A stretch of DNA of 64,000 nucleotides from positions 1 to 64,000 of IMG/VR virus record IMGVR_UViG_3300028887_003391. One strand, given 5' to 3'. The translations under genes and the position numbers were made by a program. The notes under the pieces are model-generated. The model did no database searches. It worked only from the letters and a program-made list of their open reading frames with translations, and was not told the DNA's origin. Shown in pieces: positions 1 through 64,000 of this stretch (positions are counted from its first letter, which is position 1; the number at the start of each line of letters is the position of its first letter). Source of the DNA: a virus (taxonomy: Duplodnaviria > Caudoviricetes).

Positions 1-351
1 ATAGGCTACATCGGCGTGTTCAGGGTAATGGACCTCTCGGATGGCCGGACCCGTTACGCCGCCAGGATACTCATACGCCCGATGGAACTCCCGGCCGACC
101 TGGACTACTGGCTCCCCGAAATACAGGGCATGGAGAAGCACCTGGAAGCCGGCACGAAGTCCGGCGAGCGTTCCACCGTCTTTTCCAGGTTCATCGCCCG
201 GGCGAAGGAATTTGCCCGCAAGCATCCCGGCGCGACGCTCAACATGATAGCGATGCAGGTCCCGAACCACTATGCGACAAAGAGCTCCTGCGTAGGAGCT
301 CTAAGAAGGTATGCCAAGTTCGGCGTAATCGAGAAATTCTGGGCTGACTAG
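1..351 (+). CDS. hypothetical protein (probably 5'-truncated by window edge)
   Basis: Frame is open from position 1 to TAG at 349-351; converges on the minus-strand operon. Confidence 0.55.
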   Translation: MGYIGVFRVMDLSDGRTRYAARILIRPMELPADLDYWLPEIQGMEKHLEAGTKSGERSTVFSRFIARAKEFARKHPGATLNMIAMQVPNHYATKSSCVGALRRYAKFGVIEKFWAD

Positions 352-521
352 GGTTTCTTGCGCCTGATCATGACCGGAACCATTGGTTCCCGTCGCAGTT
401 GGTCCTCCGCCTTATCCAGGTCACCGCCGCATGCTTCGAGCGCCCGCTTGCAGCGGAGCAACCCCACTCCGCCACACCTGTTACGCAAAGCATATACCTT
501 TTCGGGAGTTATTGTCGACAT
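348..521 (-). CDS. stand-alone EF-Ts N-terminal (UBA-like) domain protein, 57 aa
   Basis: MSTITPEKVYALRNRCGGVGLLRCKRALEACGGDLDKAEDQLR matches the EF-Ts N-terminal pattern (IT...VKELR..TG.G...CKKAL....GD...A...LR); GGAGG RBS upstream of ATG 521. Confidence 0.7.
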   Translation of the reverse strand: MSTITPEKVYALRNRCGGVGLLRCKRALEACGGDLDKAEDQLRREPMVPVMIRRKKP

Positions 522-534
522 GGCCACGTCCTCC

Positions 535-1722
535 CTACGGTTCAAACTCATGGTTGATGAGCACGTCGGAACAGCTCGCGGCGTCAAACCATGCCTTCCT
601 TGACTTCACGAACGTTTCCACGATGCCCTTCCAGAGTTCGGGCGGGTGTATGGACACCACGTCGCCGTTACGGTACTTGGCGATCGTCATGGAGTTGAAA
701 TACTGCCACACATAGGTCCAGATGATGCCGGACATCGTCCCATACTGGCCAGTGCCGATAGAGTCCCTGGCAAAGTCCAGCGACCACGGAGACTGCACCA
801 CGGGCGGGTGCACCACGCCCTGATACGAAATCTCGAAGTCCACCGGCTTCGGGCGCAAGTGGAAGTGCGCCGCGATGATGGGGTTCCCGTAGAAATCCAC
901 CGGGTTGAACGGATCCGACTGCTTGGCCATGTCGGAAAACGCCACCGGAATGTTCATTGCGACATTGCGGAACAGCGAGGTCTCGTACCCGAACGTATTG
1001 TCATCGAGCCGTGTATTCATATAGTTGAACAGGATGCCCTCGTCCTCGACCGGAAGCAATTCCCGGTTCAGCGTCCGGGTAGCCTCCATGTACGGTCCCT
1101 TCTTGAACCAGTCGGTCATGTAAATGATGCCGCTGTTCGGCCACGGTGCGCTACCCGTCATCGAAATGCGTCCACCCCAGTGCGGATGCGCCTCGACCAG
1201 CTTCTTGACGTATTCCCCGAACGTCGGGATTTTTGTCAGTTTCCACCGGAAGTAGAGAATCTGGTTCACCGTCACGGAAAGCGGGTTCTCCCACTCGGCA
1301 GGAACGAACATGGCGAACTCCGAATGGTCGAACTTGCACCACGGAATACTGGTGAAGAACAGCGTATCGGCATCCACGATCAGGCGGTCATAGCCTTCGG
1401 CGACCCGCTGCATGGCATACAGCTTTGCCCCGGTTACCGCCGCGCGGTTGTCCGGGCCTGCGCCCTGCGCGTTCTGCCTGGAAAACTCCGCGACTTCTTT
1501 CGTAGGATGGATTTCCACGGTGAGGTCATACTTCATCTGGTCGGCAAGGAACTTCATCACACCGGCAGACACGTCGTCATTCGCCGCGACGATTACCGGG
1601 ACGTTGTTGCCGGACTGGAAATACGATGCGATGGAAGATGCGGCAAGCGCAATGAGCTTGTTCTTCTGCCGCACGTCGAGTTCACCGGTAAATAGGGGAT
1701 ATACTACGCGTTTCGCTGGCAT
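535..1722 (-). CDS. glycosyltransferase, GT-A fold (GT8-like)
   Basis: LIVDADTLFF (DxD), NSGIIY and IIAAHF..KP motifs; start placed at MPAKR overlapping upstream gene. Confidence 0.6.
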   Translation of the reverse strand: MPAKRVVYPLFTGELDVRQKNKLIALAASSIASYFQSGNNVPVIVAANDDVSAGVMKFLADQMKYDLTVEIHPTKEVAEFSRQNAQGAGPDNRAAVTGAKLYAMQRVAEGYDRLIVDADTLFFTSIPWCKFDHSEFAMFVPAEWENPLSVTVNQILYFRWKLTKIPTFGEYVKKLVEAHPHWGGRISMTGSAPWPNSGIIYMTDWFKKGPYMEATRTLNRELLPVEDEGILFNYMNTRLDDNTFGYETSLFRNVAMNIPVAFSDMAKQSDPFNPVDFYGNPIIAAHFHLRPKPVDFEISYQGVVHPPVVQSPWSLDFARDSIGTGQYGTMSGIIWTYVWQYFNSMTIAKYRNGDVVSIHPPELWKGIVETFVKSRKAWFDAASCSDVLINHEFEP

Positions 1723-2126
1723 CTGGACAGTCTCCAATCGACAAGTTTCAGGTAGATGCGCCACCACAGCCACGCGAGGCGCCCGTTCGGGTTGAACGGC
1801 ACGGATGCGTCGTCCAGGTAGAAGTTGGCGGTCACCTTGCGGCCGTACTTGATCCCGTAGTCGCCTTCCTTCTCGCCGATGGACATGTTCGTGTTCTCCG
1901 GGAATAGCAGATGGTATGCACAGAACGCCTGCGCATTTTCAAGATACGGCCCATCGGGGAAGCGCACGCCGCCATAGTTCTCCCGGCATGTCCAGAGGAT
2001 GAGCTTGTCGCCCATCTGCGCACGCTTCTTGAGCCAGTCAATCACGGCCCGGTTGGGCTTGGCCTTGCTGATGTCCGGCCATCCGTTGGTCGCCACGGTC
2101 CCGTCAAAATCAAACGCGATATCCAT
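1704..2126 (-). CDS. HAD-superfamily phosphatase (cap-less phage type)
   Basis: IAFDFDGTV motif I, ILWTCR motif II, RK..A.FYLDD motifs III/IV. Confidence 0.85.
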   Translation of the reverse strand: MDIAFDFDGTVATNGWPDISKAKPNRAVIDWLKKRAQMGDKLILWTCRENYGGVRFPDGPYLENAQAFCAYHLLFPENTNMSIGEKEGDYGIKYGRKVTANFYLDDASVPFNPNGRLAWLWWRIYLKLVDWRLSRCQRNA

Positions 2127-2740
2127 TACTGTTCCTTTGCGGGTCTTCCGCGTTTCGGCGTGTTTAACTTAAACGCCTCAAGTTTCTGCATGTAGTCGTC
2201 CATGTCGTCCCAGAGCGGCTTGTTGGCGATGCACCAGCGGACCATTTCCTTGCAGTCCTCGTTGTCAATCTGGTTCCAGATCAGGCTGTCTTCCCAGCCA
2301 CCCGGGTTCGCCCGGCACTCATCGACATACTTCTTGAACTGGGGAAGGGTCGCCCGGATGCCGGGATGTCCCTGCATTGCCTGGAGCGCGGTAAGCATGT
2401 TCCTGTGGAGCTCGGGCTGCCTGGACTCAATCCACATCTTCCTGAAATTGCACTGGCAATAGACAAACATGATGGCCCCGGTAGGGCCGAACTCCCATTC
2501 CGCCTTGGAAGGGATCATATATTCGAGCGTCTCCACGGCCTTCTGACGGAGGAACAGCTCGCTTTCCTGCCGTTTGATGTTGGCTGCCGCTATATCGGGG
2601 ATGCGATGGAGAAGATGGTTGCAGTTGATGACGCTTTCGGCGGCATACTTTGCCGTCATAAAATCCATGATTTCGCGGACGTTCTCGGATTTGAGAAGTT
2701 CGCTGGCCATTTCGGCCTCTTTTATAGTAATCTTGCCCAT
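2126..2740 (-). CDS. hypothetical protein
   Basis: 204 aa ORF, TAATG-coupled to downstream gene, ATG 6 nt below a class E promoter motif. Confidence 0.75.
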   Translation of the reverse strand: MGKITIKEAEMASELLKSENVREIMDFMTAKYAAESVINCNHLLHRIPDIAAANIKRQESELFLRQKAVETLEYMIPSKAEWEFGPTGAIMFVYCQCNFRKMWIESRQPELHRNMLTALQAMQGHPGIRATLPQFKKYVDECRANPGGWEDSLIWNQIDNEDCKEMVRWCIANKPLWDDMDDYMQKLEAFKLNTPKRGRPAKEQ

Positions 2741-2745
2741 GGCTA

Positions 2746-2758
2746 AAATATAGCAAAA
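2746..2758 (-). promoter_or_regulatory. class E promoter motif TTTTGCTATATTT (extended -10 like); probably leaderless mRNA
   Basis: Exact recurrent intergenic motif; TATATT ends 6 nt before ATG 2740. Confidence 0.7.
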
Positions 2759-2900
2759 GTGCGCGGGCGGGAGTTTACCAGGTCGCCCGGTCCTGCCCCG
2801 CCCTTGTGGAATGAACTATCTCGCCGAACTGCGCCTCGCGACGATAACCACCACCCGGCCCCAAGCCAGGTGTTCTCTCCACTAACGTACTGCGCACCTT
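2756..2900 (-). ncRNA. candidate structured ncRNA 'Z' (about 145 nt, class unknown)
   Basis: Intergenic; closing stem AAGGTGCGC/GCGCACTTT encloses ACCTGGC/GCCGGGT, GGGCGGG/CCCGCCC, ACCGG/CTGGT and GTGGA/TCCAC stems. Confidence 0.45.
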
Positions 2901-2909
2901 ATGGCAATA

Positions 2910-3230
2910 CTAGCCGAAAAGCGGGCCCGGGCCGTCCGCCGGAACGTCCTTGCTCCAGCTTTCGAAGGCCATCTTGGACACCTGGGCGTGCGCGTTCGCC
3001 TTGTTGCGGATTTCGCGGAGTTCGCAAAGTTCCTTGTCGCTATCGAGCATGGCGTTCAGGACGAGCTCGGTCGGCTTCTTCGGGTTCGGGTTCTCCGGCG
3101 TGGGCTTCGGGTTGAGGAATTCGAGAGCCTTTTCCGCACGGCGACGACGATACTTTTCGTCAGCGGCGTTGGAGTCGTTGATGATGCCAAGCATGCGCTC
3201 GCTCTGGATTTTCATTTCTTGATTGTTCAT
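2910..3230 (-). CDS. hypothetical protein
   Basis: 106 aa ORF with GAGG RBS. Confidence 0.7.
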   Translation of the reverse strand: MNNQEMKIQSERMLGIINDSNAADEKYRRRRAEKALEFLNPKPTPENPNPKKPTELVLNAMLDSDKELCELREIRNKANAHAQVSKMAFESWSKDVPADGPGPLFG

Positions 3231-3256
3231 GTTTTACCTCTTGTTGGAAATTAAAG

Positions 3257-3691
3257 TTAGCCGAAACACATCTTGTTTCGATAACGGCTGCCCATGTCAT
3301 AGACCACCGTCTTGCTCTGCGGGTTGAAGAAAGTCCGGCACCACAGGTTGGTATAGGCACCACCCTCTCCCCACGGGACATTGTATTTCACGCCCGCGAT
3401 ATAGATGGACGTAATATCAGTCGTCTTGGACAGCCGTTCCACGATATACTCCAGTTCGGTCAACCCACGCGCCTCAATTACAAGACGGTCTCCTCCACGG
3501 AGCTGCGCACCCTCGCCCAGGTCGATTTCGAGGTGCAGGTCGCTCATGCAATAGGCCTTGTCGAACTCGTTGTTCTTCGCATCCCATTCATAGCGCTCGC
3601 CGGACGTGGTAAACCGCAGGGACTTGACCGCGGCCATACCCACGGTAATCGTCTCGCAGCTGTCGAAAACCAGTTCTATCTCGTCAATCAC
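3257..3691 (-). CDS. hypothetical protein
   Basis: GTG start overlapping upstream TGA (GTGA); AAGGAG RBS. Confidence 0.7.
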   Translation of the reverse strand: MIDEIELVFDSCETITVGMAAVKSLRFTTSGERYEWDAKNNEFDKAYCMSDLHLEIDLGEGAQLRGGDRLVIEARGLTELEYIVERLSKTTDITSIYIAGVKYNVPWGEGGAYTNLWCRTFFNPQSKTVVYDMGSRYRNKMCFG

Positions 3692-5442
3692 AGCGCATAC
3701 TCCTTGTCCGCGTTGGAACGGTTCTTGCTCAGGCACCGGACGGCGTAGAACATGTCCTTCACGCCGTATTTAGCCTTACTCTCTGCACGGTGGATCCGCA
3801 TGATGTCATACAGGTTGGACACGTCCGCAAGCGTGATGCGCTTGAAACGCATATACCTGTAAAGCGGGCGGAAACGCCATGCCGCGTAGTTGGTCCTGTC
3901 ATCCTTGGCCTGGATGCCCATGAGCCGCCTCATGTAGATAGACGGATGGGGGAGACCGATCTCGATGACCTCGTCGAAACGACCGGAACGCTTGATGACC
4001 GCGTTGTTGAACAGCTTGGGGTTGTTCATCGTCGCGACGACGGTATAGTTCTTCAGCTCGGCGCCCGTCTTCGGATCCACGCCACCCGGGGCCACACGAC
4101 GCAAATCGGCAAACAACTTGATGAGCTTGCAGGTCTTGGTCTCCTGGGCAGGTTCCTGCGACGGCGTATTGCCTTCGGTAGTCTCGGCAGTAGCACGAGC
4201 CGGCGAATTGGCAAGCAGCTTGTCAACATCGTCCATCATGATGATTACGTTCCGCTGCTGGATGCTGGACACGATGTCCGCGACGAGACCCGGGCTGTCA
4301 ATCGAGTCCATGCAGATCACGAACGCATCCTTGGCCTCCCTCACGAACTTCTCCATGATGTAGGTCTTGCCCGTTCCCGGAACCCCCACGAGCGCGTATG
4401 CGCGTGAGAACCCGCGCCTCATTGAGGTGTGCATCCGGTCGATGATGCCACGGGTATTTGCGTCGAAAATCTCCCCGGGAGGGTCATTGTATGTACGTCG
4501 CATTGAGCTCATCCATGTTTCATGGAGCACCAGCCCGTGCACTTGCGGGTCGATGATGCCGAACGAAATGTCCGGGACATAGTTCGGGGTGGTTTTCTGG
4601 TATGAATCCTCGTTCCAGTAAAGAACGGCAGCTCCGCCCCCGCCAAAACAGATGACCTTTTCCGAAGCCAGTATGCCACGGTTGGCAAGCTGCGCGAACA
4701 CGACAAGCGTATGCTGGAGCTCGGGAACGTCCACGATCACGTAGATATAGTCCCCCTGCACCTTCGACACCTTATATTCCTTGCCATTCCACTCAGGCAC
4801 CCCGTTCTTGTATTTCAGGACGAAATGGAGTTTCTTCTGGTTGGTATAGCTGTACTCCTCGTCCATGCGCAGCTGGTGGGCGGTAGTCACCTCGATACTC
4901 TCGCCAAGTTCCAGCTGGCACATCCGCACGATGAACATGTAGGCCAGCCACACGTCGTGGATATTGCCGTCCATGCGCGGATAGTCCGAAAGAGAAATCG
5001 GAGCGGCTGCCGTCGTCCCGAATACCTTGCGCAGCTTGTCGCGGACATTCATCCCGCCGGCGAACTCGATCTTCGGGACGATGTCCCCCACGAACTGGTC
5101 CAGGAAGACCGCGTTGCGGACGCCCTTCATGAAAGTCGCCACCGGGGTGTTCGGGACGACGATGCTCACCAGCTTCTCGGCAGCATACACGTACTTGGCG
5201 GTAATCGGCATCAGCACCGAGCCGCGCAGCATACGGATGCCGCTGTTCTTGAACCGGCGTTTCAGGATATCCGGGCGGAACAGGGCCTGCATGAGACCCT
5301 TCACCGTGTTGCTCCGGTTTACGTAGATCGGAGGCAAGTCGCGGACAACCTCGTCGAACTTCTGTATGGAGTCGTCGAGCTTGCTCTCGTTCTTCGCCGT
5401 TTCCGGTTCCGGGTGCAATGCGTCACGCTGGGTCTCGCTCAT
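3688..5442 (-). CDS. AAA+ ATPase with N-terminal extension
   Basis: Walker A GVPGTGKT, Walker B IIMMDDVD, sensor ATMN, arginine finger KRSGRFD. Confidence 0.85.
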   Translation of the reverse strand: MSETQRDALHPEPETAKNESKLDDSIQKFDEVVRDLPPIYVNRSNTVKGLMQALFRPDILKRRFKNSGIRMLRGSVLMPITAKYVYAAEKLVSIVVPNTPVATFMKGVRNAVFLDQFVGDIVPKIEFAGGMNVRDKLRKVFGTTAAAPISLSDYPRMDGNIHDVWLAYMFIVRMCQLELGESIEVTTAHQLRMDEEYSYTNQKKLHFVLKYKNGVPEWNGKEYKVSKVQGDYIYVIVDVPELQHTLVVFAQLANRGILASEKVICFGGGGAAVLYWNEDSYQKTTPNYVPDISFGIIDPQVHGLVLHETWMSSMRRTYNDPPGEIFDANTRGIIDRMHTSMRRGFSRAYALVGVPGTGKTYIMEKFVREAKDAFVICMDSIDSPGLVADIVSSIQQRNVIIMMDDVDKLLANSPARATAETTEGNTPSQEPAQETKTCKLIKLFADLRRVAPGGVDPKTGAELKNYTVVATMNNPKLFNNAVIKRSGRFDEVIEIGLPHPSIYMRRLMGIQAKDDRTNYAAWRFRPLYRYMRFKRITLADVSNLYDIMRIHRAESKAKYGVKDMFYAVRCLSKNRSNADKEYAL

Positions 5443-5543
5443 TCCTCATTCCCCGACTTGACGTGCCAGTAGATAGCCAGAACGATGCGGACCGCGAGGA
5501 CCGCGTAGATTGAATAGCGGATTGTCTTGAACAGCTGTTTCAT
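5439..5543 (-). CDS. small membrane peptide, 34 aa (not in ORF track)
   Basis: MKQLFKTIRYSIYAVLAVRIVLAIYWHVKSGNEE; fills the gap exactly, with TAATG and ATGA overlaps on either side. Confidence 0.65.
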   Translation of the reverse strand: MKQLFKTIRYSIYAVLAVRIVLAIYWHVKSGNEE

Positions 5544-6178
5544 TATACACCGATGATGAGGTTGGTGGTCGAATCCTTGAAGAACGTCGCATACTTGTGC
5601 GGTTCGGTAATCTTGCTCATCACGTCATCCGGGCTGCAACGATGGAAGATGATGTGGAAACCGCTCTTGGACTGGAAGACGGCGGAAACCTTCTTGCCTA
5701 TGTAATTGGACATTGCGCTTTCAATGAAACCGCAATAGCGTTCCACGCGGGCTTCGAGCTGCTCCCTGGTCTCTTCCGGCATCGGGTCGATGTCGAGCAT
5801 GTAGAAACCGCGGCCGGAAGCGCCGACCTTGTCAACGACGCCCGGATAGATGGCCGTCGCGATAGGATGTTCATTCTTGAGCGAGGCCTGCATACATTCA
5901 TGGGCAAGCTGGAAGTTGCATGCGTCAACGTTCTTGCGGTTGACGCCGATGGTGATGCGGCCACCCTTTTCTGCATACTCGTAAAGACGCGGCTTGACCT
6001 TGTCAAGTTCCGCGAACGAACGGACGAACCAGTGCTTGCTGGCCTTGGAGTCCTTTGCGCAGTTGCCGTCCTTCTTGCGGAGGAGCCACTGGAGGTGATA
6101 CATTTCGGTTGCGGGCCACTCGCCGTTGCTCTTGACCCATTCGACAAACTTGTCATAGTTATCTAAGATAATTGCCAT
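5543..6178 (-). CDS. conserved phage protein, possible AEP (primase-polymerase)-like fold
   Basis: FYMLDID (hhhDhD) and SKSGFH (SxxxxH) resemble AEP motifs I/II; RKKD motif. Confidence 0.5.
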   Translation of the reverse strand: MAIILDNYDKFVEWVKSNGEWPATEMYHLQWLLRKKDGNCAKDSKASKHWFVRSFAELDKVKPRLYEYAEKGGRITIGVNRKNVDACNFQLAHECMQASLKNEHPIATAIYPGVVDKVGASGRGFYMLDIDPMPEETREQLEARVERYCGFIESAMSNYIGKKVSAVFQSKSGFHIIFHRCSPDDVMSKITEPHKYATFFKDSTTNLIIGV

Positions 6179-6179
6179 G

Positions 6180-6392
6180 TTAAACCTGCTTTACAAATTC
6201 CATCTGCCCGAGGCTCCATACGAACCCCATGGCAAGTAAGTTTTCGATGCGCCACGGAATGTCCGCGGCAATCTGGTCTGCGCTCTCGACAACAACCTTG
6301 TAAACGTCATCGAACACCGACCCGTCCGGTGCAGTGAAGTTCACCTGGACCTTCCAGAGCTGCTTCGGCTTTGCCTGCGACTTCTTAGCCAT
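6180..6392 (-). CDS. hypothetical protein
   Basis: 70 aa ORF packed in operon. Confidence 0.65.
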   Translation of the reverse strand: MAKKSQAKPKQLWKVQVNFTAPDGSVFDDVYKVVVESADQIAADIPWRIENLLAMGFVWSLGQMEFVKQV

Positions 6393-7548
6393 TCTTCCCC
6401 CCTGCCGCGTTAATCATGTCCACACACTCGAAACAGCATTCGTCGATGGACTCCTGGCTGTACTTGATGTCCGGGAGGCTGGACTGATCGTAGGCGACCC
6501 TGACTTCCTCGATGAGGCTATCGACATACTCCATGGCCTTCTCGTAGGACCACATGCCGTTCTTGATGCCAAGGAGGAACTCGCGGTCGGCGGAACGGTC
6601 AACAATCAGCTTGCCGGTCCTGGCGAGGTCGCGGGCAGTCATCAAGATGCGAATGCAGTGCATCATGTTCTTGGAGTCGTAGCCGTGGCCATGCTTCAAC
6701 GTGGTCGCATAGCGCTCGGCATTGCGTTCCTTGATCCATTTGCGATATTCAGTGCGTTCCTTGCACTCCTGGGAATAATGGTCCTGGTTGAAGACGAAAT
6801 GCGCAACCAGCTCGGCATTCTTGGGGATGCTGTTCAGCTGGATTTCACAGCTCTTCTTCACGTCGCGGACGATTCCGTATGCCCAGCGCCATTCATGCTC
6901 CGGGCGTTCAATCACACCGTTGCCCGACGGGATATAGCCCGCCCCCGGATCCTGGTGATACAGCGCATACCCGCCACGGATATGTTCCACCTTCGCCGCG
7001 GCATACCATTTCTGGTCGCGTTCGGTTACTGAACGGCTCGCGAGCCATTCGGGCATGGGCGTAGCCGGGCCTTTGGTATTGTCAAGCACCCAGCAGTATT
7101 CGAGGAGGCTCGGAAGTTCGAGCGGCTTCGGGTTGAAAACCTTCCGGTTGAGACCCTTGGCCTTGCAGATCTGCCCGCGGGCATATTCCACGAAAGGCTT
7201 CTGCGACTGCTTGGAAAGGAAGCCGCCCATCTTGCCGCGGAGCTTTTCGAGGAAATCCTTGCCTTCGATGATGCAGTGGTCCGGGCTGTAGAGGAGGTCA
7301 AGCGCCTGGGCGTTGAACTTCGCAAGTTCCTTGATGAACTTGGTAACTTCCCAGTAAACCTCGTTGTTCTTCTCGTCGGCAATCTGCAGGGCGGGTTCCC
7401 TGCGGAGCCATTCCTTGTACGGGAGCACGTAAACGCCGCGGATGTCAATATCCGACGTCGGCGTGGCAAGCCCGAACGCCTGGGAACCGACGACGCATTT
7501 GACTACGAGCGTTCCGGTCTCACGAACTTTCTTTTCAGTCTCAGTCAT
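6385..7548 (-). CDS. Pol-beta superfamily nucleotidyltransferase (RlaP/YcgL-like)
   Basis: VVGSQAFGLATPTSDIDIRGVY (GS...DxD); C-terminal YDSKNMMHCIR. Confidence 0.85.
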   Translation of the reverse strand: MTETEKKVRETGTLVVKCVVGSQAFGLATPTSDIDIRGVYVLPYKEWLRREPALQIADEKNNEVYWEVTKFIKELAKFNAQALDLLYSPDHCIIEGKDFLEKLRGKMGGFLSKQSQKPFVEYARGQICKAKGLNRKVFNPKPLELPSLLEYCWVLDNTKGPATPMPEWLASRSVTERDQKWYAAAKVEHIRGGYALYHQDPGAGYIPSGNGVIERPEHEWRWAYGIVRDVKKSCEIQLNSIPKNAELVAHFVFNQDHYSQECKERTEYRKWIKERNAERYATTLKHGHGYDSKNMMHCIRILMTARDLARTGKLIVDRSADREFLLGIKNGMWSYEKAMEYVDSLIEEVRVAYDQSSLPDIKYSQESIDECCFECVDMINAAGGKNG

Positions 7549-7572
7549 GTTTCAATCCTATATTGTCCACTA

Positions 7573-7585
7573 AAATATAGCAAAA
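7573..7585 (-). promoter_or_regulatory. class E promoter motif; T-tract shared with upstream terminator hairpin (7586-7604)
   Basis: Exact TTTTGCTATATTT immediately after hairpin CGCGCGG/CCGCGCG. Confidence 0.7.
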
Positions 7586-7629
7586 ACGCGCGGTCTCCCG
7601 CGCGTCCTTGCTCAACAACATCAAACTTT

Positions 7630-8181
7630 TTACCACGATTGCGAATCGTCGTCAATCAAGTCATAGGTAACTCCGTCCGGCGATGACTTTGTTATGCGGT
7701 CGTCATGCCGCAGCAGTCCGTTCTCGGCATCCCACTTGGCATGGTTCTCCGCAAGAAATTCCGGGGACGGTTCCTGGGGCTTGCCGCCATAGGTGCTTCC
7801 GTAGCGTATTCCACGCCGCGTTATCGTCCTGATGAGCTGGTTTGGCGTCTCCTCGGTTCCATACTCGTCAACGATTTTCAGCGCGTTGGCAAAGATCTGT
7901 TCCCAGTCGCGCAGTGTTTCACACAGTCCCGGAATGTAATGGAGGGAAAATCGCCATCCGCACGAGCTCTTGCCCACATGCAGTGTAAGCGGAGCCCTGG
8001 ACCCGTTACGCTTGCCGGCATGTTCCATCATGTAATTGGCTTGCTGCCTGGCGCGTTCATAAATGGAACCGCTGACCGGGGTAAACAGCCCATACTGCGC
8101 CATAACATTAGAATAAGGGCCACCCTTGATTGCACGGATCAGCCCTCGCTTGCCTATCTTGACGTAATGGTTTGTCCCCAT
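7630..8181 (-). CDS. conserved phage hypothetical protein
   Basis: 183 aa, LHVGKSSCGWRF motif, GAGG RBS. Confidence 0.75.
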   Translation of the reverse strand: MGTNHYVKIGKRGLIRAIKGGPYSNVMAQYGLFTPVSGSIYERARQQANYMMEHAGKRNGSRAPLTLHVGKSSCGWRFSLHYIPGLCETLRDWEQIFANALKIVDEYGTEETPNQLIRTITRRGIRYGSTYGGKPQEPSPEFLAENHAKWDAENGLLRHDDRITKSSPDGVTYDLIDDDSQSW

Positions 8182-8195
8182 GGCGGTTCCTCAAA

Positions 8196-8450
8196 TGGGG
8201 GCGACGTTATCCTTTTCATCCCCGGCCCGTTAGGCCGCCAGGAAGCAACACAAGTCACCCGTCAACCGTTGCCACCGCTTAGCCATCCGGGTTCTGCGAC
8301 ACGCTTGCCGCTCCGCCAGGTGAGGCACCGCAGTTTTGCAGACGCAGCATGGAAAGACGGTGTCCGCTGCCTTAGTGGCATGCCGCTCCACTCGGAGCCG
8401 GTCACCCACATCTACCCCAGTGCTGGAGGGCGGTCCTACCGACAGCAGGA
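8196..8450 (-). ncRNA. candidate structured ncRNA 'Y' (class unknown)
   Basis: Non-coding gap after tmRNA; long-range closing stem 8408-8419/8196-8207, several hairpins, collinear motifs shared with 8912-9188. Confidence 0.55.
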
Positions 8451-8460
8451 CGAAAATTCG

Positions 8461-8824
8461 TGGAGATGAGGGGGTTCGAACCCCTGTCCTAAATACCTCA
8501 TCGCGTCAACCGTATCACCATCAATCTATTAGGGCTCTACCTGAGCCACAAGGGGATCTACCCGAGAGGGGTCCTGGTCCAGTGTAAGATAGCCGATCTA
8601 CGACCAGTAACTCACGGCTAAATCTGGAAGATATGCACTTGGTCCCGGAATTTATTCCTTCCGCTTGTTCCGGGCAATCGAGCCGCTACTGATTAGGCGG
8701 CAGCGCGATAGGCGAATGCACTGTTGTTGGCATTTATGTTTTCGGTCCATTTGTGACGCAGCCATAGACCAACTGCGGGTGAGGTCTTGGTAACTTGATA
8801 CCCAGTCGAAACCAAAGCATCCCC
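8461..8824 (-). ncRNA. ssrA: tmRNA; tag peptide ANNSAFAYRAAA* (8731-8693)
   Basis: 5' GGGGATG pairs with 3' CATCTCC-A with G3:U wobble; TTCGAC near 5' end; T-arm CAGGGG-TTCGAAC-CCCCT; resume context ATAAAT-GCC; tag ends in AAA; 364 nt; CCA not encoded. Confidence 0.95.
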
Positions 8825-8837
8825 AAGATTATTGTAG

Positions 8838-8909
8838 TTGCCCGTGATGGCTTCGAACCACCGAATGGAGGATTCAGAATCCTCTGCCTTACCACTTGGC
8901 TAACGGGCA
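8838..8909 (-). tRNA. tRNA-Gln (anticodon CTG)
   Basis: Cloverleaf: acceptor TGCCCGT/ACGGGCA, anticodon arm GAGGA-TTCTGAA-TCCTC, GGTTCGAAGCC T-arm; CCA not encoded. Confidence 0.95.
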
Positions 8910-8911
8910 AT

Positions 8912-9255
8912 ACAAACACGTCCGACAGCGGGGCAGCACTTGCGGGAACTTCCCGCATACCCCGAAGTCGTCAAATTCATGGGCTGTCCGCCCAAAAAGG
9001 CCCACCTGCCTCGTTTAGGTTTCACCGCGAGTAAGCCGGATCCGCCCACGAGTTACTCCGACAGGAGGGTCTTTTTGGATGGACAGTGCCATCCACAAGA
9101 GGTAGGACGGTAGCCCTCCGGCTAGGTAGCCGGCACCCGTCGTCCCGAATATCTTGTTGCCCGGATAACGTTACCGGGAACGTGCTGTTTTTACGTAACC
9201 GCAAAGTAATCCATGCCGCGTCTTTCAATCTTCAAGAGGTCTCTCGGACCTCTCC
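8912..9255 (-). ncRNA. candidate structured ncRNA 'X' (class unknown)
   Basis: About 340 nt non-coding between promoter and tRNA-Gln; hairpins CCGGCTA/TAGCCGG, TGGATGG/CCATCCA, GAGTAA/TTACTC, GCGGGA/TCCCGC, CCCGG/CCGGG; possible closing stem 9177-9188/8912-8923. Confidence 0.6.
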
Positions 9256-9261
9256 GTAATG

Positions 9262-9274
9262 AAATATAGCAAAA
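9262..9274 (-). promoter_or_regulatory. class E promoter driving the RNA operon
   Basis: Exact motif; GTGACA (-35-like) lies 17 nt upstream of TATATT. Confidence 0.75.
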
Positions 9275-9308
9275 ACTTCAACCGTTGTCACGCCATATTT
9301 CAAAAATC

Positions 9309-9854
9309 TTACAGTATAGCGTTTACCTTGGCCACGATGTCGAACGTCCTCTCTTCCAAGAACGGCCCGGGGCACGCCTTGTTGGCGAACCACTTGTGAA
9401 GCGTGAGGTTCTGGACCAGCTTCCCGTCCTTGTCCGTCTTGCCGACCAGCGACTTGTCGTGCCTCCACAGCAGTTTCGCTATGCCGTTGCGACGGCAGAT
9501 GTCCGCCACCAGATAGATGAGGGACGCGTATGCCGCATCGTTCACCGCATAGGGGGTCTTGTCGTCGCTCGACACCTCTATGGTGACGGCCCGGTGGTCG
9601 TTCGCCGCATCGCTGCTGCACCAGCTCCTGGATTCCTCCGGGACGATGAGCGCCACGCGTCCGTCGCTCCCGATCGCGTAGTTGCATGAGGCCTTGCGCG
9701 AAGCCGGGGCAAACGTGCTGCCGAGCTGCTCCACGGTCCTCTGCCCGGCGGTGCAGTGGATTGTCACCGTGTCGATGGCATGGGTCCGTTTCTTGTTGCA
9801 GTTCGGGGACAGCTGGGTAAACGATACTAGCGGGCTGTTGGAAAACTCGGGCAT
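9309..9854 (-). CDS. N-acetylmuramoyl-L-alanine amidase (Amidase_2; endolysin candidate)
   Basis: VTIHCTA, ASCNYAIG, RSWCSS..ND.RAVTIE and H.WFANKACPG motifs; late-type motif upstream. Confidence 0.9.
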   Translation of the reverse strand: MPEFSNSPLVSFTQLSPNCNKKRTHAIDTVTIHCTAGQRTVEQLGSTFAPASRKASCNYAIGSDGRVALIVPEESRSWCSSDAANDHRAVTIEVSSDDKTPYAVNDAAYASLIYLVADICRRNGIAKLLWRHDKSLVGKTDKDGKLVQNLTLHKWFANKACPGPFLEERTFDIVAKVNAIL

Positions 9855-9875
9855 ACATTACCGTAAGTTTTCCAA

Positions 9876-9884
9876 CAGTTTATA
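9876..9884 (-). promoter_or_regulatory. class L promoter variant TATAAACTG
   Basis: One-mismatch copy upstream of amidase. Confidence 0.55.
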
Positions 9885-9892
9885 ATCGTGGA

Positions 9893-10816
9893 TCAATCTT
9901 CATTCACGATTGCGTCCAGCGTGCCAATTCTGGACATGTCATGCTTAATCACACAACCGTTGCGCAGCATGGCATCCACTGGCGTGACAGAAAATTCCAT
10001 GCCTCCCTTGGTAAGTTCCCGCATAGTGCGGGTGGTGTCGTTATCCACAAGATGCAACATCCCGATTATGCGCTGGCCATTACTGATTTCAATATCGGAT
10101 ATATACCCGACCACACCGTCATCCATGAATTTGACCGGAACCGTAATCTTACCCAGATACCGTCTCATCTGGTCGTTCCCGCCAAGTTGTACCGCGTTTT
10201 CATGAGAAAGCGCACGGTTGCCAAAACGGATTTCAACCTGGAGTTCGCCCCGATCTGCGTTTCCGCCGTAAATGTCGCCGTAGCCACAAAAACGTTTACG
10301 TTCCTTGACGGCAAAGGTGGACGAATATTCATCCAACATACCCTTCACTGCCCGTTCCGACGTTCCGACCGTTTTGAATGCACCCGACCTTTCGAGATAA
10401 TAGACCGTCCGAAGAGACAAGCATGTATATTCATTCCCGCTGTAATTGGAACGGTCCACTATCGTCTCGTAAACCTTGCCGACAATGCCGATTGTCTGGT
10501 CATACAGGGTAGCGCCACCGATGATAAATGCTTCCGTCTCTCCGGCAGCCTGGGCAGCCGTCAATGCCTCGTCAATGGAATGGACGACCATTACTCCATC
10601 GCGGGCCTTGAAATCCTTACTGTGGGTCACGACGATTTCCGTCCTGCCAGGAAGCGGCTTGCCGATAGATTCATAGCATGCGCGGCCCATGATTACATGG
10701 TGGCCCATCGTGATGCGCTTGAAACGCGCCAAGTCGGACGAGAGTTTCCACGGGATTTGTCCATCGACACCAATCATTCCAGACACTGAGCGGGCCAAAA
10801 TCATAGACAGAAGCAT
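9893..10816 (-). CDS. folA: dihydrofolate reductase with about 130 aa C-terminal extension
   Basis: IG..GQIPWKLSSDLARFKRITMGHHVIMGR..YESIGKPLPGR, FIIGGATLY. Confidence 0.88.
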   Translation of the reverse strand: MLLSMILARSVSGMIGVDGQIPWKLSSDLARFKRITMGHHVIMGRACYESIGKPLPGRTEIVVTHSKDFKARDGVMVVHSIDEALTAAQAAGETEAFIIGGATLYDQTIGIVGKVYETIVDRSNYSGNEYTCLSLRTVYYLERSGAFKTVGTSERAVKGMLDEYSSTFAVKERKRFCGYGDIYGGNADRGELQVEIRFGNRALSHENAVQLGGNDQMRRYLGKITVPVKFMDDGVVGYISDIEISNGQRIIGMLHLVDNDTTRTMRELTKGGMEFSVTPVDAMLRNGCVIKHDMSRIGTLDAIVNED

Positions 10817-10859
10817 AAAACCTCACTTAAAAAGCGGTGACGGAACCCGCCACCGATTG

Positions 10860-10872
10860 AAATATAGCAAAA
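10860..10872 (-). promoter_or_regulatory. class E promoter motif
   Basis: Exact motif upstream of DHFR. Confidence 0.7.
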
Positions 10873-10881
10873 AAGACAATC

Positions 10882-11694
10882 CTAGACTGCCACCGGCGCC
10901 TTGATTGCCGGCCACGGATCGTAGTTCTCCAGGGTGAAGTCCTCGAACTTGAAGTCGAAGATGTCCTTCACATCCGGGTTGATACGCATGGTCGGGAGCT
11001 TGCGCGGCTCGCGGGACAGCTGTTCCTTCACCTGCTCGAAGTGGTTCGAGTAGATATGGGTATCGCCGAGCGTATGGACGAACTCGCCCGGTTCATACCC
11101 GCACACCTGCGCGAGCATCATCGTAAGGAGCGCATAGGACGCAATGTTGAACGGGACGCCGAGGAAGGTGTCGGCGCTGCGCTGATACAGCTGGCAGCTG
11201 AGCTTGCGCTTACCGCTCTTGCCCACGCCGCCCACATAGAACTGGAACAGGCAGTGGCACGGCGGGAGGGCCATCTTGTCAACTTCCGCGACATTCCACG
11301 CACAGACGAGATGCCTGCGGGAGTCCGGGTTGTTCTTGAGGCTGTTCACGAGGTTGGCAATCTGGTCGATATGCCCGCCATCGGGAGTAGGCCAGGAACG
11401 CCACTGGTGCCCATAGACCGGCCCGAGGTCGCCGTTTTCGTCCGCCCATTCGTCCCAGATGGTCACCTTGTTGTCGTGGAGATACTTGATGTTCGTATCG
11501 CCCTTCAAGAACCACAGGAGCTCGTGGATGATTGAACGGAGATGGAGCTTCTTCGTAGTGAGGCACGGGAAACCTTCGGACAGGTCGAATCGCATCTGGC
11601 GACCGAACACGGAGCGGGTTCCCGTCCCGGTGCGGTCGGAGCGGTCAACGCCGTTCTCGAAGATGTCTTTAAGCAAATCAAGATATTGTTGCAT
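10882..11694 (-). CDS. thyA: thymidylate synthase
   Basis: [53 protein letters not shown]. Confidence 0.98.
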
Positions 11695-11702
11695 AACTCT
11701 CC

Positions 11703-13016
11703 TTAGAGTTCGTATTCCGGCGACTTCGCCTTGAACGAGACGGAGTAGTTGTCTCTCAGGCGGAGCACCAGGCCCTCGCGGGCGTGTTTGAGATCCTTGC
11801 CGAACACGGTCTTGCCGTTGGAGATGCGGAGCATTTCCTGAACATCGGCCGGGAGACGGAAATGGTCGTCAATGACAGGCACGTATTCGAACTGGTGGTC
11901 GGCACAGAACTTGAGCGTGTCCGTATAGTTGAGGCGCTTGTCGAAACGCCCGGTCTCCTTGTTGAACGGCATGACGTCATAGAGACGGATGTCGGTCTGG
12001 TCCAGCTGGTAGATGTTCTTCTGGATGCCCGGCCCGACATGCTCGCCGCGGATGAACCATTCGCCCGGAACATTGGCAAGGCGCTTGTCGAACTCGCCGC
12101 GCTTGACGGTCTTCCAGAACTGCATGTTCTTGCAAGACTTGTAGGGAAGATTGCGGGTGCGGGACGCAACATAGACCTTCTTGCGGTGGAAGACGAACAG
12201 GAACCTCTCGTTTCGGGTGCAGATGGAGATGGACTGCCCTTCCAGCTTCTCCGTCGCGACGAAGTCTTCATCCTTGTGGGATTCGTACATGCCGGAATAG
12301 ATCTTCTGCGCATTCTCCTCGTCGGATTTCGCCGGGAAGAACGGGAGCCACTCGGCCTTGTCGGTGTCCTTGCGGAACCAGCGGTAGATGGCGAAACGCA
12401 TGAGCTTCCGGTCAATCCATCCGAAGAAGCCCGGCTTCGGCGTCTCGACCACGCCGGCCTCCTCGGCATCCTCGACAATTTCCGTAATCCCGAGGCGTTC
12501 GGTAAAGTCCGCGCCCAGATTCACTTCCTCCGGCGCGATGCCGAGGACGTCCGGGCGGAAGAGGATGCCCTGGGAAATTACCTTGAAGCGGTTGAGGACC
12601 TTCGTCTTGATCTTGAACTTCATCGGGCGCAGAAACTCGAAGTAGGGGTACTTGGAACGGCCCTGGATTTCTTCCATGGCCTTCATGACCACTTCCAGCG
12701 GTTCCAGAACGTCCAGGTCGCTGAAGTCCGGCAGCGGCTTGCCCTTCTCCTGCGCCTTCTTCACCGCGTTCTCGCGACGGCGGTGTTCGGACGCAATCTT
12801 GGCAAGGTTGGCGTACTGCTCGCGGTCGGCCGGTTCGAGACCGTCCGGGAGGATAGACCCGATTTCCACATATACGGCAAGTTCACCGGGCTTGAACTCA
12901 CCCTTCTTCGCGATCAGGTTCCAGTCGAGAACGGTAACGCGTTCGATGTTGTCGGCACCCTCGATAGGATGCACTTCCTTGATGCGCTCTACGTGCGCTA
13001 GGCTTTTTCCGTACAT
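11703..13016 (-). CDS. RNA ligase (DRB0094-like, N-terminal OB domain)
   Basis: [11 protein letters not shown]-terminus, TEKLEG motif I, RGE..GPGIQKN, EGLVLR, SFKAKS..Y. Confidence 0.88.
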
Positions 13017-13048
13017 AGTTGTATCTCCTATGCACGGAAAATACAAAT

Positions 13049-13486
13049 TTATGCCGGCGTTTCCAACAACTTCCCGAACGGCATTACACGCTCGGCAAAC
13101 CACCACACGTCATTGAGACCGGCAAACTTCTCGTTCGCTTCCCGCACCCGCATGAAATAGATTTCCTGATTAGGGTTGTCATAATAGACCATGACGATGT
13201 CATCCGGTTCCGCCTGCAGGGGCGCCGCGGAGAACCTGCGCCAGCGGCCACGCTGGTCGTCAGTAACCCAGTCGGTATTCTTGCCGAGGAACGTAGGGGT
13301 TTCGTACTTGTCCATCGGCATGTCGAGCCATGCGCCTACGCCAACCCACCAGCCCATCGGCAAATACATGCTCACGGGAAACACCTGATACTTCCCGTTG
13401 AGATACATCAGGTAGTTGCTTGAACCGACCGCAACCTCGGGAAGCGTCATGATGCCGTTTTCGATCGGACGATACCACTTGGACAT
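13049..13486 (-). CDS. hypothetical protein
   Basis: 145 aa operon ORF. Confidence 0.7.
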   Translation of the reverse strand: MSKWYRPIENGIMTLPEVAVGSSNYLMYLNGKYQVFPVSMYLPMGWWVGVGAWLDMPMDKYETPTFLGKNTDWVTDDQRGRWRRFSAAPLQAEPDDIVMVYYDNPNQEIYFMRVREANEKFAGLNDVWWFAERVMPFGKLLETPA

Positions 13487-13487
13487 G

Positions 13488-14045
13488 CTATCCTTCCTTG
13501 GCCATCATTGCACGGAGGCGGTAGGCTGCCGTTTCGAGCGCATCGGCGAACTTCTCGATGTTATCGCGGCCGGTGACGTCGACACGGACGATATTACGCT
13601 CTCTATTATCAATGAAGCCGGTCAGGTCAATACCCTTGACGCCTTCCATCTGCAAGCTCGCGACTGGCATTTCGCCATCCTTGGCGGTCGCAACATTCGT
13701 TCCGACAGCGACATCGAGACGGCACTTCTCGATGAACTTCGACATACCCCCTTCGGACTTGCTAGTATAGTTGAACTCGTGACAGAAACCCGGATAACGC
13801 TTCCCAAATGCCTCGAACTCAACCTTGCTATCATTGCTCAGGTCAATGGCGTCGTCCTGTGAGGGCACGGCCTCGTCCTTCGCTGCCTTCGGATCCGGCT
13901 TGCCGTCATCGTAGTACACGTAGAAATTCGTCTTGAACTTGCCGACGACGGGCACAATCTGGCACTCGCCAATCCGCAAGCCGCTCGCCTTAAGAACCTT
14001 ATCCAGGTCTTCCAGGCACGTAATCTGCTTAGTTCTGACTATCAT
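13488..14045 (-). CDS. hypothetical protein
   Basis: 185 aa operon ORF, GGAGG RBS. Confidence 0.7.
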   Translation of the reverse strand: MIVRTKQITCLEDLDKVLKASGLRIGECQIVPVVGKFKTNFYVYYDDGKPDPKAAKDEAVPSQDDAIDLSNDSKVEFEAFGKRYPGFCHEFNYTSKSEGGMSKFIEKCRLDVAVGTNVATAKDGEMPVASLQMEGVKGIDLTGFIDNRERNIVRVDVTGRDNIEKFADALETAAYRLRAMMAKEG

Positions 14046-14508
14046 CGCTTTCCTCCTGGCTGTCGAGGCGGGCCGTGTTCATAAGGATTGCGGCAAGCTG
14101 CGGTTCAATCTTGAACTCGCCGATGTTGTGGTCCACGGACTGGATGATGTTGCCGTCCTTGTTGCGCTTGGATGCGGCATGCCAATCGAGATACATTTCG
14201 AGAAGCTGGTAGAGGTTCATCCCGGCAATGCCGTCGTGGAAATGCTGTGGATGGTGGTCGTTTTCCGCATAGTGGTGGTCGAGCGCCGGTCCGAGCAGCT
14301 TCTTGCCTTCCTCGTATTCGGCCGAACCAAACGCGCTCTTGCCGAGCGGATGGCTTGCGCCCACCTGGTCGAACATTTCCTTTTCCGGCGCATGCAGCTT
14401 GGACTCGTCGTGACGTTCGGCGCGGTCGAGCATCTTGTTGCAGAACATGGCGGTGAATTTCTTCACCCAGCCACGGTGTTTGAGGGTATCTTGCGTAGAA
14501 TCTGCCAT
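14029..14508 (-). CDS. DUF5662-like HD-related protein
   Basis: HDESK...HHY..N.HHPQH...M.L..LLEM..DW pattern. Confidence 0.75.
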   Translation of the reverse strand: MADSTQDTLKHRGWVKKFTAMFCNKMLDRAERHDESKLHAPEKEMFDQVGASHPLGKSAFGSAEYEEGKKLLGPALDHHYAENDHHPQHFHDGIAGMNLYQLLEMYLDWHAASKRNKDGNIIQSVDHNIGEFKIEPQLAAILMNTARLDSQEESDDSQN

Positions 14509-14512
14509 GGTA

Positions 14513-15256
14513 TTAGGTCCTTATGGAAAGTTTTGTATCAAAATGAACGCCACGCTTCCATTCCGGGTTGGTAGTGTCACCGATAACCGGGTAGATTGTC
14601 AGCGTGAGCAACGAATTGGTAAAATCACCGAGAATGTGTGCCCTGCAGAACGGCAACCCGTCCGCCGACACGGCGTATTCATATCGAAGCCCGCAGTCGC
14701 TCATCTGCTTATACAGATCATCTTCCAAAGTGGGCGCGAGCATCCCCTCGATGCGACGGCGGATAAACCGCGCAAGAATACGCGGGTTGGTGTAAATCGT
14801 AGTCGTAAGGCCCACGAGCCCGTCCTGCGGAACTGTCTTCATGAGTTCGGCATTTGCCCTAAGCGTCTTGATGAAGTTCACGAATTTCTCGACATCGGTG
14901 CCTTCTACCGACGTCGTGACGATGGAGTGCCAGAAGTTCCAGTCAATGCCGTCGTCTGCCGTAACACCGCCGGTATTCTTAGCATCATGCCATTTGTCGC
15001 AGAACTTGGACGGCTGTTCTTCATGCGCACGGAAAGTTACTTCCACATTCTTCGCATCGGCGTCGTCAACTATGGCTCCATGCACATCGCCGAAAGCGGC
15101 AGCGTTCAGCGCCATGTTCCCCATGTCCAGCTTAGTCTTGCCGTTACCGAGCGGGGTCTTAATGATTGCCGGATGGATAATTGGTTTCGAACCGTGCGAA
15201 TCGCACGGATATTTCGGTTCCTTGCCCGTCTTGGGCACATTCTTCTGTTTTGTCAT
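14513..15256 (-). CDS. hypothetical protein
   Basis: 247 aa, first gene after class E promoter. Confidence 0.7.
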   Translation of the reverse strand: MTKQKNVPKTGKEPKYPCDSHGSKPIIHPAIIKTPLGNGKTKLDMGNMALNAAAFGDVHGAIVDDADAKNVEVTFRAHEEQPSKFCDKWHDAKNTGGVTADDGIDWNFWHSIVTTSVEGTDVEKFVNFIKTLRANAELMKTVPQDGLVGLTTTIYTNPRILARFIRRRIEGMLAPTLEDDLYKQMSDCGLRYEYAVSADGLPFCRAHILGDFTNSLLTLTIYPVIGDTTNPEWKRGVHFDTKLSIRT

Positions 15257-15282
15257 ACGTCCCTCAAATATTGGTCATGATA

Positions 15283-15317
15283 AAATATAGCAAAAAGTGG
15301 TTTGAACCTATAAACTA
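15283..15317. promoter_or_regulatory. back-to-back class E (minus, 15283-15295) and class L (plus, 15309-15317) promoters
   Basis: Exact copies of both motifs between divergent genes; ATG 15323 lies 5 nt after TATAAACTA. Confidence 0.75.
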
Positions 15318-15322
15318 CGTGC

Positions 15323-15760
15323 ATGGCAAACAAAGACGAACAGGCGCTGCTCGAAAACTACGCAGCCAACTTCATCATCCACACAAGGGTGAACAACGGC
15401 TCGGACATGCCGTCCACGGGCGCAGTCGACCGTTTCAACGCACGCGCCATGGCCAACGACCCGTTCCGCGGCGGAACCAACCCAATCCTCGCCAGGATCA
15501 ACGGCTTCCGGCGGGACCCCAGGCTCCTCGACCACGACCCCGACTCCGAACTCGACCGTTACGGCACCACCCTGCAGCTGACCGCCCCGGTCGAATACGA
15601 CACGCTGGCGGAGGCCTTCGAGGACGAGATGCCGGAAGCTCCCGAAGCACCGGAACCGCCACAGATGGCAGCAGCCCATACGCCGGTCCTCCCCGGCACC
15701 CCGCGCGTCGCGAGCGAGGCCTTCCTCGACCAGCTCGCCGCGGCCTTCAAGAAAAAGTAG
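15323..15760 (+). CDS. hypothetical late protein
   Basis: 145 aa, strong codon bias, class L promoter. Confidence 0.75.
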   Translation: MANKDEQALLENYAANFIIHTRVNNGSDMPSTGAVDRFNARAMANDPFRGGTNPILARINGFRRDPRLLDHDPDSELDRYGTTLQLTAPVEYDTLAEAFEDEMPEAPEAPEPPQMAAAHTPVLPGTPRVASEAFLDQLAAAFKKK

Positions 15761-15780
15761 TCACTTACAGTCCGAACTGT

Positions 15781-15789
15781 TATAAACTA
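15781..15789 (+). promoter_or_regulatory. class L promoter TATAAACTA
   Basis: Exact motif followed by GGGG/CCCC hairpin. Confidence 0.7.
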
Positions 15790-15815
15790 GGGGAAAACAC
15801 CCCGGTTTTATCATA

Positions 15816-16673
15816 ATGGACGAATTTGAGAATCTCGAAAAGCTCCGCGTTCTCGCCCAGACCATCGAAGGCGACAGCACAAACGCGGCACCCGAAGAAA
15901 ACGACATCCCCGTGGAAGTCATTGACCGGGGTCTCCCGTCTGACAAGTGGACGAAGGATGGCCAGACGGTTACGTGCATCCGTGGCGAAGCAAAGCCCGA
16001 AGCCGACCCGATCCGCGGCGGAAATTCCGGCAACTACCGGACGGACTACAACGCGCTTCTCGAAAAGTGCGACGGCAACCCCGAAGCCGACAAGGAGAAT
16101 CTCGAAGAATGTCTCTTCAAGGGCATGAACTTCAAGCACTCCATGAAGAACGCCCTCTGCAAGACCGAGTGCGACAACGGGTGCAAGTGCATCTTCGACC
16201 CGGGCACCGTAGTCAAGCCGACCAAGGGCGGCAAGTCCATCTACATCGTCAAGAACAACGACGGCGAAGTGATTATCTGCGCCAAGCCGACCAACATCGA
16301 GGCCGACATGGCACGAGGCGGATCCGACGGCTGCTGGCCGCAGTTCAGCTTCCAACAGGACGACATCGAACCGCTCGGCGTTGACCTGGCCACGCTCGCG
16401 GTCCTCGCGGACATCGTCGCACACAACGACAAGGTCGCGGAAGCCGGCAGCGCATGCGCATGCCCGGACGGCCAGTGCGACTGCGACGCCCCGGAAAATT
16501 TCGAGCACATGCGCGAGCTCATGGAGAACATCTATGGCCCGTTGAGCGCCGAGCAGCTCCGCCCGGTCAACAAGTTCGGCATCCCCGAACCGCAGAAACC
16601 GGACCCGGACGAAAAGAAATTCGATTTCGACGGCCCGCAGGGGTACTTTGGCGACTATGCAAACCACGGCTAA
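15816..16673 (+). CDS. hypothetical acidic, Cys-rich late protein
   Basis: 285 aa ORF. Confidence 0.75.
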   Translation: MDEFENLEKLRVLAQTIEGDSTNAAPEENDIPVEVIDRGLPSDKWTKDGQTVTCIRGEAKPEADPIRGGNSGNYRTDYNALLEKCDGNPEADKENLEECLFKGMNFKHSMKNALCKTECDNGCKCIFDPGTVVKPTKGGKSIYIVKNNDGEVIICAKPTNIEADMARGGSDGCWPQFSFQQDDIEPLGVDLATLAVLADIVAHNDKVAEAGSACACPDGQCDCDAPENFEHMRELMENIYGPLSAEQLRPVNKFGIPEPQKPDPDEKKFDFDGPQGYFGDYANHG

Positions 16674-16995
16674 AATCATCTATGACAATACCTGCGTAGT
16701 GTGCAGGTATTTCATGAACCTCGTCAAGGCCAAGGTGGGTACCGACAGGGCCCAGTACATCCCGGCCTCGGGGACTGCTGCCGACTTCGAGTATGTCAGC
16801 CTGAACGGGAACCGCTATTCCGGGGTAAACGCCATCGAGCAGATGTCGAAGGACTTTCCCGCCATCAAGGACTACATGTATGCCCTCCCGGCGAAATACA
16901 AGACCTTCGGCCTCAAGGTGGGCTACAAGCTCGGTTCCGTCGTCAGGAAGGCAATCGGCGTCGTGCACAAGGGCTGCAACTGCGGGAAGCACTAA
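16657..16995 (+). CDS. DCC1/DUF393-like thiol-disulfide oxidoreductase
   Basis: N-terminal IIYDNTCVVC (DxxCxxC). Confidence 0.65.
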   Translation: MQTTAKIIYDNTCVVCRYFMNLVKAKVGTDRAQYIPASGTAADFEYVSLNGNRYSGVNAIEQMSKDFPAIKDYMYALPAKYKTFGLKVGYKLGSVVRKAIGVVHKGCNCGKH

Positions 16996-17060
16996 AACAG
17001 GGGGCATCCCTCGCCGGAACGCCCCCAGAAACTCCTCCTACGCTTGCAGGTGAGCATATC

Positions 17061-17090
17061 AAGCCGCTACGGAAGTAGCGGCTTTCTTTT
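17061..17090 (+). terminator. intrinsic terminator
   Basis: AAGCCGCTAC-GGAA-GTAGCGGCTT followed by T-rich tract between convergent genes. Confidence 0.75.
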
Positions 17091-17967
17091 ATTTGCCGTA
17101 AAGCGCTTCCACGTCCCACGGGAACGCGGAATCTTCGAGCGACTTGTCGATGTAGAGCACGCCGACACCGACCGGCTTGCCGAGGTCAGCCGCGGTAAAC
17201 GACGGATCGAAGAACGACTTGCTCGTCTTGTACACGCGTCCGGTAATCGTGGACATAATCGTCTTCCCGTCTGGTGAAACCTTCCAGCCTACCTTAATCT
17301 TTTCGCTCGGGAAAATGGCGCTGTTCTCGTTCTGGAGTTCGGACAGGCTCGTGTGATTGAGGCTATCCGAGTAGATGCCCGGCTTGTCCTTCACGTCGAC
17401 ATACTTCCAGTTCCCGAGAAGTTCCGACGACGCGTTCCACTTGGATGCCGAGTTCATCGCGGAGTTAAAGTTCCCGGCGGCCTGCCATTCCTTCTTCGCG
17501 TTGTCGGCGATGTTGTGGGCGGTCTCGTGAACCTTCGGCCCGATACCAATTCCGGCACCGAGACCGACCGCACCGGCGAGCGCCAGCGGAGCAAGTTTCT
17601 TGCCGATGCCTTCCTGCATGATGTCACGCTTGGACCAGTCGGCGATGTCCTTCCAGGTAATCCCGTAGCCGATGTCCTTGGTCCCGAAATCCGGGTCGCC
17701 TTCGTGTCCCTTGGCCACTTCGCCGATCTGTTCCTTCGGCTTCTGGTTGGAAATCATCATGAACACGCCGAATGCTTCCGGGTCGGTGTTGTCCGGGGTC
17801 GGCTTCCATGCGGTATTGATTTCGTCCAGCTTCACGAACGGGTCGGTGCCGGAGTCGGCGACACCCTCGATGAACGTGGAGTAGCCGGTTTTCATTGAGT
17901 TAAGCAGGGAGCGGTTGGGCATCCCTTCAAGGCCTTCAAAGATTGCGGGAGTAATTTTTCTGGACAT
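17089..17967 (-). CDS. late protein with x-x-E leader motifs and one hydrophobic segment (candidate internal head protein)
   Basis: AIFEG, TFIEG and MQEG motifs; LAPLALAGAVGLGAGIGIG; class L promoter at 17995-18003. Confidence 0.65.
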   Translation of the reverse strand: MSRKITPAIFEGLEGMPNRSLLNSMKTGYSTFIEGVADSGTDPFVKLDEINTAWKPTPDNTDPEAFGVFMMISNQKPKEQIGEVAKGHEGDPDFGTKDIGYGITWKDIADWSKRDIMQEGIGKKLAPLALAGAVGLGAGIGIGPKVHETAHNIADNAKKEWQAAGNFNSAMNSASKWNASSELLGNWKYVDVKDKPGIYSDSLNHTSLSELQNENSAIFPSEKIKVGWKVSPDGKTIMSTITGRVYKTSKSFFDPSFTAADLGKPVGVGVLYIDKSLEDSAFPWDVEALYGK

Positions 17968-17994
17968 AAAAATAGCCCGGGTGGTTTCAAACCG

Positions 17995-18003
17995 TAGTTT
18001 ATA
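17995..18003 (-). promoter_or_regulatory. class L promoter TATAAACTA
   Basis: Exact motif. Confidence 0.7.
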
Positions 18004-18037
18004 ACCTCCCGGGCCTGCACCCAACAACTACAACCAG

Positions 18038-18571
18038 TTAATAATCGTATGCGGCGATGAACCTGAACGCGTCGTAACCCGCCCTATCCGGGTTGTGCGA
18101 GTGAATCCAGGCATACATGAGACCCTCGACGAACTCAGCAGTCATTGCCCGATTGCGCTTATCGACGCTTTCGGACACAAGTTCCTTGTTCACCGGAAGC
18201 GTAGTATTACCGCGCAAATCGCCGAGACATACATCCTCGCCTTCTACCGTAGTCCGGGTAAAACCCAAAGACTTGCAGAGGCATTTCAGCTCGTCGGTAT
18301 AGGACGCGATTATGCTTTCCAGCTCCTTATACAGGGCATCCGCCTCGACGATGTAAAAATTGTGGCCGTCCACGTTCAGGTATTCGGCAATCGGGGCCGG
18401 GATTTCCGCCCGTTCAAGGCCTTCCAGCCGGTCCATGTAGTCGAACGTGTTATCGACAATGCGTTCCAGCCAGCCCATGAAGTCACGGCATATCGGCGTA
18501 TCGGACACCAGGCTATAAGAGCCATCCGGCATACGCTTCTGCAAGAACAGTGTAAGCGATCGTGAAGACAT
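18038..18571 (-). CDS. hypothetical protein (paralog of 32144-32752)
   Basis: Shares PVNKEL motif and N-terminal pattern. Confidence 0.7.
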   Translation of the reverse strand: MSSRSLTLFLQKRMPDGSYSLVSDTPICRDFMGWLERIVDNTFDYMDRLEGLERAEIPAPIAEYLNVDGHNFYIVEADALYKELESIIASYTDELKCLCKSLGFTRTTVEGEDVCLGDLRGNTTLPVNKELVSESVDKRNRAMTAEFVEGLMYAWIHSHNPDRAGYDAFRFIAAYDY

Positions 18572-18588
18572 TGGCTACCTCTCTGTTA

Positions 18589-18661
18589 AGCGGAAAACGG
18601 GACTCGAACCCGCGACCTTCTGGATGGGAACCAGACGTTCTACCAACTGAACTACTTCCGC
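18589..18661 (-). tRNA. tRNA-Gly (anticodon CCC)
   Basis: GCGGAAG/TTTCCGC acceptor, TCTGG-TTCCCAT-CCAGA anticodon arm, GGTTCGAGTCC; U73; CCA not encoded; class E variant at 18671-18682. Confidence 0.95.
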
Positions 18662-18703
18662 GTATACCCGAAATATAGTAAATTTCGGGCATTTTGTCTA
18701 TCG

Positions 18704-20788
18704 CTATTTGAGCAAGTCGAGGAATTTGTCAAGCGTTTCCGGCGTATAGACGTCGATCTGTCCGCCGGCCTTCTTGATGTCCTCGATGGCCTTGACCTTC
18801 TTCGGGCCGGCCCCGTCGCCCATGAGGACGAGGTTGCACTTCTTGGTGATGGAAGAGCAGATGGTTCCGCCGTTCGCCACCACCATTTCCTTGAACTTCT
18901 CGCGTTCCAGCTTGTCGAACACGCCCGTCATGATGCAGACGCGACCCTGGAGCTTTGTAGAAGTCGCAGTGAACTCCTTGACCTTCTGCGCGATGTCGTT
19001 GTCCACGAAGTAACCGGCGATTTCTCGGTTGGTTTCGATGAACTTGATGAACGCGTTGGCGTCGGTCGAGGAAATGCCCTGCGTAACGCAGTCGGCGAAG
19101 AACTTGCTGGTCGCGGATCCGTCGCCGTACACGAGCACGCCGAGACCGCCCATGCCGTTAAGGATGTTCGCGATAACCGGGGATGCCTGGTGGCCGATGC
19201 CCGGGATGGCAAAGCCTTCGATGAGCTGGTGGAGGAAGTTGCCGCGGGTCTTGGCAATCGAGGCGACCAGCTTGTTTGCCGTCTTCTCGCGAATGTTGCC
19301 GAGACCGACGAGGGACTGTGCGTCCAGCTTGTAGAAGTCGGTGATGTTTTCGACCTTGCCCACGGTGTGGAGCAATTCGACGAGGCTTGCGCCCACGCCC
19401 ATCACGTTCATGCACTCGCGGGAAACGAACTTGACCATCTTGGCGACAATCTTGGACTTGCAAGTTTCGGACGGGCAGACGAGCGCGACGGAGTCGTCAC
19501 CGTCGAGATTGGGCGTCCTTACGAGCTCGGCACCACAGAACGGGCATACCTTCGGGGTGCGGAAGGCATTTTCGGGTGCGCGGTGGTCTTCCCACCAGCT
19601 GCGCGGTTCCTTCTTCATGTCCTTCAATGCCTTGAAGTCGTCCTTGGAACGTCCGGTTTCCACGCACCTTACGATTTCCGGGATGATTTCGCCGGCCTTG
19701 CGGACAACCACATGGCAGTTTTCGGTAAGGCCGAGATATTCGACGAGGTCCCAGTTGTAGAGGGTGCTGCGGCTGACATTAGTCATCGCAAGCTGCACGG
19801 TGTCCATCACGGCGACAGGGGAGATTGCGCCGGACATGCCGCCGGACTGTTCCACCATTCGGAGAACCGTTTCCTTTTCTTCGGGCGGGAACTTGTAGGC
19901 GCGGAAGTAGTTCGGGGACTTCGTGCCCATGCCGAAGCGCTTCTGGTCCTTCTTGTCGTTCACCTTGAGCACCACGCCGTCAATCGGGTAGGCCTGGTCA
20001 TAGCGCTTGTCGCGCATGCTTTCCGCCTGTTCGCGCAATTCAACGAGGTTTCTTGCGACGGAGTGCGGAGGAACTTCGAAGCCCATCCCTTCGAGCAGCC
20101 TGATGTCGTCGGACTGCAACTGGTTCGGGCTACCGTCAACGATGAGGTATGCGATGTAGGACAGGTTGCGCTTTTCGACTTCGAGCGGATCGTGCGACTT
20201 GAGCGTTCCGGCAGCGCCGTTACGCGGGTTGGAAATCAGCTTCTTGCCGTCGGCTTCGAGCTGGTCGTTGAACTTCTCGAAGTCGTCGAATTTCCACACG
20301 ACTTCGCCGCGGATTTCCACCCTGCCCTTCATCGGGATAGTCTTCGGGATGGACGCGATGCGCAGGGCGTTTTCCCACACGCTGTCGCCCACATTGTCCA
20401 CGCCGCGGGTAATCGCGTCGATGAACTGGCCTTCGCTGTAGATGAGGGCCAGGCCGAGACCGTCAATCTTGTATTCGAGTTCCAGTTCGGCGACAGCGTT
20501 CTTGAACATGCCGCTTGCCCAGTCCACCGTTTCCTCGATGCCGTTCGAGTTCGCAATGGAAATCATAGGGATGGTATGCTTCACCTTGCGGAAGCCTTCG
20601 GCGCCGTCGATGACGCGGCGGGTCGGCGATGTCGCGAGGATGAAGGCCGGGTGGTCGGCCTCGAACTTCTTGAGTTCAAGGTACTTGGTGTCATAGACGA
20701 CATCCTCGACCATGGATTCGCCCGCTGCGTATGCTTCCGCCCACTTCGCGAGGAGGTCGCACAATTCGGAATATTCTTTATAGTCCAT
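18704..20788 (-). CDS. ligA: NAD-dependent DNA ligase
   Basis: EYKIDG, TRG, EIRGEV, NPRNGAAGTL, DGVVLK, AYKFP, Cys Zn finger, HhH, C-terminal BRCT. Confidence 0.97.
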   Translation of the reverse strand: MDYKEYSELCDLLAKWAEAYAAGESMVEDVVYDTKYLELKKFEADHPAFILATSPTRRVIDGAEGFRKVKHTIPMISIANSNGIEETVDWASGMFKNAVAELELEYKIDGLGLALIYSEGQFIDAITRGVDNVGDSVWENALRIASIPKTIPMKGRVEIRGEVVWKFDDFEKFNDQLEADGKKLISNPRNGAAGTLKSHDPLEVEKRNLSYIAYLIVDGSPNQLQSDDIRLLEGMGFEVPPHSVARNLVELREQAESMRDKRYDQAYPIDGVVLKVNDKKDQKRFGMGTKSPNYFRAYKFPPEEKETVLRMVEQSGGMSGAISPVAVMDTVQLAMTNVSRSTLYNWDLVEYLGLTENCHVVVRKAGEIIPEIVRCVETGRSKDDFKALKDMKKEPRSWWEDHRAPENAFRTPKVCPFCGAELVRTPNLDGDDSVALVCPSETCKSKIVAKMVKFVSRECMNVMGVGASLVELLHTVGKVENITDFYKLDAQSLVGLGNIREKTANKLVASIAKTRGNFLHQLIEGFAIPGIGHQASPVIANILNGMGGLGVLVYGDGSATSKFFADCVTQGISSTDANAFIKFIETNREIAGYFVDNDIAQKVKEFTATSTKLQGRVCIMTGVFDKLEREKFKEMVVANGGTICSSITKKCNLVLMGDGAGPKKVKAIEDIKKAGGQIDVYTPETLDKFLDLLK

Positions 20789-21038
20789 CTTTCTTTTCCT
20801 TGATAAAACCTTTTTTCAGTAGCCATTCACCAGGATCCGTGGTGAACGGGTCGAGCTCGCCGGACAGCATGTCATCCTTGACCGTATCGACAAAATCGCA
20901 CAGGCGGGACTTGATCGACTGTACGTTTTCGTCAGTGCTCTCCCCCTTCTGCATGCTTGCCAGGCTGTCGTGATACACGGCATCCATCGCGAGGCGCAGC
21001 AGTTTCTGCGCAAGTCCCTGCTCAGCAATCGCCGCCAT
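20778..21038 (-). CDS. hypothetical protein
   Basis: Overlaps both neighbours; start at MAAIAEQ. Confidence 0.6.
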   Translation of the reverse strand: MAAIAEQGLAQKLLRLAMDAVYHDSLASMQKGESTDENVQSIKSRLCDFVDTVKDDMLSGELDPFTTDPGEWLLKKGFIKEKKDGL

Positions 21039-21624
21039 CGAAACCTTCCTGGTCATTGCTGTCATACGGGAGCAAATCGTCCTGTTCCAGTTCCGGTGCG
21101 AACGCGATTTCATATTTCGGTTCACCGAACGAGCTCGGGATGAGCCACTGCGGGTCCAGCTTGAACGTGTTGGGTGCAGACTTGATTGAGGTCACCTGCT
21201 GGGTTCGGAACTTTGCCCCCATCTTCGGGGAAATGTTGCGGACATCCACCGTGGCATAGACCGGGAGGCCAATCAGCGAGCGTTCGTCAAAGTTGCCGTT
21301 GGAATCAACCATCTTGACGCCATTCGGGTAGCGGAACGACTCCATCCAGCTAACGAGGCCGGCAGAGTCGGCGACACCGGCATATCCGCGCAAGAAGTTA
21401 AAGAAGAAACCACGCTCGTCCAAGGATAACTGGAACGGTGGCGTGGTTACATAACATACCCCGATAGGGGACACGAGTTGAAGCAAAATCTTAATGGTTC
21501 CTTCCGGGCCACTCTTGGTCTTTAGGATAGCAGCAATGTTGCCGGAATACTCGCCCGCCTTCAACTTTAACATAGGCGTGCTTTGACGTTCAATTTCTTT
21601 CTTCTGTCTTACATTTAGAGGCAT
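21022..21624 (-). CDS. hypothetical protein, possible ssDNA-binding protein
   Basis: G.Y.G.I..I N-terminal strand, LIG.PV..TV, acidic C-terminal tail; upstream of ligase; function is a guess. Confidence 0.45.
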   Translation of the reverse strand: MPLNVRQKKEIERQSTPMLKLKAGEYSGNIAAILKTKSGPEGTIKILLQLVSPIGVCYVTTPPFQLSLDERGFFFNFLRGYAGVADSAGLVSWMESFRYPNGVKMVDSNGNFDERSLIGLPVYATVDVRNISPKMGAKFRTQQVTSIKSAPNTFKLDPQWLIPSSFGEPKYEIAFAPELEQDDLLPYDSNDQEGFDGGDC

Positions 21625-21699
21625 GATATGTTACCTTTTATTGGATATTTCCTACCGGACGGAGGCCCTCGGCTCCCGGGGACACGTCCGGCCACTCTG

Positions 21700-21735
21700 A
21701 AATATAGCAAAATGTGGGTCCGAAGTTCTAAACTA
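21700..21735. promoter_or_regulatory. back-to-back class E (minus, 21700-21712) and class L variant TCTAAACTA (plus, 21727-21735)
   Basis: Same spacing as the 15283-15317 pair. Confidence 0.7.
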
Positions 21736-21768
21736 TGGAACAAAACACCAGCCCAAGCAGGTAAACCT

Positions 21769-23169
21769 ATGCTCATTCCAGCACTTTCCGACTTCAAGAG
21801 CTACACCGCAATGCTTGAAGCCATCAGTCCGGCGGAAGCGAAGAACATCCACGGCGCATACGTCATGGTGGAAGCCGACGTCAAGGAAGCCATCCAGGAA
21901 GAAGTCGCTGCCGGAAACCCGGACGCGGACACCCTCACCAACTACGTTGACAACCTTTCCGAAGCGTTCTTCAAGGCGTTCAACCGCCTCGACAACAAGT
22001 TCGGCAAGCAGAAGTTCTCCCTCGCCAAGGAAGACATCGGCAACACGATTGGCCTCCTCAACGACCTCGTCGGCAAGGGCGACGTCGATCCGCGCGACCT
22101 CCACCGCCACATCGCGAAGCTGGAAGAAATCCGTGGCGGCATCTACGACCCAGACAACGCCCGTTATGGCGCAGGCAGTGACGTAATCGCCCCTGTCCAC
22201 GGCATCCTCGGCGGGTTCAACGACGCGCTCGCCCACCTCAAGACCTACGCCGACACGATGATGCCGGTCCCGGCAGCCCCGGCCCCGAAACCGGCACCGA
22301 AGAAGGAAGCCTCGTCCGGCCGTCCGGTCAAGAAGGCCACCCAGGAACCCGAACCTGAAGCAGCCGACGGCACGGTCAAGGAAACCTACGATTACTATTA
22401 CAACACGCTCAACGCCAACAACTACCCGGGCATCATCATCGCCTATACGGGCGACCGCCACCACGCGATGATTGTCACTACGCGCATCCAGGGTGCAATC
22501 AAGGATGCGACTGGCGAAGAGTTCGACGAAAACGTCTCGTTCACCTTCGAAGGGGACATCAAGTCCAACGGCTGCGTTTACGAAATCCAGCCAATCGACA
22601 CCGACGACAAGGAAATCCTCCCGAAGATTGCGGAAGCGGTCCAGGCTGCCCTCGGCCCCTATGCCCAGTCCACCAAGGTCTACGTCCGCAACTTCGAAGT
22701 TGACAACAGCAACACCCTCGGCAAGTACAAGGGCGGTGAATACGCCGTGAACTACCAGTGGATTCTCCGCGCAGTCGGCAAGCCGAAAAGCGGCACGTTC
22801 GATACGCTCGCCGTGCTCTCCGGCTATCCGGCCCACCAGGGCAACAGCATCATGACCGCGCTCGCAAAGACTGCCGCCGACAAGATCAACGAAATCCCGC
22901 TCGGCAGTCTCGACAAGGTCAATGAAGGCGACATCACCAAGTGGTTCGTCCACCCGAACAAGTTCACCGAGTTCATCGCCAAGAACCTCGCCCCGCAGCT
23001 CCGCGACTACGCGAACAACGTCCGCGTCTCCACGATGGACAAGACGGACAAGGAAGGCAACAAGACCGGTCGCGACACCGGCAAGATCAAGGGCAACGCC
23101 CTCTGGTCCGCCCACCGCGGTTCCGGCGCCCAGCTGTTCGGCGACGACGACTTCATGGGCGGCTTCTAA
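21769..23169 (+). CDS. late protein, candidate internal head protein
   Basis: Start reassigned downstream of promoter; AMLEA and MVEAD motifs; PAPKPAPK linker. Confidence 0.7.
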   Translation: MLIPALSDFKSYTAMLEAISPAEAKNIHGAYVMVEADVKEAIQEEVAAGNPDADTLTNYVDNLSEAFFKAFNRLDNKFGKQKFSLAKEDIGNTIGLLNDLVGKGDVDPRDLHRHIAKLEEIRGGIYDPDNARYGAGSDVIAPVHGILGGFNDALAHLKTYADTMMPVPAAPAPKPAPKKEASSGRPVKKATQEPEPEAADGTVKETYDYYYNTLNANNYPGIIIAYTGDRHHAMIVTTRIQGAIKDATGEEFDENVSFTFEGDIKSNGCVYEIQPIDTDDKEILPKIAEAVQAALGPYAQSTKVYVRNFEVDNSNTLGKYKGGEYAVNYQWILRAVGKPKSGTFDTLAVLSGYPAHQGNSIMTALAKTAADKINEIPLGSLDKVNEGDITKWFVHPNKFTEFIAKNLAPQLRDYANNVRVSTMDKTDKEGNKTGRDTGKIKGNALWSAHRGSGAQLFGDDDFMGGF

Positions 23170-23633
23170 TGGGCAAGTTCCAGGAATACATCAAGAAGGC
23201 AAACCTGAGCGAGTGTTCCCGCAAGGCCCTGTGCGAGTGCGCAGCCGCCTGCTTCGGGAACGCCCTGTTCGAGGGGCCGCACGTATCCCTGGAATACGAC
23301 CCGATCGCCCACACCGAACTGGTATGGGACTTCTATGATGAACGCCCCGAGGGCAAGGACGGCAAGTGGCTGTTGCAGCTTGTCAGCCTGTTCCGGGACG
23401 GCTTCATGGATCCAATCTACTCGCCGAACGGCGAACCCGAACGCTACGTCCTCCCTCCCGAGAAGCGCCAGACCGTCATCGACGACATCGCATCCTCGTT
23501 CGAGTTCAGGATGTATGCACCTTACGGCTACATGGAAGCCAGCCCCGAAGTGAAGGAACTGGTTGACAAATGGGTCCCGCAGGAACTGCTTGACATCCTG
23601 CACGAGGAAAGGAAACCCCGCCCAAAAACCTAG
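23169..23633 (+). CDS. late protein with leader module (candidate internal head protein)
   Basis: TAATG coupling; MGKFQEYIKK...GNALFEG. Confidence 0.7.
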   Translation: MGKFQEYIKKANLSECSRKALCECAAACFGNALFEGPHVSLEYDPIAHTELVWDFYDERPEGKDGKWLLQLVSLFRDGFMDPIYSPNGEPERYVLPPEKRQTVIDDIASSFEFRMYAPYGYMEASPEVKELVDKWVPQELLDILHEERKPRPKT

Positions 23634-23659
23634 TTTCAGCCCATAACCAAGGGGCTCCC

Positions 23660-23893
23660 ATGATAGCAGATCTGCCTAAATACAACCAGCCTTATGTCAA
23701 CGCCCTGCAACTTGCGGGGATTTTCGTTCGTCTCGAATTCATGATAGCCATGAGCACTATCAAGATATATCACCTCGAAACGGAAACCTGGTCCTTCCGC
23801 CGCGCCTTCTGGTACACCGCCCTCGGCATGCCTGCGCTGGCGGTGCTGGCAACCTTCCTGTGTGCAGCCGTAAAATACATCATCCAAGGATAA
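23660..23893 (+). CDS. small membrane protein
   Basis: Two hydrophobic stretches; start uncertain. Confidence 0.5.
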   Translation: MIADLPKYNQPYVNALQLAGIFVRLEFMIAMSTIKIYHLETETWSFRRAFWYTALGMPALAVLATFLCAAVKYIIQG

Positions 23894-23895
23894 CT

Positions 23896-24504
23896 ATGCA
23901 AGGTGGAAAACTGGCCGGGGGGAACCCGGAAAACGGACGTGTCGACAACGACTTCTATGCAACCGACCCGGAAGCGGTGACCAAACTGTTCGATGCGCTG
24001 AAAACGGTAGGCGCCTGCCCGGAAGCGCCAAAGTCATTTCTCGAACCCTGCGTCGGTAACGGCAATATCGCCGGGCGGACGCTCAACCTCTTCCCGGGGG
24101 TGACGGAAACTACCTGCATGGACATAGTGGACCGCGGCTATCCAGGAACCATCGTCCACGACTTCCTGTCCGCCGACCTGTCGGGCAAGAAATTCGACCT
24201 CATCGTCAGCAACCCTCCCTACTCGATGGCGCTGGAGTTCGTGCAGAAATGCCGCTCCCTGCTGTCGGACACCGGCATCCTCGCCATGTTCCTCAAAGTG
24301 CAATACTGGGAAGGCGAGAAACGCAAGGACGACTTGACAAACTATCCACCGGCATACTGCTTCCCGTTCTCGAAGCGCATGCCGACATGGAACAACGGCC
24401 AGCCCACCGACGAGAACGGCAAGCGATGGGCCACTACAATGTGCCACGCATGGTTCGTGTGGACGCCCGGCAACAAGGAGCTGTGCCGGACCATGCCAAT
24501 CTAG
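23896..24504 (+). CDS. DNA N6-adenine methyltransferase (phage type)
   Basis: DFYAT, LEPCVGNG SAM motif, IVSNPPY catalytic motif, AWFVW. Confidence 0.85.
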   Translation: MQGGKLAGGNPENGRVDNDFYATDPEAVTKLFDALKTVGACPEAPKSFLEPCVGNGNIAGRTLNLFPGVTETTCMDIVDRGYPGTIVHDFLSADLSGKKFDLIVSNPPYSMALEFVQKCRSLLSDTGILAMFLKVQYWEGEKRKDDLTNYPPAYCFPFSKRMPTWNNGQPTDENGKRWATTMCHAWFVWTPGNKELCRTMPI

Positions 24505-24520
24505 GAGACACTAGAAAAGG

Positions 24521-26227
24521 ATGCCTTTCAACGGTATAGACAACCTGCGCGATTCGCGCGACAAAGTCGAGATGAAACTGTGGATGCTCGACGAAATCAA
24601 GAAGTGTGTCAACGACCCGATATACTTCATCGAGCACTACGTTTACATCAACACACTGGACAACGGCTTCCAGCTGATGAAGCTCTATCCATACCAGAAA
24701 GAGGCAATCCTCCGTTTCCTCAAATACCGTTTCAATATCAACAAGTGGTCCCGCCAGGTGGGTAAGTCCACCGTCGTCCGCGCGTTCATCCTCTGGTTCG
24801 CCGTGTTCAAGCGGCGCAAGACCATCATGATGCTCGGTAACAAGCTGTCCCTCGCGAAGGAACAGCTCCAGCAGTTCCGAGAAACCTACCTTGCCCTCCC
24901 GTTCTGGATGCAGCCCGGCGTGACGCTCTGGAACAAGCTGTCGGTGGAGTTCACCACCAAGACCCGCGTCCTCATCGCGGCAACGACCCCGGACGGTGTC
25001 CGTGGTTACTCCCTCAACCTCCTCTACCTCGACGAATTTGCGTTCCTCCGCCCCAAGATGGCGAGCGAATTCTGCGCATCCGTGATGCCGACTATCACGT
25101 CAGGTAAGACCAGCCGCATCATCATAACGTCCACTCCGGCGGGCATGAATTTCTTCTACGAGATGTGGCAACAGGCCGTGGACGAGAAGACCGCATCGCG
25201 CGACGACCTAGAAAACAAGTATGTCCGTTCTGTGGTGCTCTGGCACGAGGTTCCGGGTCGAACTCCCGAATGGGGCCAGCACGAACTGGAACGTATCGGC
25301 GAAATGCGTTTCAGGCAGGAATACGAGTGCGAGTTCATCGGGTCCGCCATCACGCTTATCGACTTCAAGATACTGCAAAAACTGAAACCGGACGAGCCAC
25401 TTCAGCTGCCATACGTCTCGTTGCCTTCCGGGTTCGAGCAGAACGACCTCCGCATATACATGGAACCGATACACCCGGCAGAAATCGAACGGCGCGGCTG
25501 GGTCTATGTCGCCGCGCTCGACCCGTCATACGGTATGCGCAAGGACAACCACGTCCTCCAAATCATGCTCGCGAAGTCCAACATCGAGCTGGAACAGGTC
25601 GCCGTGCTGTCCAGCAACAAGGTCACTATCGAAGACTTCTGCAAATGCGCTGCCGAACTATTGTCCGTCTACGGAAACCCGCCGCTGACCTTCGAATACA
25701 ACGGCCCGGGTTCCCGTGCATACGGCGTGCTATTCAACGAGCCGATTGGCTACGACAATATCCAGAACTACGACGACGAACTCCGCGGCCTGTGGGTGAA
25801 CAACCAGATCAAGCAGCAGGCGGTCATGCTCGCGAAACTGTATGTGGAACGAGGCTACCTGAAACTCCACGACAAGCAGACAATCGACGAGTTCATGACA
25901 TTTACACGGCTTACCCAGAACACCTGGGGTTCCAGTGCGGGCACTAACGACGACCACGTCATGGCCACCTGCTGGTGCCTGTACTATGTCAACAACGACA
26001 TGTTCTATGGTGAAGTCAAGCCGCTCGGCTTCCTCAACGGCCTCGAACTGGAATTCTCCAACGGCATCGCCCTGGAAGCAAACCGCACCATCGCGGCAAT
26101 GGGCGACGATGCAGTAAAGGCGGAGCAAAAAGCTCTCGCCCGACTGGAATCAAGTTCCATGACATCAGCACTGTCTAAGGTAGTAATACCGACGCAGAAA
26201 CAGCTAAGTGGCGAGCTCGCGAAGTAG
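24521..26227 (+). CDS. terminase large subunit (T4 gp17-like)
   Basis: LYPYQ Q-motif, SRQVGKST Walker A, LYLDEFAF Walker B, ITSTP, FRQEYEC.F, nuclease D and NDD.VMA. Confidence 0.95.
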   Translation: MPFNGIDNLRDSRDKVEMKLWMLDEIKKCVNDPIYFIEHYVYINTLDNGFQLMKLYPYQKEAILRFLKYRFNINKWSRQVGKSTVVRAFILWFAVFKRRKTIMMLGNKLSLAKEQLQQFRETYLALPFWMQPGVTLWNKLSVEFTTKTRVLIAATTPDGVRGYSLNLLYLDEFAFLRPKMASEFCASVMPTITSGKTSRIIITSTPAGMNFFYEMWQQAVDEKTASRDDLENKYVRSVVLWHEVPGRTPEWGQHELERIGEMRFRQEYECEFIGSAITLIDFKILQKLKPDEPLQLPYVSLPSGFEQNDLRIYMEPIHPAEIERRGWVYVAALDPSYGMRKDNHVLQIMLAKSNIELEQVAVLSSNKVTIEDFCKCAAELLSVYGNPPLTFEYNGPGSRAYGVLFNEPIGYDNIQNYDDELRGLWVNNQIKQQAVMLAKLYVERGYLKLHDKQTIDEFMTFTRLTQNTWGSSAGTNDDHVMATCWCLYYVNNDMFYGEVKPLGFLNGLELEFSNGIALEANRTIAAMGDDAVKAEQKALARLESSSMTSALSKVVIPTQKQLSGELAK

Positions 26228-26998
26228 TTCCCCCACCCGGCTGTCATGCTGGGTCCGGGAATTGCGAAGCCTGTCAATCGCACGGTTCTTGATCTGGCGA
26301 ATGCGTTCGCGGCTCAATTTCAAGTCCATCTGGAGTTCATCCGACGAGCAGTTCTCGAAGAAGTGCTGCTCAACCGCCTTTCGGGCAGGTTCCGACATCT
26401 CGCCAAGCAGTTCCTTCACGAGCATGTCGCGTTCGGCAGCGTCGAGGCTGTCGATTGCACTGAGGGAGTTCGGGTCCCCAATCATCTCGCTAAGGTTGGT
26501 ATCGGAGTCGCCATCGACCGGCATGTCCAGGTTCGACGGGCGATACATCAGGGGAAGCATCTCGATTTCCTGCTTGTTCAGCTTGGACGTGTCCCCGGTG
26601 GTCATAGACGTAAACAGCTTCTTATACTTGTTCGCGGGAAGGCGGATTGCGGAATATCCGTACTCGTTAATCGCCTTGCCGATGTATGAACGGATCCACC
26701 ACACAGCGTAACTGATGAACTTCATGCCGGTCTTCGGGTCGAACTTGTCGATTGCCCGGGAAAGACCCATCATTCCCTCGTTCACCATGTCGCCGACACC
26801 GAGCGGGGAAGTCTTGTATGTCAGCGCGACACCCAGGACGAACCTCATGTTTGCCTCCATGACACGCTGCCTGGCCGCGCGGTTGCCCTGTCTGGCCAAG
26901 GTAGTGAGGACGACCTCCTCGTCCCTCGTCAGTGGTGTTGTCTTCGCGATGTCCTTGATGTACATTGCGACTGCTGGAGTTTCTTTAATCGGTTGCAT
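26204..26998 (-). CDS. sigma-70 family RNA polymerase sigma factor
   Basis: YIKDI..TPLT..EE, ANMRFV, EG..GL..AIDKFDP..G.KFISYAVWWIR, LSRERIRQI...A..RLR. Confidence 0.93.
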   Translation of the reverse strand: MQPIKETPAVAMYIKDIAKTTPLTRDEEVVLTTLARQGNRAARQRVMEANMRFVLGVALTYKTSPLGVGDMVNEGMMGLSRAIDKFDPKTGMKFISYAVWWIRSYIGKAINEYGYSAIRLPANKYKKLFTSMTTGDTSKLNKQEIEMLPLMYRPSNLDMPVDGDSDTNLSEMIGDPNSLSAIDSLDAAERDMLVKELLGEMSEPARKAVEQHFFENCSSDELQMDLKLSRERIRQIKNRAIDRLRNSRTQHDSRVGELLRELAT

Positions 26999-27030
26999 AC
27001 GTAGTGTGCTGTATTACATTTTCCTTACTG

Positions 27031-27043
27031 AAATATAGCAAAA
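27031..27043 (-). promoter_or_regulatory. class E promoter motif
   Basis: Exact motif upstream of sigma gene; TTGTCA upstream. Confidence 0.7.
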
Positions 27044-27147
27044 ACCCGTCATGTGACAACCCATTTTTTGCTGAAAAGCACAAAATATTGTGTATTTTTT
27101 GCGTATCAACAGGTTGTACACACAACGGATTTCTTATGGCTACAGAC

Positions 27148-28107
27148 TTACTTGACGACCGTCTGGTCCGGGAACCGCCTCACGATTTCGTTATAGCAGA
27201 AGTCCACGCACTCCTTGATGGACATGCGGCCATCGACCTCCACGATCGGGACCTTGTCGGCAAGGAGGGCCTTGGTGTCGTCGTATGCCTTCTCGATGCG
27301 TTCGAGACGACCCGGGGTCTTCTTCAAGGCGGGTTCGCGGTCATAGCAGGTGGCCAGCGGGGTGCGCATGTAGAAGATGATGTCCGGCTTCTTGAAGATT
27401 TCGAACTCCGTGTAGAGCGCTTCGCAGAAGTTGAAGATGCTCGGGGAGAACGTCTTGGCGTATGCGAGACCCGTCCAGAGATAACGGTCGAGCATCACCG
27501 GGCAGGTGTTGTAGAACTCCTGCTGTTCGAGACGGCCGCGGAGATACTTGACTTCGCGGGCCGCATCCTTCCCCTTGAAGGCAGCGGAATTGAGGTAGTC
27601 GGCATACTTCGTGCTGAACCGGGGTTCCTTGGACCAGTGGAACCACGGCATCTTCGCGCGGAGGCGCTTGGAAATCGTCGTCTTGCCGGAATTGTCCACG
27701 CCTTCGAAGACGACGAGAAGGTTCCTGCGGATAGGGCCATCCGTCGGGGACTGCTTCAACTTCTTCGCAAGGGGGTATTCCTTCAGCAATGCCTGCTTCG
27801 CTTCGATGATAACGGCAGCGATTGCCTTCGGGCTCATGTGTTCCCATTCTTCGCGAGGATAGGTCTTTGCTTCCGAACCCATGAGGGTATCGGCAGAACA
27901 GTATTTTTCCTTCTTGTCGCCACGCTTCCCGTTGAGCATCCACTTGAAGTAAACGGAAACCGCGGGGTCGCCGTCGGTGTAGCCGCCGAGGGAATAGCCG
28001 TTGAAGGTATAGCCGAAGTTACCGATGCCGTCGGCATAGCACTCGATCTTCTCTTTCGCAAGCATTTCCGTGAGCTTGTCGTTCTTGGTTGTCTTTGCCA
28101 TTGTCAA
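27148..28107 (-). CDS. tmk: thymidylate kinase with N-terminal extension
   Basis: VVFEGVDNSGKTT P-loop, KEP, LDRY..TGLAY, KPDIIFY. Confidence 0.8.
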   Translation of the reverse strand: MTMAKTTKNDKLTEMLAKEKIECYADGIGNFGYTFNGYSLGGYTDGDPAVSVYFKWMLNGKRGDKKEKYCSADTLMGSEAKTYPREEWEHMSPKAIAAVIIEAKQALLKEYPLAKKLKQSPTDGPIRRNLLVVFEGVDNSGKTTISKRLRAKMPWFHWSKEPRFSTKYADYLNSAAFKGKDAAREVKYLRGRLEQQEFYNTCPVMLDRYLWTGLAYAKTFSPSIFNFCEALYTEFEIFKKPDIIFYMRTPLATCYDREPALKKTPGRLERIEKAYDDTKALLADKVPIVEVDGRMSIKECVDFCYNEIVRRFPDQTVVK

Positions 28108-28589
28108 TCCTTTGGTGCAGGTAAAATTTCGTCAAACCACGAGAAATCGGAACCGTCGAATGTGTAATTCTCGGTCACGCGCCCATGGAATATCGGGCGG
28201 CCAGACGGATCCGTATTGGCGTCCTTGATGCGGTTCATGAGGATAAACACGAACAGTTCGGGTGTGCGATTGGAAAACCTGTGCAACGACATGGACGCAT
28301 ATACGTCGTCGCAAGTCGAATCTGTAACATCCTTCGGCAAATACTGGCGCAAGTAAAACGTGGCTTTGAGACCCTTGTTAAATTCCAAGAAATCCCGCTT
28401 CGCCTGGGCGTTTGCCGCATCGGTAAGAAGCGGATTATTCTCATACTCGGAGGGCAATCGTTTTTCCCAGTCGAACTTGTCGCCGCGGGCTTTCGCCTTG
28501 CGGAAATAATCAAGGACACGCTGCTTGATTTCTTCGTCAACCGGCGGATGTTTCGTTACACTGTTTTCGGTTTCGAGCGAACTACTCAT
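28104..28589 (-). CDS. hypothetical protein
   Basis: Start MSSSLETE with GGAGG RBS. Confidence 0.65.
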   Translation of the reverse strand: MSSSLETENSVTKHPPVDEEIKQRVLDYFRKAKARGDKFDWEKRLPSEYENNPLLTDAANAQAKRDFLEFNKGLKATFYLRQYLPKDVTDSTCDDVYASMSLHRFSNRTPELFVFILMNRIKDANTDPSGRPIFHGRVTENYTFDGSDFSWFDEILPAPKD

Positions 28590-29394
28590 TGGGTTCCTCC
28601 ACATAGAATGTATCAAAGTCGATGGTCGCGTTGCAATGGCGGGACGCGGACAGTACCATGAAGCCCGGCATCGAAATGCCGTCAAACTCTTTCCTGAACG
28701 GATCAATCTGGCACTGGATGCCCGGCGTGACCGCGGCGACAAATCCGCGGGTCTCGAACCTGGAATCGCAGTGCAGGTGGGATGCGACATAGGTCCCGAT
28801 GTACTGCTCCACATATTCACCCATTTCGGCGGGGAGCATCTTGTCGTTCATGAAACGGTGATAGAGATGTCCCGGGCATACGAACGGACGGTGTGTAAAC
28901 AGCACGGTGTCCTGACGGTTGAACGAACTGTTCGTCACATGCACGAACTTGCCCAGTCGGGCGATGCCTTCCATCGGCATGCCATCGCCACTGTCCAGCA
29001 GGACGACAGTGAGGCTTCCGACATGGATATGGGTGAACTGTTTTCCCGGAACCTTCAAGTTCATCGCTTCGTGAAAGTCTTCCGGGTTGATCGACGAGTA
29101 TGCCTGCGAAAGCGCTTCGCGGTTGTCGTGGTTGCCCGGTGTAACGAACACCCGTCCTTCCGGCTTGCACAGCTTCTTACCCTGCTTCAAAATCTGGTGG
29201 TAAACTTCAAACGGAGCGTCCTCGCTCGCGAGGTCCCCGTTAAACACGACAGCATCGTACCCGGACGGCAAAGTGGAGTGCGCCCGGTTGATTATAGCTT
29301 CAAACTGTGCCTTCGTATTGTATTTCCCGTTGTAGTCAACACCCAAATGAATGTCGCCAAGCACTAAAATGTTGGTATCGTCTTTTCTGACCAT
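28582..29394 (-). CDS. calcineurin-like metallophosphoesterase (CpdA/Icc-like)
   Basis: GDIH, NGDL, PGNHD, LFTH, SHLH; class E variant at 29413-29425. Confidence 0.85.
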   Translation of the reverse strand: MVRKDDTNILVLGDIHLGVDYNGKYNTKAQFEAIINRAHSTLPSGYDAVVFNGDLASEDAPFEVYHQILKQGKKLCKPEGRVFVTPGNHDNREALSQAYSSINPEDFHEAMNLKVPGKQFTHIHVGSLTVVLLDSGDGMPMEGIARLGKFVHVTNSSFNRQDTVLFTHRPFVCPGHLYHRFMNDKMLPAEMGEYVEQYIGTYVASHLHCDSRFETRGFVAAVTPGIQCQIDPFRKEFDGISMPGFMVLSASRHCNATIDFDTFYVEEPNE

Positions 29395-29444
29395 GTTCGG
29401 TTCTCCTGTTTAAAATATACAAAAAACTTACGTGGGCTGCAATG

Positions 29445-30947
29445 TCATACACCAATTTCCTCGCTATCTATCTGGAATATACTCCAGTCCGGGAAATTGC
29501 ACGGCATGTCGCCGAAGTCTATGCTCGGCATGCGGATGAACGCAATCTTCTTCCACTCGGGCGGGCGTTCCATCCATGTGAAGTCGCAGTCCGTGACAAA
29601 GACAAACCCGTCATACCTCGTCCTGCCTTCGCGCACCAGTTCCATGACGCACTCCGGGTGGGTTCCGCCGAACGGTGACGGGACCTGGACCATGCCAATC
29701 TTCCCCTGCACTGGAACGGTACAGCTTTCGTTCCAGAAGCACACGTCCAGGTCGAACACCCGCAGCACCTGGCGCAGGATGTCGATTACCTTCTGGACAT
29801 TGATCTCCATCGACCCCGATACGTCCACTGCAAGCAGGACCCTCGGACGGGAAACCGTCCTGTAGCCGGGCATGTCGTCGTCATAACGGCGGTTCGGGCG
29901 CATCCAGCTCTCTTCCGTATGGGTACTGGCCACGCTCGTAGTGAACCGGCGCAGCGTGTTCTTCACCTTCTTGACCGCATTGTCGAACCGGTGCAGGACA
30001 GCGCCGAGCAGCGACGCCCCCACTATTTTTCGGAGTGAACCCGAGCGTTTAAGCTCGTCAACGATATTTCGGATTTGGGACTCGGTGTCGTCGGTTCCGT
30101 TCCATGCGCCATCAGGCGGCACGTATCTAAAAACGTCCTGGATAATTTCTTCCCGTGACGGCGTGCCGTCACCGTCGCCATGGCAAGCAGACCCGCCAAC
30201 AGCGTTAGCTTCATCCTGTTCTTCCGGTCCATCCGAAGAGTTATCAGGTCCATCAGGATCGCAGGGAGACCCGTCACGCTCGCCAGGTAGTTCACCGTCA
30301 CCATCTCCGCCATCGCTTCCGCCATCAGCTTTATCAGTTTCGCCAGTTTTGCTTTCATCGGGGTCGTCCTTCCTTTCCCGGCTATCGTCGGGAGGTTGCT
30401 GTTTATCGTCCGGCTCGCCGTCCGGGCCATGATTTTCCTTCTCGGCGTCAGCGATGGGTTCGGGGATTGTCTCGTTCTCCTCCATCAGGGCGTCGTAGAT
30501 GGCTTCTATCGTGAAGTTCTCGTTCGGGTAGCTGATGCGATGCCGGGCAAGCACGTTGACATACTTGTCGTATGTCGGCACCAGGCTAGTGATGCTCCCC
30601 GTCTCGCCGTCGGGCGGTATGGCCCGCATCGTAATCGTCCCGGTGACTATGTCGCTCGCCAGCTTGCAGATGGCCATGTCCGGCTTCCTGCGCTTGTCGT
30701 AGTGCCCGAGCAGGAGGCGCAGGCACTCCATGTAGACGAAGCGGGAAGCCATCCGGCAACCCACCTTTTCCAACAGCGCCGGATTATACACGAAGGCCAG
30801 GTGGTCTCCGTCAATCCTTGACTTGTACGCTATGTCAGACCTGTCGTCAATGACAGGATGAATAAGCGACCAGACCCGGAGAAGCCCCGGGTCCCGCATC
30901 GCTAAGGTAGCGACCGCATCTACGAGTATGCTACTTCTTGTCCCCAT
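29445..30947 (-). CDS. DUF2201-like peptidase-like/VWA domain protein
   Basis: SW.RPNRR, AVDVSGSM MIDAS, GGT, FVTD; acidic linker. Confidence 0.8.
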   Translation of the reverse strand: MGTRSSILVDAVATLAMRDPGLLRVWSLIHPVIDDRSDIAYKSRIDGDHLAFVYNPALLEKVGCRMASRFVYMECLRLLLGHYDKRRKPDMAICKLASDIVTGTITMRAIPPDGETGSITSLVPTYDKYVNVLARHRISYPNENFTIEAIYDALMEENETIPEPIADAEKENHGPDGEPDDKQQPPDDSRERKDDPDESKTGETDKADGGSDGGDGDGELPGERDGSPCDPDGPDNSSDGPEEQDEANAVGGSACHGDGDGTPSREEIIQDVFRYVPPDGAWNGTDDTESQIRNIVDELKRSGSLRKIVGASLLGAVLHRFDNAVKKVKNTLRRFTTSVASTHTEESWMRPNRRYDDDMPGYRTVSRPRVLLAVDVSGSMEINVQKVIDILRQVLRVFDLDVCFWNESCTVPVQGKIGMVQVPSPFGGTHPECVMELVREGRTRYDGFVFVTDCDFTWMERPPEWKKIAFIRMPSIDFGDMPCNFPDWSIFQIDSEEIGV

Positions 30948-32070
30948 ATTCGGACAGGAACCGGAGGATTTCCTTTACAGGGTCCTTGCCGGAGTGAAGT
31001 GTCGGCAACTTTTCAGGATGCTTCGCGAGATACATTTCGGCCATGCCGAACTGGTCGGCATTGAGCAGCTTCCTGGTCTCCTCGTCATCGGCGATACGAA
31101 TATCCTCGATGTCGTCGGAGGCACCATACGGGACGGTCTTGATGTGGAGCGGCTTGTGCTGCTCGATGGAATGCTTCAGGACAACCTGCTCGGCGTCGGA
31201 ACTTTCCCTGCTGAGGAACAGGCGGACGAGACACTTGGAGAGGTCGCCGGTCTCCTCGTCGACATATTCCGTGTCGGTGATGTCGATGAAGCGCGGGGAA
31301 ACCGTGTTTTCCACGAACTGCATCTCGTTGCCGTCGTAGATGTAATAGCCGCAATCCGTCCCCACATGGGCGAAGGACAGGTGATACGGGCTACCCGCAT
31401 ACACAATCTTGGAATTGGTCCTGACAATTTCGGACCGGCAGTGGTAGTGGCCGGAAATCGTGAGGCCCACTGCGTCGGTGAACTTGTCCGGCTCGATACC
31501 GCCCGGGGACATCTGCCCCGCTTCCATGAGGGCGCCGAAGATGTCGAAATGCCCGACAATGACCGTGTTCGCACGGGTCGCCGCGGGCTTCGTAGCCAGC
31601 TTTTCGAGCCACTTGCGCACCTCGATCTCCTTCTCCGGGGTGACAATCCACGGGACGAAGAAGAACTGCTTGCCGGCGAGCTTTGCCTTGCCGATCGTAT
31701 CGACGAAGACATGCACATTCGGGAGCAGATCGAGGAACCTGATGGAAGTGCTTTCCGCACTGTTCTCATACGCGAGGTCGTGGTTTCCCGCGATGACATA
31801 GCACTCGATATCCTTCAGCTTGTTCCTGAACAGGTCGATTGCGTATTCGAGGCCGGTAACCGAGATAAACGTGCGCGTGGTAAACAGGTCGCCGCAAAAC
31901 ACGGCCTTCTTGATGCCCTGTTCGTGGAGGTCAGCTACCAACTTGTCGATAAACGCCTCCTGGCCACCCACGACGGCAGAACGGATGGACGCGTTCTCGC
32001 ACTTCGGAGACAGGTGGAGGTCACCAATGATGGCGATTTTCTCGCCGGATGCAGTAATTTCCTTTTCCAT
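30931..32070 (-). CDS. recombination nuclease (T4 gp47/SbcD/Mre11-like)
   Basis: GDLH, CGDLF, AGNHD, VPW, VGHF, SGHYH, Y.GSPY; ATG 7 nt below class E motif at 32077-32089. Confidence 0.9.
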   Translation of the reverse strand: MEKEITASGEKIAIIGDLHLSPKCENASIRSAVVGGQEAFIDKLVADLHEQGIKKAVFCGDLFTTRTFISVTGLEYAIDLFRNKLKDIECYVIAGNHDLAYENSAESTSIRFLDLLPNVHVFVDTIGKAKLAGKQFFFVPWIVTPEKEIEVRKWLEKLATKPAATRANTVIVGHFDIFGALMEAGQMSPGGIEPDKFTDAVGLTISGHYHCRSEIVRTNSKIVYAGSPYHLSFAHVGTDCGYYIYDGNEMQFVENTVSPRFIDITDTEYVDEETGDLSKCLVRLFLSRESSDAEQVVLKHSIEQHKPLHIKTVPYGASDDIEDIRIADDEETRKLLNADQFGMAEMYLAKHPEKLPTLHSGKDPVKEILRFLSEYGDKK

Positions 32071-32143
32071 GCAAGGAAATATAGCAAAAACTTGCAGCAA
32101 GGTGCCCGAAAATATAGTTTTACCCACAAACGGAGGCTTCCCA

Positions 32144-32752
32144 ATGAGTTTTCACATATCGCTATACGCCGAATGGCGCGACAAGGGCACCAATGAATGG
32201 CATCTCGCCGGCAATGGCCCCGTTACCATCGACTTCAAGCACATCATCCTCGGTGACCGCGGGTGCTGGGGCGAAAACGACCGTTTCAACTCGTTTGATG
32301 AACTGAACCCGGCATCGCTATCACCGGAATTGAAGGAATACTACAAGAAAGCTCTTTCGGAAACCCCGCGTTTCGTGCAATTCAGGACAATCGACCTGAT
32401 TGAATACGAGGCCCGCATCAACGACGTGATCGAACGGCGGGTGCAGAAGGCAAGCACGACCCTCGTCGCGCTGGGCATGAACCCGTCGCCGGACGACCTG
32501 TACGAAGGGGAACTCTCCGTTTCCGACGAATGGCGCATCGACGAAGAAGACACTGTCGAGACGGCAAAGGTAAAGCGCGAACAGCAAATGACGTTCCCCG
32601 TGAACAAGGAACTAATCTACGACCTCGTCGCGGGATCCCATGAATATGTCATTGCACTGCAGAACAAGGGCCTGCTTTATGCGATAAAAGAAAGTGTCCC
32701 AGGCGGGTGCGACTGGGACACAAAAGAGGTAAGGCTGGTTGCCGTTTCCTAG
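32144..32752 (+). CDS. hypothetical protein (paralog of 18038-18571)
   Basis: GGAGG RBS; PVNKEL motif. Confidence 0.7.
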   Translation: MSFHISLYAEWRDKGTNEWHLAGNGPVTIDFKHIILGDRGCWGENDRFNSFDELNPASLSPELKEYYKKALSETPRFVQFRTIDLIEYEARINDVIERRVQKASTTLVALGMNPSPDDLYEGELSVSDEWRIDEEDTVETAKVKREQQMTFPVNKELIYDLVAGSHEYVIALQNKGLLYAIKESVPGGCDWDTKEVRLVAVS

Positions 32753-34110
32753 ATCAGTTCGCGGATGGAATAGCGCACAACTCGGGTGCTGTCATCCTTC
32801 CGGTTAGTATAGCCGCCATCGGACGGGAATGGCATATCGTCATCCGGCAATCCAAACATATACCCCAGCGTTCCCGACGTGGTTCCGCTTCCGGGAACCT
32901 TGACGACCGCGTCAATGTGGATGAATTGCGGGTACTGGATTGCCAAATTCAACACGCTATCACCAAGCATGAACTTGGTCTCTTGCAGATCGGAGGTAAA
33001 CTGGATATATGATGAGAAACGAGCAAACTCCGCTGCCAAACTGGCCACATCATACTGGATGTCCATGCTTATCTGATAGTGATGTCCACCCTTGAAATTG
33101 TTAATGGCGTTTGTGTTGGCCACCACTTCAAGCACCGACCTGTCATCGGTCGTCGGGGGGAACAGATGATTATATTCCACGCCATCCTTCACACCATGCC
33201 GATACCCATAATTTGACGTGGTCGGACAGTAATTCAGGTAATCCGCAATGCTCGGTGTTCCCGACTTATCAACAAACCCGGTCACATGTCCCTGTGCGTC
33301 AATCGCCATGTCTGACAGCACGGTTACGTTGTCGTTCTTTCGAAGAACTGTGTAAGTTCCGGCAGTCACTCCGCTATTGCAGTGGACCAGCTTGTCCTTA
33401 CCGCCCTGGTTAGCGATTGCGAGCGGGTTGGTCTCACCGCTCGCCTTGTTCTGCGGTGTGCCGATATTGATGTCAACTTCCTGGTCGGCATCGCCAATGT
33501 TCACGAGCGTGCCACGGCCATCCTTCAATACCATCGTCTGGGGAATTGGAGAGAAATATCCGCTCCCGCCAGCAGTTTCCAGATAGCGATACTGGACTTC
33601 GGACGGAGTGGTTGACCCGTCAACGATAACCCGTTCGTGGCCCTCCGCATCCTTTATAGTAACCTTCCTCGCGACATACACAAACCGGCCTTCCGGCTTC
33701 CTGTGGTCCGAACCCGGAGTAATTACCGGGCACTCGTAATCGGGGCCGCTCCCATCGGTCGGGTGGAACAGGTATTGCGTTTCCGCCCCGCCCGTCCCGG
33801 TCTTGATAGTCATTTCGCCAAGCACCCACTCGTCAACATAGCCAGGAAGCATCGCGTTAGGCACCTTGCCGGACTGGTCCAGCATGGCGACGCGGGAAAA
33901 CGGCAACCGCAGCGTCCCGTGGTCTTCCGGGTCGGTAGCACCGTCCACAGGCTTGCAGTCAAGGGGAATCCACCAGTTGGCGCTCCACGGCTGGTCATTG
34001 TCGGGCCAGTCGTTCTGGAGGCGGTCGATGTTTACGTCCGGGTCTACGTCACCGTTCCTGGCAAACTCGTCAAGTTCAATGATGCGCTTGTTAATTCCTT
34101 TACCTGCCAT
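32749..34110 (-). CDS. virion structural protein (tail/fibre associated)
   Basis: SGVTAGTY...IDAQGHVT fibre-type motif; class L promoter. Confidence 0.65.
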   Translation of the reverse strand: MAGKGINKRIIELDEFARNGDVDPDVNIDRLQNDWPDNDQPWSANWWIPLDCKPVDGATDPEDHGTLRLPFSRVAMLDQSGKVPNAMLPGYVDEWVLGEMTIKTGTGGAETQYLFHPTDGSGPDYECPVITPGSDHRKPEGRFVYVARKVTIKDAEGHERVIVDGSTTPSEVQYRYLETAGGSGYFSPIPQTMVLKDGRGTLVNIGDADQEVDINIGTPQNKASGETNPLAIANQGGKDKLVHCNSGVTAGTYTVLRKNDNVTVLSDMAIDAQGHVTGFVDKSGTPSIADYLNYCPTTSNYGYRHGVKDGVEYNHLFPPTTDDRSVLEVVANTNAINNFKGGHHYQISMDIQYDVASLAAEFARFSSYIQFTSDLQETKFMLGDSVLNLAIQYPQFIHIDAVVKVPGSGTTSGTLGYMFGLPDDDMPFPSDGGYTNRKDDSTRVVRYSIRELI

Positions 34111-34135
34111 TTGGTTACCGTAAGTCTTACATCCG

Positions 34136-34184
34136 TAGTTTATAGTCTGAAACCTTCCTCCGACCCCCTGGCGGATATAAACTA
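34136..34184. promoter_or_regulatory. divergent pair of class L promoters (minus 34136-34144; plus 34176-34184)
   Basis: Two exact TATAAACTA copies facing outward. Confidence 0.75.
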
Positions 34185-34212
34185 GGGACAGTAACTAGAA
34201 TTGACGGAACCA

Positions 34213-37200
34213 ATGGCCAGCATCGATCTGTGGATTGGCGGAAACGCCACTTTTGAAGACCTCCCAAAGGCGGGCGACGCAGTGCTGCGTAGCGGCACCG
34301 ATACCGACGTGTCGGTAGCCTGGCCCAGCGACCGGCTCCCCATGGGTTCCGTACAGCCATACTACGTCTGCATGACGTTCCGCCGGCGCACTACCGGCTC
34401 CATCGGCAGCCGCAAGGCCGCCCTCAAATTCGCCGCGATGCCGGAAAGTATCGACGACGGAAAATTCCTGAAATTCAACTTCGCAATCGCCGCCCACAGC
34501 AACGGCACGCTCCTTGACCGCCCGTTCACCGTAAACGTGTCCATCGACGGCACATACCGCAAGGAACCGTTCACGGTCAATCCCCAGCAGTCGGTAACAA
34601 TCACCCTGCCTGTGGACGACATGGGCGCAACCGCGGAAGGCATCTTCTTCGACATCATCGACGTTCCCGATACGGTCGAACTATATGCGGTGGCCAACGG
34701 GTTCCAGATAGTCGATGCGGCGGAAGACACTGTCACTACCGACTTCAACGCGGAAACCTGGCTCGGCCATTACATCTCCGGGTTCAAGAGCGAATATGAC
34801 GCGGAAAGCGACCGCATCGCCAGCTACGTCAACTGGCCGCAGAGCGACATCATCGTCAAGGACAACGGCAACATCGAGATTAGCCCTATCGGGTTCCCGG
34901 AAGTGAACCAGTCCGGCGTCCCGAACGAGCCGACATGCAGCGACGACTACGACCGCGCAAACAACCCGCCGTTCGTCAAGCAGTCATACGGCGTCAAGTA
35001 CGAAAACACGCAGGCGGACATCGTGTTCCGCCAGACAGTCCGTTACTCGGACGGCAAGTTCCGCATCCCGGTGGAAAGCATCGACAAGGTGGACGACAAG
35101 CTGATGTTCACCCTTCTCGGCGATTTCAGCGCAACCGCGCCCGCCATAGACCGCCTCACCCCGGTCGCAGCGCCCGGTTCCGACATCGAAGGAACCGCCC
35201 TGCAAGTAACCGTGGCGGAAGTCGAGCAGGTCGCCTACGACGCGACTACCGATACCACGACCTTCCTCATCGACATCCCCGCCGGATGCACGGTGACGCA
35301 TGTTGGCCGCGACACGGTCGATGTCGAAATAGGTGTCGGCGACGATACAGTCGTGTCGCTCACCGCACAGAACACCGGAAACGGCGTTTACTCGCTCACG
35401 AAGGACGCAGACACCGATACATACAGCTTTATCCGAATCTCCGACATGCCGCAGGACATTATCGACGGGACGATGCAGGACCAGTATGTCGAAATTGACG
35501 ACATGTCCAACCCCGAGCATAACCCGTTTGCCGATCCGCGAGTGGACGACAACGTCTGGGCATGCAACGGCGTGAAGAACATCCCGCACTTCCGCAAGGG
35601 TTACAGCGACAAGGAAGTGTTCGGGTTCGTCCAGGACAGCACGGAAGGAATTTCCAAGAACGCATACAGCACGGAACGCGATGCCGGCGCCTTCGTGAAC
35701 TGGTTCCTCTATCCGGGCTCCACCCCGTTCACCAACGCCAAGGGTTCCGTGGTGAACATCGAGAACTTCGGCCTCGGCGGCTACTACACCGGAGAAACCG
35801 GCGCAGCGGTTACCGCGGAGATGGACGACGGCACCCCCGCATACGAGCAGGAACCCAGCCACCCGGTAATCCACTGGGGCTACGGCTCCAACAGCGACGC
35901 CAAGGTGGACATGACCAACGAGCCCGCCCTCCCGAGGGACTGGCCGTTTACCGGCGCGTCAAAATACGACCCATCGGACAACCCGAAGGGCGTGTTCAGC
36001 GACGTTAAAAGCAACAACAGTATTACGTTATTGCGCGAGGGAGCACATATACCGGGTGACGCATACCCGGTAGGCAACCTCGACTACGAAGAAGACGACG
36101 GGGAAGGCAATATCGACCGGTACGAGTGCAACCGCCATGTGGTCACCATCTATAACGAGCTCAAGCCGAAAGACGACAATGCACCGATCATCGTTAAACC
36201 GACCTTCATCCACATCCCAGCCCCGCTCTCCACGAAGGATGGCGACACTTGCGAGATTGAAGTCGCACTTGAAAACCTCAGTTTTGAACAGGCATTCAGA
36301 CGAGGAAATGTCCAGGACCTCAGTGGCTACTATGCGCTCATCACCCAGCCGCGCGTTTACGTGTGCGGCGGATTCCAGGAATTTTCGACCACCCGCTACC
36401 CGATTACTGACCTCAACATCGGTTCTGGTTCGTTCACCTTCAAGACCACGGAAGCAATCCGCGACCTGAACGGGGAGCCGATTGTCCACAACCCGGACAA
36501 GGAAGGCGACCACGACAGCGTGACCGGCGTCTCCCTCCCGGTACGCATTCACCTGACCAACTCTGCGATGGAACCGGCTGAAGCATGGGTAGATGGCATA
36601 GCCACGGCAGAAACTTACCCGAGCGACGAAGACCCGGCCCCGACCACGATTACGGTCAACGGGGACTTCCCGTGGAGCGTTTCCGACCGTCGGTTCGACA
36701 TCGGCAACGTAGCCGTATGTGGCGTCGTGTTTGTCCGTCTCAACCAGGAAGTTGACTGCAATAACCCATCCACATTAAATACCGGCATTCGCACGAGAAC
36801 CCCGGAATTGCTGGCAGACGATGCTGGCAATGGCGAAGAGGGTACGCTCCAACAATACAACCGTCTCTTCTCCCTCTCCGACGATTCGACCGACACTACC
36901 CGAACACATTTCCCTGGAGGTGACAAGCGTTACCTTCTCGCCACAGTATTCCAGGGCGCAACCAATACGTTCCAGTGGAAACTCAGCGGAAGAAAGCGCC
37001 TCAATTCCATCGCGGAAGCAATGACAATGTGGGCCGATGAAGGCACTGACTCCATCACGGACCGCGCATGGCGAGCCAACTATGACCTCATCCACCACCC
37101 GGCAAACCCCGGTGACTTCGATGATTTCTCCCGTATTACCCACAAGGACGGCGTTCTCGCTTTCGGTGTGGACGATGTCCCACTCACCTACGCAGCAGGC

Positions 37201-39321
37201 GCCGGTGACCGCGACGATGGCGACAACCATGCGGGCCCTGCTGGAAGCGAGAGCGCAATCGCTTACCGCCTCCGCGTGAAGATGCCCGCAACAAACAAGG
37301 AGACGGTGCCCGATGTTTCTGGCAACCCGGTTCGCCAGGCAGCAAAGGCATACCAGCAGCTAATCGAAGACTTCTCCAAGCTCCGTCTCCGGCTGAGCTA
37401 CAATCCAGTATTCTCGTCGGAAGAAACCGCGATCGATGTCGGCATCGAACCGCAAGGCGCGTTCCCAGAAAATGGAAACTTCTTCAAACGCGACTCAAAC
37501 GTCACAAACGATTACGACACCTTCGTACTCGACGGTGTCGGCGATGACATGTGGCTCTACAAACCCAAGACAATGCCGTCACTCCTAGTCAACGCATTCT
37601 TCGACTACGAGGCAGCTTCTGCTTCCCCAGCATGGGAAGGGTTCCGTGCACCGTTCCGCGACTACATTGACAAACTGCCATACTACAAGGATGCGACACT
37701 CTATTCAATCCCAAAGGAAACCGCAGCCCCGATCGATGACGACATCGGTATGCCAGGTACTCAGTATGAGCCGTGCAACCGCAGTCTCGTGGAAGTAGTC
37801 GCCGACATGCTGACGAAGGATGACCGGATCAAAAACAAGACAATCGCCGTCATGCTTGACGACCTCCGCCGGCTTGCCGACCTGCAAACAGTTGACTACG
37901 CAGAAGACTTGCGCGAATTTGACCGCGCCGTAGGCAACTATGGGTCTGCGCAAATTTTCTGCCCATTCGTTGAAATGATTTCGCTTGATAGTGTCGAAGC
38001 ACCACGCATCTCAGTCGGCACAGCGGAAGAACTTTCGAGTGCGCAGCATGAACTTCTCCCGGCTGACGTCATCCGGCAATATGGGTGGGCTACCGGCAGC
38101 AGCACGCCGTTCATTTCCGAGTTCCAGCCGAACGAGACCGCCCATTCCGGTGCGCTCGCCGATCTAATCAAAACGTATCTCCCGTTACAGCAGTCCAAGT
38201 TCGGCCGTCGTTTCTACTCGTCCAACAGGGTTGTCGTCAACGGTAGCACCATCACCGATCCAAACGTCTATGACCGTTACAAACTGGAAGCCGAACTCTC
38301 CGCAGGCAGCGATGGCGACCGCATGAACCGGTTCGTCTGCGATAATTTTATCAAAAATCCGCAAAGTGACAATCCCGACACTTCATTCGACCCGAACGCC
38401 GACTGGTTCACAATCAATGAAAACCAGGTAATCGCTTCACTGTCAAGTGCCCCGTATATGTGGGTCAACTACAATGACGAAGACCTGAAACCAGAGTTCA
38501 AGAACCAGGCGACATACACCCGTGTCTATATGAGCTTTACGTTCTCCGCTAAGCTCGGGCGCTGGCTCACGACTGGCTACCGTCAATACCCGTCCACCTA
38601 CCTCACCCCACTCTACGGCAACCGGGCGCTCTCGGAAAAGCTCCCGACCGCGGAAGGCGAGCACGAAATCTGGGCAAATTCCGCATGCGACAACATTTCA
38701 AACTCATACAAGGGTCTTGAATTTGTCCCATACGGCATGATTTCCCCGATGGACATTCATGTCTCCTGCATCCCGGCTCTTTACAAAGATAACCCGTTCC
38801 TCGATACGGGCGTCCTCAACCCGGACCTCGCTAACGACGTGGACAAGGAGGCGTCATCCGGCCCGAAGGCTACCCTCATGGCCAGGCTGCGCAAGCCGTA
38901 TGCGTCGGTCAAGGAAGGTGGCATTGGCCTGAACATCCCGTGCAATGTGAACGGCGAACACAATGACGTTATTGAGAAATCTAATTATTCAAAGGTCGAA
39001 CATGCGAACATCTGGAGTGTCCGCAAGTATATCCGTCCGGCAACCGGCGCCCTCGGAAGGAAGGGCGTAATCGACATACCGGGTCTCGAAGGATATGACG
39101 ACGGCAGCATCGGCAGTCCAGGCCTCTACAACATGTTCGACTGGCCGGCACGCAACGTCACTCGCTACGCGCTTCCCGACCAGCACTCGCCGACAGACGA
39201 CCGCACGTCCCCGACGCTCATGTGGGCGCTGCCCGGAGGAGAAACCGGAGGCCGCCTGATGGCACGCACCGGAGGCGAGGACCACCCGATCGGGCACGTC
39301 ACCCCGTCCATGTTGGAATAA
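34213..39321 (+). CDS. very large acidic virion protein (about 1700 aa; baseplate/tail candidate)
   Basis: Long ORF, D/T/P-rich composition, class L promoter, terminator downstream. Confidence 0.7.
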   Translation: MASIDLWIGGNATFEDLPKAGDAVLRSGTDTDVSVAWPSDRLPMGSVQPYYVCMTFRRRTTGSIGSRKAALKFAAMPESIDDGKFLKFNFAIAAHSNGTLLDRPFTVNVSIDGTYRKEPFTVNPQQSVTITLPVDDMGATAEGIFFDIIDVPDTVELYAVANGFQIVDAAEDTVTTDFNAETWLGHYISGFKSEYDAESDRIASYVNWPQSDIIVKDNGNIEISPIGFPEVNQSGVPNEPTCSDDYDRANNPPFVKQSYGVKYENTQADIVFRQTVRYSDGKFRIPVESIDKVDDKLMFTLLGDFSATAPAIDRLTPVAAPGSDIEGTALQVTVAEVEQVAYDATTDTTTFLIDIPAGCTVTHVGRDTVDVEIGVGDDTVVSLTAQNTGNGVYSLTKDADTDTYSFIRISDMPQDIIDGTMQDQYVEIDDMSNPEHNPFADPRVDDNVWACNGVKNIPHFRKGYSDKEVFGFVQDSTEGISKNAYSTERDAGAFVNWFLYPGSTPFTNAKGSVVNIENFGLGGYYTGETGAAVTAEMDDGTPAYEQEPSHPVIHWGYGSNSDAKVDMTNEPALPRDWPFTGASKYDPSDNPKGVFSDVKSNNSITLLREGAHIPGDAYPVGNLDYEEDDGEGNIDRYECNRHVVTIYNELKPKDDNAPIIVKPTFIHIPAPLSTKDGDTCEIEVALENLSFEQAFRRGNVQDLSGYYALITQPRVYVCGGFQEFSTTRYPITDLNIGSGSFTFKTTEAIRDLNGEPIVHNPDKEGDHDSVTGVSLPVRIHLTNSAMEPAEAWVDGIATAETYPSDEDPAPTTITVNGDFPWSVSDRRFDIGNVAVCGVVFVRLNQEVDCNNPSTLNTGIRTRTPELLADDAGNGEEGTLQQYNRLFSLSDDSTDTTRTHFPGGDKRYLLATVFQGATNTFQWKLSGRKRLNSIAEAMTMWADEGTDSITDRAWRANYDLIHHPANPGDFDDFSRITHKDGVLAFGVDDVPLTYAAGAGDRDDGDNHAGPAGSESAIAYRLRVKMPATNKETVPDVSGNPVRQAAKAYQQLIEDFSKLRLRLSYNPVFSSEETAIDVGIEPQGAFPENGNFFKRDSNVTNDYDTFVLDGVGDDMWLYKPKTMPSLLVNAFFDYEAASASPAWEGFRAPFRDYIDKLPYYKDATLYSIPKETAAPIDDDIGMPGTQYEPCNRSLVEVVADMLTKDDRIKNKTIAVMLDDLRRLADLQTVDYAEDLREFDRAVGNYGSAQIFCPFVEMISLDSVEAPRISVGTAEELSSAQHELLPADVIRQYGWATGSSTPFISEFQPNETAHSGALADLIKTYLPLQQSKFGRRFYSSNRVVVNGSTITDPNVYDRYKLEAELSAGSDGDRMNRFVCDNFIKNPQSDNPDTSFDPNADWFTINENQVIASLSSAPYMWVNYNDEDLKPEFKNQATYTRVYMSFTFSAKLGRWLTTGYRQYPSTYLTPLYGNRALSEKLPTAEGEHEIWANSACDNISNSYKGLEFVPYGMISPMDIHVSCIPALYKDNPFLDTGVLNPDLANDVDKEASSGPKATLMARLRKPYASVKEGGIGLNIPCNVNGEHNDVIEKSNYSKVEHANIWSVRKYIRPATGALGRKGVIDIPGLEGYDDGSIGSPGLYNMFDWPARNVTRYALPDQHSPTDDRTSPTLMWALPGGETGGRLMARTGGEDHPIGHVTPSMLE

Positions 39322-39327
39322 GAAAAT

Positions 39328-39357
39328 GGCGTCCGCGACCGCGGGCGCCTTTCCTTT
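39328..39357 (+). terminator. intrinsic terminator
   Basis: GGCGTCCGC/GCGGGCGCC stem plus T-rich tail. Confidence 0.6.
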
Positions 39358-39404
39358 CTGCACCAAATTATCCTAAACTTTTCTTGAACAGCCGAGCGGT
39401 GATT

Positions 39405-39797
39405 ATGAGCGCTGCATGCAAGAAGCCATTCAAACGGAAACGTTTCAGCAAGCCACAGCAGATGAAGACCAAGTTCCGGTCGTCTGCCCGGTGGACCAAG
39501 TTCCGCAAGAAACTCAAGGCGATGCAGGTCCTTGACCCCGTCACCGGGGCAGAACTCGACAGCAAATACACTGTGCATCACCTGGACATGGATGAGCTCA
39601 ACTACTGCAACCTCGACCACCCGGAAAACTTCATCTGCCTCAACGAGACATCGCACTCGATGGTGCACTTTCTCCGGGACTCCGCGCGCGGCTGGCGCTA
39701 TGCAATCATGGCCCTCATCAAGATAATGAAGCACATGGACCGCATAGCCGCACAGAAGCAGGCCAAGGAGCTCGCGAAGGAACGGGCGGTAGCCTAA
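39405..39797 (+). CDS. HNH endonuclease
   Basis: VHHLD...ENFICLN..SH..VH; basic N-terminus FRSSARWTKFR. Confidence 0.75.
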   Translation: MSAACKKPFKRKRFSKPQQMKTKFRSSARWTKFRKKLKAMQVLDPVTGAELDSKYTVHHLDMDELNYCNLDHPENFICLNETSHSMVHFLRDSARGWRYAIMALIKIMKHMDRIAAQKQAKELAKERAVA

Positions 39798-40564
39798 ACC
39801 TTCTTACGGTTTTGACAATGGGCGCGGTAGGTTTCTGACGCGTTCATTGCAATCTTCTGCCAGTCCCCGCTTTTCAGCAATTCCCGGCACGTCGGCCCAA
39901 TTTCGTGATAGCCGCACTCGACGATGGACTTCCCGAATTCGTTGAACGGGCTGCGCTCCGACACGACACAGCATCCGCCCGAAACTGCACGGAACAGCCT
40001 GACCTGCTCCTGGCAATGGTAGTTCTCGTTGGCATGGATATTCAAGAAAATCTTGGATCTGGAAATGAGCTCGTCCAGCATCAAGCCCGAGACCCCGGTC
40101 CCCAGAATCGTAGTGAACCGATACTGGAAGCGCGACATCATCAGCTGCAACATCTGCAGACGGTAGGTTGACGGGAAGCCGACAAACAGGATGTCGATGT
40201 CCCTCTCCTCCGGGCGCCTCATGTTCACCTGCGTGCGGTCGGTAAACGAAAGCGGTACGTATTTCGGGTGGAAGCCATACTTCTCCATGTATGCCTTGTT
40301 GCCAAGGTCGAACTCCCACACCTCGTCTGCCTTCTTGAGCCAGTCTCCGCACCTGCCGTTAATCACGGGGGACCCGTCATAAAGCTGTTCAAGCTGGTAA
40401 ACCACTATCTTCTTTCCCGGATTGTCCGCACGGACATGCTCGATGGTGCAGCCTGCCGGTGCCGCATGGTAGCCCAGAACGACCACAATATCATCCTTCA
40501 CCCACGTTTCAAGCCACCTGGCCACGTCGTGAAACACGATCTTATTGAAAATGACACACTTCAT
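39794..40564 (-). CDS. glycosyltransferase, GT-B-like (CgeB/Glyco_trans_1_2 type)
   Basis: DIDILFVG, RSKIFLNIH, EQVRL..AVSGGCCVVSE. Confidence 0.7.
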   Translation of the reverse strand: MKCVIFNKIVFHDVARWLETWVKDDIVVVLGYHAAPAGCTIEHVRADNPGKKIVVYQLEQLYDGSPVINGRCGDWLKKADEVWEFDLGNKAYMEKYGFHPKYVPLSFTDRTQVNMRRPEERDIDILFVGFPSTYRLQMLQLMMSRFQYRFTTILGTGVSGLMLDELISRSKIFLNIHANENYHCQEQVRLFRAVSGGCCVVSERSPFNEFGKSIVECGYHEIGPTCRELLKSGDWQKIAMNASETYRAHCQNRKKV

Positions 40565-40570
40565 GTCCAT

Positions 40571-40605
40571 AAATATAGAAATTTTCCGGCCCAACCTATA
40601 AACTA
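40571..40605. promoter_or_regulatory. back-to-back class E variant (minus) and class L (plus, 40597-40605)
   Basis: TTTCTATATTT and TATAAACTA with same spacing as the other pairs. Confidence 0.7.
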
Positions 40606-40635
40606 TTGGTCAAAACACTACATCCGAGGACTAAA

Positions 40636-41637
40636 ATGGATACAAGGAATTTCTTCGCCGGAATGGGCAAGCTCCAGGCTCTTACGCAAAACCCGGCCGA
40701 CAAGCAGAAGCTCGAAGCAATCGCCGGCATCGTTGGCGGCGCATTGTTCGAGGGAGTTCAGCCGAAGACCGGTGCCGGCAAGTTCATGAACTATCTCGGC
40801 ATGTGCGAAAGCCAGGCCAAGACACCGCAAGATGTCGCATCAATCAACCTCGTCCGCGGAAGGGTGTTGATCGAAGCAGCGACCGAAGGTGACGGCGGAG
40901 AAGGCCGCACCGACGTGAACGAAATCATCAAGAAGCCGGTCGAGCAGATTGTCGCGATCCTCAACGCCAACAAGGACAACGCGAAGCTCATCATCAACAC
41001 CGCGTTCAAGGACTACCAGGCCGGCGTAAAGCAGGCTGCTGCCGACGCAAAGAAGGCCGAAAAGGAACAGAAGGTAGCCGCGCAGAACGAAGCCGACCAG
41101 AAGACCATCGACGCCAACAAGTCCCGCACCGACAAGGTGAAGGACATCAAGGAACGCCAGGCCACCGAAGCCAAGCCGGCAGTTGACGAAAACAAGATCA
41201 AGGCCGACGCTGTCGCCGAAATCACCGAAAAGTACAAGAAGGCACGCCCGGAACTCTTCGGCGAAGACGGCAAGCCGAAGGACGAAAGCACAGCCAAGGT
41301 CATCGAAGACCGCGCATCCCAGTTGGCTGCCAAGAAGATCAAGGAAGCCGGAAGCAACAAGCCCGAAGTTGACGAAGACATCGCCGCCCTCGACAAGGCC
41401 GAAATCGCCAAGAACACTGTCGGCATCAAGGACCGTGCAAAGTCCCTCGCTGCCCATACCCGCCAGGCCCTCCGCCAGAACAAGGGTCTCGGTGGCAAGC
41501 TCGCAGGCGTGTTCCGCGGTGCAAAGCAGGCTCTCCTGGGTGAAGGCATCGACCAGGAAACCGTCGCCAAGCTCAGCGGCCCGGAAGCCATTGCCCTCTG
41601 CGAAGCCGCAGGCATCAAGGTCCCGGCGCTCATCTAA
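40636..41637 (+). CDS. Lys/Ala-rich coiled-coil late protein with leader modules (candidate core/internal head protein)
   Basis: ALFEG, VLIEA, LLGEG and ALCEA motifs; GAGGA RBS. Confidence 0.7.
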   Translation: MDTRNFFAGMGKLQALTQNPADKQKLEAIAGIVGGALFEGVQPKTGAGKFMNYLGMCESQAKTPQDVASINLVRGRVLIEAATEGDGGEGRTDVNEIIKKPVEQIVAILNANKDNAKLIINTAFKDYQAGVKQAAADAKKAEKEQKVAAQNEADQKTIDANKSRTDKVKDIKERQATEAKPAVDENKIKADAVAEITEKYKKARPELFGEDGKPKDESTAKVIEDRASQLAAKKIKEAGSNKPEVDEDIAALDKAEIAKNTVGIKDRAKSLAAHTRQALRQNKGLGGKLAGVFRGAKQALLGEGIDQETVAKLSGPEAIALCEAAGIKVPALI

Positions 41638-41657
41638 CAGGACAATTCCCACTTACG

Positions 41658-41686
41658 AAGCCGACCGAAACACGGTCGGCTTTTTC
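41658..41686 (+). terminator. intrinsic terminator
   Basis: AAGCCGACCG-AAACA-CGGTCGGCTT followed by T-tract. Confidence 0.85.
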
Positions 41687-41706
41687 GTTTGCCCCGGAGC
41701 CCGGAC

Positions 41707-41715
41707 TATAAACTA
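41707..41715 (+). promoter_or_regulatory. class L promoter TATAAACTA
   Basis: Exact motif heading the fibre operon. Confidence 0.75.
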
Positions 41716-41750
41716 TGGACGAAACTTTTATTGGCTAGGCAGATACCCGT

Positions 41751-44700
41751 ATGGCAGAGAAACAAGTCCGAATCAAAGATTTACCGCCTTGGAGGGCCGG
41801 GTATGTACCGGGCGCCTATGTGGCCCTGGACAGCCAAATGCAGATTACCGGTAAGGTCACTCTCGACGAGTTCCGCTCATGGATGGGCGGTGGTGGGGGT
41901 GTTGACCCGTCCGAACTGAACAAGAAGGCCGACAAGGTCGGAACTGGCCACAACGGCAAGATGGCGATGTTTGACGCCTACGGCAACCTCGCGGACTCCG
42001 GCATCAACAAGTCCGGTGTCCAGACTGCCGTAAGCTGGGCCCACCAGCACGGAAACCAGAACATCCTTAGCCAAATCACGGCTCCATATCGGACGAACGA
42101 CGCACAGAAACTCAACGGCATCGAAGATGGCGCAAACAAGTATGTCCACCCGACAGCAGATCCGTTCGGTCTCGGCCTTTACAAGGTGGCCCGTGACAAC
42201 AAGGGGCACATTTCCGCGTATGAAGCCGTTACTGCGGCGGACCTCGATGCAATCCCCGGTGTAGAAATCACCGACACTACCTACGAAGCAGCCGACGGCA
42301 TAAAGCTGGACACATCCGGCAACAAGAACACCTTCAAGCACACGAACCACGTTTCCCCGGGTCAGACCGGCACGGGAACGGCCACCGAAGGTCCCACAGT
42401 CGAAGTTCCCTATGTCAAGTATGACGACAACGGCCACATTACCGAAGCCGGGACGCGCACCCATACGGTGACAGGAACCCTCCCGACATCGCAGGCAGCA
42501 GACAACATCCTCTCCGCAGACGAGAACAACAACGTCTCCTGGCAACAGATTGTCGCACATGTGTTCGGCGAAGCGCCGGACGCGGTATCGCTCTGGCTCT
42601 CCTACAAGGGCAAGGAATTTGCCGCACGCCGCGCATACGGCGACGAAAGCGGACGCAACATCAAGGAAGCTATCGACGACCGCCCGACACTGGACGCGAT
42701 GAACACGGCAATCGAACTTGCCCTCGCGAACTACGGCGGGTTCAAGATTGTCTCCCTCACCAGCACCGAACCGAAGGTTCCCGATGTCCAGGAACCGTCC
42801 CCGCGCTTCATCTACCTTACAAAGGATTCCCAGTCCACAAAGAAGGACAAATACACGGAATGGATCTGGTCCATCCCGGATGGCAGCGCACAGGGTTCAT
42901 GGGAAGTCATCGGCGAGACATCCGTTGACCTTTCCAACTACATCCAGAAGCTCACCAACGCGACTACCGGCAACCTCGTGAAGGTCAAGGCAGACGGCTC
43001 CCTCGAAGATGCCGGCGCAAAGGTAAGCGACTTCGCCACCGCGGCGCAGGGCGCAAAGGCCGACACCGCGGTCCAGGATGTCAGGGTAAACAACCAGACG
43101 GTCGTTGGCAACGACAAGATAGCAAACATCACAGTCCCGGTCGCCGGAAACAGCGCACCGCTAATGAACGGCGTTTCCTCCGTAGGCACATCCTCCGCGT
43201 TCTCGCGCGAGGACCACGTCCACCCGTCCGACACTACCAAGCAGAACAACCTCCCGACATCCGGGACCCCGTCCGACACATACGCAATCAACATTACCGG
43301 TTCCGCACAGACGGCAGAGAACGTCCATGACGGCACGCTCTCCATCCAGGTAGGAACCGCTGCGGCGCAGACCTTCTCCGCCAACCAGGCCGACAACGAC
43401 CCGGTGAGCGTCAGTGTCCCGATGGGCAAGAGCACCAACGGCGGGGCGACCACATACCAGGAAGGCCTCATCGCGCCAGCCGACTACCAGAAGCTCGACA
43501 ATCTCCAGGTCAACGACGGCAAGCTGAAAGTCAAGCTCGGTAGCGCCCAGTCGGCATCCAACCTTTTCAGCGCCAACCAGAGTTCCGACGCAACGCTCGA
43601 AGTACCGCTCGCCTCCCATGTGACCGAGAACGACTCGACCACATATACGGAAGGCCTCATGACCGGCGAGGACAAGGAAAAGCTCGACGAGTTGAAGAAC
43701 TTCTCCAAGGTCACCGTCGATACGGACGGAACCCCGGCGGGCGAAGTTGACATCGAGCCGTCCGACGAAAAGTCCACGCTCCGCCTGAAAGCAGGCAACA
43801 ACGTCGTCCTTACCGCGGACCCGAACACGAACGAGGTGGAAATCTCGGCACAGGGCGGCTCCCAGGCAGTCCCGGTCTCCGTCAGCGCAGGCCGCGGCGT
43901 TTCCGTGACCGAATACACCGACTACACCGGCGCAAAGGACTTCGAAGTTTCTCTGGACCATGCAATCGGCTATCTCGGGGGTGACGCCGGCGTCATCAAC
44001 GTCTCCGCCTCCCCGACCAACCTCATCACCAGTTCGATGGTGATAAAGCTGGATTCCGCCAACGACAGGTTCCTGTTTGCCGAAGATCCGAACACCCACC
44101 AGATGTGCGTGTTCGCCCTCAAGACCATCCCGAACTCCGACCCGCAGCTGAACGACGGCGTTGACGGCGTTGACCTCTTCGAGCTCACCTATGATGTCCG
44201 CCTTGAACGTACACGGAGCACGGGCTTCTACGGGTTCGGCGACATTTCCGTCCAGCGCGTCCTCTCCGGCAGCTCCAACGAAGGGCTGGAACTTCACCAC
44301 ATGTCATACCCGGCGGAAGTCAGCATGTGCTCGCTTACGGGCACAGTTACCATCTCCAACAACTCCGGTAAGGACTTCACCATCAACGGCAAGGTGTACC
44401 ATGCCTACATGCTCACCTATGCCGGCGACGTCTCGGCCACGGGCGACGTCATCCTTCTGTTCCCGCGCATCGCGGTGAAGGAATACATGTCCGGCACCGC
44501 AGAATACGACAGCTCCCAGAGCACCCAGTACAACAGCGGTATCGCCACGACGGTCGATGCAAGCAACCACAACATCAACGTGAACATTGGCAAGGGTCTT
44601 GAAGCCGACGGCAACAACAACCTCCAAGTCAAGGTGAAGGCTGGCGGTGGCATCATCATCGACCCGACTGACGGCGTGTCAGTCGTCCTTGCAGGAACCG

Positions 44701-45398
44701 CGCAGGAAGCGGTCGAAATCGCCAAGGAAACCCAGGCGACCATCGACGAACGAATCATCACCAACATGTCGTTCTCGGAAATCCACAATTCCTACGACCT
44801 CGGCGGTTCCAATCTGGCATGGCACGGAAACGGCGTGTTCTTCGGAACGCTGTTCACGCCGGTCATGACGCAGGAAATCAAGGCAGGCGCCAAGATGGGG
44901 TTCTATCTCCGTCAGCCCGGATCGGCAGGTCAGTTCGCACTCGCCATCTACGAGTTCGACCTGGACAGCCCGAACGGCATCACGCTCGTTTGCCACACCA
45001 ATTTCCACAACTGCAGCGACTTCGCGCAATCAAGCGCATCGGTGTCCGCCTTCCGCGAACTCACCATACCGTCGGGCAATATCAGCGAAACGCACAACAA
45101 GCTGTATTCCGACAAGCTCTACTACACCGCGCTCATCTGCAAGAAGGACTCTGGCGGAAATACCCCGGCAATGAACGGTCTTTACGGCTGTGGCGGCTAC
45201 AATATGCAGTGCAACGGCGTTCCGCGTCTTACACTTCATAGGCCGAACCTGGAAAACATGACAGGCGGCAGCATCAACAACCTTACCGACGCGACATTCG
45301 CGCAGTATCTCGGGACATTGAGCTCCACCGAGGGCAGCGAGGACATCGACACGGCCCGTATCTTCATGTCCATCCGCAACATCCACACATCAACCTAA
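41751..45398 (+). CDS. long tail fibre protein
   Basis: KLNGIE.GANKYVHP, D..GHI, SREDHVHP, ATAAQGAKADTA; tandem DG.L...FSANQ...GL....D..KLD repeats. Confidence 0.8.
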   Translation: MAEKQVRIKDLPPWRAGYVPGAYVALDSQMQITGKVTLDEFRSWMGGGGGVDPSELNKKADKVGTGHNGKMAMFDAYGNLADSGINKSGVQTAVSWAHQHGNQNILSQITAPYRTNDAQKLNGIEDGANKYVHPTADPFGLGLYKVARDNKGHISAYEAVTAADLDAIPGVEITDTTYEAADGIKLDTSGNKNTFKHTNHVSPGQTGTGTATEGPTVEVPYVKYDDNGHITEAGTRTHTVTGTLPTSQAADNILSADENNNVSWQQIVAHVFGEAPDAVSLWLSYKGKEFAARRAYGDESGRNIKEAIDDRPTLDAMNTAIELALANYGGFKIVSLTSTEPKVPDVQEPSPRFIYLTKDSQSTKKDKYTEWIWSIPDGSAQGSWEVIGETSVDLSNYIQKLTNATTGNLVKVKADGSLEDAGAKVSDFATAAQGAKADTAVQDVRVNNQTVVGNDKIANITVPVAGNSAPLMNGVSSVGTSSAFSREDHVHPSDTTKQNNLPTSGTPSDTYAINITGSAQTAENVHDGTLSIQVGTAAAQTFSANQADNDPVSVSVPMGKSTNGGATTYQEGLIAPADYQKLDNLQVNDGKLKVKLGSAQSASNLFSANQSSDATLEVPLASHVTENDSTTYTEGLMTGEDKEKLDELKNFSKVTVDTDGTPAGEVDIEPSDEKSTLRLKAGNNVVLTADPNTNEVEISAQGGSQAVPVSVSAGRGVSVTEYTDYTGAKDFEVSLDHAIGYLGGDAGVINVSASPTNLITSSMVIKLDSANDRFLFAEDPNTHQMCVFALKTIPNSDPQLNDGVDGVDLFELTYDVRLERTRSTGFYGFGDISVQRVLSGSSNEGLELHHMSYPAEVSMCSLTGTVTISNNSGKDFTINGKVYHAYMLTYAGDVSATGDVILLFPRIAVKEYMSGTAEYDSSQSTQYNSGIATTVDASNHNINVNIGKGLEADGNNNLQVKVKAGGGIIIDPTDGVSVVLAGTAQEAVEIAKETQATIDERIITNMSFSEIHNSYDLGGSNLAWHGNGVFFGTLFTPVMTQEIKAGAKMGFYLRQPGSAGQFALAIYEFDLDSPNGITLVCHTNFHNCSDFAQSSASVSAFRELTIPSGNISETHNKLYSDKLYYTALICKKDSGGNTPAMNGLYGCGGYNMQCNGVPRLTLHRPNLENMTGGSINNLTDATFAQYLGTLSSTEGSEDIDTARIFMSIRNIHTST

Positions 45399-45407
45399 CG
45401 AGGAACC

Positions 45408-45749
45408 ATGCTTACTACTTACAACAGACAGGAACTCATGCAGAACCAGTCCGGCCCCAACGGCACGGTCCTCTACGAAAGCCACGGAAAGACCGGACTG
45501 GAATGGAACCAGTATATCGGCCAAGTCATCATCAACGACTTCATCAAGCAGCTCCCGCAGTATGAAGGTCTCGACTTCGACCCATACATCAAGGACGTAG
45601 TCCCCTACATCCAGCTCGGGCTGTTCGATTCTGCCATCGCTAAAATCAACCAGATTTCAATTTCGGGCCTGGAAAAAATCCAGGAATGGCTGTTAAAGTC
45701 CCTCCAAGAAGGAGAAGACCGCCAACTTCCCAGTAAGGAGGAAGCATAA
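45408..45749 (+). CDS. small fibre-associated protein (chaperone candidate)
   Basis: Follows fibre gene; resembles part of the 48599 protein. Confidence 0.6.
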   Translation: MLTTYNRQELMQNQSGPNGTVLYESHGKTGLEWNQYIGQVIINDFIKQLPQYEGLDFDPYIKDVVPYIQLGLFDSAIAKINQISISGLEKIQEWLLKSLQEGEDRQLPSKEEA

Positions 45750-46999
45750 TGTCTTTTGCAAATCCTAGTGTCCGCTACAACGAACAGACCCTCGACGCTA
45801 CCGAGCAGGCCCGTGTCCGCTCGCAAATCAACGCGCAGGAAGCCAAGGAAGGCAAGGACGTCGTCGCTACCGACCTTATCGAGAAGCTCGCCAACCTCCC
45901 CGGCAACGCACAGGAAAACTCCATCGAGGCCATCAAGGTGAACGGGACCGCGGCGACGATCGATCCGACCGACAAGTCGGTCAACATCGCGGTGCCTACC
46001 AACCGGACAGTCCACCTGGCAATCGAGGAAGCCGATAGCTCGATTACGTCTATCGCCAGCCTCCCCACGAACCCGAGTGACGACCCGTGGATTTATGCCC
46101 CGTGCGCCCAGAACGCAACGACCGAGGAAGATCCGAACGACCCCGGCCAGACGGTGAATGTCCCGGCAAAGTCCGGCTTCATGTCCGCGGTTGACAAGGT
46201 CAAGCTCGATGCGCTGTTCAGCTCAATCTATGCAAAGATTAGCGGGACCGACACAGAGGTCACCCCGGGCGACTCCGGGAAGCTCATCTTCGCGGAAGGC
46301 ACCAACGTCACGCTTGCAGTATCCACGGACGCAACAACCGGCGACAAGACACTCACAATCAGCTCTACCGGTGGCGGTGGTGGCGGTGGCGAAATGAACG
46401 TCATCAACGGCGTCAAGCTGTATGGCGCATCCGATCCGCTTACCCCGGATTCTACCACCAAGGTAGTGACAGTCCCCCTCGCAACCGCGGCAACGGGGGG
46501 AGCCGGCGGAGCCGCTGGTCTTCTCAGCGGTGCGGAAAAGGAACAGATTGGCGAGTTAAACACTTGGCTCTCTTCGGTATGGCCTACACCTGATGCCAGC
46601 GACAACGGCAAGGTCCTCGGCGTAGTCGATGCAAACGGCACACTCGACTGGGTTTCCGGCGGTGGTGGCGGTGGCGAAACGAACGTCATCGAATCCATCC
46701 GTCTCGAAAACGACACCGCGGACGTGAGTATCACCAACAAGAAGGCCACTATCCCGCTTGCTACCGCACCGGCATCCGGCTCCACCGGAAACACCGGCGT
46801 AGTCACTGCATCGGACAAGGCAAATATCGACAATGCCGTCCAGTGCAAGGTGAACCCCGAGGAAACGGGAACCCCGACACTGCTCCCGCAGCAGTTGTTC
46901 GTCGTCGAAAGCGACTCGCAAATCATTGACATCGTCCAGAACCACAGTTCAGACATCGGCGGAAAGGGGACGCTGTTCTTCCGCATAACGGGAGTCTAG
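45749..46999 (+). CDS. tail fibre-like protein
   Basis: Three repeats of N.I..I/V...G/N..VP and G..S..DK motifs; poly-Gly hinges. Confidence 0.75.
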   Translation: MSFANPSVRYNEQTLDATEQARVRSQINAQEAKEGKDVVATDLIEKLANLPGNAQENSIEAIKVNGTAATIDPTDKSVNIAVPTNRTVHLAIEEADSSITSIASLPTNPSDDPWIYAPCAQNATTEEDPNDPGQTVNVPAKSGFMSAVDKVKLDALFSSIYAKISGTDTEVTPGDSGKLIFAEGTNVTLAVSTDATTGDKTLTISSTGGGGGGGEMNVINGVKLYGASDPLTPDSTTKVVTVPLATAATGGAGGAAGLLSGAEKEQIGELNTWLSSVWPTPDASDNGKVLGVVDANGTLDWVSGGGGGGETNVIESIRLENDTADVSITNKKATIPLATAPASGSTGNTGVVTASDKANIDNAVQCKVNPEETGTPTLLPQQLFVVESDSQIIDIVQNHSSDIGGKGTLFFRITGV

Positions 47000-47000
47000 C

Positions 47001-48596
47001 ATGGGAACAAAAACTCACTGGGGCAAGATAGCCTGTCATTTCCCGAGCAGGGGGAACCCAAACGCCGACACCTACGGCATCAAGTTCCTCAAAAAGAACG
47101 GGGGGTCCAATGACCTCATGGACATTGACCGTGTCTACATGATCCCACCCGGCGCGACTGTCCAGTCCGTGGCCGACCTGGAAAAATACATCGTGTGGAC
47201 GACAGACATATCGCTTGAAGAAACCAACGATGCAGTCACGATTGAATACATCCCGGTAGAGGACATCAGCCTCAGCAACCTGGCGATATTCACGGAAACG
47301 TCTGAATCGTCTACCTCGGTAAACGTTGCCATCTTTCACGAGAGCGGCCTTGTTGTCGCAAAGGTCAGTGGCGACACGATTTCAAGCGAGACCATGTTCG
47401 GCAAGAATGGCTACCGCCGGCTTGCCGCGGTGTCCGGCGTGACCCTCAAAAAAGGCTACAAGTATTACATCCAGTACACCAATAGCAATGCCTCATTCAA
47501 GCCGGAAGCCATTAGCGGATGGCACGGCAACTACCTAAAATGGACGCATGGTCAGGCCCAGAGCAAGAGCATCGCCAACATCAACGATACAGACGGTTAT
47601 TATGGGGAAACCGGTGACATCGACACGTTCATTGCGACCACCGCCGGTGTTTTCTATCGGTGGACGGGGAGCTTTACCGGCCTCTCATCAGGGACAATCT
47701 ACATAAGAAATTCTGCCGCCTCCGGGCCATACATCGGCGCTGTCGGAACATCCGGTACCAGCCTCCCCGTTGCAGCAAAAGACACAATTCTGGGCGCAGC
47801 CGCAAACAATGTATTCCGCTACGTCGGGTGGAACTACAACGAAGGCGGTCAAAACGTCCTTGAAGAAAACCACATCTACACCCGCACGGCATCGCTCGAT
47901 CCGTTGCAGTATGAGGGCATGAAGTCAACTGCCAAGGACCTTCTCAATGACCTCGCATTGTACGACTATGCAATCTACACCGGCAGCAACGTCAGCTCTT
48001 ACCTGATACAAAACAGGATTTACCGGAAAATTGCCAGCATAAATGTCCCGGAAGAAATCAATTTCGGCGATTACGGCAATTACATGGACGCGCTGATGGC
48101 CCTCATCAACAAGAGCTACGTAGCGGGCGGCACAAACAAGGCCGTCGGCGCAACCGGTGAATTCTACTATGCCGACCATACCGGCGACGTATATACCCTC
48201 AAATCGGGATATACCGTAGATTTCGGCCCAAACGATGCAGGATACGGCACTTCATACACCGGATGGACAGCTAATTGTATCTATTACCTGAACGAAAATG
48301 GGCAATATCCTGACGGCCACCACAACCCAGGCATTTATGCCTATACCGGTTCCGCGTTCACCATAGTTGGCGACACTAGCTCAGGTCAGCAAACTGTTCC
48401 CAACTTCTTCGACATCGTCTCGCTCTTTTCGGCGGTGACCGAAGTGCCATTGGAAGACGCGGTCAACCACATCGGAACGGCGTCGGACCTCGCATCCGCC
48501 GCTTACGACAACACCTACCAGTCCGACGGGGTCAGGTCGGCGACGAAATACACTGACCAGAAGTTTTACCTTGAACTAAACGGTATGGAGGTTTAA
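47001..48596 (+). CDS. virion/tail tip protein candidate
   Basis: G/T/Y/N-rich 531 aa protein in late fibre operon. Confidence 0.65.
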   Translation: MGTKTHWGKIACHFPSRGNPNADTYGIKFLKKNGGSNDLMDIDRVYMIPPGATVQSVADLEKYIVWTTDISLEETNDAVTIEYIPVEDISLSNLAIFTETSESSTSVNVAIFHESGLVVAKVSGDTISSETMFGKNGYRRLAAVSGVTLKKGYKYYIQYTNSNASFKPEAISGWHGNYLKWTHGQAQSKSIANINDTDGYYGETGDIDTFIATTAGVFYRWTGSFTGLSSGTIYIRNSAASGPYIGAVGTSGTSLPVAAKDTILGAAANNVFRYVGWNYNEGGQNVLEENHIYTRTASLDPLQYEGMKSTAKDLLNDLALYDYAIYTGSNVSSYLIQNRIYRKIASINVPEEINFGDYGNYMDALMALINKSYVAGGTNKAVGATGEFYYADHTGDVYTLKSGYTVDFGPNDAGYGTSYTGWTANCIYYLNENGQYPDGHHNPGIYAYTGSAFTIVGDTSSGQQTVPNFFDIVSLFSAVTEVPLEDAVNHIGTASDLASAAYDNTYQSDGVRSATKYTDQKFYLELNGMEV

Positions 48597-48598
48597 CC

Positions 48599-50026
48599 GT
48601 GAAACAGTTCTACGCGCTTGACAAAGCCACCCGCGAAATTGCATACCAGTCCGCCAGCCTCTTCATGCTCAAGGACGCGATCAAGTATGACAACCGCGAC
48701 GAGGCCGACTTCATTTTTACAGAGGACATCGACATGAAATACCTTTCCCGCGTTGTGTATGTTGACGACCAGTGCATATACAACAACAAAGATTTCTGGA
48801 CGAACTCCGCGGCGGACATTATCGAAAACTACGACGAGCACACAGTCCTTGACTTCTTGGGCAAGCCTGTCGACAAGGTCCGCTTCGAGGTTGAATACAA
48901 TTCCAACTCGTCCCGCATCGCGGCAATCGACGGCGTGGCGGGCGAGGTTGACTACAATATAGAAGTGGCGAATGAGATGATAGCCCTCTTCAAGGAAGAG
49001 TGCATCCTCACGGATTTCATTGGCATCACCCCGCTGGAAATCGCCGAGAAGTTAGCGCCGGCCTACACACTGGTGCTTACCGGTTCATTCCGCGAAGCGA
49101 AGACCGTCTTCCAGGCACTCGACACCGACCCGTTCCTTACGGAAGAACGCAAGCAGAAGTACATCGACATGCTTGATGCCGCTGACTCAATCGAGTATGC
49201 GAGCGGCGACGAGCTCATCTTCACGACAGAACCGACAGAAGATCCAGAAGAACCCGTAGAGACCCCCACGTTCACCCGCGTATATACCATGGACCAGTCA
49301 TCCAATATGACGAAGCTCCATACGTTCTACTACGCGCCTATCCAGATGGCCGACACCGACAAGCTGTTAATGGTCATCAGGCATGCCGAACGCGACGATA
49401 CATCCGGCGAGGGCGACCTCAACGAAACCGGCGTGAACCACGCGACATCAATCGGTACCAAGCTGGCCTACGGCGCAACCCCGTCTTCCAGCAACCCGAC
49501 GCCGATCAACATCGAGGCGAACGACGCCCATTACTGGTCAACCGAAATCCCCCGCACGAAGCATACCGCACAGGCAATCGCCGCGGCCCGTGGAGATACG
49601 GACTCGGATGCAGCGGACTACTCCGGCGTTACCGTGGACCAGGACCTGCTCGAAGGCTACCGGTTCATGAAGACACGCCCGTCGTCCGGCGCCACCGCCC
49701 TTCTCAGGAAGTATTCGAACGACCCGTCCCAGCTCACCGAGGACGAGCTCTCCACATACTTCGGGGTCAGCACGGCGGAGGAAGCGGTCGCCAAGCGCAA
49801 CGCAGACACGTTCCAGTTCGCGAACGAGATGCTCGCGAAGGCAGACAAGCGGCTTAACGTGTTCGTGACACACGACTACTTCATCGGCCCGTTCATCGCA
49901 GGCATCACCGACGGACAGTTCGACAGCAGCAACACCAACCCGTGGGTCAAGTATTGCTCCGGTGTGGCCCTCGTCCTGCACGAGGACAACACCTACGACG
50001 CATTCCCGATCAAGTGCGACGCATAA
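48599..50026 (+). CDS. two-domain protein: fibre-chaperone-like N-terminus plus histidine phosphatase-superfamily C-terminus
   Basis: VIRHAER, L...G..HA..IG, ST..RT..TA, FVTHD after a PTEDPEEP linker. Confidence 0.7.
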   Translation: MKQFYALDKATREIAYQSASLFMLKDAIKYDNRDEADFIFTEDIDMKYLSRVVYVDDQCIYNNKDFWTNSAADIIENYDEHTVLDFLGKPVDKVRFEVEYNSNSSRIAAIDGVAGEVDYNIEVANEMIALFKEECILTDFIGITPLEIAEKLAPAYTLVLTGSFREAKTVFQALDTDPFLTEERKQKYIDMLDAADSIEYASGDELIFTTEPTEDPEEPVETPTFTRVYTMDQSSNMTKLHTFYYAPIQMADTDKLLMVIRHAERDDTSGEGDLNETGVNHATSIGTKLAYGATPSSSNPTPINIEANDAHYWSTEIPRTKHTAQAIAAARGDTDSDAADYSGVTVDQDLLEGYRFMKTRPSSGATALLRKYSNDPSQLTEDELSTYFGVSTAEEAVAKRNADTFQFANEMLAKADKRLNVFVTHDYFIGPFIAGITDGQFDSSNTNPWVKYCSGVALVLHEDNTYDAFPIKCDA

Positions 50027-50049
50027 CTGTTTCGTAACCCGAAACCGAC

Positions 50050-50080
50050 TATAAACTAGGGGCTGAACAACCCCTAGTTT
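50050..50080 (+). promoter_or_regulatory. class L promoter overlapped by a perfect 10-bp hairpin
   Basis: TATAAACTA 50050-50058; AAACTAGGGG/CCCCTAGTTT then T-tract. Confidence 0.7.
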
Positions 50081-50087
50081 TGTTTTT

Positions 50088-50363
50088 ATGGAAGAGATAG
50101 ACAAGCTCGTAGAAGCAGCCCGCAGTGACTGTGACGACAATGTCCTCGTAGATGCGTTCGGCAAGGCCGCATACGCCATCTTCGGCGAACCGCTCATAGA
50201 AACAGTGGTATATCGCGAAGGCCACAAGAACTCGAAGGGTGAGGATGCCCCGTGGGTCATCGAATCCCACGAGACGGGCGAAATCCTGAGCAGCCATCCG
50301 AGCAAGGAAGCTGCCGACGAGCATCTCGTTCAGATGCGCAAGTTTAAACACATGAAAGGATAA
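50088..50363 (+). CDS. small late protein with leader module
   Basis: N-terminus homologous to the 57545-57937 and 58016-58654 products. Confidence 0.75.
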   Translation: MEEIDKLVEAARSDCDDNVLVDAFGKAAYAIFGEPLIETVVYREGHKNSKGEDAPWVIESHETGEILSSHPSKEAADEHLVQMRKFKHMKG

Positions 50364-50366
50364 TCA

Positions 50367-51236
50367 ATGGGACGTCAACTCGTCATTTCAGTCGCCGGTG
50401 GCGGTGCCCTGGGCATCGGCCCCCTGGCCTTCCTCTGCAAGGTAGAACAGCTCACCGGGAAGAAAATCCCCGACATCGCACAGGCATACGCCGGCACGTC
50501 AACCGGCGCAATCATCGCTGCCGGTTTCGCGGAAGGCTATTCCGCCCATGACCTGTACGACCTCTACCGCAACAACCTGAAAAAGATTTTCACGAAGTAT
50601 GGCGTAATCCAGCGCCTTAAACCGAAGTGTCCGACCTACAACAACTCCAACCTCAAGAAGCTCTTGCAGGAGAAGTTCGCCGGCAAAATCGGGACCTGGA
50701 AGAAACCGGTCTATATCCCGTCCACCTGCATGAACGGCTCTTCTGTTGAAAAGGTGTGGGATCTTGGTGACAAAGATGTTGATAAGTGGTTTGCAGTGTT
50801 GACAAGCACGGCAGCCCCGACCTACTTCGATTGCGTCTACGACAGCGACAAGAACTGCTACATCGACGGTGGCATGTGGAAGAACTCCCCGGTCGATGTC
50901 CTCAACGCGGGCCTCCTCAAATCCGGCTGGTCCAACTTCAAGGTCCTCGACCTCGAAACCGGCATGGACACCCCGAACACCGACAGCGGCAACAAGACCC
51001 TCGTCGGCTGGGCGGAATACATCTTCTCCGACTGGGTGGCAAGGTCCAGCAAGTCCGGGGAATACGAAGTCAAGTCCATCATCGGGGAAAAGAACGTCCT
51101 CGCAGTGCGCCCGTATGTCCAGAAGAAGCCGAAAATGGACGACATCTCCAGCAAGAACCTCGACAATGTCACGCAAATCTGGGAAGAATACTTCTACTCC
51201 AAGAAGGACGAAATCTCCAAATGGCTGAACCGCTAG
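50367..51236 (+). CDS. patatin-like phospholipase
   Basis: GGGALG, GTSTG, AAPTYF, DGG. Confidence 0.92.
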   Translation: MGRQLVISVAGGGALGIGPLAFLCKVEQLTGKKIPDIAQAYAGTSTGAIIAAGFAEGYSAHDLYDLYRNNLKKIFTKYGVIQRLKPKCPTYNNSNLKKLLQEKFAGKIGTWKKPVYIPSTCMNGSSVEKVWDLGDKDVDKWFAVLTSTAAPTYFDCVYDSDKNCYIDGGMWKNSPVDVLNAGLLKSGWSNFKVLDLETGMDTPNTDSGNKTLVGWAEYIFSDWVARSSKSGEYEVKSIIGEKNVLAVRPYVQKKPKMDDISSKNLDNVTQIWEEYFYSKKDEISKWLNR

Positions 51237-51916
51237 ACATCGTAGTCTCACTGACGACCTGGTCCGGGCGGATCAACTGCCCGGAGCTTCCCCGCGTCCT
51301 CGCCCGATGGCTCACGCAGAAGACCCCGTTCAGGTACAAGGTCGTCCTGGTCCTGTCCACCGACGAGTTCGGCAGGGGCTACCGTCTCCCGGACGCGATT
51401 TCGGTCATGGCGCAGAACTCCCCGAAGTTCGAGATACTCTGGACCAAGGAGAATACCCGCGCCCTGAAAAAGCTCGATCCGACGATGAAGAAATACCCGG
51501 ACATCCCGGTCATCACGACAGACGACGATGTCGTAGTGTCCCCGTTCACGGTGGACTACCTCACGCGGCTCCACAAGGCATACCCGAAAACAATCCTCGG
51601 CCACTGGCTGCAGTCCACAGCCGGCGTGAAGCTGGTCGCGGGCCTGCGCCTGTTCCCGCCACACTCCCTCGCGGACTGGCCCACGGAATGGTTCTCCAAA
51701 TACTTCAAGATGCTCCACGACGACGAGTGGAACGGTCTCCGCGCAATGGCAAAGGGGACCCCGCTTGCCAGGATCCCCAAGAACGTAATCGAAAACATTG
51801 ACTACGGCGACGAAAAGATTGCTTTCAGGAACGAATACAGCAGGTTCCGTTACGGCGCCGCGCTGAAAGAGTTCATGCGGGAGCACCCTGAACTCGGACT
51901 GCGCCTCCCCGTTTGA
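51221..51916 (+). CDS. glycosyltransferase-like protein (GT-A)
   Basis: IVVSLTTW..RI, ITTDDD, HDD.W; paralog of 58659-59321. Confidence 0.7.
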   Translation: MAEPLDIVVSLTTWSGRINCPELPRVLARWLTQKTPFRYKVVLVLSTDEFGRGYRLPDAISVMAQNSPKFEILWTKENTRALKKLDPTMKKYPDIPVITTDDDVVVSPFTVDYLTRLHKAYPKTILGHWLQSTAGVKLVAGLRLFPPHSLADWPTEWFSKYFKMLHDDEWNGLRAMAKGTPLARIPKNVIENIDYGDEKIAFRNEYSRFRYGAALKEFMREHPELGLRLPV

Positions 51917-52520
51917 GAAGGTTCATCCTCTCCCTGGTCTCGCCATTTACGGTAATCACCTTATACGGTTTGCCCGCGCCCTTCACGCGGGCAATATTGT
52001 TCCTGGTGCCTATGCTGACACCGTCCCACAACATGAGCGCAGAATCGCAGTCACGGCACATCGCGGCATCCTTCACCGCATAAAAGGCCTCGCCATGCAG
52101 ACCGATGGTCTCCCCGTTGCATGAGATGATGCAGCATCCCGGCACATAGTCGCACCGCGGGGTCGAGTTGCTCGTGTATATGGTGACGTTCTTGTATTCC
52201 TTGCGGGCAAGGTATCTCTGGACGGCGGAATCCACGCCATAGCAGTCGCCCACGAGGATTTCCGCACCCTTCATGATGAACTGGTCGATAATGCGCTCGA
52301 CCTCCGGGGTGAGAACCTTGATTGATGCAGAACCAGATATGAACAGCTTCATGCCGCGCCTCCATGCAGCCCGCGAAACCATGGCATCGTGCAGCGAGCA
52401 ATACACAAGAACGACAATCCACAGGGCGAAGCAAATGCCCATCAGCGCGAAGACCATCGCGGCCATCGAACCGAGAACAGTAATCATGTCGTCAACGAGT
52501 GCCATGATCCAAATATACAT
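51873..52520 (-). CDS. SLOG/YspA-like nucleotide-binding protein, possibly with N-terminal TM helix
   Basis: LFISGS, VGDCYGVD, KD.AM...D, WDG.S.GT..NI. Confidence 0.7.
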   Translation of the reverse strand: MYIWIMALVDDMITVLGSMAAMVFALMGICFALWIVVLVYCSLHDAMVSRAAWRRGMKLFISGSASIKVLTPEVERIIDQFIMKGAEILVGDCYGVDSAVQRYLARKEYKNVTIYTSNSTPRCDYVPGCCIISCNGETIGLHGEAFYAVKDAAMCRDCDSALMLWDGVSIGTRNNIARVKGAGKPYKVITVNGETRERMNLLKRGGAVRVQGAPA

Positions 52521-53665
52521 TATTTTCTCACGTTGGCTTCCATCACGGTGAACGCGATGAAGTAAAGGACGGCAAGAACGGCATAGAGCGCGGTCCCGGA
52601 CAGGTTATTCGCGAGCAGCGGCCCGAAAATTCCGCCCACGCTCCACCCGGTAAGGGTCATGGAATGGACGCGGGAAGCGTTCTCGATGCCGAAGCGCTTC
52701 GCCAACAGGCTCGGAAGGCCGGAGAAATTACCGCCGTATGCGGCCTCCACCATGAGTATGCCGAGCACAGTCAACGGGACGCTCCCGGTAATGCAGAACA
52801 GGGAACCGAGAATACCGAAACTGCAAATGAAATGATACGACGCCTTGCGGCCTATGCGGTCGGAAAGCGCAGAGAAGCCTAGCCTACCGCCGGAGTTAGC
52901 CAATGCGGTGACTGACAGGACGGCGCCTATCGCGGCAATGCCGAGGCCGGAAAACAGCCCCTTCTCCTGCGAGATAATCGCCAAGCCGCAGCTGATGTTG
53001 GTCATGAACATGAACCAGATGGCCCACCATTCCCTCGACCGCAGCAAATAGGAATAACGGAAGCAGTCGAGGTTCTTCGGGATTTCTATACTCGGGTATT
53101 TCCTGATAAACAGGCTGGACAGCACCATCACCACGGCATATACCGCACCAAGCGCGTAGAACACGCCATACAGCGGCAGCGTGGCAAGCAGCCACTCGAT
53201 AACCGGGGATGCGACGAACTTGGCAAGTCCAAACCCGGTAATGGCCAGCCCGGACGCAAGCCCCTTGTGGTCGGCGAAAAACTTCATCAAGCTCTTTACC
53301 GGCGTAACATAGCCTATGCCCGTCCCGGCGCCTATGAACATCGTCGCGATGTAGAAGGCCGCCACGGATTCGATAAGGACAGACGTCCCGAGCATCAGGA
53401 AGCCCGTGATGAAGATTATCGTGGACAACCACGCGCCGAAACGCGGGTTCTTCTCGATGGCCGATCCGAAAATCGCGGCGCACATACCGAGGAAGAAGAT
53501 GATGAGGGTAAACCCTACGCTCACCGCACCCTTCGACAAGTCGAAAGTCTTCATGAGCTCGGGGGCGAACTGGCTCCAGCAGTAAACGGAGCCAATGCAG
53601 GTCGTCAGCGCCACGCCGGGTATGGCGCAGTTAAGCCAGCGGTTCGGCATATTTTCCTGGATCAT
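52520..53665 (-). CDS. MFS transporter, oxalate/formate antiporter (OFA/YhjX-like) family
   Basis: About 12 hydrophobic helices; IGSVY.WS, G.G.GIGYVTPV..L.K.F.D.KGLASGLAI.GFG, N..GRL....LSDRIGR. Confidence 0.88.
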   Translation of the reverse strand: MIQENMPNRWLNCAIPGVALTTCIGSVYCWSQFAPELMKTFDLSKGAVSVGFTLIIFFLGMCAAIFGSAIEKNPRFGAWLSTIIFITGFLMLGTSVLIESVAAFYIATMFIGAGTGIGYVTPVKSLMKFFADHKGLASGLAITGFGLAKFVASPVIEWLLATLPLYGVFYALGAVYAVVMVLSSLFIRKYPSIEIPKNLDCFRYSYLLRSREWWAIWFMFMTNISCGLAIISQEKGLFSGLGIAAIGAVLSVTALANSGGRLGFSALSDRIGRKASYHFICSFGILGSLFCITGSVPLTVLGILMVEAAYGGNFSGLPSLLAKRFGIENASRVHSMTLTGWSVGGIFGPLLANNLSGTALYAVLAVLYFIAFTVMEANVRK

Positions 53666-55542
53666 TTCAACCCCGCAATCGGCTTCTCGTTTTCGAGGCC
53701 GAACGAATTGTTCACACGCTCGGTAGCCTGGGCAATCTGTTCAAGCCACCCACCCTTGTTACCGCCGACCTTCTCGGTGGAGAAGGCGTCGACGCGGTTG
53801 TCAACGAACGCAGCCGCACGGCGAGGAATCTTCTCCCATTCCCTCGCGGCCTTCGGGTTCTTCTCGACCACGCCCTGGACCGCCTGCCGGAGCTTCATGT
53901 AGCGTGCCGGAAGGGTGCTGCTGAAGAACTTGCCAATGGCCATCATCACGTTGCCGTCCATCGCCGGGATTACCTTCTCGTTCTTGGACGACTTCATCGC
54001 CTCCTTGAACTCGTTGACCGTCCGGGTCACATAGTTCTCGTTGGCGAACCCGCTTGCGATGTCATGGGAATTGATCTGCTTCCTGACGTTGGAATCGTTG
54101 CTGAACGGGGAACCGCTGAACAGTCTCTCGACATGCTTGACGGCCTCGTCGCGGGTGCGGACCCACTGGCCGAAATACCATGCCTCGAACCCGCGCATGA
54201 TTGCTGCCGGAGTGACCGACTTCATGCCGTTGTTCTGTTCCTTCTTCACATCGCCGGCGGTAAGATACTGGGTGATAATCGCGCCGAGCTCCGCGTCGTT
54301 GTGGTTATACTGCTCCGGCGTTACGCGGTTCATCGCAGGCGGAACCTTGCCCATCACGGCGCGGCATGCGTCCACGTCGGCACCGGAAATGCTATCAACC
54401 GAGCCAGAAATTTCCGACGGGTTCGCATCGGCCATCACGGTCATGTATTCCCGGATAGCGTCATCGGTGTAGATGTCCCCATCGACCTGCGTATCGGCCT
54501 TGCGTGCCTGATGGCAGTCCTGGCCGAGCATGCGGTTCTTGTCCTGGTTATCTGAAAGGAGGAACTTCCAGAGCTGCTTCGCCCAGTCGTTCTCATCTCC
54601 GTTCTCGCCCTGCCCGTCAGTCTTGCCGGTACCGTTCCCGGCGCCCGTCAGGTGGGCAGTCACATACTTGCCGACAGTGGCATCATCCCCGGACATCTCG
54701 TCGGAAGAAAGCTCGTTGACCGCAGCCACGACCTTCTGGAGATGGGCGAGAATAGCCTTCTTGTCTTCATCCGTGACGGTTGCCGGATCGACAGCAACGC
54801 CGTCCTTCTGCGCCGTCTCCTGGATGAAGCGGTCGATGTCACGCTCGCCATAGAAGTCAGGCTGCATTTCCTGCGCACCGTCGTTCCTGCCGTTCTTGGC
54901 ATCCGCACCGAGACCGCTATTCTTGGTCGCATCATCAGAAGTAAGATACGCCCACACGCGGTCGGGCAGAGACGCAGGCTGCGCCTGCTGTTGCTGCTTC
55001 TGCGGGGCCGGCTTCGGACGCTTGCCGGAGATAAAGTCCCCGATGGCCTTCTTGAACTTCACGTTCAGGTTCCCCTTCGCGGAATCACCGCGGATAACGC
55101 TGACGATGGCCGACTGCAAGGAGGAATCCTTGTCCTGCTCCATGAGATCGTTGATACTCGCGGAAAGGATGGAAGCCATCAGCTTGCGCGGGCCGATAAA
55201 CACCTCGCCGTCCTTGACTTCAAGGGCCTTCGAGTTCGTCGGAGAGCCCTTCTCGTGCTCGTTGTCCGCATGGATGGTAACTCCGCCAACATCGACCGTC
55301 ACGTCGAGCTTGCCGGACCTGCGTTTCGCGGCAAGGTAGCCCCAGCCGTCGTCGGAATTCACAAAGTCGGCGAGCCAGTCGCACACCGCCTGGGACATCG
55401 CCCCGGCGTCTGGAGCCGGATCTGCCGGGGTTCCGACATCGGCCTCCACGAAGACAGGCCTTTCCCCCGCTTCGAGCAGGATGCTGTCCATTTCGAGCAG
55501 CGCACTGCCCATGTCATAATCATATCCGTTATAGGCGCCCAT
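53662..55542 (-). CDS. large hypothetical protein with internal repeats and LLE/FVE leader motifs
   Basis: Repeat W.(Y/F)L.SD...KN..LG.D....R; ATGA-coupled to MFS gene. Confidence 0.7.
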   Translation of the reverse strand: MGAYNGYDYDMGSALLEMDSILLEAGERPVFVEADVGTPADPAPDAGAMSQAVCDWLADFVNSDDGWGYLAAKRRSGKLDVTVDVGGVTIHADNEHEKGSPTNSKALEVKDGEVFIGPRKLMASILSASINDLMEQDKDSSLQSAIVSVIRGDSAKGNLNVKFKKAIGDFISGKRPKPAPQKQQQQAQPASLPDRVWAYLTSDDATKNSGLGADAKNGRNDGAQEMQPDFYGERDIDRFIQETAQKDGVAVDPATVTDEDKKAILAHLQKVVAAVNELSSDEMSGDDATVGKYVTAHLTGAGNGTGKTDGQGENGDENDWAKQLWKFLLSDNQDKNRMLGQDCHQARKADTQVDGDIYTDDAIREYMTVMADANPSEISGSVDSISGADVDACRAVMGKVPPAMNRVTPEQYNHNDAELGAIITQYLTAGDVKKEQNNGMKSVTPAAIMRGFEAWYFGQWVRTRDEAVKHVERLFSGSPFSNDSNVRKQINSHDIASGFANENYVTRTVNEFKEAMKSSKNEKVIPAMDGNVMMAIGKFFSSTLPARYMKLRQAVQGVVEKNPKAAREWEKIPRRAAAFVDNRVDAFSTEKVGGNKGGWLEQIAQATERVNNSFGLENEKPIAGLK

Positions 55543-55565
55543 CACAAATCCTTCCTCATTCAGAT

Positions 55566-55850
55566 TTAGCAAAATGGTATCAGCGCGTTTTCGTGGCAGA
55601 ACTTCCTGTCGCGCTGGACATACAGGCCAAGTTCCTTGAGCTTGCCGACAAGTCCCTTGAACGGAACCTGCACCGGCGACGACCCGTCCACGGAGACCGT
55701 CGCAGTCTCCTGTTTCGGATCATATTCAATCGTTGCACGGAGCTTCCCATCCCGTTCATACTTGGAACGGGTGAAGTCTCCCGGGCACCATCCCTGGAGG
55801 ATGCCCTCGATTGTCTTGAATTTCCATAATGCGAAACGGTCAGGCGACAT
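55566..55850 (-). CDS. hypothetical protein
   Basis: 94 aa, GGAGG RBS. Confidence 0.6.
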   Translation of the reverse strand: MSPDRFALWKFKTIEGILQGWCPGDFTRSKYERDGKLRATIEYDPKQETATVSVDGSSPVQVPFKGLVGKLKELGLYVQRDRKFCHENALIPFC

Positions 55851-55852
55851 GG

Positions 55853-56956
55853 CTAGTCCTCCAATGCCACCCGCAGCTTGGCCAGACGCGCATCGGCGGC
55901 TCGTTTCTTGGCCTTGACGATGTTACGCAATTTTTCCTTCTTGGCGCTCTCGGAACCCTTGACCTGGGCTTTCACGGCCTTGCGGACTTCCTTGTTGTAT
56001 TCGCGCTTGGCATCGGAAACGTTACCTTCGCGGATGAACTTCTCGATGTTCGGGATGACCCTACCGACCTTGATTTCTTCGTCGTTCATGACGTTCATCG
56101 CGTTTTCACGGGCGGTCTGGCCTTCGTTCGCATACTTCACGGACGCGTCGATGTCGTCCCAGATACCATACAGGTCCTGGAACTTGTCCTTGATGTACGC
56201 AAGCAACGCCTTCGCCGACATCGGGGACTGGTTCACCGGGCCTTCCGGCATGTAACGGTCGGCGTGCCAGTCCTTACCTTCCACGAACACAGGGACAATT
56301 TTCAGACGCCCGTCGGCGCATACGCGGACAAGCGTCTTGTGCTTCGTGTTGGCGGACCAGTTAATCGACCGGCTATCGGTTACTCCGTTATTGTCGAACT
56401 GCAGCGTAACCGTCTCGGGACACTGGAACACGATGCCCCAGTACATGTTGCTTTCCTTGGACGTATCGAGTTCGGCCAAACGGTGAGAAAAGATATACCC
56501 GTTTCGACGGCCACCCACTTCTTCCGGCTTCGAGTTGGTATCGGATCGGAAGAAACTGTTCAGGTTCGGGCGCCCATGGTAATACTGCGTCTCGGCAATC
56601 TCACGGGCCCTGACTTCGGACTGCATCAGCTCGACATACCAGGTATCGTCCGGGTCAATCACCGGGTTCTTCGTATGGTAGAAGATGTTGAGCGTACCGT
56701 CGATGAACGAAAGCCACGCCTTGTCAGTCGTGTTCTGGAAGTCATATCCGTTGAACCACTCCTCGTAACGCTTCTGCGCCTCGGTAGGAAGGTCCACCAC
56801 GCGGACCATGCGGGCAAACTGGCTAGGCTGATAGCCATAGTCCTTGCACTTGTAACCAATCCAGAAGTCAAGGATGATGTCCTTGTGCTCCTTCCAGTTG
56901 ATCCCACCTTGCAGGTAGTTGAACAGTCGTTTGCCGGCAACCTTCTTTGATTTCAT
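55853..56956 (-). CDS. hypothetical protein
   Basis: 367 aa, basic helical C-terminus. Confidence 0.75.
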   Translation of the reverse strand: MKSKKVAGKRLFNYLQGGINWKEHKDIILDFWIGYKCKDYGYQPSQFARMVRVVDLPTEAQKRYEEWFNGYDFQNTTDKAWLSFIDGTLNIFYHTKNPVIDPDDTWYVELMQSEVRAREIAETQYYHGRPNLNSFFRSDTNSKPEEVGGRRNGYIFSHRLAELDTSKESNMYWGIVFQCPETVTLQFDNNGVTDSRSINWSANTKHKTLVRVCADGRLKIVPVFVEGKDWHADRYMPEGPVNQSPMSAKALLAYIKDKFQDLYGIWDDIDASVKYANEGQTARENAMNVMNDEEIKVGRVIPNIEKFIREGNVSDAKREYNKEVRKAVKAQVKGSESAKKEKLRNIVKAKKRAADARLAKLRVALED

Positions 56957-57008
56957 CTAGCAGTACCACCCAATCGAAAAATACAAATTTAAACTTCGGA
57001 ACCCATGA

Positions 57009-57542
57009 CTACTCCGATGTCGATGAGGACGAGGATGCCGCGCTGCTGGAATCCCCGCCAACGTAGGTACTCACGGGAACGTTATACCCGTCGCGGCCCG
57101 AGAACGGCCCGACCTTGTTCGGATATACCTGGCTCGCGTTCGCCAATTCCATCGGCTGCTTGATGTGCGACTGTGCGCGTTCCATCATCTTCCTGATCGG
57201 AATCGACGTCAGGTGCGTAGGCTTCTTGAACTTCGGGTGTTCCCAGTTCTTCGGGTCAATCTGCCCGCTCTGGTCCTTCATCGACGGCGCGGGCTGGTTG
57301 GGATTAGTATAAGACTTTCCCGTGCAGTCGTTCCCGTCAACCGCCCCCGACGGAGTGAGGATGTTGAGCATGTCGGAATACCCCCAGACCATGGCGTTCG
57401 CACGCATGGAGTCCGGGACCCTCAACGGGGGAGGGGCACAGTTTTCAAGATACGTCTGGTATCTCCGGCAAACGTTGTCGTAGCATTCCTCACCGAGCTT
57501 GCCGCGCACCGTTTCGAGGAATGTCTCGAAACTCGACGGCAT
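57009..57542 (-). CDS. late protein (candidate internal head protein)
   Basis: FETFLE...TYLE N-terminus; second gene of a class L unit. Confidence 0.65.
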   Translation of the reverse strand: MPSSFETFLETVRGKLGEECYDNVCRRYQTYLENCAPPPLRVPDSMRANAMVWGYSDMLNILTPSGAVDGNDCTGKSYTNPNQPAPSMKDQSGQIDPKNWEHPKFKKPTHLTSIPIRKMMERAQSHIKQPMELANASQVYPNKVGPFSGRDGYNVPVSTYVGGDSSSAASSSSSTSE

Positions 57543-57544
57543 AA

Positions 57545-57937
57545 CTAGGCCTGCTGTTGCTGTTCGTTCTTCTCGGTAGTCACCGAGTTGGTGATGTCGG
57601 CAGCCGTCTTGGCGGCATCGGCGACAGCCTTGTCGGCATCGGCGAGCTTCGCCTCGTTCTCGGCGCGTTCAGAAATTTCCGTCGACTTGTCAACGGCTTC
57701 CTTCGCCTCGGCAGCGGCATCCTGTGTTGCACCAAGGTTGGTCACCGCAGTAGCGATTTCCTTCGCCTTGTCACCGCTCACATCGGCCATCTCGGTAGGG
57801 AGCGACGTAGTTTCGGTCCCCTCGGCGCCAACACCCTCGAAAATAGCCCTTGCGCCCTTCTCGAAAGCCTCGGCAAGGATATTGTCATCGGCAATGTCGG
57901 CCTTGGTGGCCGCAATCATCTGGTCCAATTCGTTCAT
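57545..57937 (-). CDS. Ala-rich late protein with leader module
   Basis: MNELDQ...RAIFEG. Confidence 0.75.
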   Translation of the reverse strand: MNELDQMIAATKADIADDNILAEAFEKGARAIFEGVGAEGTETTSLPTEMADVSGDKAKEIATAVTNLGATQDAAAEAKEAVDKSTEISERAENEAKLADADKAVADAAKTAADITNSVTTEKNEQQQQA

Positions 57938-57959
57938 TTCATTTGTCTCCGTAATTACC

Positions 57960-57994
57960 CATAGTTTATAGCCGGAGCGCCGCTATAAACTATG
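57960..57994. promoter_or_regulatory. divergent class L promoters forming a perfect 13-bp inverted repeat
   Basis: CATAGTTTATAGC-9nt-GCTATAAACTATG. Confidence 0.8.
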
Positions 57995-58015
57995 TCAAAA
58001 GCACTTGGCAACACA

Positions 58016-58654
58016 ATGAATGAACTTGCACCGTTCTTCAAAGACATCCGGCAGGATTGCCCCGATGTCCCCCTCGTAGAAGCGACAATCAAGGCCGCAA
58101 TGGCAATCTTCGAAGCCGAAGGTGACGGCAGCGTCCCGGCGACGGAAACAGATGCCCCGGCAGACACCACAGCAGATCCGGCAACGGAAACCGCCGATGC
58201 CCCCGCGACCGAACCCGCCTCAGACGACCCCAATGCGGTCGATACAAGCCTACCGGCGGACGATGCCGGTCTCGGCGGCATGGACGCCGGGGCAGACCTT
58301 GGCGGTGGCGACATTTCCACGGACGACGCGGCTGCACCAGACGATACCGCAGCGCAGGACACGGTTGACGCACCCCCTCCGACCGGAGACGAAACGCCTG
58401 GCGCAGTAAACCAGGAACAGGTCCCGGCAATGCCCACGGAAGAAATCGTCACCAAGTTCGTGCAGTCGGGTGCAGTCCGCGAAGCCCAGGACGAGATGGT
58501 CCAGACAAAGGACACCGACAATTTCGAGTTTGCCAAGAAAATCGCCGCACGCCTAGCCAAATTCTGCAAGGACAACCAGATCACCACGCTCGGCGTAAAG
58601 GAAGGCGCCCGGATAGCACAGGCGCTCGCCAAGAAATACGGGGAAAAGAAGTAA
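58016..58654 (+). CDS. acidic low-complexity late protein with leader module
   Basis: MNELAP...MAIFEA; start reassigned by homology and promoter position. Confidence 0.75.
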   Translation: MNELAPFFKDIRQDCPDVPLVEATIKAAMAIFEAEGDGSVPATETDAPADTTADPATETADAPATEPASDDPNAVDTSLPADDAGLGGMDAGADLGGGDISTDDAAAPDDTAAQDTVDAPPPTGDETPGAVNQEQVPAMPTEEIVTKFVQSGAVREAQDEMVQTKDTDNFEFAKKIAARLAKFCKDNQITTLGVKEGARIAQALAKKYGEKK

Positions 58655-58658
58655 CAGC

Positions 58659-59321
58659 ATGGAAAACATAAAGGGGATAATCGCGCTGACTTCGTGGAAA
58701 GCCCGCATCAAGGGAGTGGGCCTCACGATTTTCAGCATACTGAAACACTGCAAGGGCTTCAAGGTAGTCCTCACCCTGTCCGACGAGGAGTTCCCGCGGA
58801 AAGAAGCCGAGCTACCGGCTGACCTGCAAGCGCTCGCGAAGACCGGTGTCGTCCAGATACTCTGGGTCCACAAGAACTACAAGCCCTACAAGAAAATCAT
58901 CTTCGCAATGAAGGCCTACCCGGACCTCCCCATCATAAGCGCGGATGACGACTGCCTATACAAATATGACTACGCGGGGGAACTCTACAACAAGTGGAAA
59001 CAAAACCCCGGCTGTATCATCGCGCAGACCGTAGGCGACGGGATCCCCTGGGGATATGCGACCCTGCATCCGCCCGGAGCATACAACCCCTACATATTCG
59101 CGGCAATCGCTGACTACTGCCTGTCTCGTCAGTCATACCACGACGATCTGCTCTACCACCTGTATGCGAAGCGGAAGGGCATCAAGATTCTCTCGATGTT
59201 CCATGAAGTCCCGCACGTCGTCCAGTTCCACAACGGCGCATGCGGTCTCGTCAACGAGCGCCTGAAACACCACAACGACTGGCGGGTAATGAACGAGGCG
59301 TTCGCGAAATTCTTCGGCTAG
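58659..59321 (+). CDS. glycosyltransferase-like protein (GT-A)
   Basis: IIALTSW.ARI, YKK, ISADDD..Y, HDDL. Confidence 0.7.
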   Translation: MENIKGIIALTSWKARIKGVGLTIFSILKHCKGFKVVLTLSDEEFPRKEAELPADLQALAKTGVVQILWVHKNYKPYKKIIFAMKAYPDLPIISADDDCLYKYDYAGELYNKWKQNPGCIIAQTVGDGIPWGYATLHPPGAYNPYIFAAIADYCLSRQSYHDDLLYHLYAKRKGIKILSMFHEVPHVVQFHNGACGLVNERLKHHNDWRVMNEAFAKFFG

Positions 59322-60295
59322 TCCTCGAACCACTCGCCGCGTTCACACTTGCTTGGCGACCATCCTATCGGGTGGTTGCCTTTTACGTTGCAGTGACGGC
59401 AGAACGGATGCGGCAGCCGGGAAAGAACAAGGACCTCGTCGGGATGTTCAACCTCGCGCAAGTCTATCCGGTCATAGCATGTCGCTTGCAAGTTCAACCC
59501 GAACGCGGCATTGGGATATTGAAGATATGAGACCGGACTGCACAGATACAGGTAGTTTCCGATTAGGGTAGGGCAGTTGGCCATGTAGCAGTCGGTCTTC
59601 CCGGTGGCCGGATATTTCGGGTCGACGCTCTTCAAGTAAGAAGTGAACTCCGGCGGATTGGTCCCGAACTGAACAAAGGGGAAGTGATGGGTCTCGCTGT
59701 CCTTGCGGGCAATCTCGATTACGCGCCGGTTGACCTCCCCGTAACAGCTATACCCGAGGGCCGTGCCCGTCTGGGGCAGCAAATCCCTGAACACCCCTCG
59801 CCACCTGCCATACAGCAGCATGTTGGAGACCACATAACGTTCACGATCCGGGAAGATTTCCCGGGTGTCCCGGATAATTGCCTCCAGGCCACGGTGCAAC
59901 AGCGGCTCCCCGCCAATGAGGAATACCGTAAACACGATGTCCCCGCATGCCCGTTTCAGCAGTTCCATCGAGGCAGCAATGTCCTCGCGGTCAAGAAACG
60001 GGGCGGAAGCCGCTATGGGGGCGAAATGCGAACATGACTTGCATGCAAGGTTGCACCGGTCGGTTATCGGGACATCAACCTTGATACGCGGCCACGTTTC
60101 AATCTGCGCCGGGACTGTCGGAACCTTGCCGACGGACCGCCAAAGCGCACCGCGAATTTCGGAAACCAATCTGACCGCGCCCGGAAAGTTCTCTTCCAAC
60201 GCATCCAGCAGACCATAAAGAACCCCGGCGGTTTCCGGGGCATTGACTAGGCGAACATATCCTTCCACATCGAAACGCATCATTCCTCTATACAT
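59318..60295 (-). CDS. radical SAM protein
   Basis: CNLACKSCSHF (CxxxCxxC), GGEPLLH, C-terminal Cys cluster (FCRHC). Confidence 0.88.
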   Translation of the reverse strand: MYRGMMRFDVEGYVRLVNAPETAGVLYGLLDALEENFPGAVRLVSEIRGALWRSVGKVPTVPAQIETWPRIKVDVPITDRCNLACKSCSHFAPIAASAPFLDREDIAASMELLKRACGDIVFTVFLIGGEPLLHRGLEAIIRDTREIFPDRERYVVSNMLLYGRWRGVFRDLLPQTGTALGYSCYGEVNRRVIEIARKDSETHHFPFVQFGTNPPEFTSYLKSVDPKYPATGKTDCYMANCPTLIGNYLYLCSPVSYLQYPNAAFGLNLQATCYDRIDLREVEHPDEVLVLSRLPHPFCRHCNVKGNHPIGWSPSKCERGEWFED

Positions 60296-61755
60296 TTAAG
60301 CCGCAAGGTGATACCGCCGGACGAGTTAATCTCGAACGTGAGTTTCTTGCCGTTGCTAAGCTCAAATATAGCTTTTAAATACGTCTTTGAGGTATTGGTC
60401 GCAACCGTGGCAGGATAATTGTACCAGTAATAGAACGTAGTGTTGTCACCAACCGGGATGTCAAACGCAGTAGTAATAGTTTTCGTATTGTCGCGTTCCC
60501 AAGTGTCACCACCGTACTGCGTTTTCGCCTTCGCTACCATGGTCAGTTTGTTTACCCTTATGGTGCTACCGGTCGCTGACCGCAAACGAATCATGGGCCC
60601 GTTATACTCACACTTGGCCCTGATATTCAATCCGCCCACATTACTAAACAGTTCATCTTCGCGTTCGCTGGGCTGCATGGAAATAGATGCAGTCTGGACA
60701 TTATCCATATAGCCGTCATTGTCATAAATCCAGCCGTTACCCTTCGTGCCATAGAACAGGAACGCATAGTCAAGATCAACATGGAGCGTGGCCCCGGGTG
60801 CGTCAGACTTATAGGTAAACCCGGAAAGGTCAAGCCCCACAGTAGGCGCAGTCGTAGAAATATACGATGTCTGCGATTCACTACTCTGCATGTCAAACCG
60901 CATGTATGCAAGCATCTTGCCATCGGACGGGCACGTTGACGGGAACGCATCCTTATCGGTGAAACGAGTGCACCTAAACCAATCGCTATTGTTCGGATCG
61001 CTCAAAAATTTATGCCATGACGTACTGGAGCTCTCTTGCTGGCTACCCGTGTCCCAGACATAAAGCGGCCAAGTTCCGGTGCCGTGCATCATCCCCATGG
61101 TGCCATGGTTAATATCGGTATAGAACTTGACCGGGTTGCTGTAATTCGGCGTGTAGCCAGTCGGAAGGTTTCGTATATCCGTATGGAACAAGTAATGTGC
61201 GGAAACATATCTAGTCGCATTGGATATACGATCAAGCCCCCAGAACTTAAACGTCATGGAGTTCGAAATCTGGTTATTCGACGTCATTGCATAAGCACCG
61301 CCACCGTATGCAATCGACGGGACCACCGCATCGCCATTCCCGGTAAACCCCTTTGCAGTATAATCGCTTATTCCAGCCAGTGAAACAACAACATCCGCAT
61401 ACGGGGACGGGTAACCTTGTCCACCAGCAGGACAAGGATATTTCAGCATCCAGGTCATCTGCGAACTGGCACTCACAATGAGATTATTGGACGAATCGCG
61501 CTGAAACTCTATCCACGAACGATTGGCCTGCGAAGCCGTTGCGTTCTTGTATATAACACCCGCGGCACCAAAATTATCAGTTTCGGGCCGGTTAAATGCT
61601 ATATACTGTTTCAGCATCGGGTCACCCAAAATACCCAAATACGGGAATGACAGATGAGCGTCAGCTTGCCCAGAATGATTGGTCAATACTGTCCGAAGCC
61701 GGTCATTGACTACCGGCACAAATGGACGTTCATCGTCATAAACTATACCACTCAA
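60280..61755 (-). CDS. virion/tail-associated protein candidate
   Basis: T/S/Y/G-rich 491 aa protein following fibre gene; TTG start. Confidence 0.6.
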   Translation of the reverse strand: MSGIVYDDERPFVPVVNDRLRTVLTNHSGQADAHLSFPYLGILGDPMLKQYIAFNRPETDNFGAAGVIYKNATASQANRSWIEFQRDSSNNLIVSASSQMTWMLKYPCPAGGQGYPSPYADVVVSLAGISDYTAKGFTGNGDAVVPSIAYGGGAYAMTSNNQISNSMTFKFWGLDRISNATRYVSAHYLFHTDIRNLPTGYTPNYSNPVKFYTDINHGTMGMMHGTGTWPLYVWDTGSQQESSSTSWHKFLSDPNNSDWFRCTRFTDKDAFPSTCPSDGKMLAYMRFDMQSSESQTSYISTTAPTVGLDLSGFTYKSDAPGATLHVDLDYAFLFYGTKGNGWIYDNDGYMDNVQTASISMQPSEREDELFSNVGGLNIRAKCEYNGPMIRLRSATGSTIRVNKLTMVAKAKTQYGGDTWERDNTKTITTAFDIPVGDNTTFYYWYNYPATVATNTSKTYLKAIFELSNGKKLTFEINSSGGITLRLKCIEE

Positions 61756-61766
61756 AATCGCCTCGC

Positions 61767-63530
61767 CTACAACATGTAAATCGTGTTTCGCTCGTTGCCA
61801 TAAGTTCCCGATATGTCGATTGGATACAAGGTCATCTCACGCGCATTCATCGTATTCGTACCTCGAATTGATGAACAGTTCACCAAATCCAGCTTTACCA
61901 GGTTGCTCGTCACAGACACGCCAGCAAATGAAGCACCCCACCCATTATTAGGATCGAAGAAATAATCCTGCAAATAGCACCTAGCCGACACCCCGGTTGG
62001 AGATGTATACACCATTCGTCCGTTGCGGACCATTTTCGATATTTTATCGTAAATTTCAGAATGGTACGATTCAAAATTCTCCACACTCACCTCATGCACC
62101 TGTCCAGGAATGTTACGCCACTGCACGCCAAGCAGCGGGGGTCTGCTGTTATTGTATTCCACCATTGCGACCACACGGTCCATCTCGTCCGCATACGTCC
62201 GTCCATCCTGATCCAGTTCCATAATAGGAATTAGTGATGTCGTAACAGGCGGAAGCATAAATCCAATCGGTGTCTTGGAAGTCCCCAATGTAACTTGCGG
62301 ACCGTCATAATCAATGCCGGTCTTTTGGATAATGGTCATCGGGTAATCGTCGGTCGCCAGAATAGGCGACATTTCCGTTTCGTTTTCATACCGAACCGGC
62401 CCCTTCTTTACCGTCAACCGGCCTTCATAATTGGTTACGACAAACGCACTGTTGACCCCTTCCAACGACTGCGAAAACACCGGAATTTGTAATCCGGCAA
62501 AATCCAAGAACCATCCACCCGTTGCCGCATCATACGTCGCTTCAAGCAACGCATCGCCTGTGTTTGCGTTCGTCTTCGTGTATGACCGCTGGCTGCTCCC
62601 GCTCACGGACGACGTGAACGGGAAATAGAACGACATCGTATCGGACACACCAGTCTTGGTTCCAACCCCAACAGTGTTCTTCGTATCGGTGTCCGTCCAC
62701 GGAACCGCCACATAGGCATCGCCACTGGAATTTACCTTGACAGCATATTCCTTGGCGCCGGAAGCCGGAGAATAGTTCAAACGGATCAGGCCCAAGGCCG
62801 AGCTGCTTGCCTTCGTTGCCGGAATCTTTATCGTGCGGTCAGTCATCTTAGTCACATGGCCAAGCGCGTCGCTCTCGATCTGAGAAATGGTTACCGTATC
62901 ACCAAATCCCGGTGTCGCGTTTGCGGTCGGCTTTCCCGTATAGGCGGTATGACTCGGATGCTGATAGACCTGAACGTCAGTCCCATCAACAGTGACATTT
63001 CCGTTAGTGCTCGATGCTACAACGGAATGAACTGCGCTATGACCCTCGTCATACGCCTGCTTCACCGCATAGGCGGTAGCAGCCAACGAATGACTGCTTG
63101 AATTGGTCGCATCCGATAATTGGACGACACCCTTTGCCGATGTGCTCGCATCGGGAACTTTCTTCCATTCACGAGTGATTACACCCTGCCGGTCCTGTGT
63201 CACATTGGAAACGAACGTGAAATCAGAAGTCGTAGCAACCGTGCCGGATGCACCGCCCTCCACCGGGTTCTGTGTATCTTTCTTTCCAGAAAGGCTTTCA
63301 GTCAAATTGGCAATGTCGGAAATGCCCGGTATAACAGCCTTGGGAACGAGGTTCCCGTTTTCGGTCGCAATGTGCGTCATGAAATAATGATCGCCAAGCC
63401 GGGGACCCGATAGACTGTCTACACCAATGTTCGTGCGGGCGCGGCTTTTCTTGCTGTCATCATAATACCCGGCGTCCTGTTGCGTATTGAACAAGACCGA
63501 CGGTATAAAATTCTTTGGATCATCCGCCAT
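61767..63530 (-). CDS. tail fibre protein
   Basis: DASTSAKGVVQLSDATNS.S..LAAT..AVK.AYD (T4-type fibre repeat), YQHP, DALGHVT. Confidence 0.82.
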   Translation of the reverse strand: MADDPKNFIPSVLFNTQQDAGYYDDSKKSRARTNIGVDSLSGPRLGDHYFMTHIATENGNLVPKAVIPGISDIANLTESLSGKKDTQNPVEGGASGTVATTSDFTFVSNVTQDRQGVITREWKKVPDASTSAKGVVQLSDATNSSSHSLAATAYAVKQAYDEGHSAVHSVVASSTNGNVTVDGTDVQVYQHPSHTAYTGKPTANATPGFGDTVTISQIESDALGHVTKMTDRTIKIPATKASSSALGLIRLNYSPASGAKEYAVKVNSSGDAYVAVPWTDTDTKNTVGVGTKTGVSDTMSFYFPFTSSVSGSSQRSYTKTNANTGDALLEATYDAATGGWFLDFAGLQIPVFSQSLEGVNSAFVVTNYEGRLTVKKGPVRYENETEMSPILATDDYPMTIIQKTGIDYDGPQVTLGTSKTPIGFMLPPVTTSLIPIMELDQDGRTYADEMDRVVAMVEYNNSRPPLLGVQWRNIPGQVHEVSVENFESYHSEIYDKISKMVRNGRMVYTSPTGVSARCYLQDYFFDPNNGWGASFAGVSVTSNLVKLDLVNCSSIRGTNTMNAREMTLYPIDISGTYGNERNTIYML

Positions 63531-63556
63531 CGCTAAACCTACACATTCTTCTACCC

Positions 63557-63565
63557 TAGTTTATA
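63557..63565 (-). promoter_or_regulatory. class L promoter TATAAACTA
   Basis: Exact motif overlapping the stop codon of the upstream gene. Confidence 0.7.
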
Positions 63566-63983
63566 ACTGGCGGTAGTCCGCCCGGGCCTTGGCAAGCGCG
63601 GCAAAGAACTCCGCCTTGGCAGTAACCATGTATTGGGTGATGTAGGCTTTCAGCAGCTCATGGGCCACGGTACAGTGCGCCGAATTGTAGTAGATGACAT
63701 TCCCTACCTGGCAGAAACCGCGGGTGTCCACCTGCTTTTCCACATAGGAATCGCAGTCACCCACCTCCTGTTCGGATATGCCGCCAACGAGGGACCAGGA
63801 CAGCGCATAGATGGCGCTAGGCTTCGGGGGACGGCTGTCCACCTCGACCGTTATCTCATGGCCGGCCATGTCACGGAATATGACGGCCTTCCCGGTAGTG
63901 GTATTCGCCACCTGCACGACGGACAGGGAGTGCTCGTCCTTGATTGAGTGCTGCCCGCTCTTCGCGAGCGGATGGTAAATCAT
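63561..63983 (-). CDS. hypothetical protein
   Basis: 140 aa ORF; start uncertain at window edge. Confidence 0.6.
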   Translation of the reverse strand: MIYHPLAKSGQHSIKDEHSLSVVQVANTTTGKAVIFRDMAGHEITVEVDSRPPKPSAIYALSWSLVGGISEQEVGDCDSYVEKQVDTRGFCQVGNVIYYNSAHCTVAHELLKAYITQYMVTAKAEFFAALAKARADYRQL

Positions 63984-64000
63984 CTTGTGGTGGACGGGGC

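Follow-up and report, generated by a model that had tools for sequence, protein, structure and literature searches.

In the window, the whole stretch of 64,000 nucleotides of viral DNA analysed in this study, the largest ORF-free stretch is a 1.1-kb gap bounded by the stop codon of an amidase gene at 9309 and the next start codon at 8181, that of a gene designated P0002. ORFs of at least 120 aa leave just 5.4% of the window uncovered; intergenic space is indeed nearly absent elsewhere, as a first-pass annotation of this DNA had remarked. The minus strand of the gap carries a single promoter followed, in this order, by a non-coding segment of about 345 nt (hereafter X), a tRNA-Gln gene, a tmRNA gene, and a second non-coding segment of about 275 nt (Y). 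ARAGORN and Rfam agreed on the tRNA-Gln(CUG) and on a full tmRNA. The tRNA gene (8837..8909, minus strand) scored 59.7 bits with the cloverleaf model RF00005, which is over the gathering score, and has the anticodon CUG; its CCA end is not encoded. The tmRNA gene (8458..8824, minus strand) scored 92.4 bits with RF00023, against a gathering score of 47, and contains a reading frame for the tag ANNSAFAYRAAA; its 3′ CCA is not fully encoded. The single-promoter RNA operon outlined in the first-pass annotation is sound in its anatomy. No SmpB gene was found within the 172-kb record to which the window belongs, a record that represents only about 45% of the genome.

Is this operon found in other phages? 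Through the protein encoded after Y, near-identical strains of the window (one of them a 436-kb contig) and a second clade (contigs L043 and L044) were reached. In L043 and L044, this flanking protein has 49% identity, and the gene order is preserved: amidase, non-coding segment, tRNA-Gln, tmRNA, non-coding segment, gene. The contigs reached through amidase homologues were all within 2–3% of L043. There are two deep clades, window-like and L043-like, both of rumen megaphages, and all other contigs lie at most about 3% from one of the two. Between the clades, the tmRNA is 97.8% identical and the flanking genes 61–82%. Pattern searches gave little beyond these clades. The 17-nt block of X found 120 stretches in JGI metagenomes, of which just one (L139) is real and near-identical to the window; a 16-nt block of X gave six matches in IMG/VR, all by chance, and a two-block X pattern gave one chance match in GTDB genomes. 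A pattern of the first two motifs described in the first-pass annotation had three chance matches in IMG/VR, in high-GC coding DNA. The tmRNA tag pattern found nothing in IMG/VR or GTDB genomes, and BLAST against phage GenBank sequences gave matches at the tRNA level alone. Remote relatives of P0002 belong to a different and shorter family. The nearest amidase homologue of non-phage-like character (73% identity) is on a short contig (L189:76-2850), beside a Fib_succ_major protein (56.6 bits), which may hint at a Fibrobacter host or at where the lysis gene came from.

The promoter (9263..9291, minus strand) is of the sigma-70 type, with a −35 element (9291-9286), a 17-nt spacer, and a TG-extended −10 element (9268-9263). 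It matches the consensus at 10 of 12 positions in addition to the TG, and transcription would start near 9256. The −10 element is embedded in a 15-nt phage motif that is kept in the L043 clade. The 172-kb record has 14 copies of this motif, where about 0.25 would be expected and shuffled sequences contain 0–1. At the 14 sites, which include 7579-7612 and 2759, the motif often starts within the T-tract of a GC-rich terminator hairpin, forming combined terminator-promoter modules that separate operons. The transcript opens with a 5′-terminal hairpin, H1 (9234..9254), which has an 8-bp stem and a conserved 5-nt loop; in the L043 clade, the stem sequence is changed while the position of the hairpin and the loop are the same. 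A single-stranded block of 10 nt (9225..9234) follows and is invariant in both clades. This block is absent after all other promoters of the 172-kb record, and it is a candidate protein-binding signal.

At the other end of the operon, the gene 3′ of Y is P0002 (7630..8181, minus strand; 183 aa). It is probably co-transcribed with the RNA operon; the interval from the tmRNA to P0002 has neither a promoter motif nor a terminator, and the first terminator past the operon (7612-7579) lies 3′ of P0002. An RlaP-type nucleotidyltransferase gene (6385-7548, minus strand) is found just downstream of P0002. In the second clade (L043:1-1301), an RNA ligase gene is located a few genes upstream of the nucleotidyltransferase gene, with genes for thymidylate synthase and DHFR between them. 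The neighbourhood of the operon is one of RNA-repair and nucleotide-metabolism genes. In metatranscriptomes, contigs span the whole region in two runs, and the tmRNA is covered by contigs from four metatranscriptomes, in one case with 38 nt of trailer; such contigs attest presence in RNA libraries and are no reading of RNA ends or levels. In runs X17 and X19, the X part is uncovered by contigs, which carries no weight as absence.

It was revealed that the two ends of the operon are complementary. The leader strand (9210..9223, minus strand), directly 3′ of the invariant 10-nt block, pairs with a trailer strand (8340..8353, minus strand) about 860 nt away, just 3′ of the conserved part of Y (Y1, see below). 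The helix formed by 9223-9210 and 8353-8340 has 14 bp with no mismatch and one G-U pair (ΔG −27.4 kcal/mol), and only 3 of 2000 shuffled sequences gave an equally stable one. In the L043 clade, a helix of 18 bp with a one-base bulge (ΔG −24.6) occurs at the same two sites with different sequences, and again 3 of 2000 shuffles were equal. When the strands of the two clades were compared by reading, 10 of 14 aligned pairs differ on both sides and pairing is kept. Covariation, in this helix as in the RNAs described below, amounts to one deep comparison because just two deep clades were found. In a fold of the whole 943-nt transcript, the pairs of the helix have probabilities of 0.86–1.0, and the probability is near 1.0 in a fold of a 1300-nt transcript. 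The helix is retained across spans of 863–1755 nt, and strains carrying a 900-nt endonuclease insertion have it too. As in the stems of rrn operons, complementary strands flank the unit and their pairing is preserved despite sequence change. The first-pass annotation had suggested a possible closing stem for each of X and Y separately; instead, a single helix encloses the entire operon.

The conserved part of X, here called the X core (8910..9209, minus strand), is a structured RNA of about 300 nt that abuts the tRNA-Gln. Its predicted fold comprises two small hairpins (9202-9158), domain A (9182-9091), domain B (9097-8981), whose long and irregular helix varies at the tip, and a hairpin domain at the 3′ end (8979-8915) adjoining the tRNA-Gln. 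The fold of X is more stable than those of shuffled sequences (z = −4.1). The X segments of the window and the L043 clade match in BLAST with an E value of 1e-29; they share invariant blocks of 15–17 nt at an overall identity of about 65%. RNAalifold predicted 110 pairs, 9 of them with a compensatory change. In domain B, eight pairs are changed on both sides, a number equalled in none of 500 shuffles and far above that of slid controls. Covariation is weak in domain A because its helices are mostly invariant. The L043 clade has a longer tip, by 25 nt, on one hairpin of X and about 245 nt of extra structured sequence between domain B and the 3′ hairpin domain (L043:~4016-4240).

Does X encode a protein, or a catalogued RNA? 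Indels in X (1 nt among strains, 25 nt and about 245 nt between the clades) fall inside its longest ORFs, which excludes a conserved ORF. No reading frame is kept among the relatives in X or Y, and the distal part of Y is missing in the other clade. A search of Rfam 15 at E values up to 10 in both clades found no family for the X core or for the conserved part of Y (Y1, see below); the fragments returned at this threshold were at chance level, the best scoring less than half the gathering score of its family. Matches to GOLLD, ROOL, RNase P, SRP, 6S, T-box, introns, and riboswitches were thus lacking in X and Y. The first-pass annotation had treated X as non-coding and had been unable to match it to RNase P, SRP, 6S, or introns; these results bear it out on both counts. 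I also considered and rejected two derivations. An origin of X or Y from tmRNA gave z values of at most 1.8, and weak "permuted tmRNA" matches in Rfam were caused by the 3′ end of the genuine tmRNA. As for an RNase P-like reading, a CCGGCUUA-like motif in X, reminiscent of RNase P, is lost in the L043 clade and has no Rfam match.

Y is a composite of a conserved RNA, the trailer strand, and a clade-specific untranslated region. Folded as a whole, it is no more stable than shuffled sequences (z = 0.09). The description of conserved cores with variable helices, which the first-pass annotation had applied to both segments, is supported for X. The first part, Y1 (8362..8451, minus strand), lies directly 3′ of the tmRNA and is a multi-helix RNA of about 90 nt, in which a closing helix (8451-8441 with 8371-8362) surrounds three inner hairpins. 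It has 29 pairs, 3 of them compensatory, including one in the closing helix, and is 82% identical between the clades. When the Y segments of the clades were compared, the first 100–105 nt or so matched (BLAST E values of 1e-24 to 1e-26). A covariance model of Y1 found one copy per operon, 3′ of the tmRNA and nowhere else, at 125–154 bits. The remaining part, Y2 (8182..8339, minus strand), is a clade-specific spacer, namely the 5′ UTR of P0002 with a ribosome-binding site at its end. It is absent from the L043, L044, L175, and L178 operons, in which the start codon is at most about 12 nt past the trailer strand.

Are X and Y copies of one RNA family? The first-pass annotation had regarded them as diverged copies on the basis of six short motifs, and a coordinate check placed all six motif pairs, in the same order, where it had listed them. 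The alignment against dinucleotide shuffles that it had named as a control gave marginal values: z = 0.3, 1.6, and 2.7 for the best local alignment of X and Y under three scoring schemes. When 400 real segments of the genome, equal in length, served as controls, 107, 11, and 1 of them scored at least as high, respectively, and the similarity reaches the top 1% of controls under the one permissive scheme, which leaves a small probability for a very old duplication. BLAST of X against Y gave nothing past a 14-mer from the region upstream of the promoter, and comparisons across the clades yielded X-X and Y-Y matches with no cross-match. Three covariance models were built: R1 for domain A of X, R2 for domain B, and R3 for Y1. 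When the whole 64-kb window was searched with filters off and E values up to 10, R1 and R2 had no match in Y and R3 had none in X; in the L043 clade, each model matched its own element only. None of the three matched the second-largest ORF-free gap of the window (2747-3256). Moreover, motifs 3–6 of Y fall in Y2 and are absent from L043 and L044, and in this clade motifs 1 and 2 of Y and 3–5 of X are altered. The motifs that X and Y have in common are therefore not those conserved in orthologues, which undercuts the family reading. Descent of X and Y from one structured RNA is not supported and is very improbable; to judge by their sequences, there is no kinship between the X core and Y1, and separate models for the two are called for.

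The arrangement resembles bacterial rRNA operons, where long-range helices cut by RNase III close the precursors around 16S and 23S rRNA. In both systems, the 5′ strand of the helix comes after a short hairpin and a conserved block, and tRNA-type genes are embedded, with release by RNase P presumed for the phage. Unlike rRNA operons, the phage unit holds a tRNA, a tmRNA, and two uncatalogued RNAs with no rRNA, and its transcript also carries a protein gene. Its helix has just 14–18 bp, whereas the RNase III stems of rRNA operons are classically longer, and cleavage of the phage helix is putative. The tRNA cluster of phage T4 is another likeness: it yields a polycistronic, RNA-only phage transcript that combines tRNAs with structured RNAs lacking an assigned function. 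Species 1 and 2 of that cluster, of about 120–140 nt, are co-transcribed stable RNAs released by processing. Neither an operon-closing helix nor a tmRNA is known from the T4 cluster, and no sequence relation to it is known. GOLLD and ROOL of Rfam are also large, ornate RNAs, often found beside phage tRNA genes, and ROOL comes from the rumen. Yet their models had no match at E values up to 10 in either clade, the architecture differs, and the X core is smaller, at 300 nt, or about 545 nt when the clade-specific insertion is counted. Genes for tmRNA and tRNAs are present in huge phages, as listed by Al-Shayeb et al. (2020, PMC7162821), whose paper gives no account of an operon structure, of structured RNAs at the flanks, or of a closing helix.

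Taken together, it is rather likely that the region is a single transcription unit built like a small rRNA operon, with its ends paired. RNA starting at the phage promoter would begin with the hairpin, the invariant 10-nt block, and the 14-nt leader strand. The leader strand would pair with the trailer strand, bringing the ends of the RNA together and enclosing four structured RNAs, namely the X core, tRNA-Gln, tmRNA, and Y1. An RNase III-type enzyme may cut the helix, or the helix may shield the ends of the precursor; in either case the RNA cassette would be separated from the downstream mRNA. Cuts by RNase P at the 5′ side of the tRNA and of the tmRNA would then release the X core. Trimming of 3′ ends and addition of CCA would complete the tRNA and the tmRNA; the addition step is expected because CCA is not encoded. 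Y1 may serve as a 3′ trailer module of the tmRNA precursor. If so, a megaphage places its tRNA together with its ribosome-rescue RNA in a precursor like that of a cellular rRNA operon, with a covarying helix at its ends, and the organisation points to borrowed host machinery for processing and perhaps for antitermination.

The complementary strands might instead be terminal inverted repeats of a mobile DNA cassette, acting at the DNA level. The whole RNA cassette is missing at the same site in amidase-linked relatives in IMG/VR (about 75% protein identity), and its content is plastic: an endonuclease gene has been inserted, tRNA-Gln alleles have been swapped, and there are insertions of 106–245 nt; covariation, moreover, would be expected of inverted repeats as well. 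One-sided changes in the helix strands among strains give G-U pairs on the transcribed strand, which correspond to A-C on the other, an observation that speaks for pairing in RNA rather than for inverted repeats in DNA. The one-base bulge in the L043 helix and the position of the strands within the transcript, right behind the conserved leader block, also argue against repeats, and neither a gene for a transposase or integrase nor a duplicated target site was seen. Hence the DNA-level explanation is improbable. A different proposal concerns the leader and is compatible with, and additional to, the rRNA-operon-like reading: H1 and the invariant block may be a host-derived boxB-boxA antitermination signal of the rRNA type, possibly from Fibrobacter, which recruits host Nus factors for read-through of this heavily structured operon. 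In rrn leaders, the order is hairpin, conserved block, and processing-stem strand, and the phage transcript likewise has a hairpin and a single-stranded block after the start, ahead of the helix strand. The restriction of the block to this one promoter fits such a signal, as does the hint of a Fibrobacter host from the amidase homologue beside the Fib_succ_major protein. However, the invariant block does not match the boxA core of E. coli, and boxA-like letters in the hairpin stem of the window are lost in the L043 clade. Antitermination at this leader is thus possible, if somewhat doubtful.

Within the rRNA-operon-like reading, what would the X core be for? It may be a cis-acting leader alone, an aid to folding or processing or a stabiliser of the precursor, which is degraded after the RNase P cut. 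Its nucleotide identity between the clades (65%) is close to that of the neighbouring gene P0002 (61%) and contrasts with 98% for the tmRNA; insertions of 25 nt and about 245 nt are accommodated within it; and it is restricted to one small phage group. The invariant blocks of 15–17 nt and the compensatory changes speak against a mere leader since they indicate selection on both sequence and structure, and about 300 nt far exceeds what the leader of a tRNA needs. A purely cis-acting role is plausible, though I would not put it as the likelier outcome. The bolder view is that the X core represents a new class of trans-acting phage RNA and Y1 another. Both would be excised by RNase III and RNase P and would act on the translation or RNA-repair machinery of the host; they could be decoys, for instance, or partners in tmRNA or tRNA maturation. 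This is speculative and rather unlikely. If it were true, the operon would be a four-gene RNA toolkit and not two genes plus spacers. In either case, the X core and Y1 are two conserved structured RNAs with no catalogued relative.

The operon is variable in its content. Some strains (L035:1551-2348, L036, and L042) have a low-GC insertion of about 900 nt between the tRNA-Gln and the tmRNA (at about 8825-8836 of the window). The closing helix is retained around the insertion, which contains a 265-aa ORF with an HNH endonuclease motif; it looks like a free-standing homing endonuclease gene within an RNA operon. L044, L175, and L178 have a spacer of 120–160 nt separating the tRNA-Gln from the tmRNA. 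Two dissimilar alleles of tRNA-Gln(CUG), 73 nt and 75 nt in length, occupy one slot (8837-8909 of the window; L035:1379-1453). One allele is shared by the window, L037, and L044, and the other by L035, L038–L041, and L043. This mixing over strains and clades suggests cassette exchange, perhaps linked to the endonuclease. A hairpin-rich insertion of 106–109 nt is found at the 3′ end of the tmRNA (8456-8460 of the window) in L043 (4760-4865) and in a contig of run X18; the latter contig belongs to the window clade, and the insertion is an indel polymorphism. In L003, a huge-phage contig whose amidase is 75% identical, a tRNA-Glu gene is present in place of the cassette of tRNA-Gln and tmRNA. Some 3.6 kb upstream of its amidase gene, the same contig has a HEARO RNA (L003:2113-2339; 125 bits), which is the RNA component of IscB-type elements.
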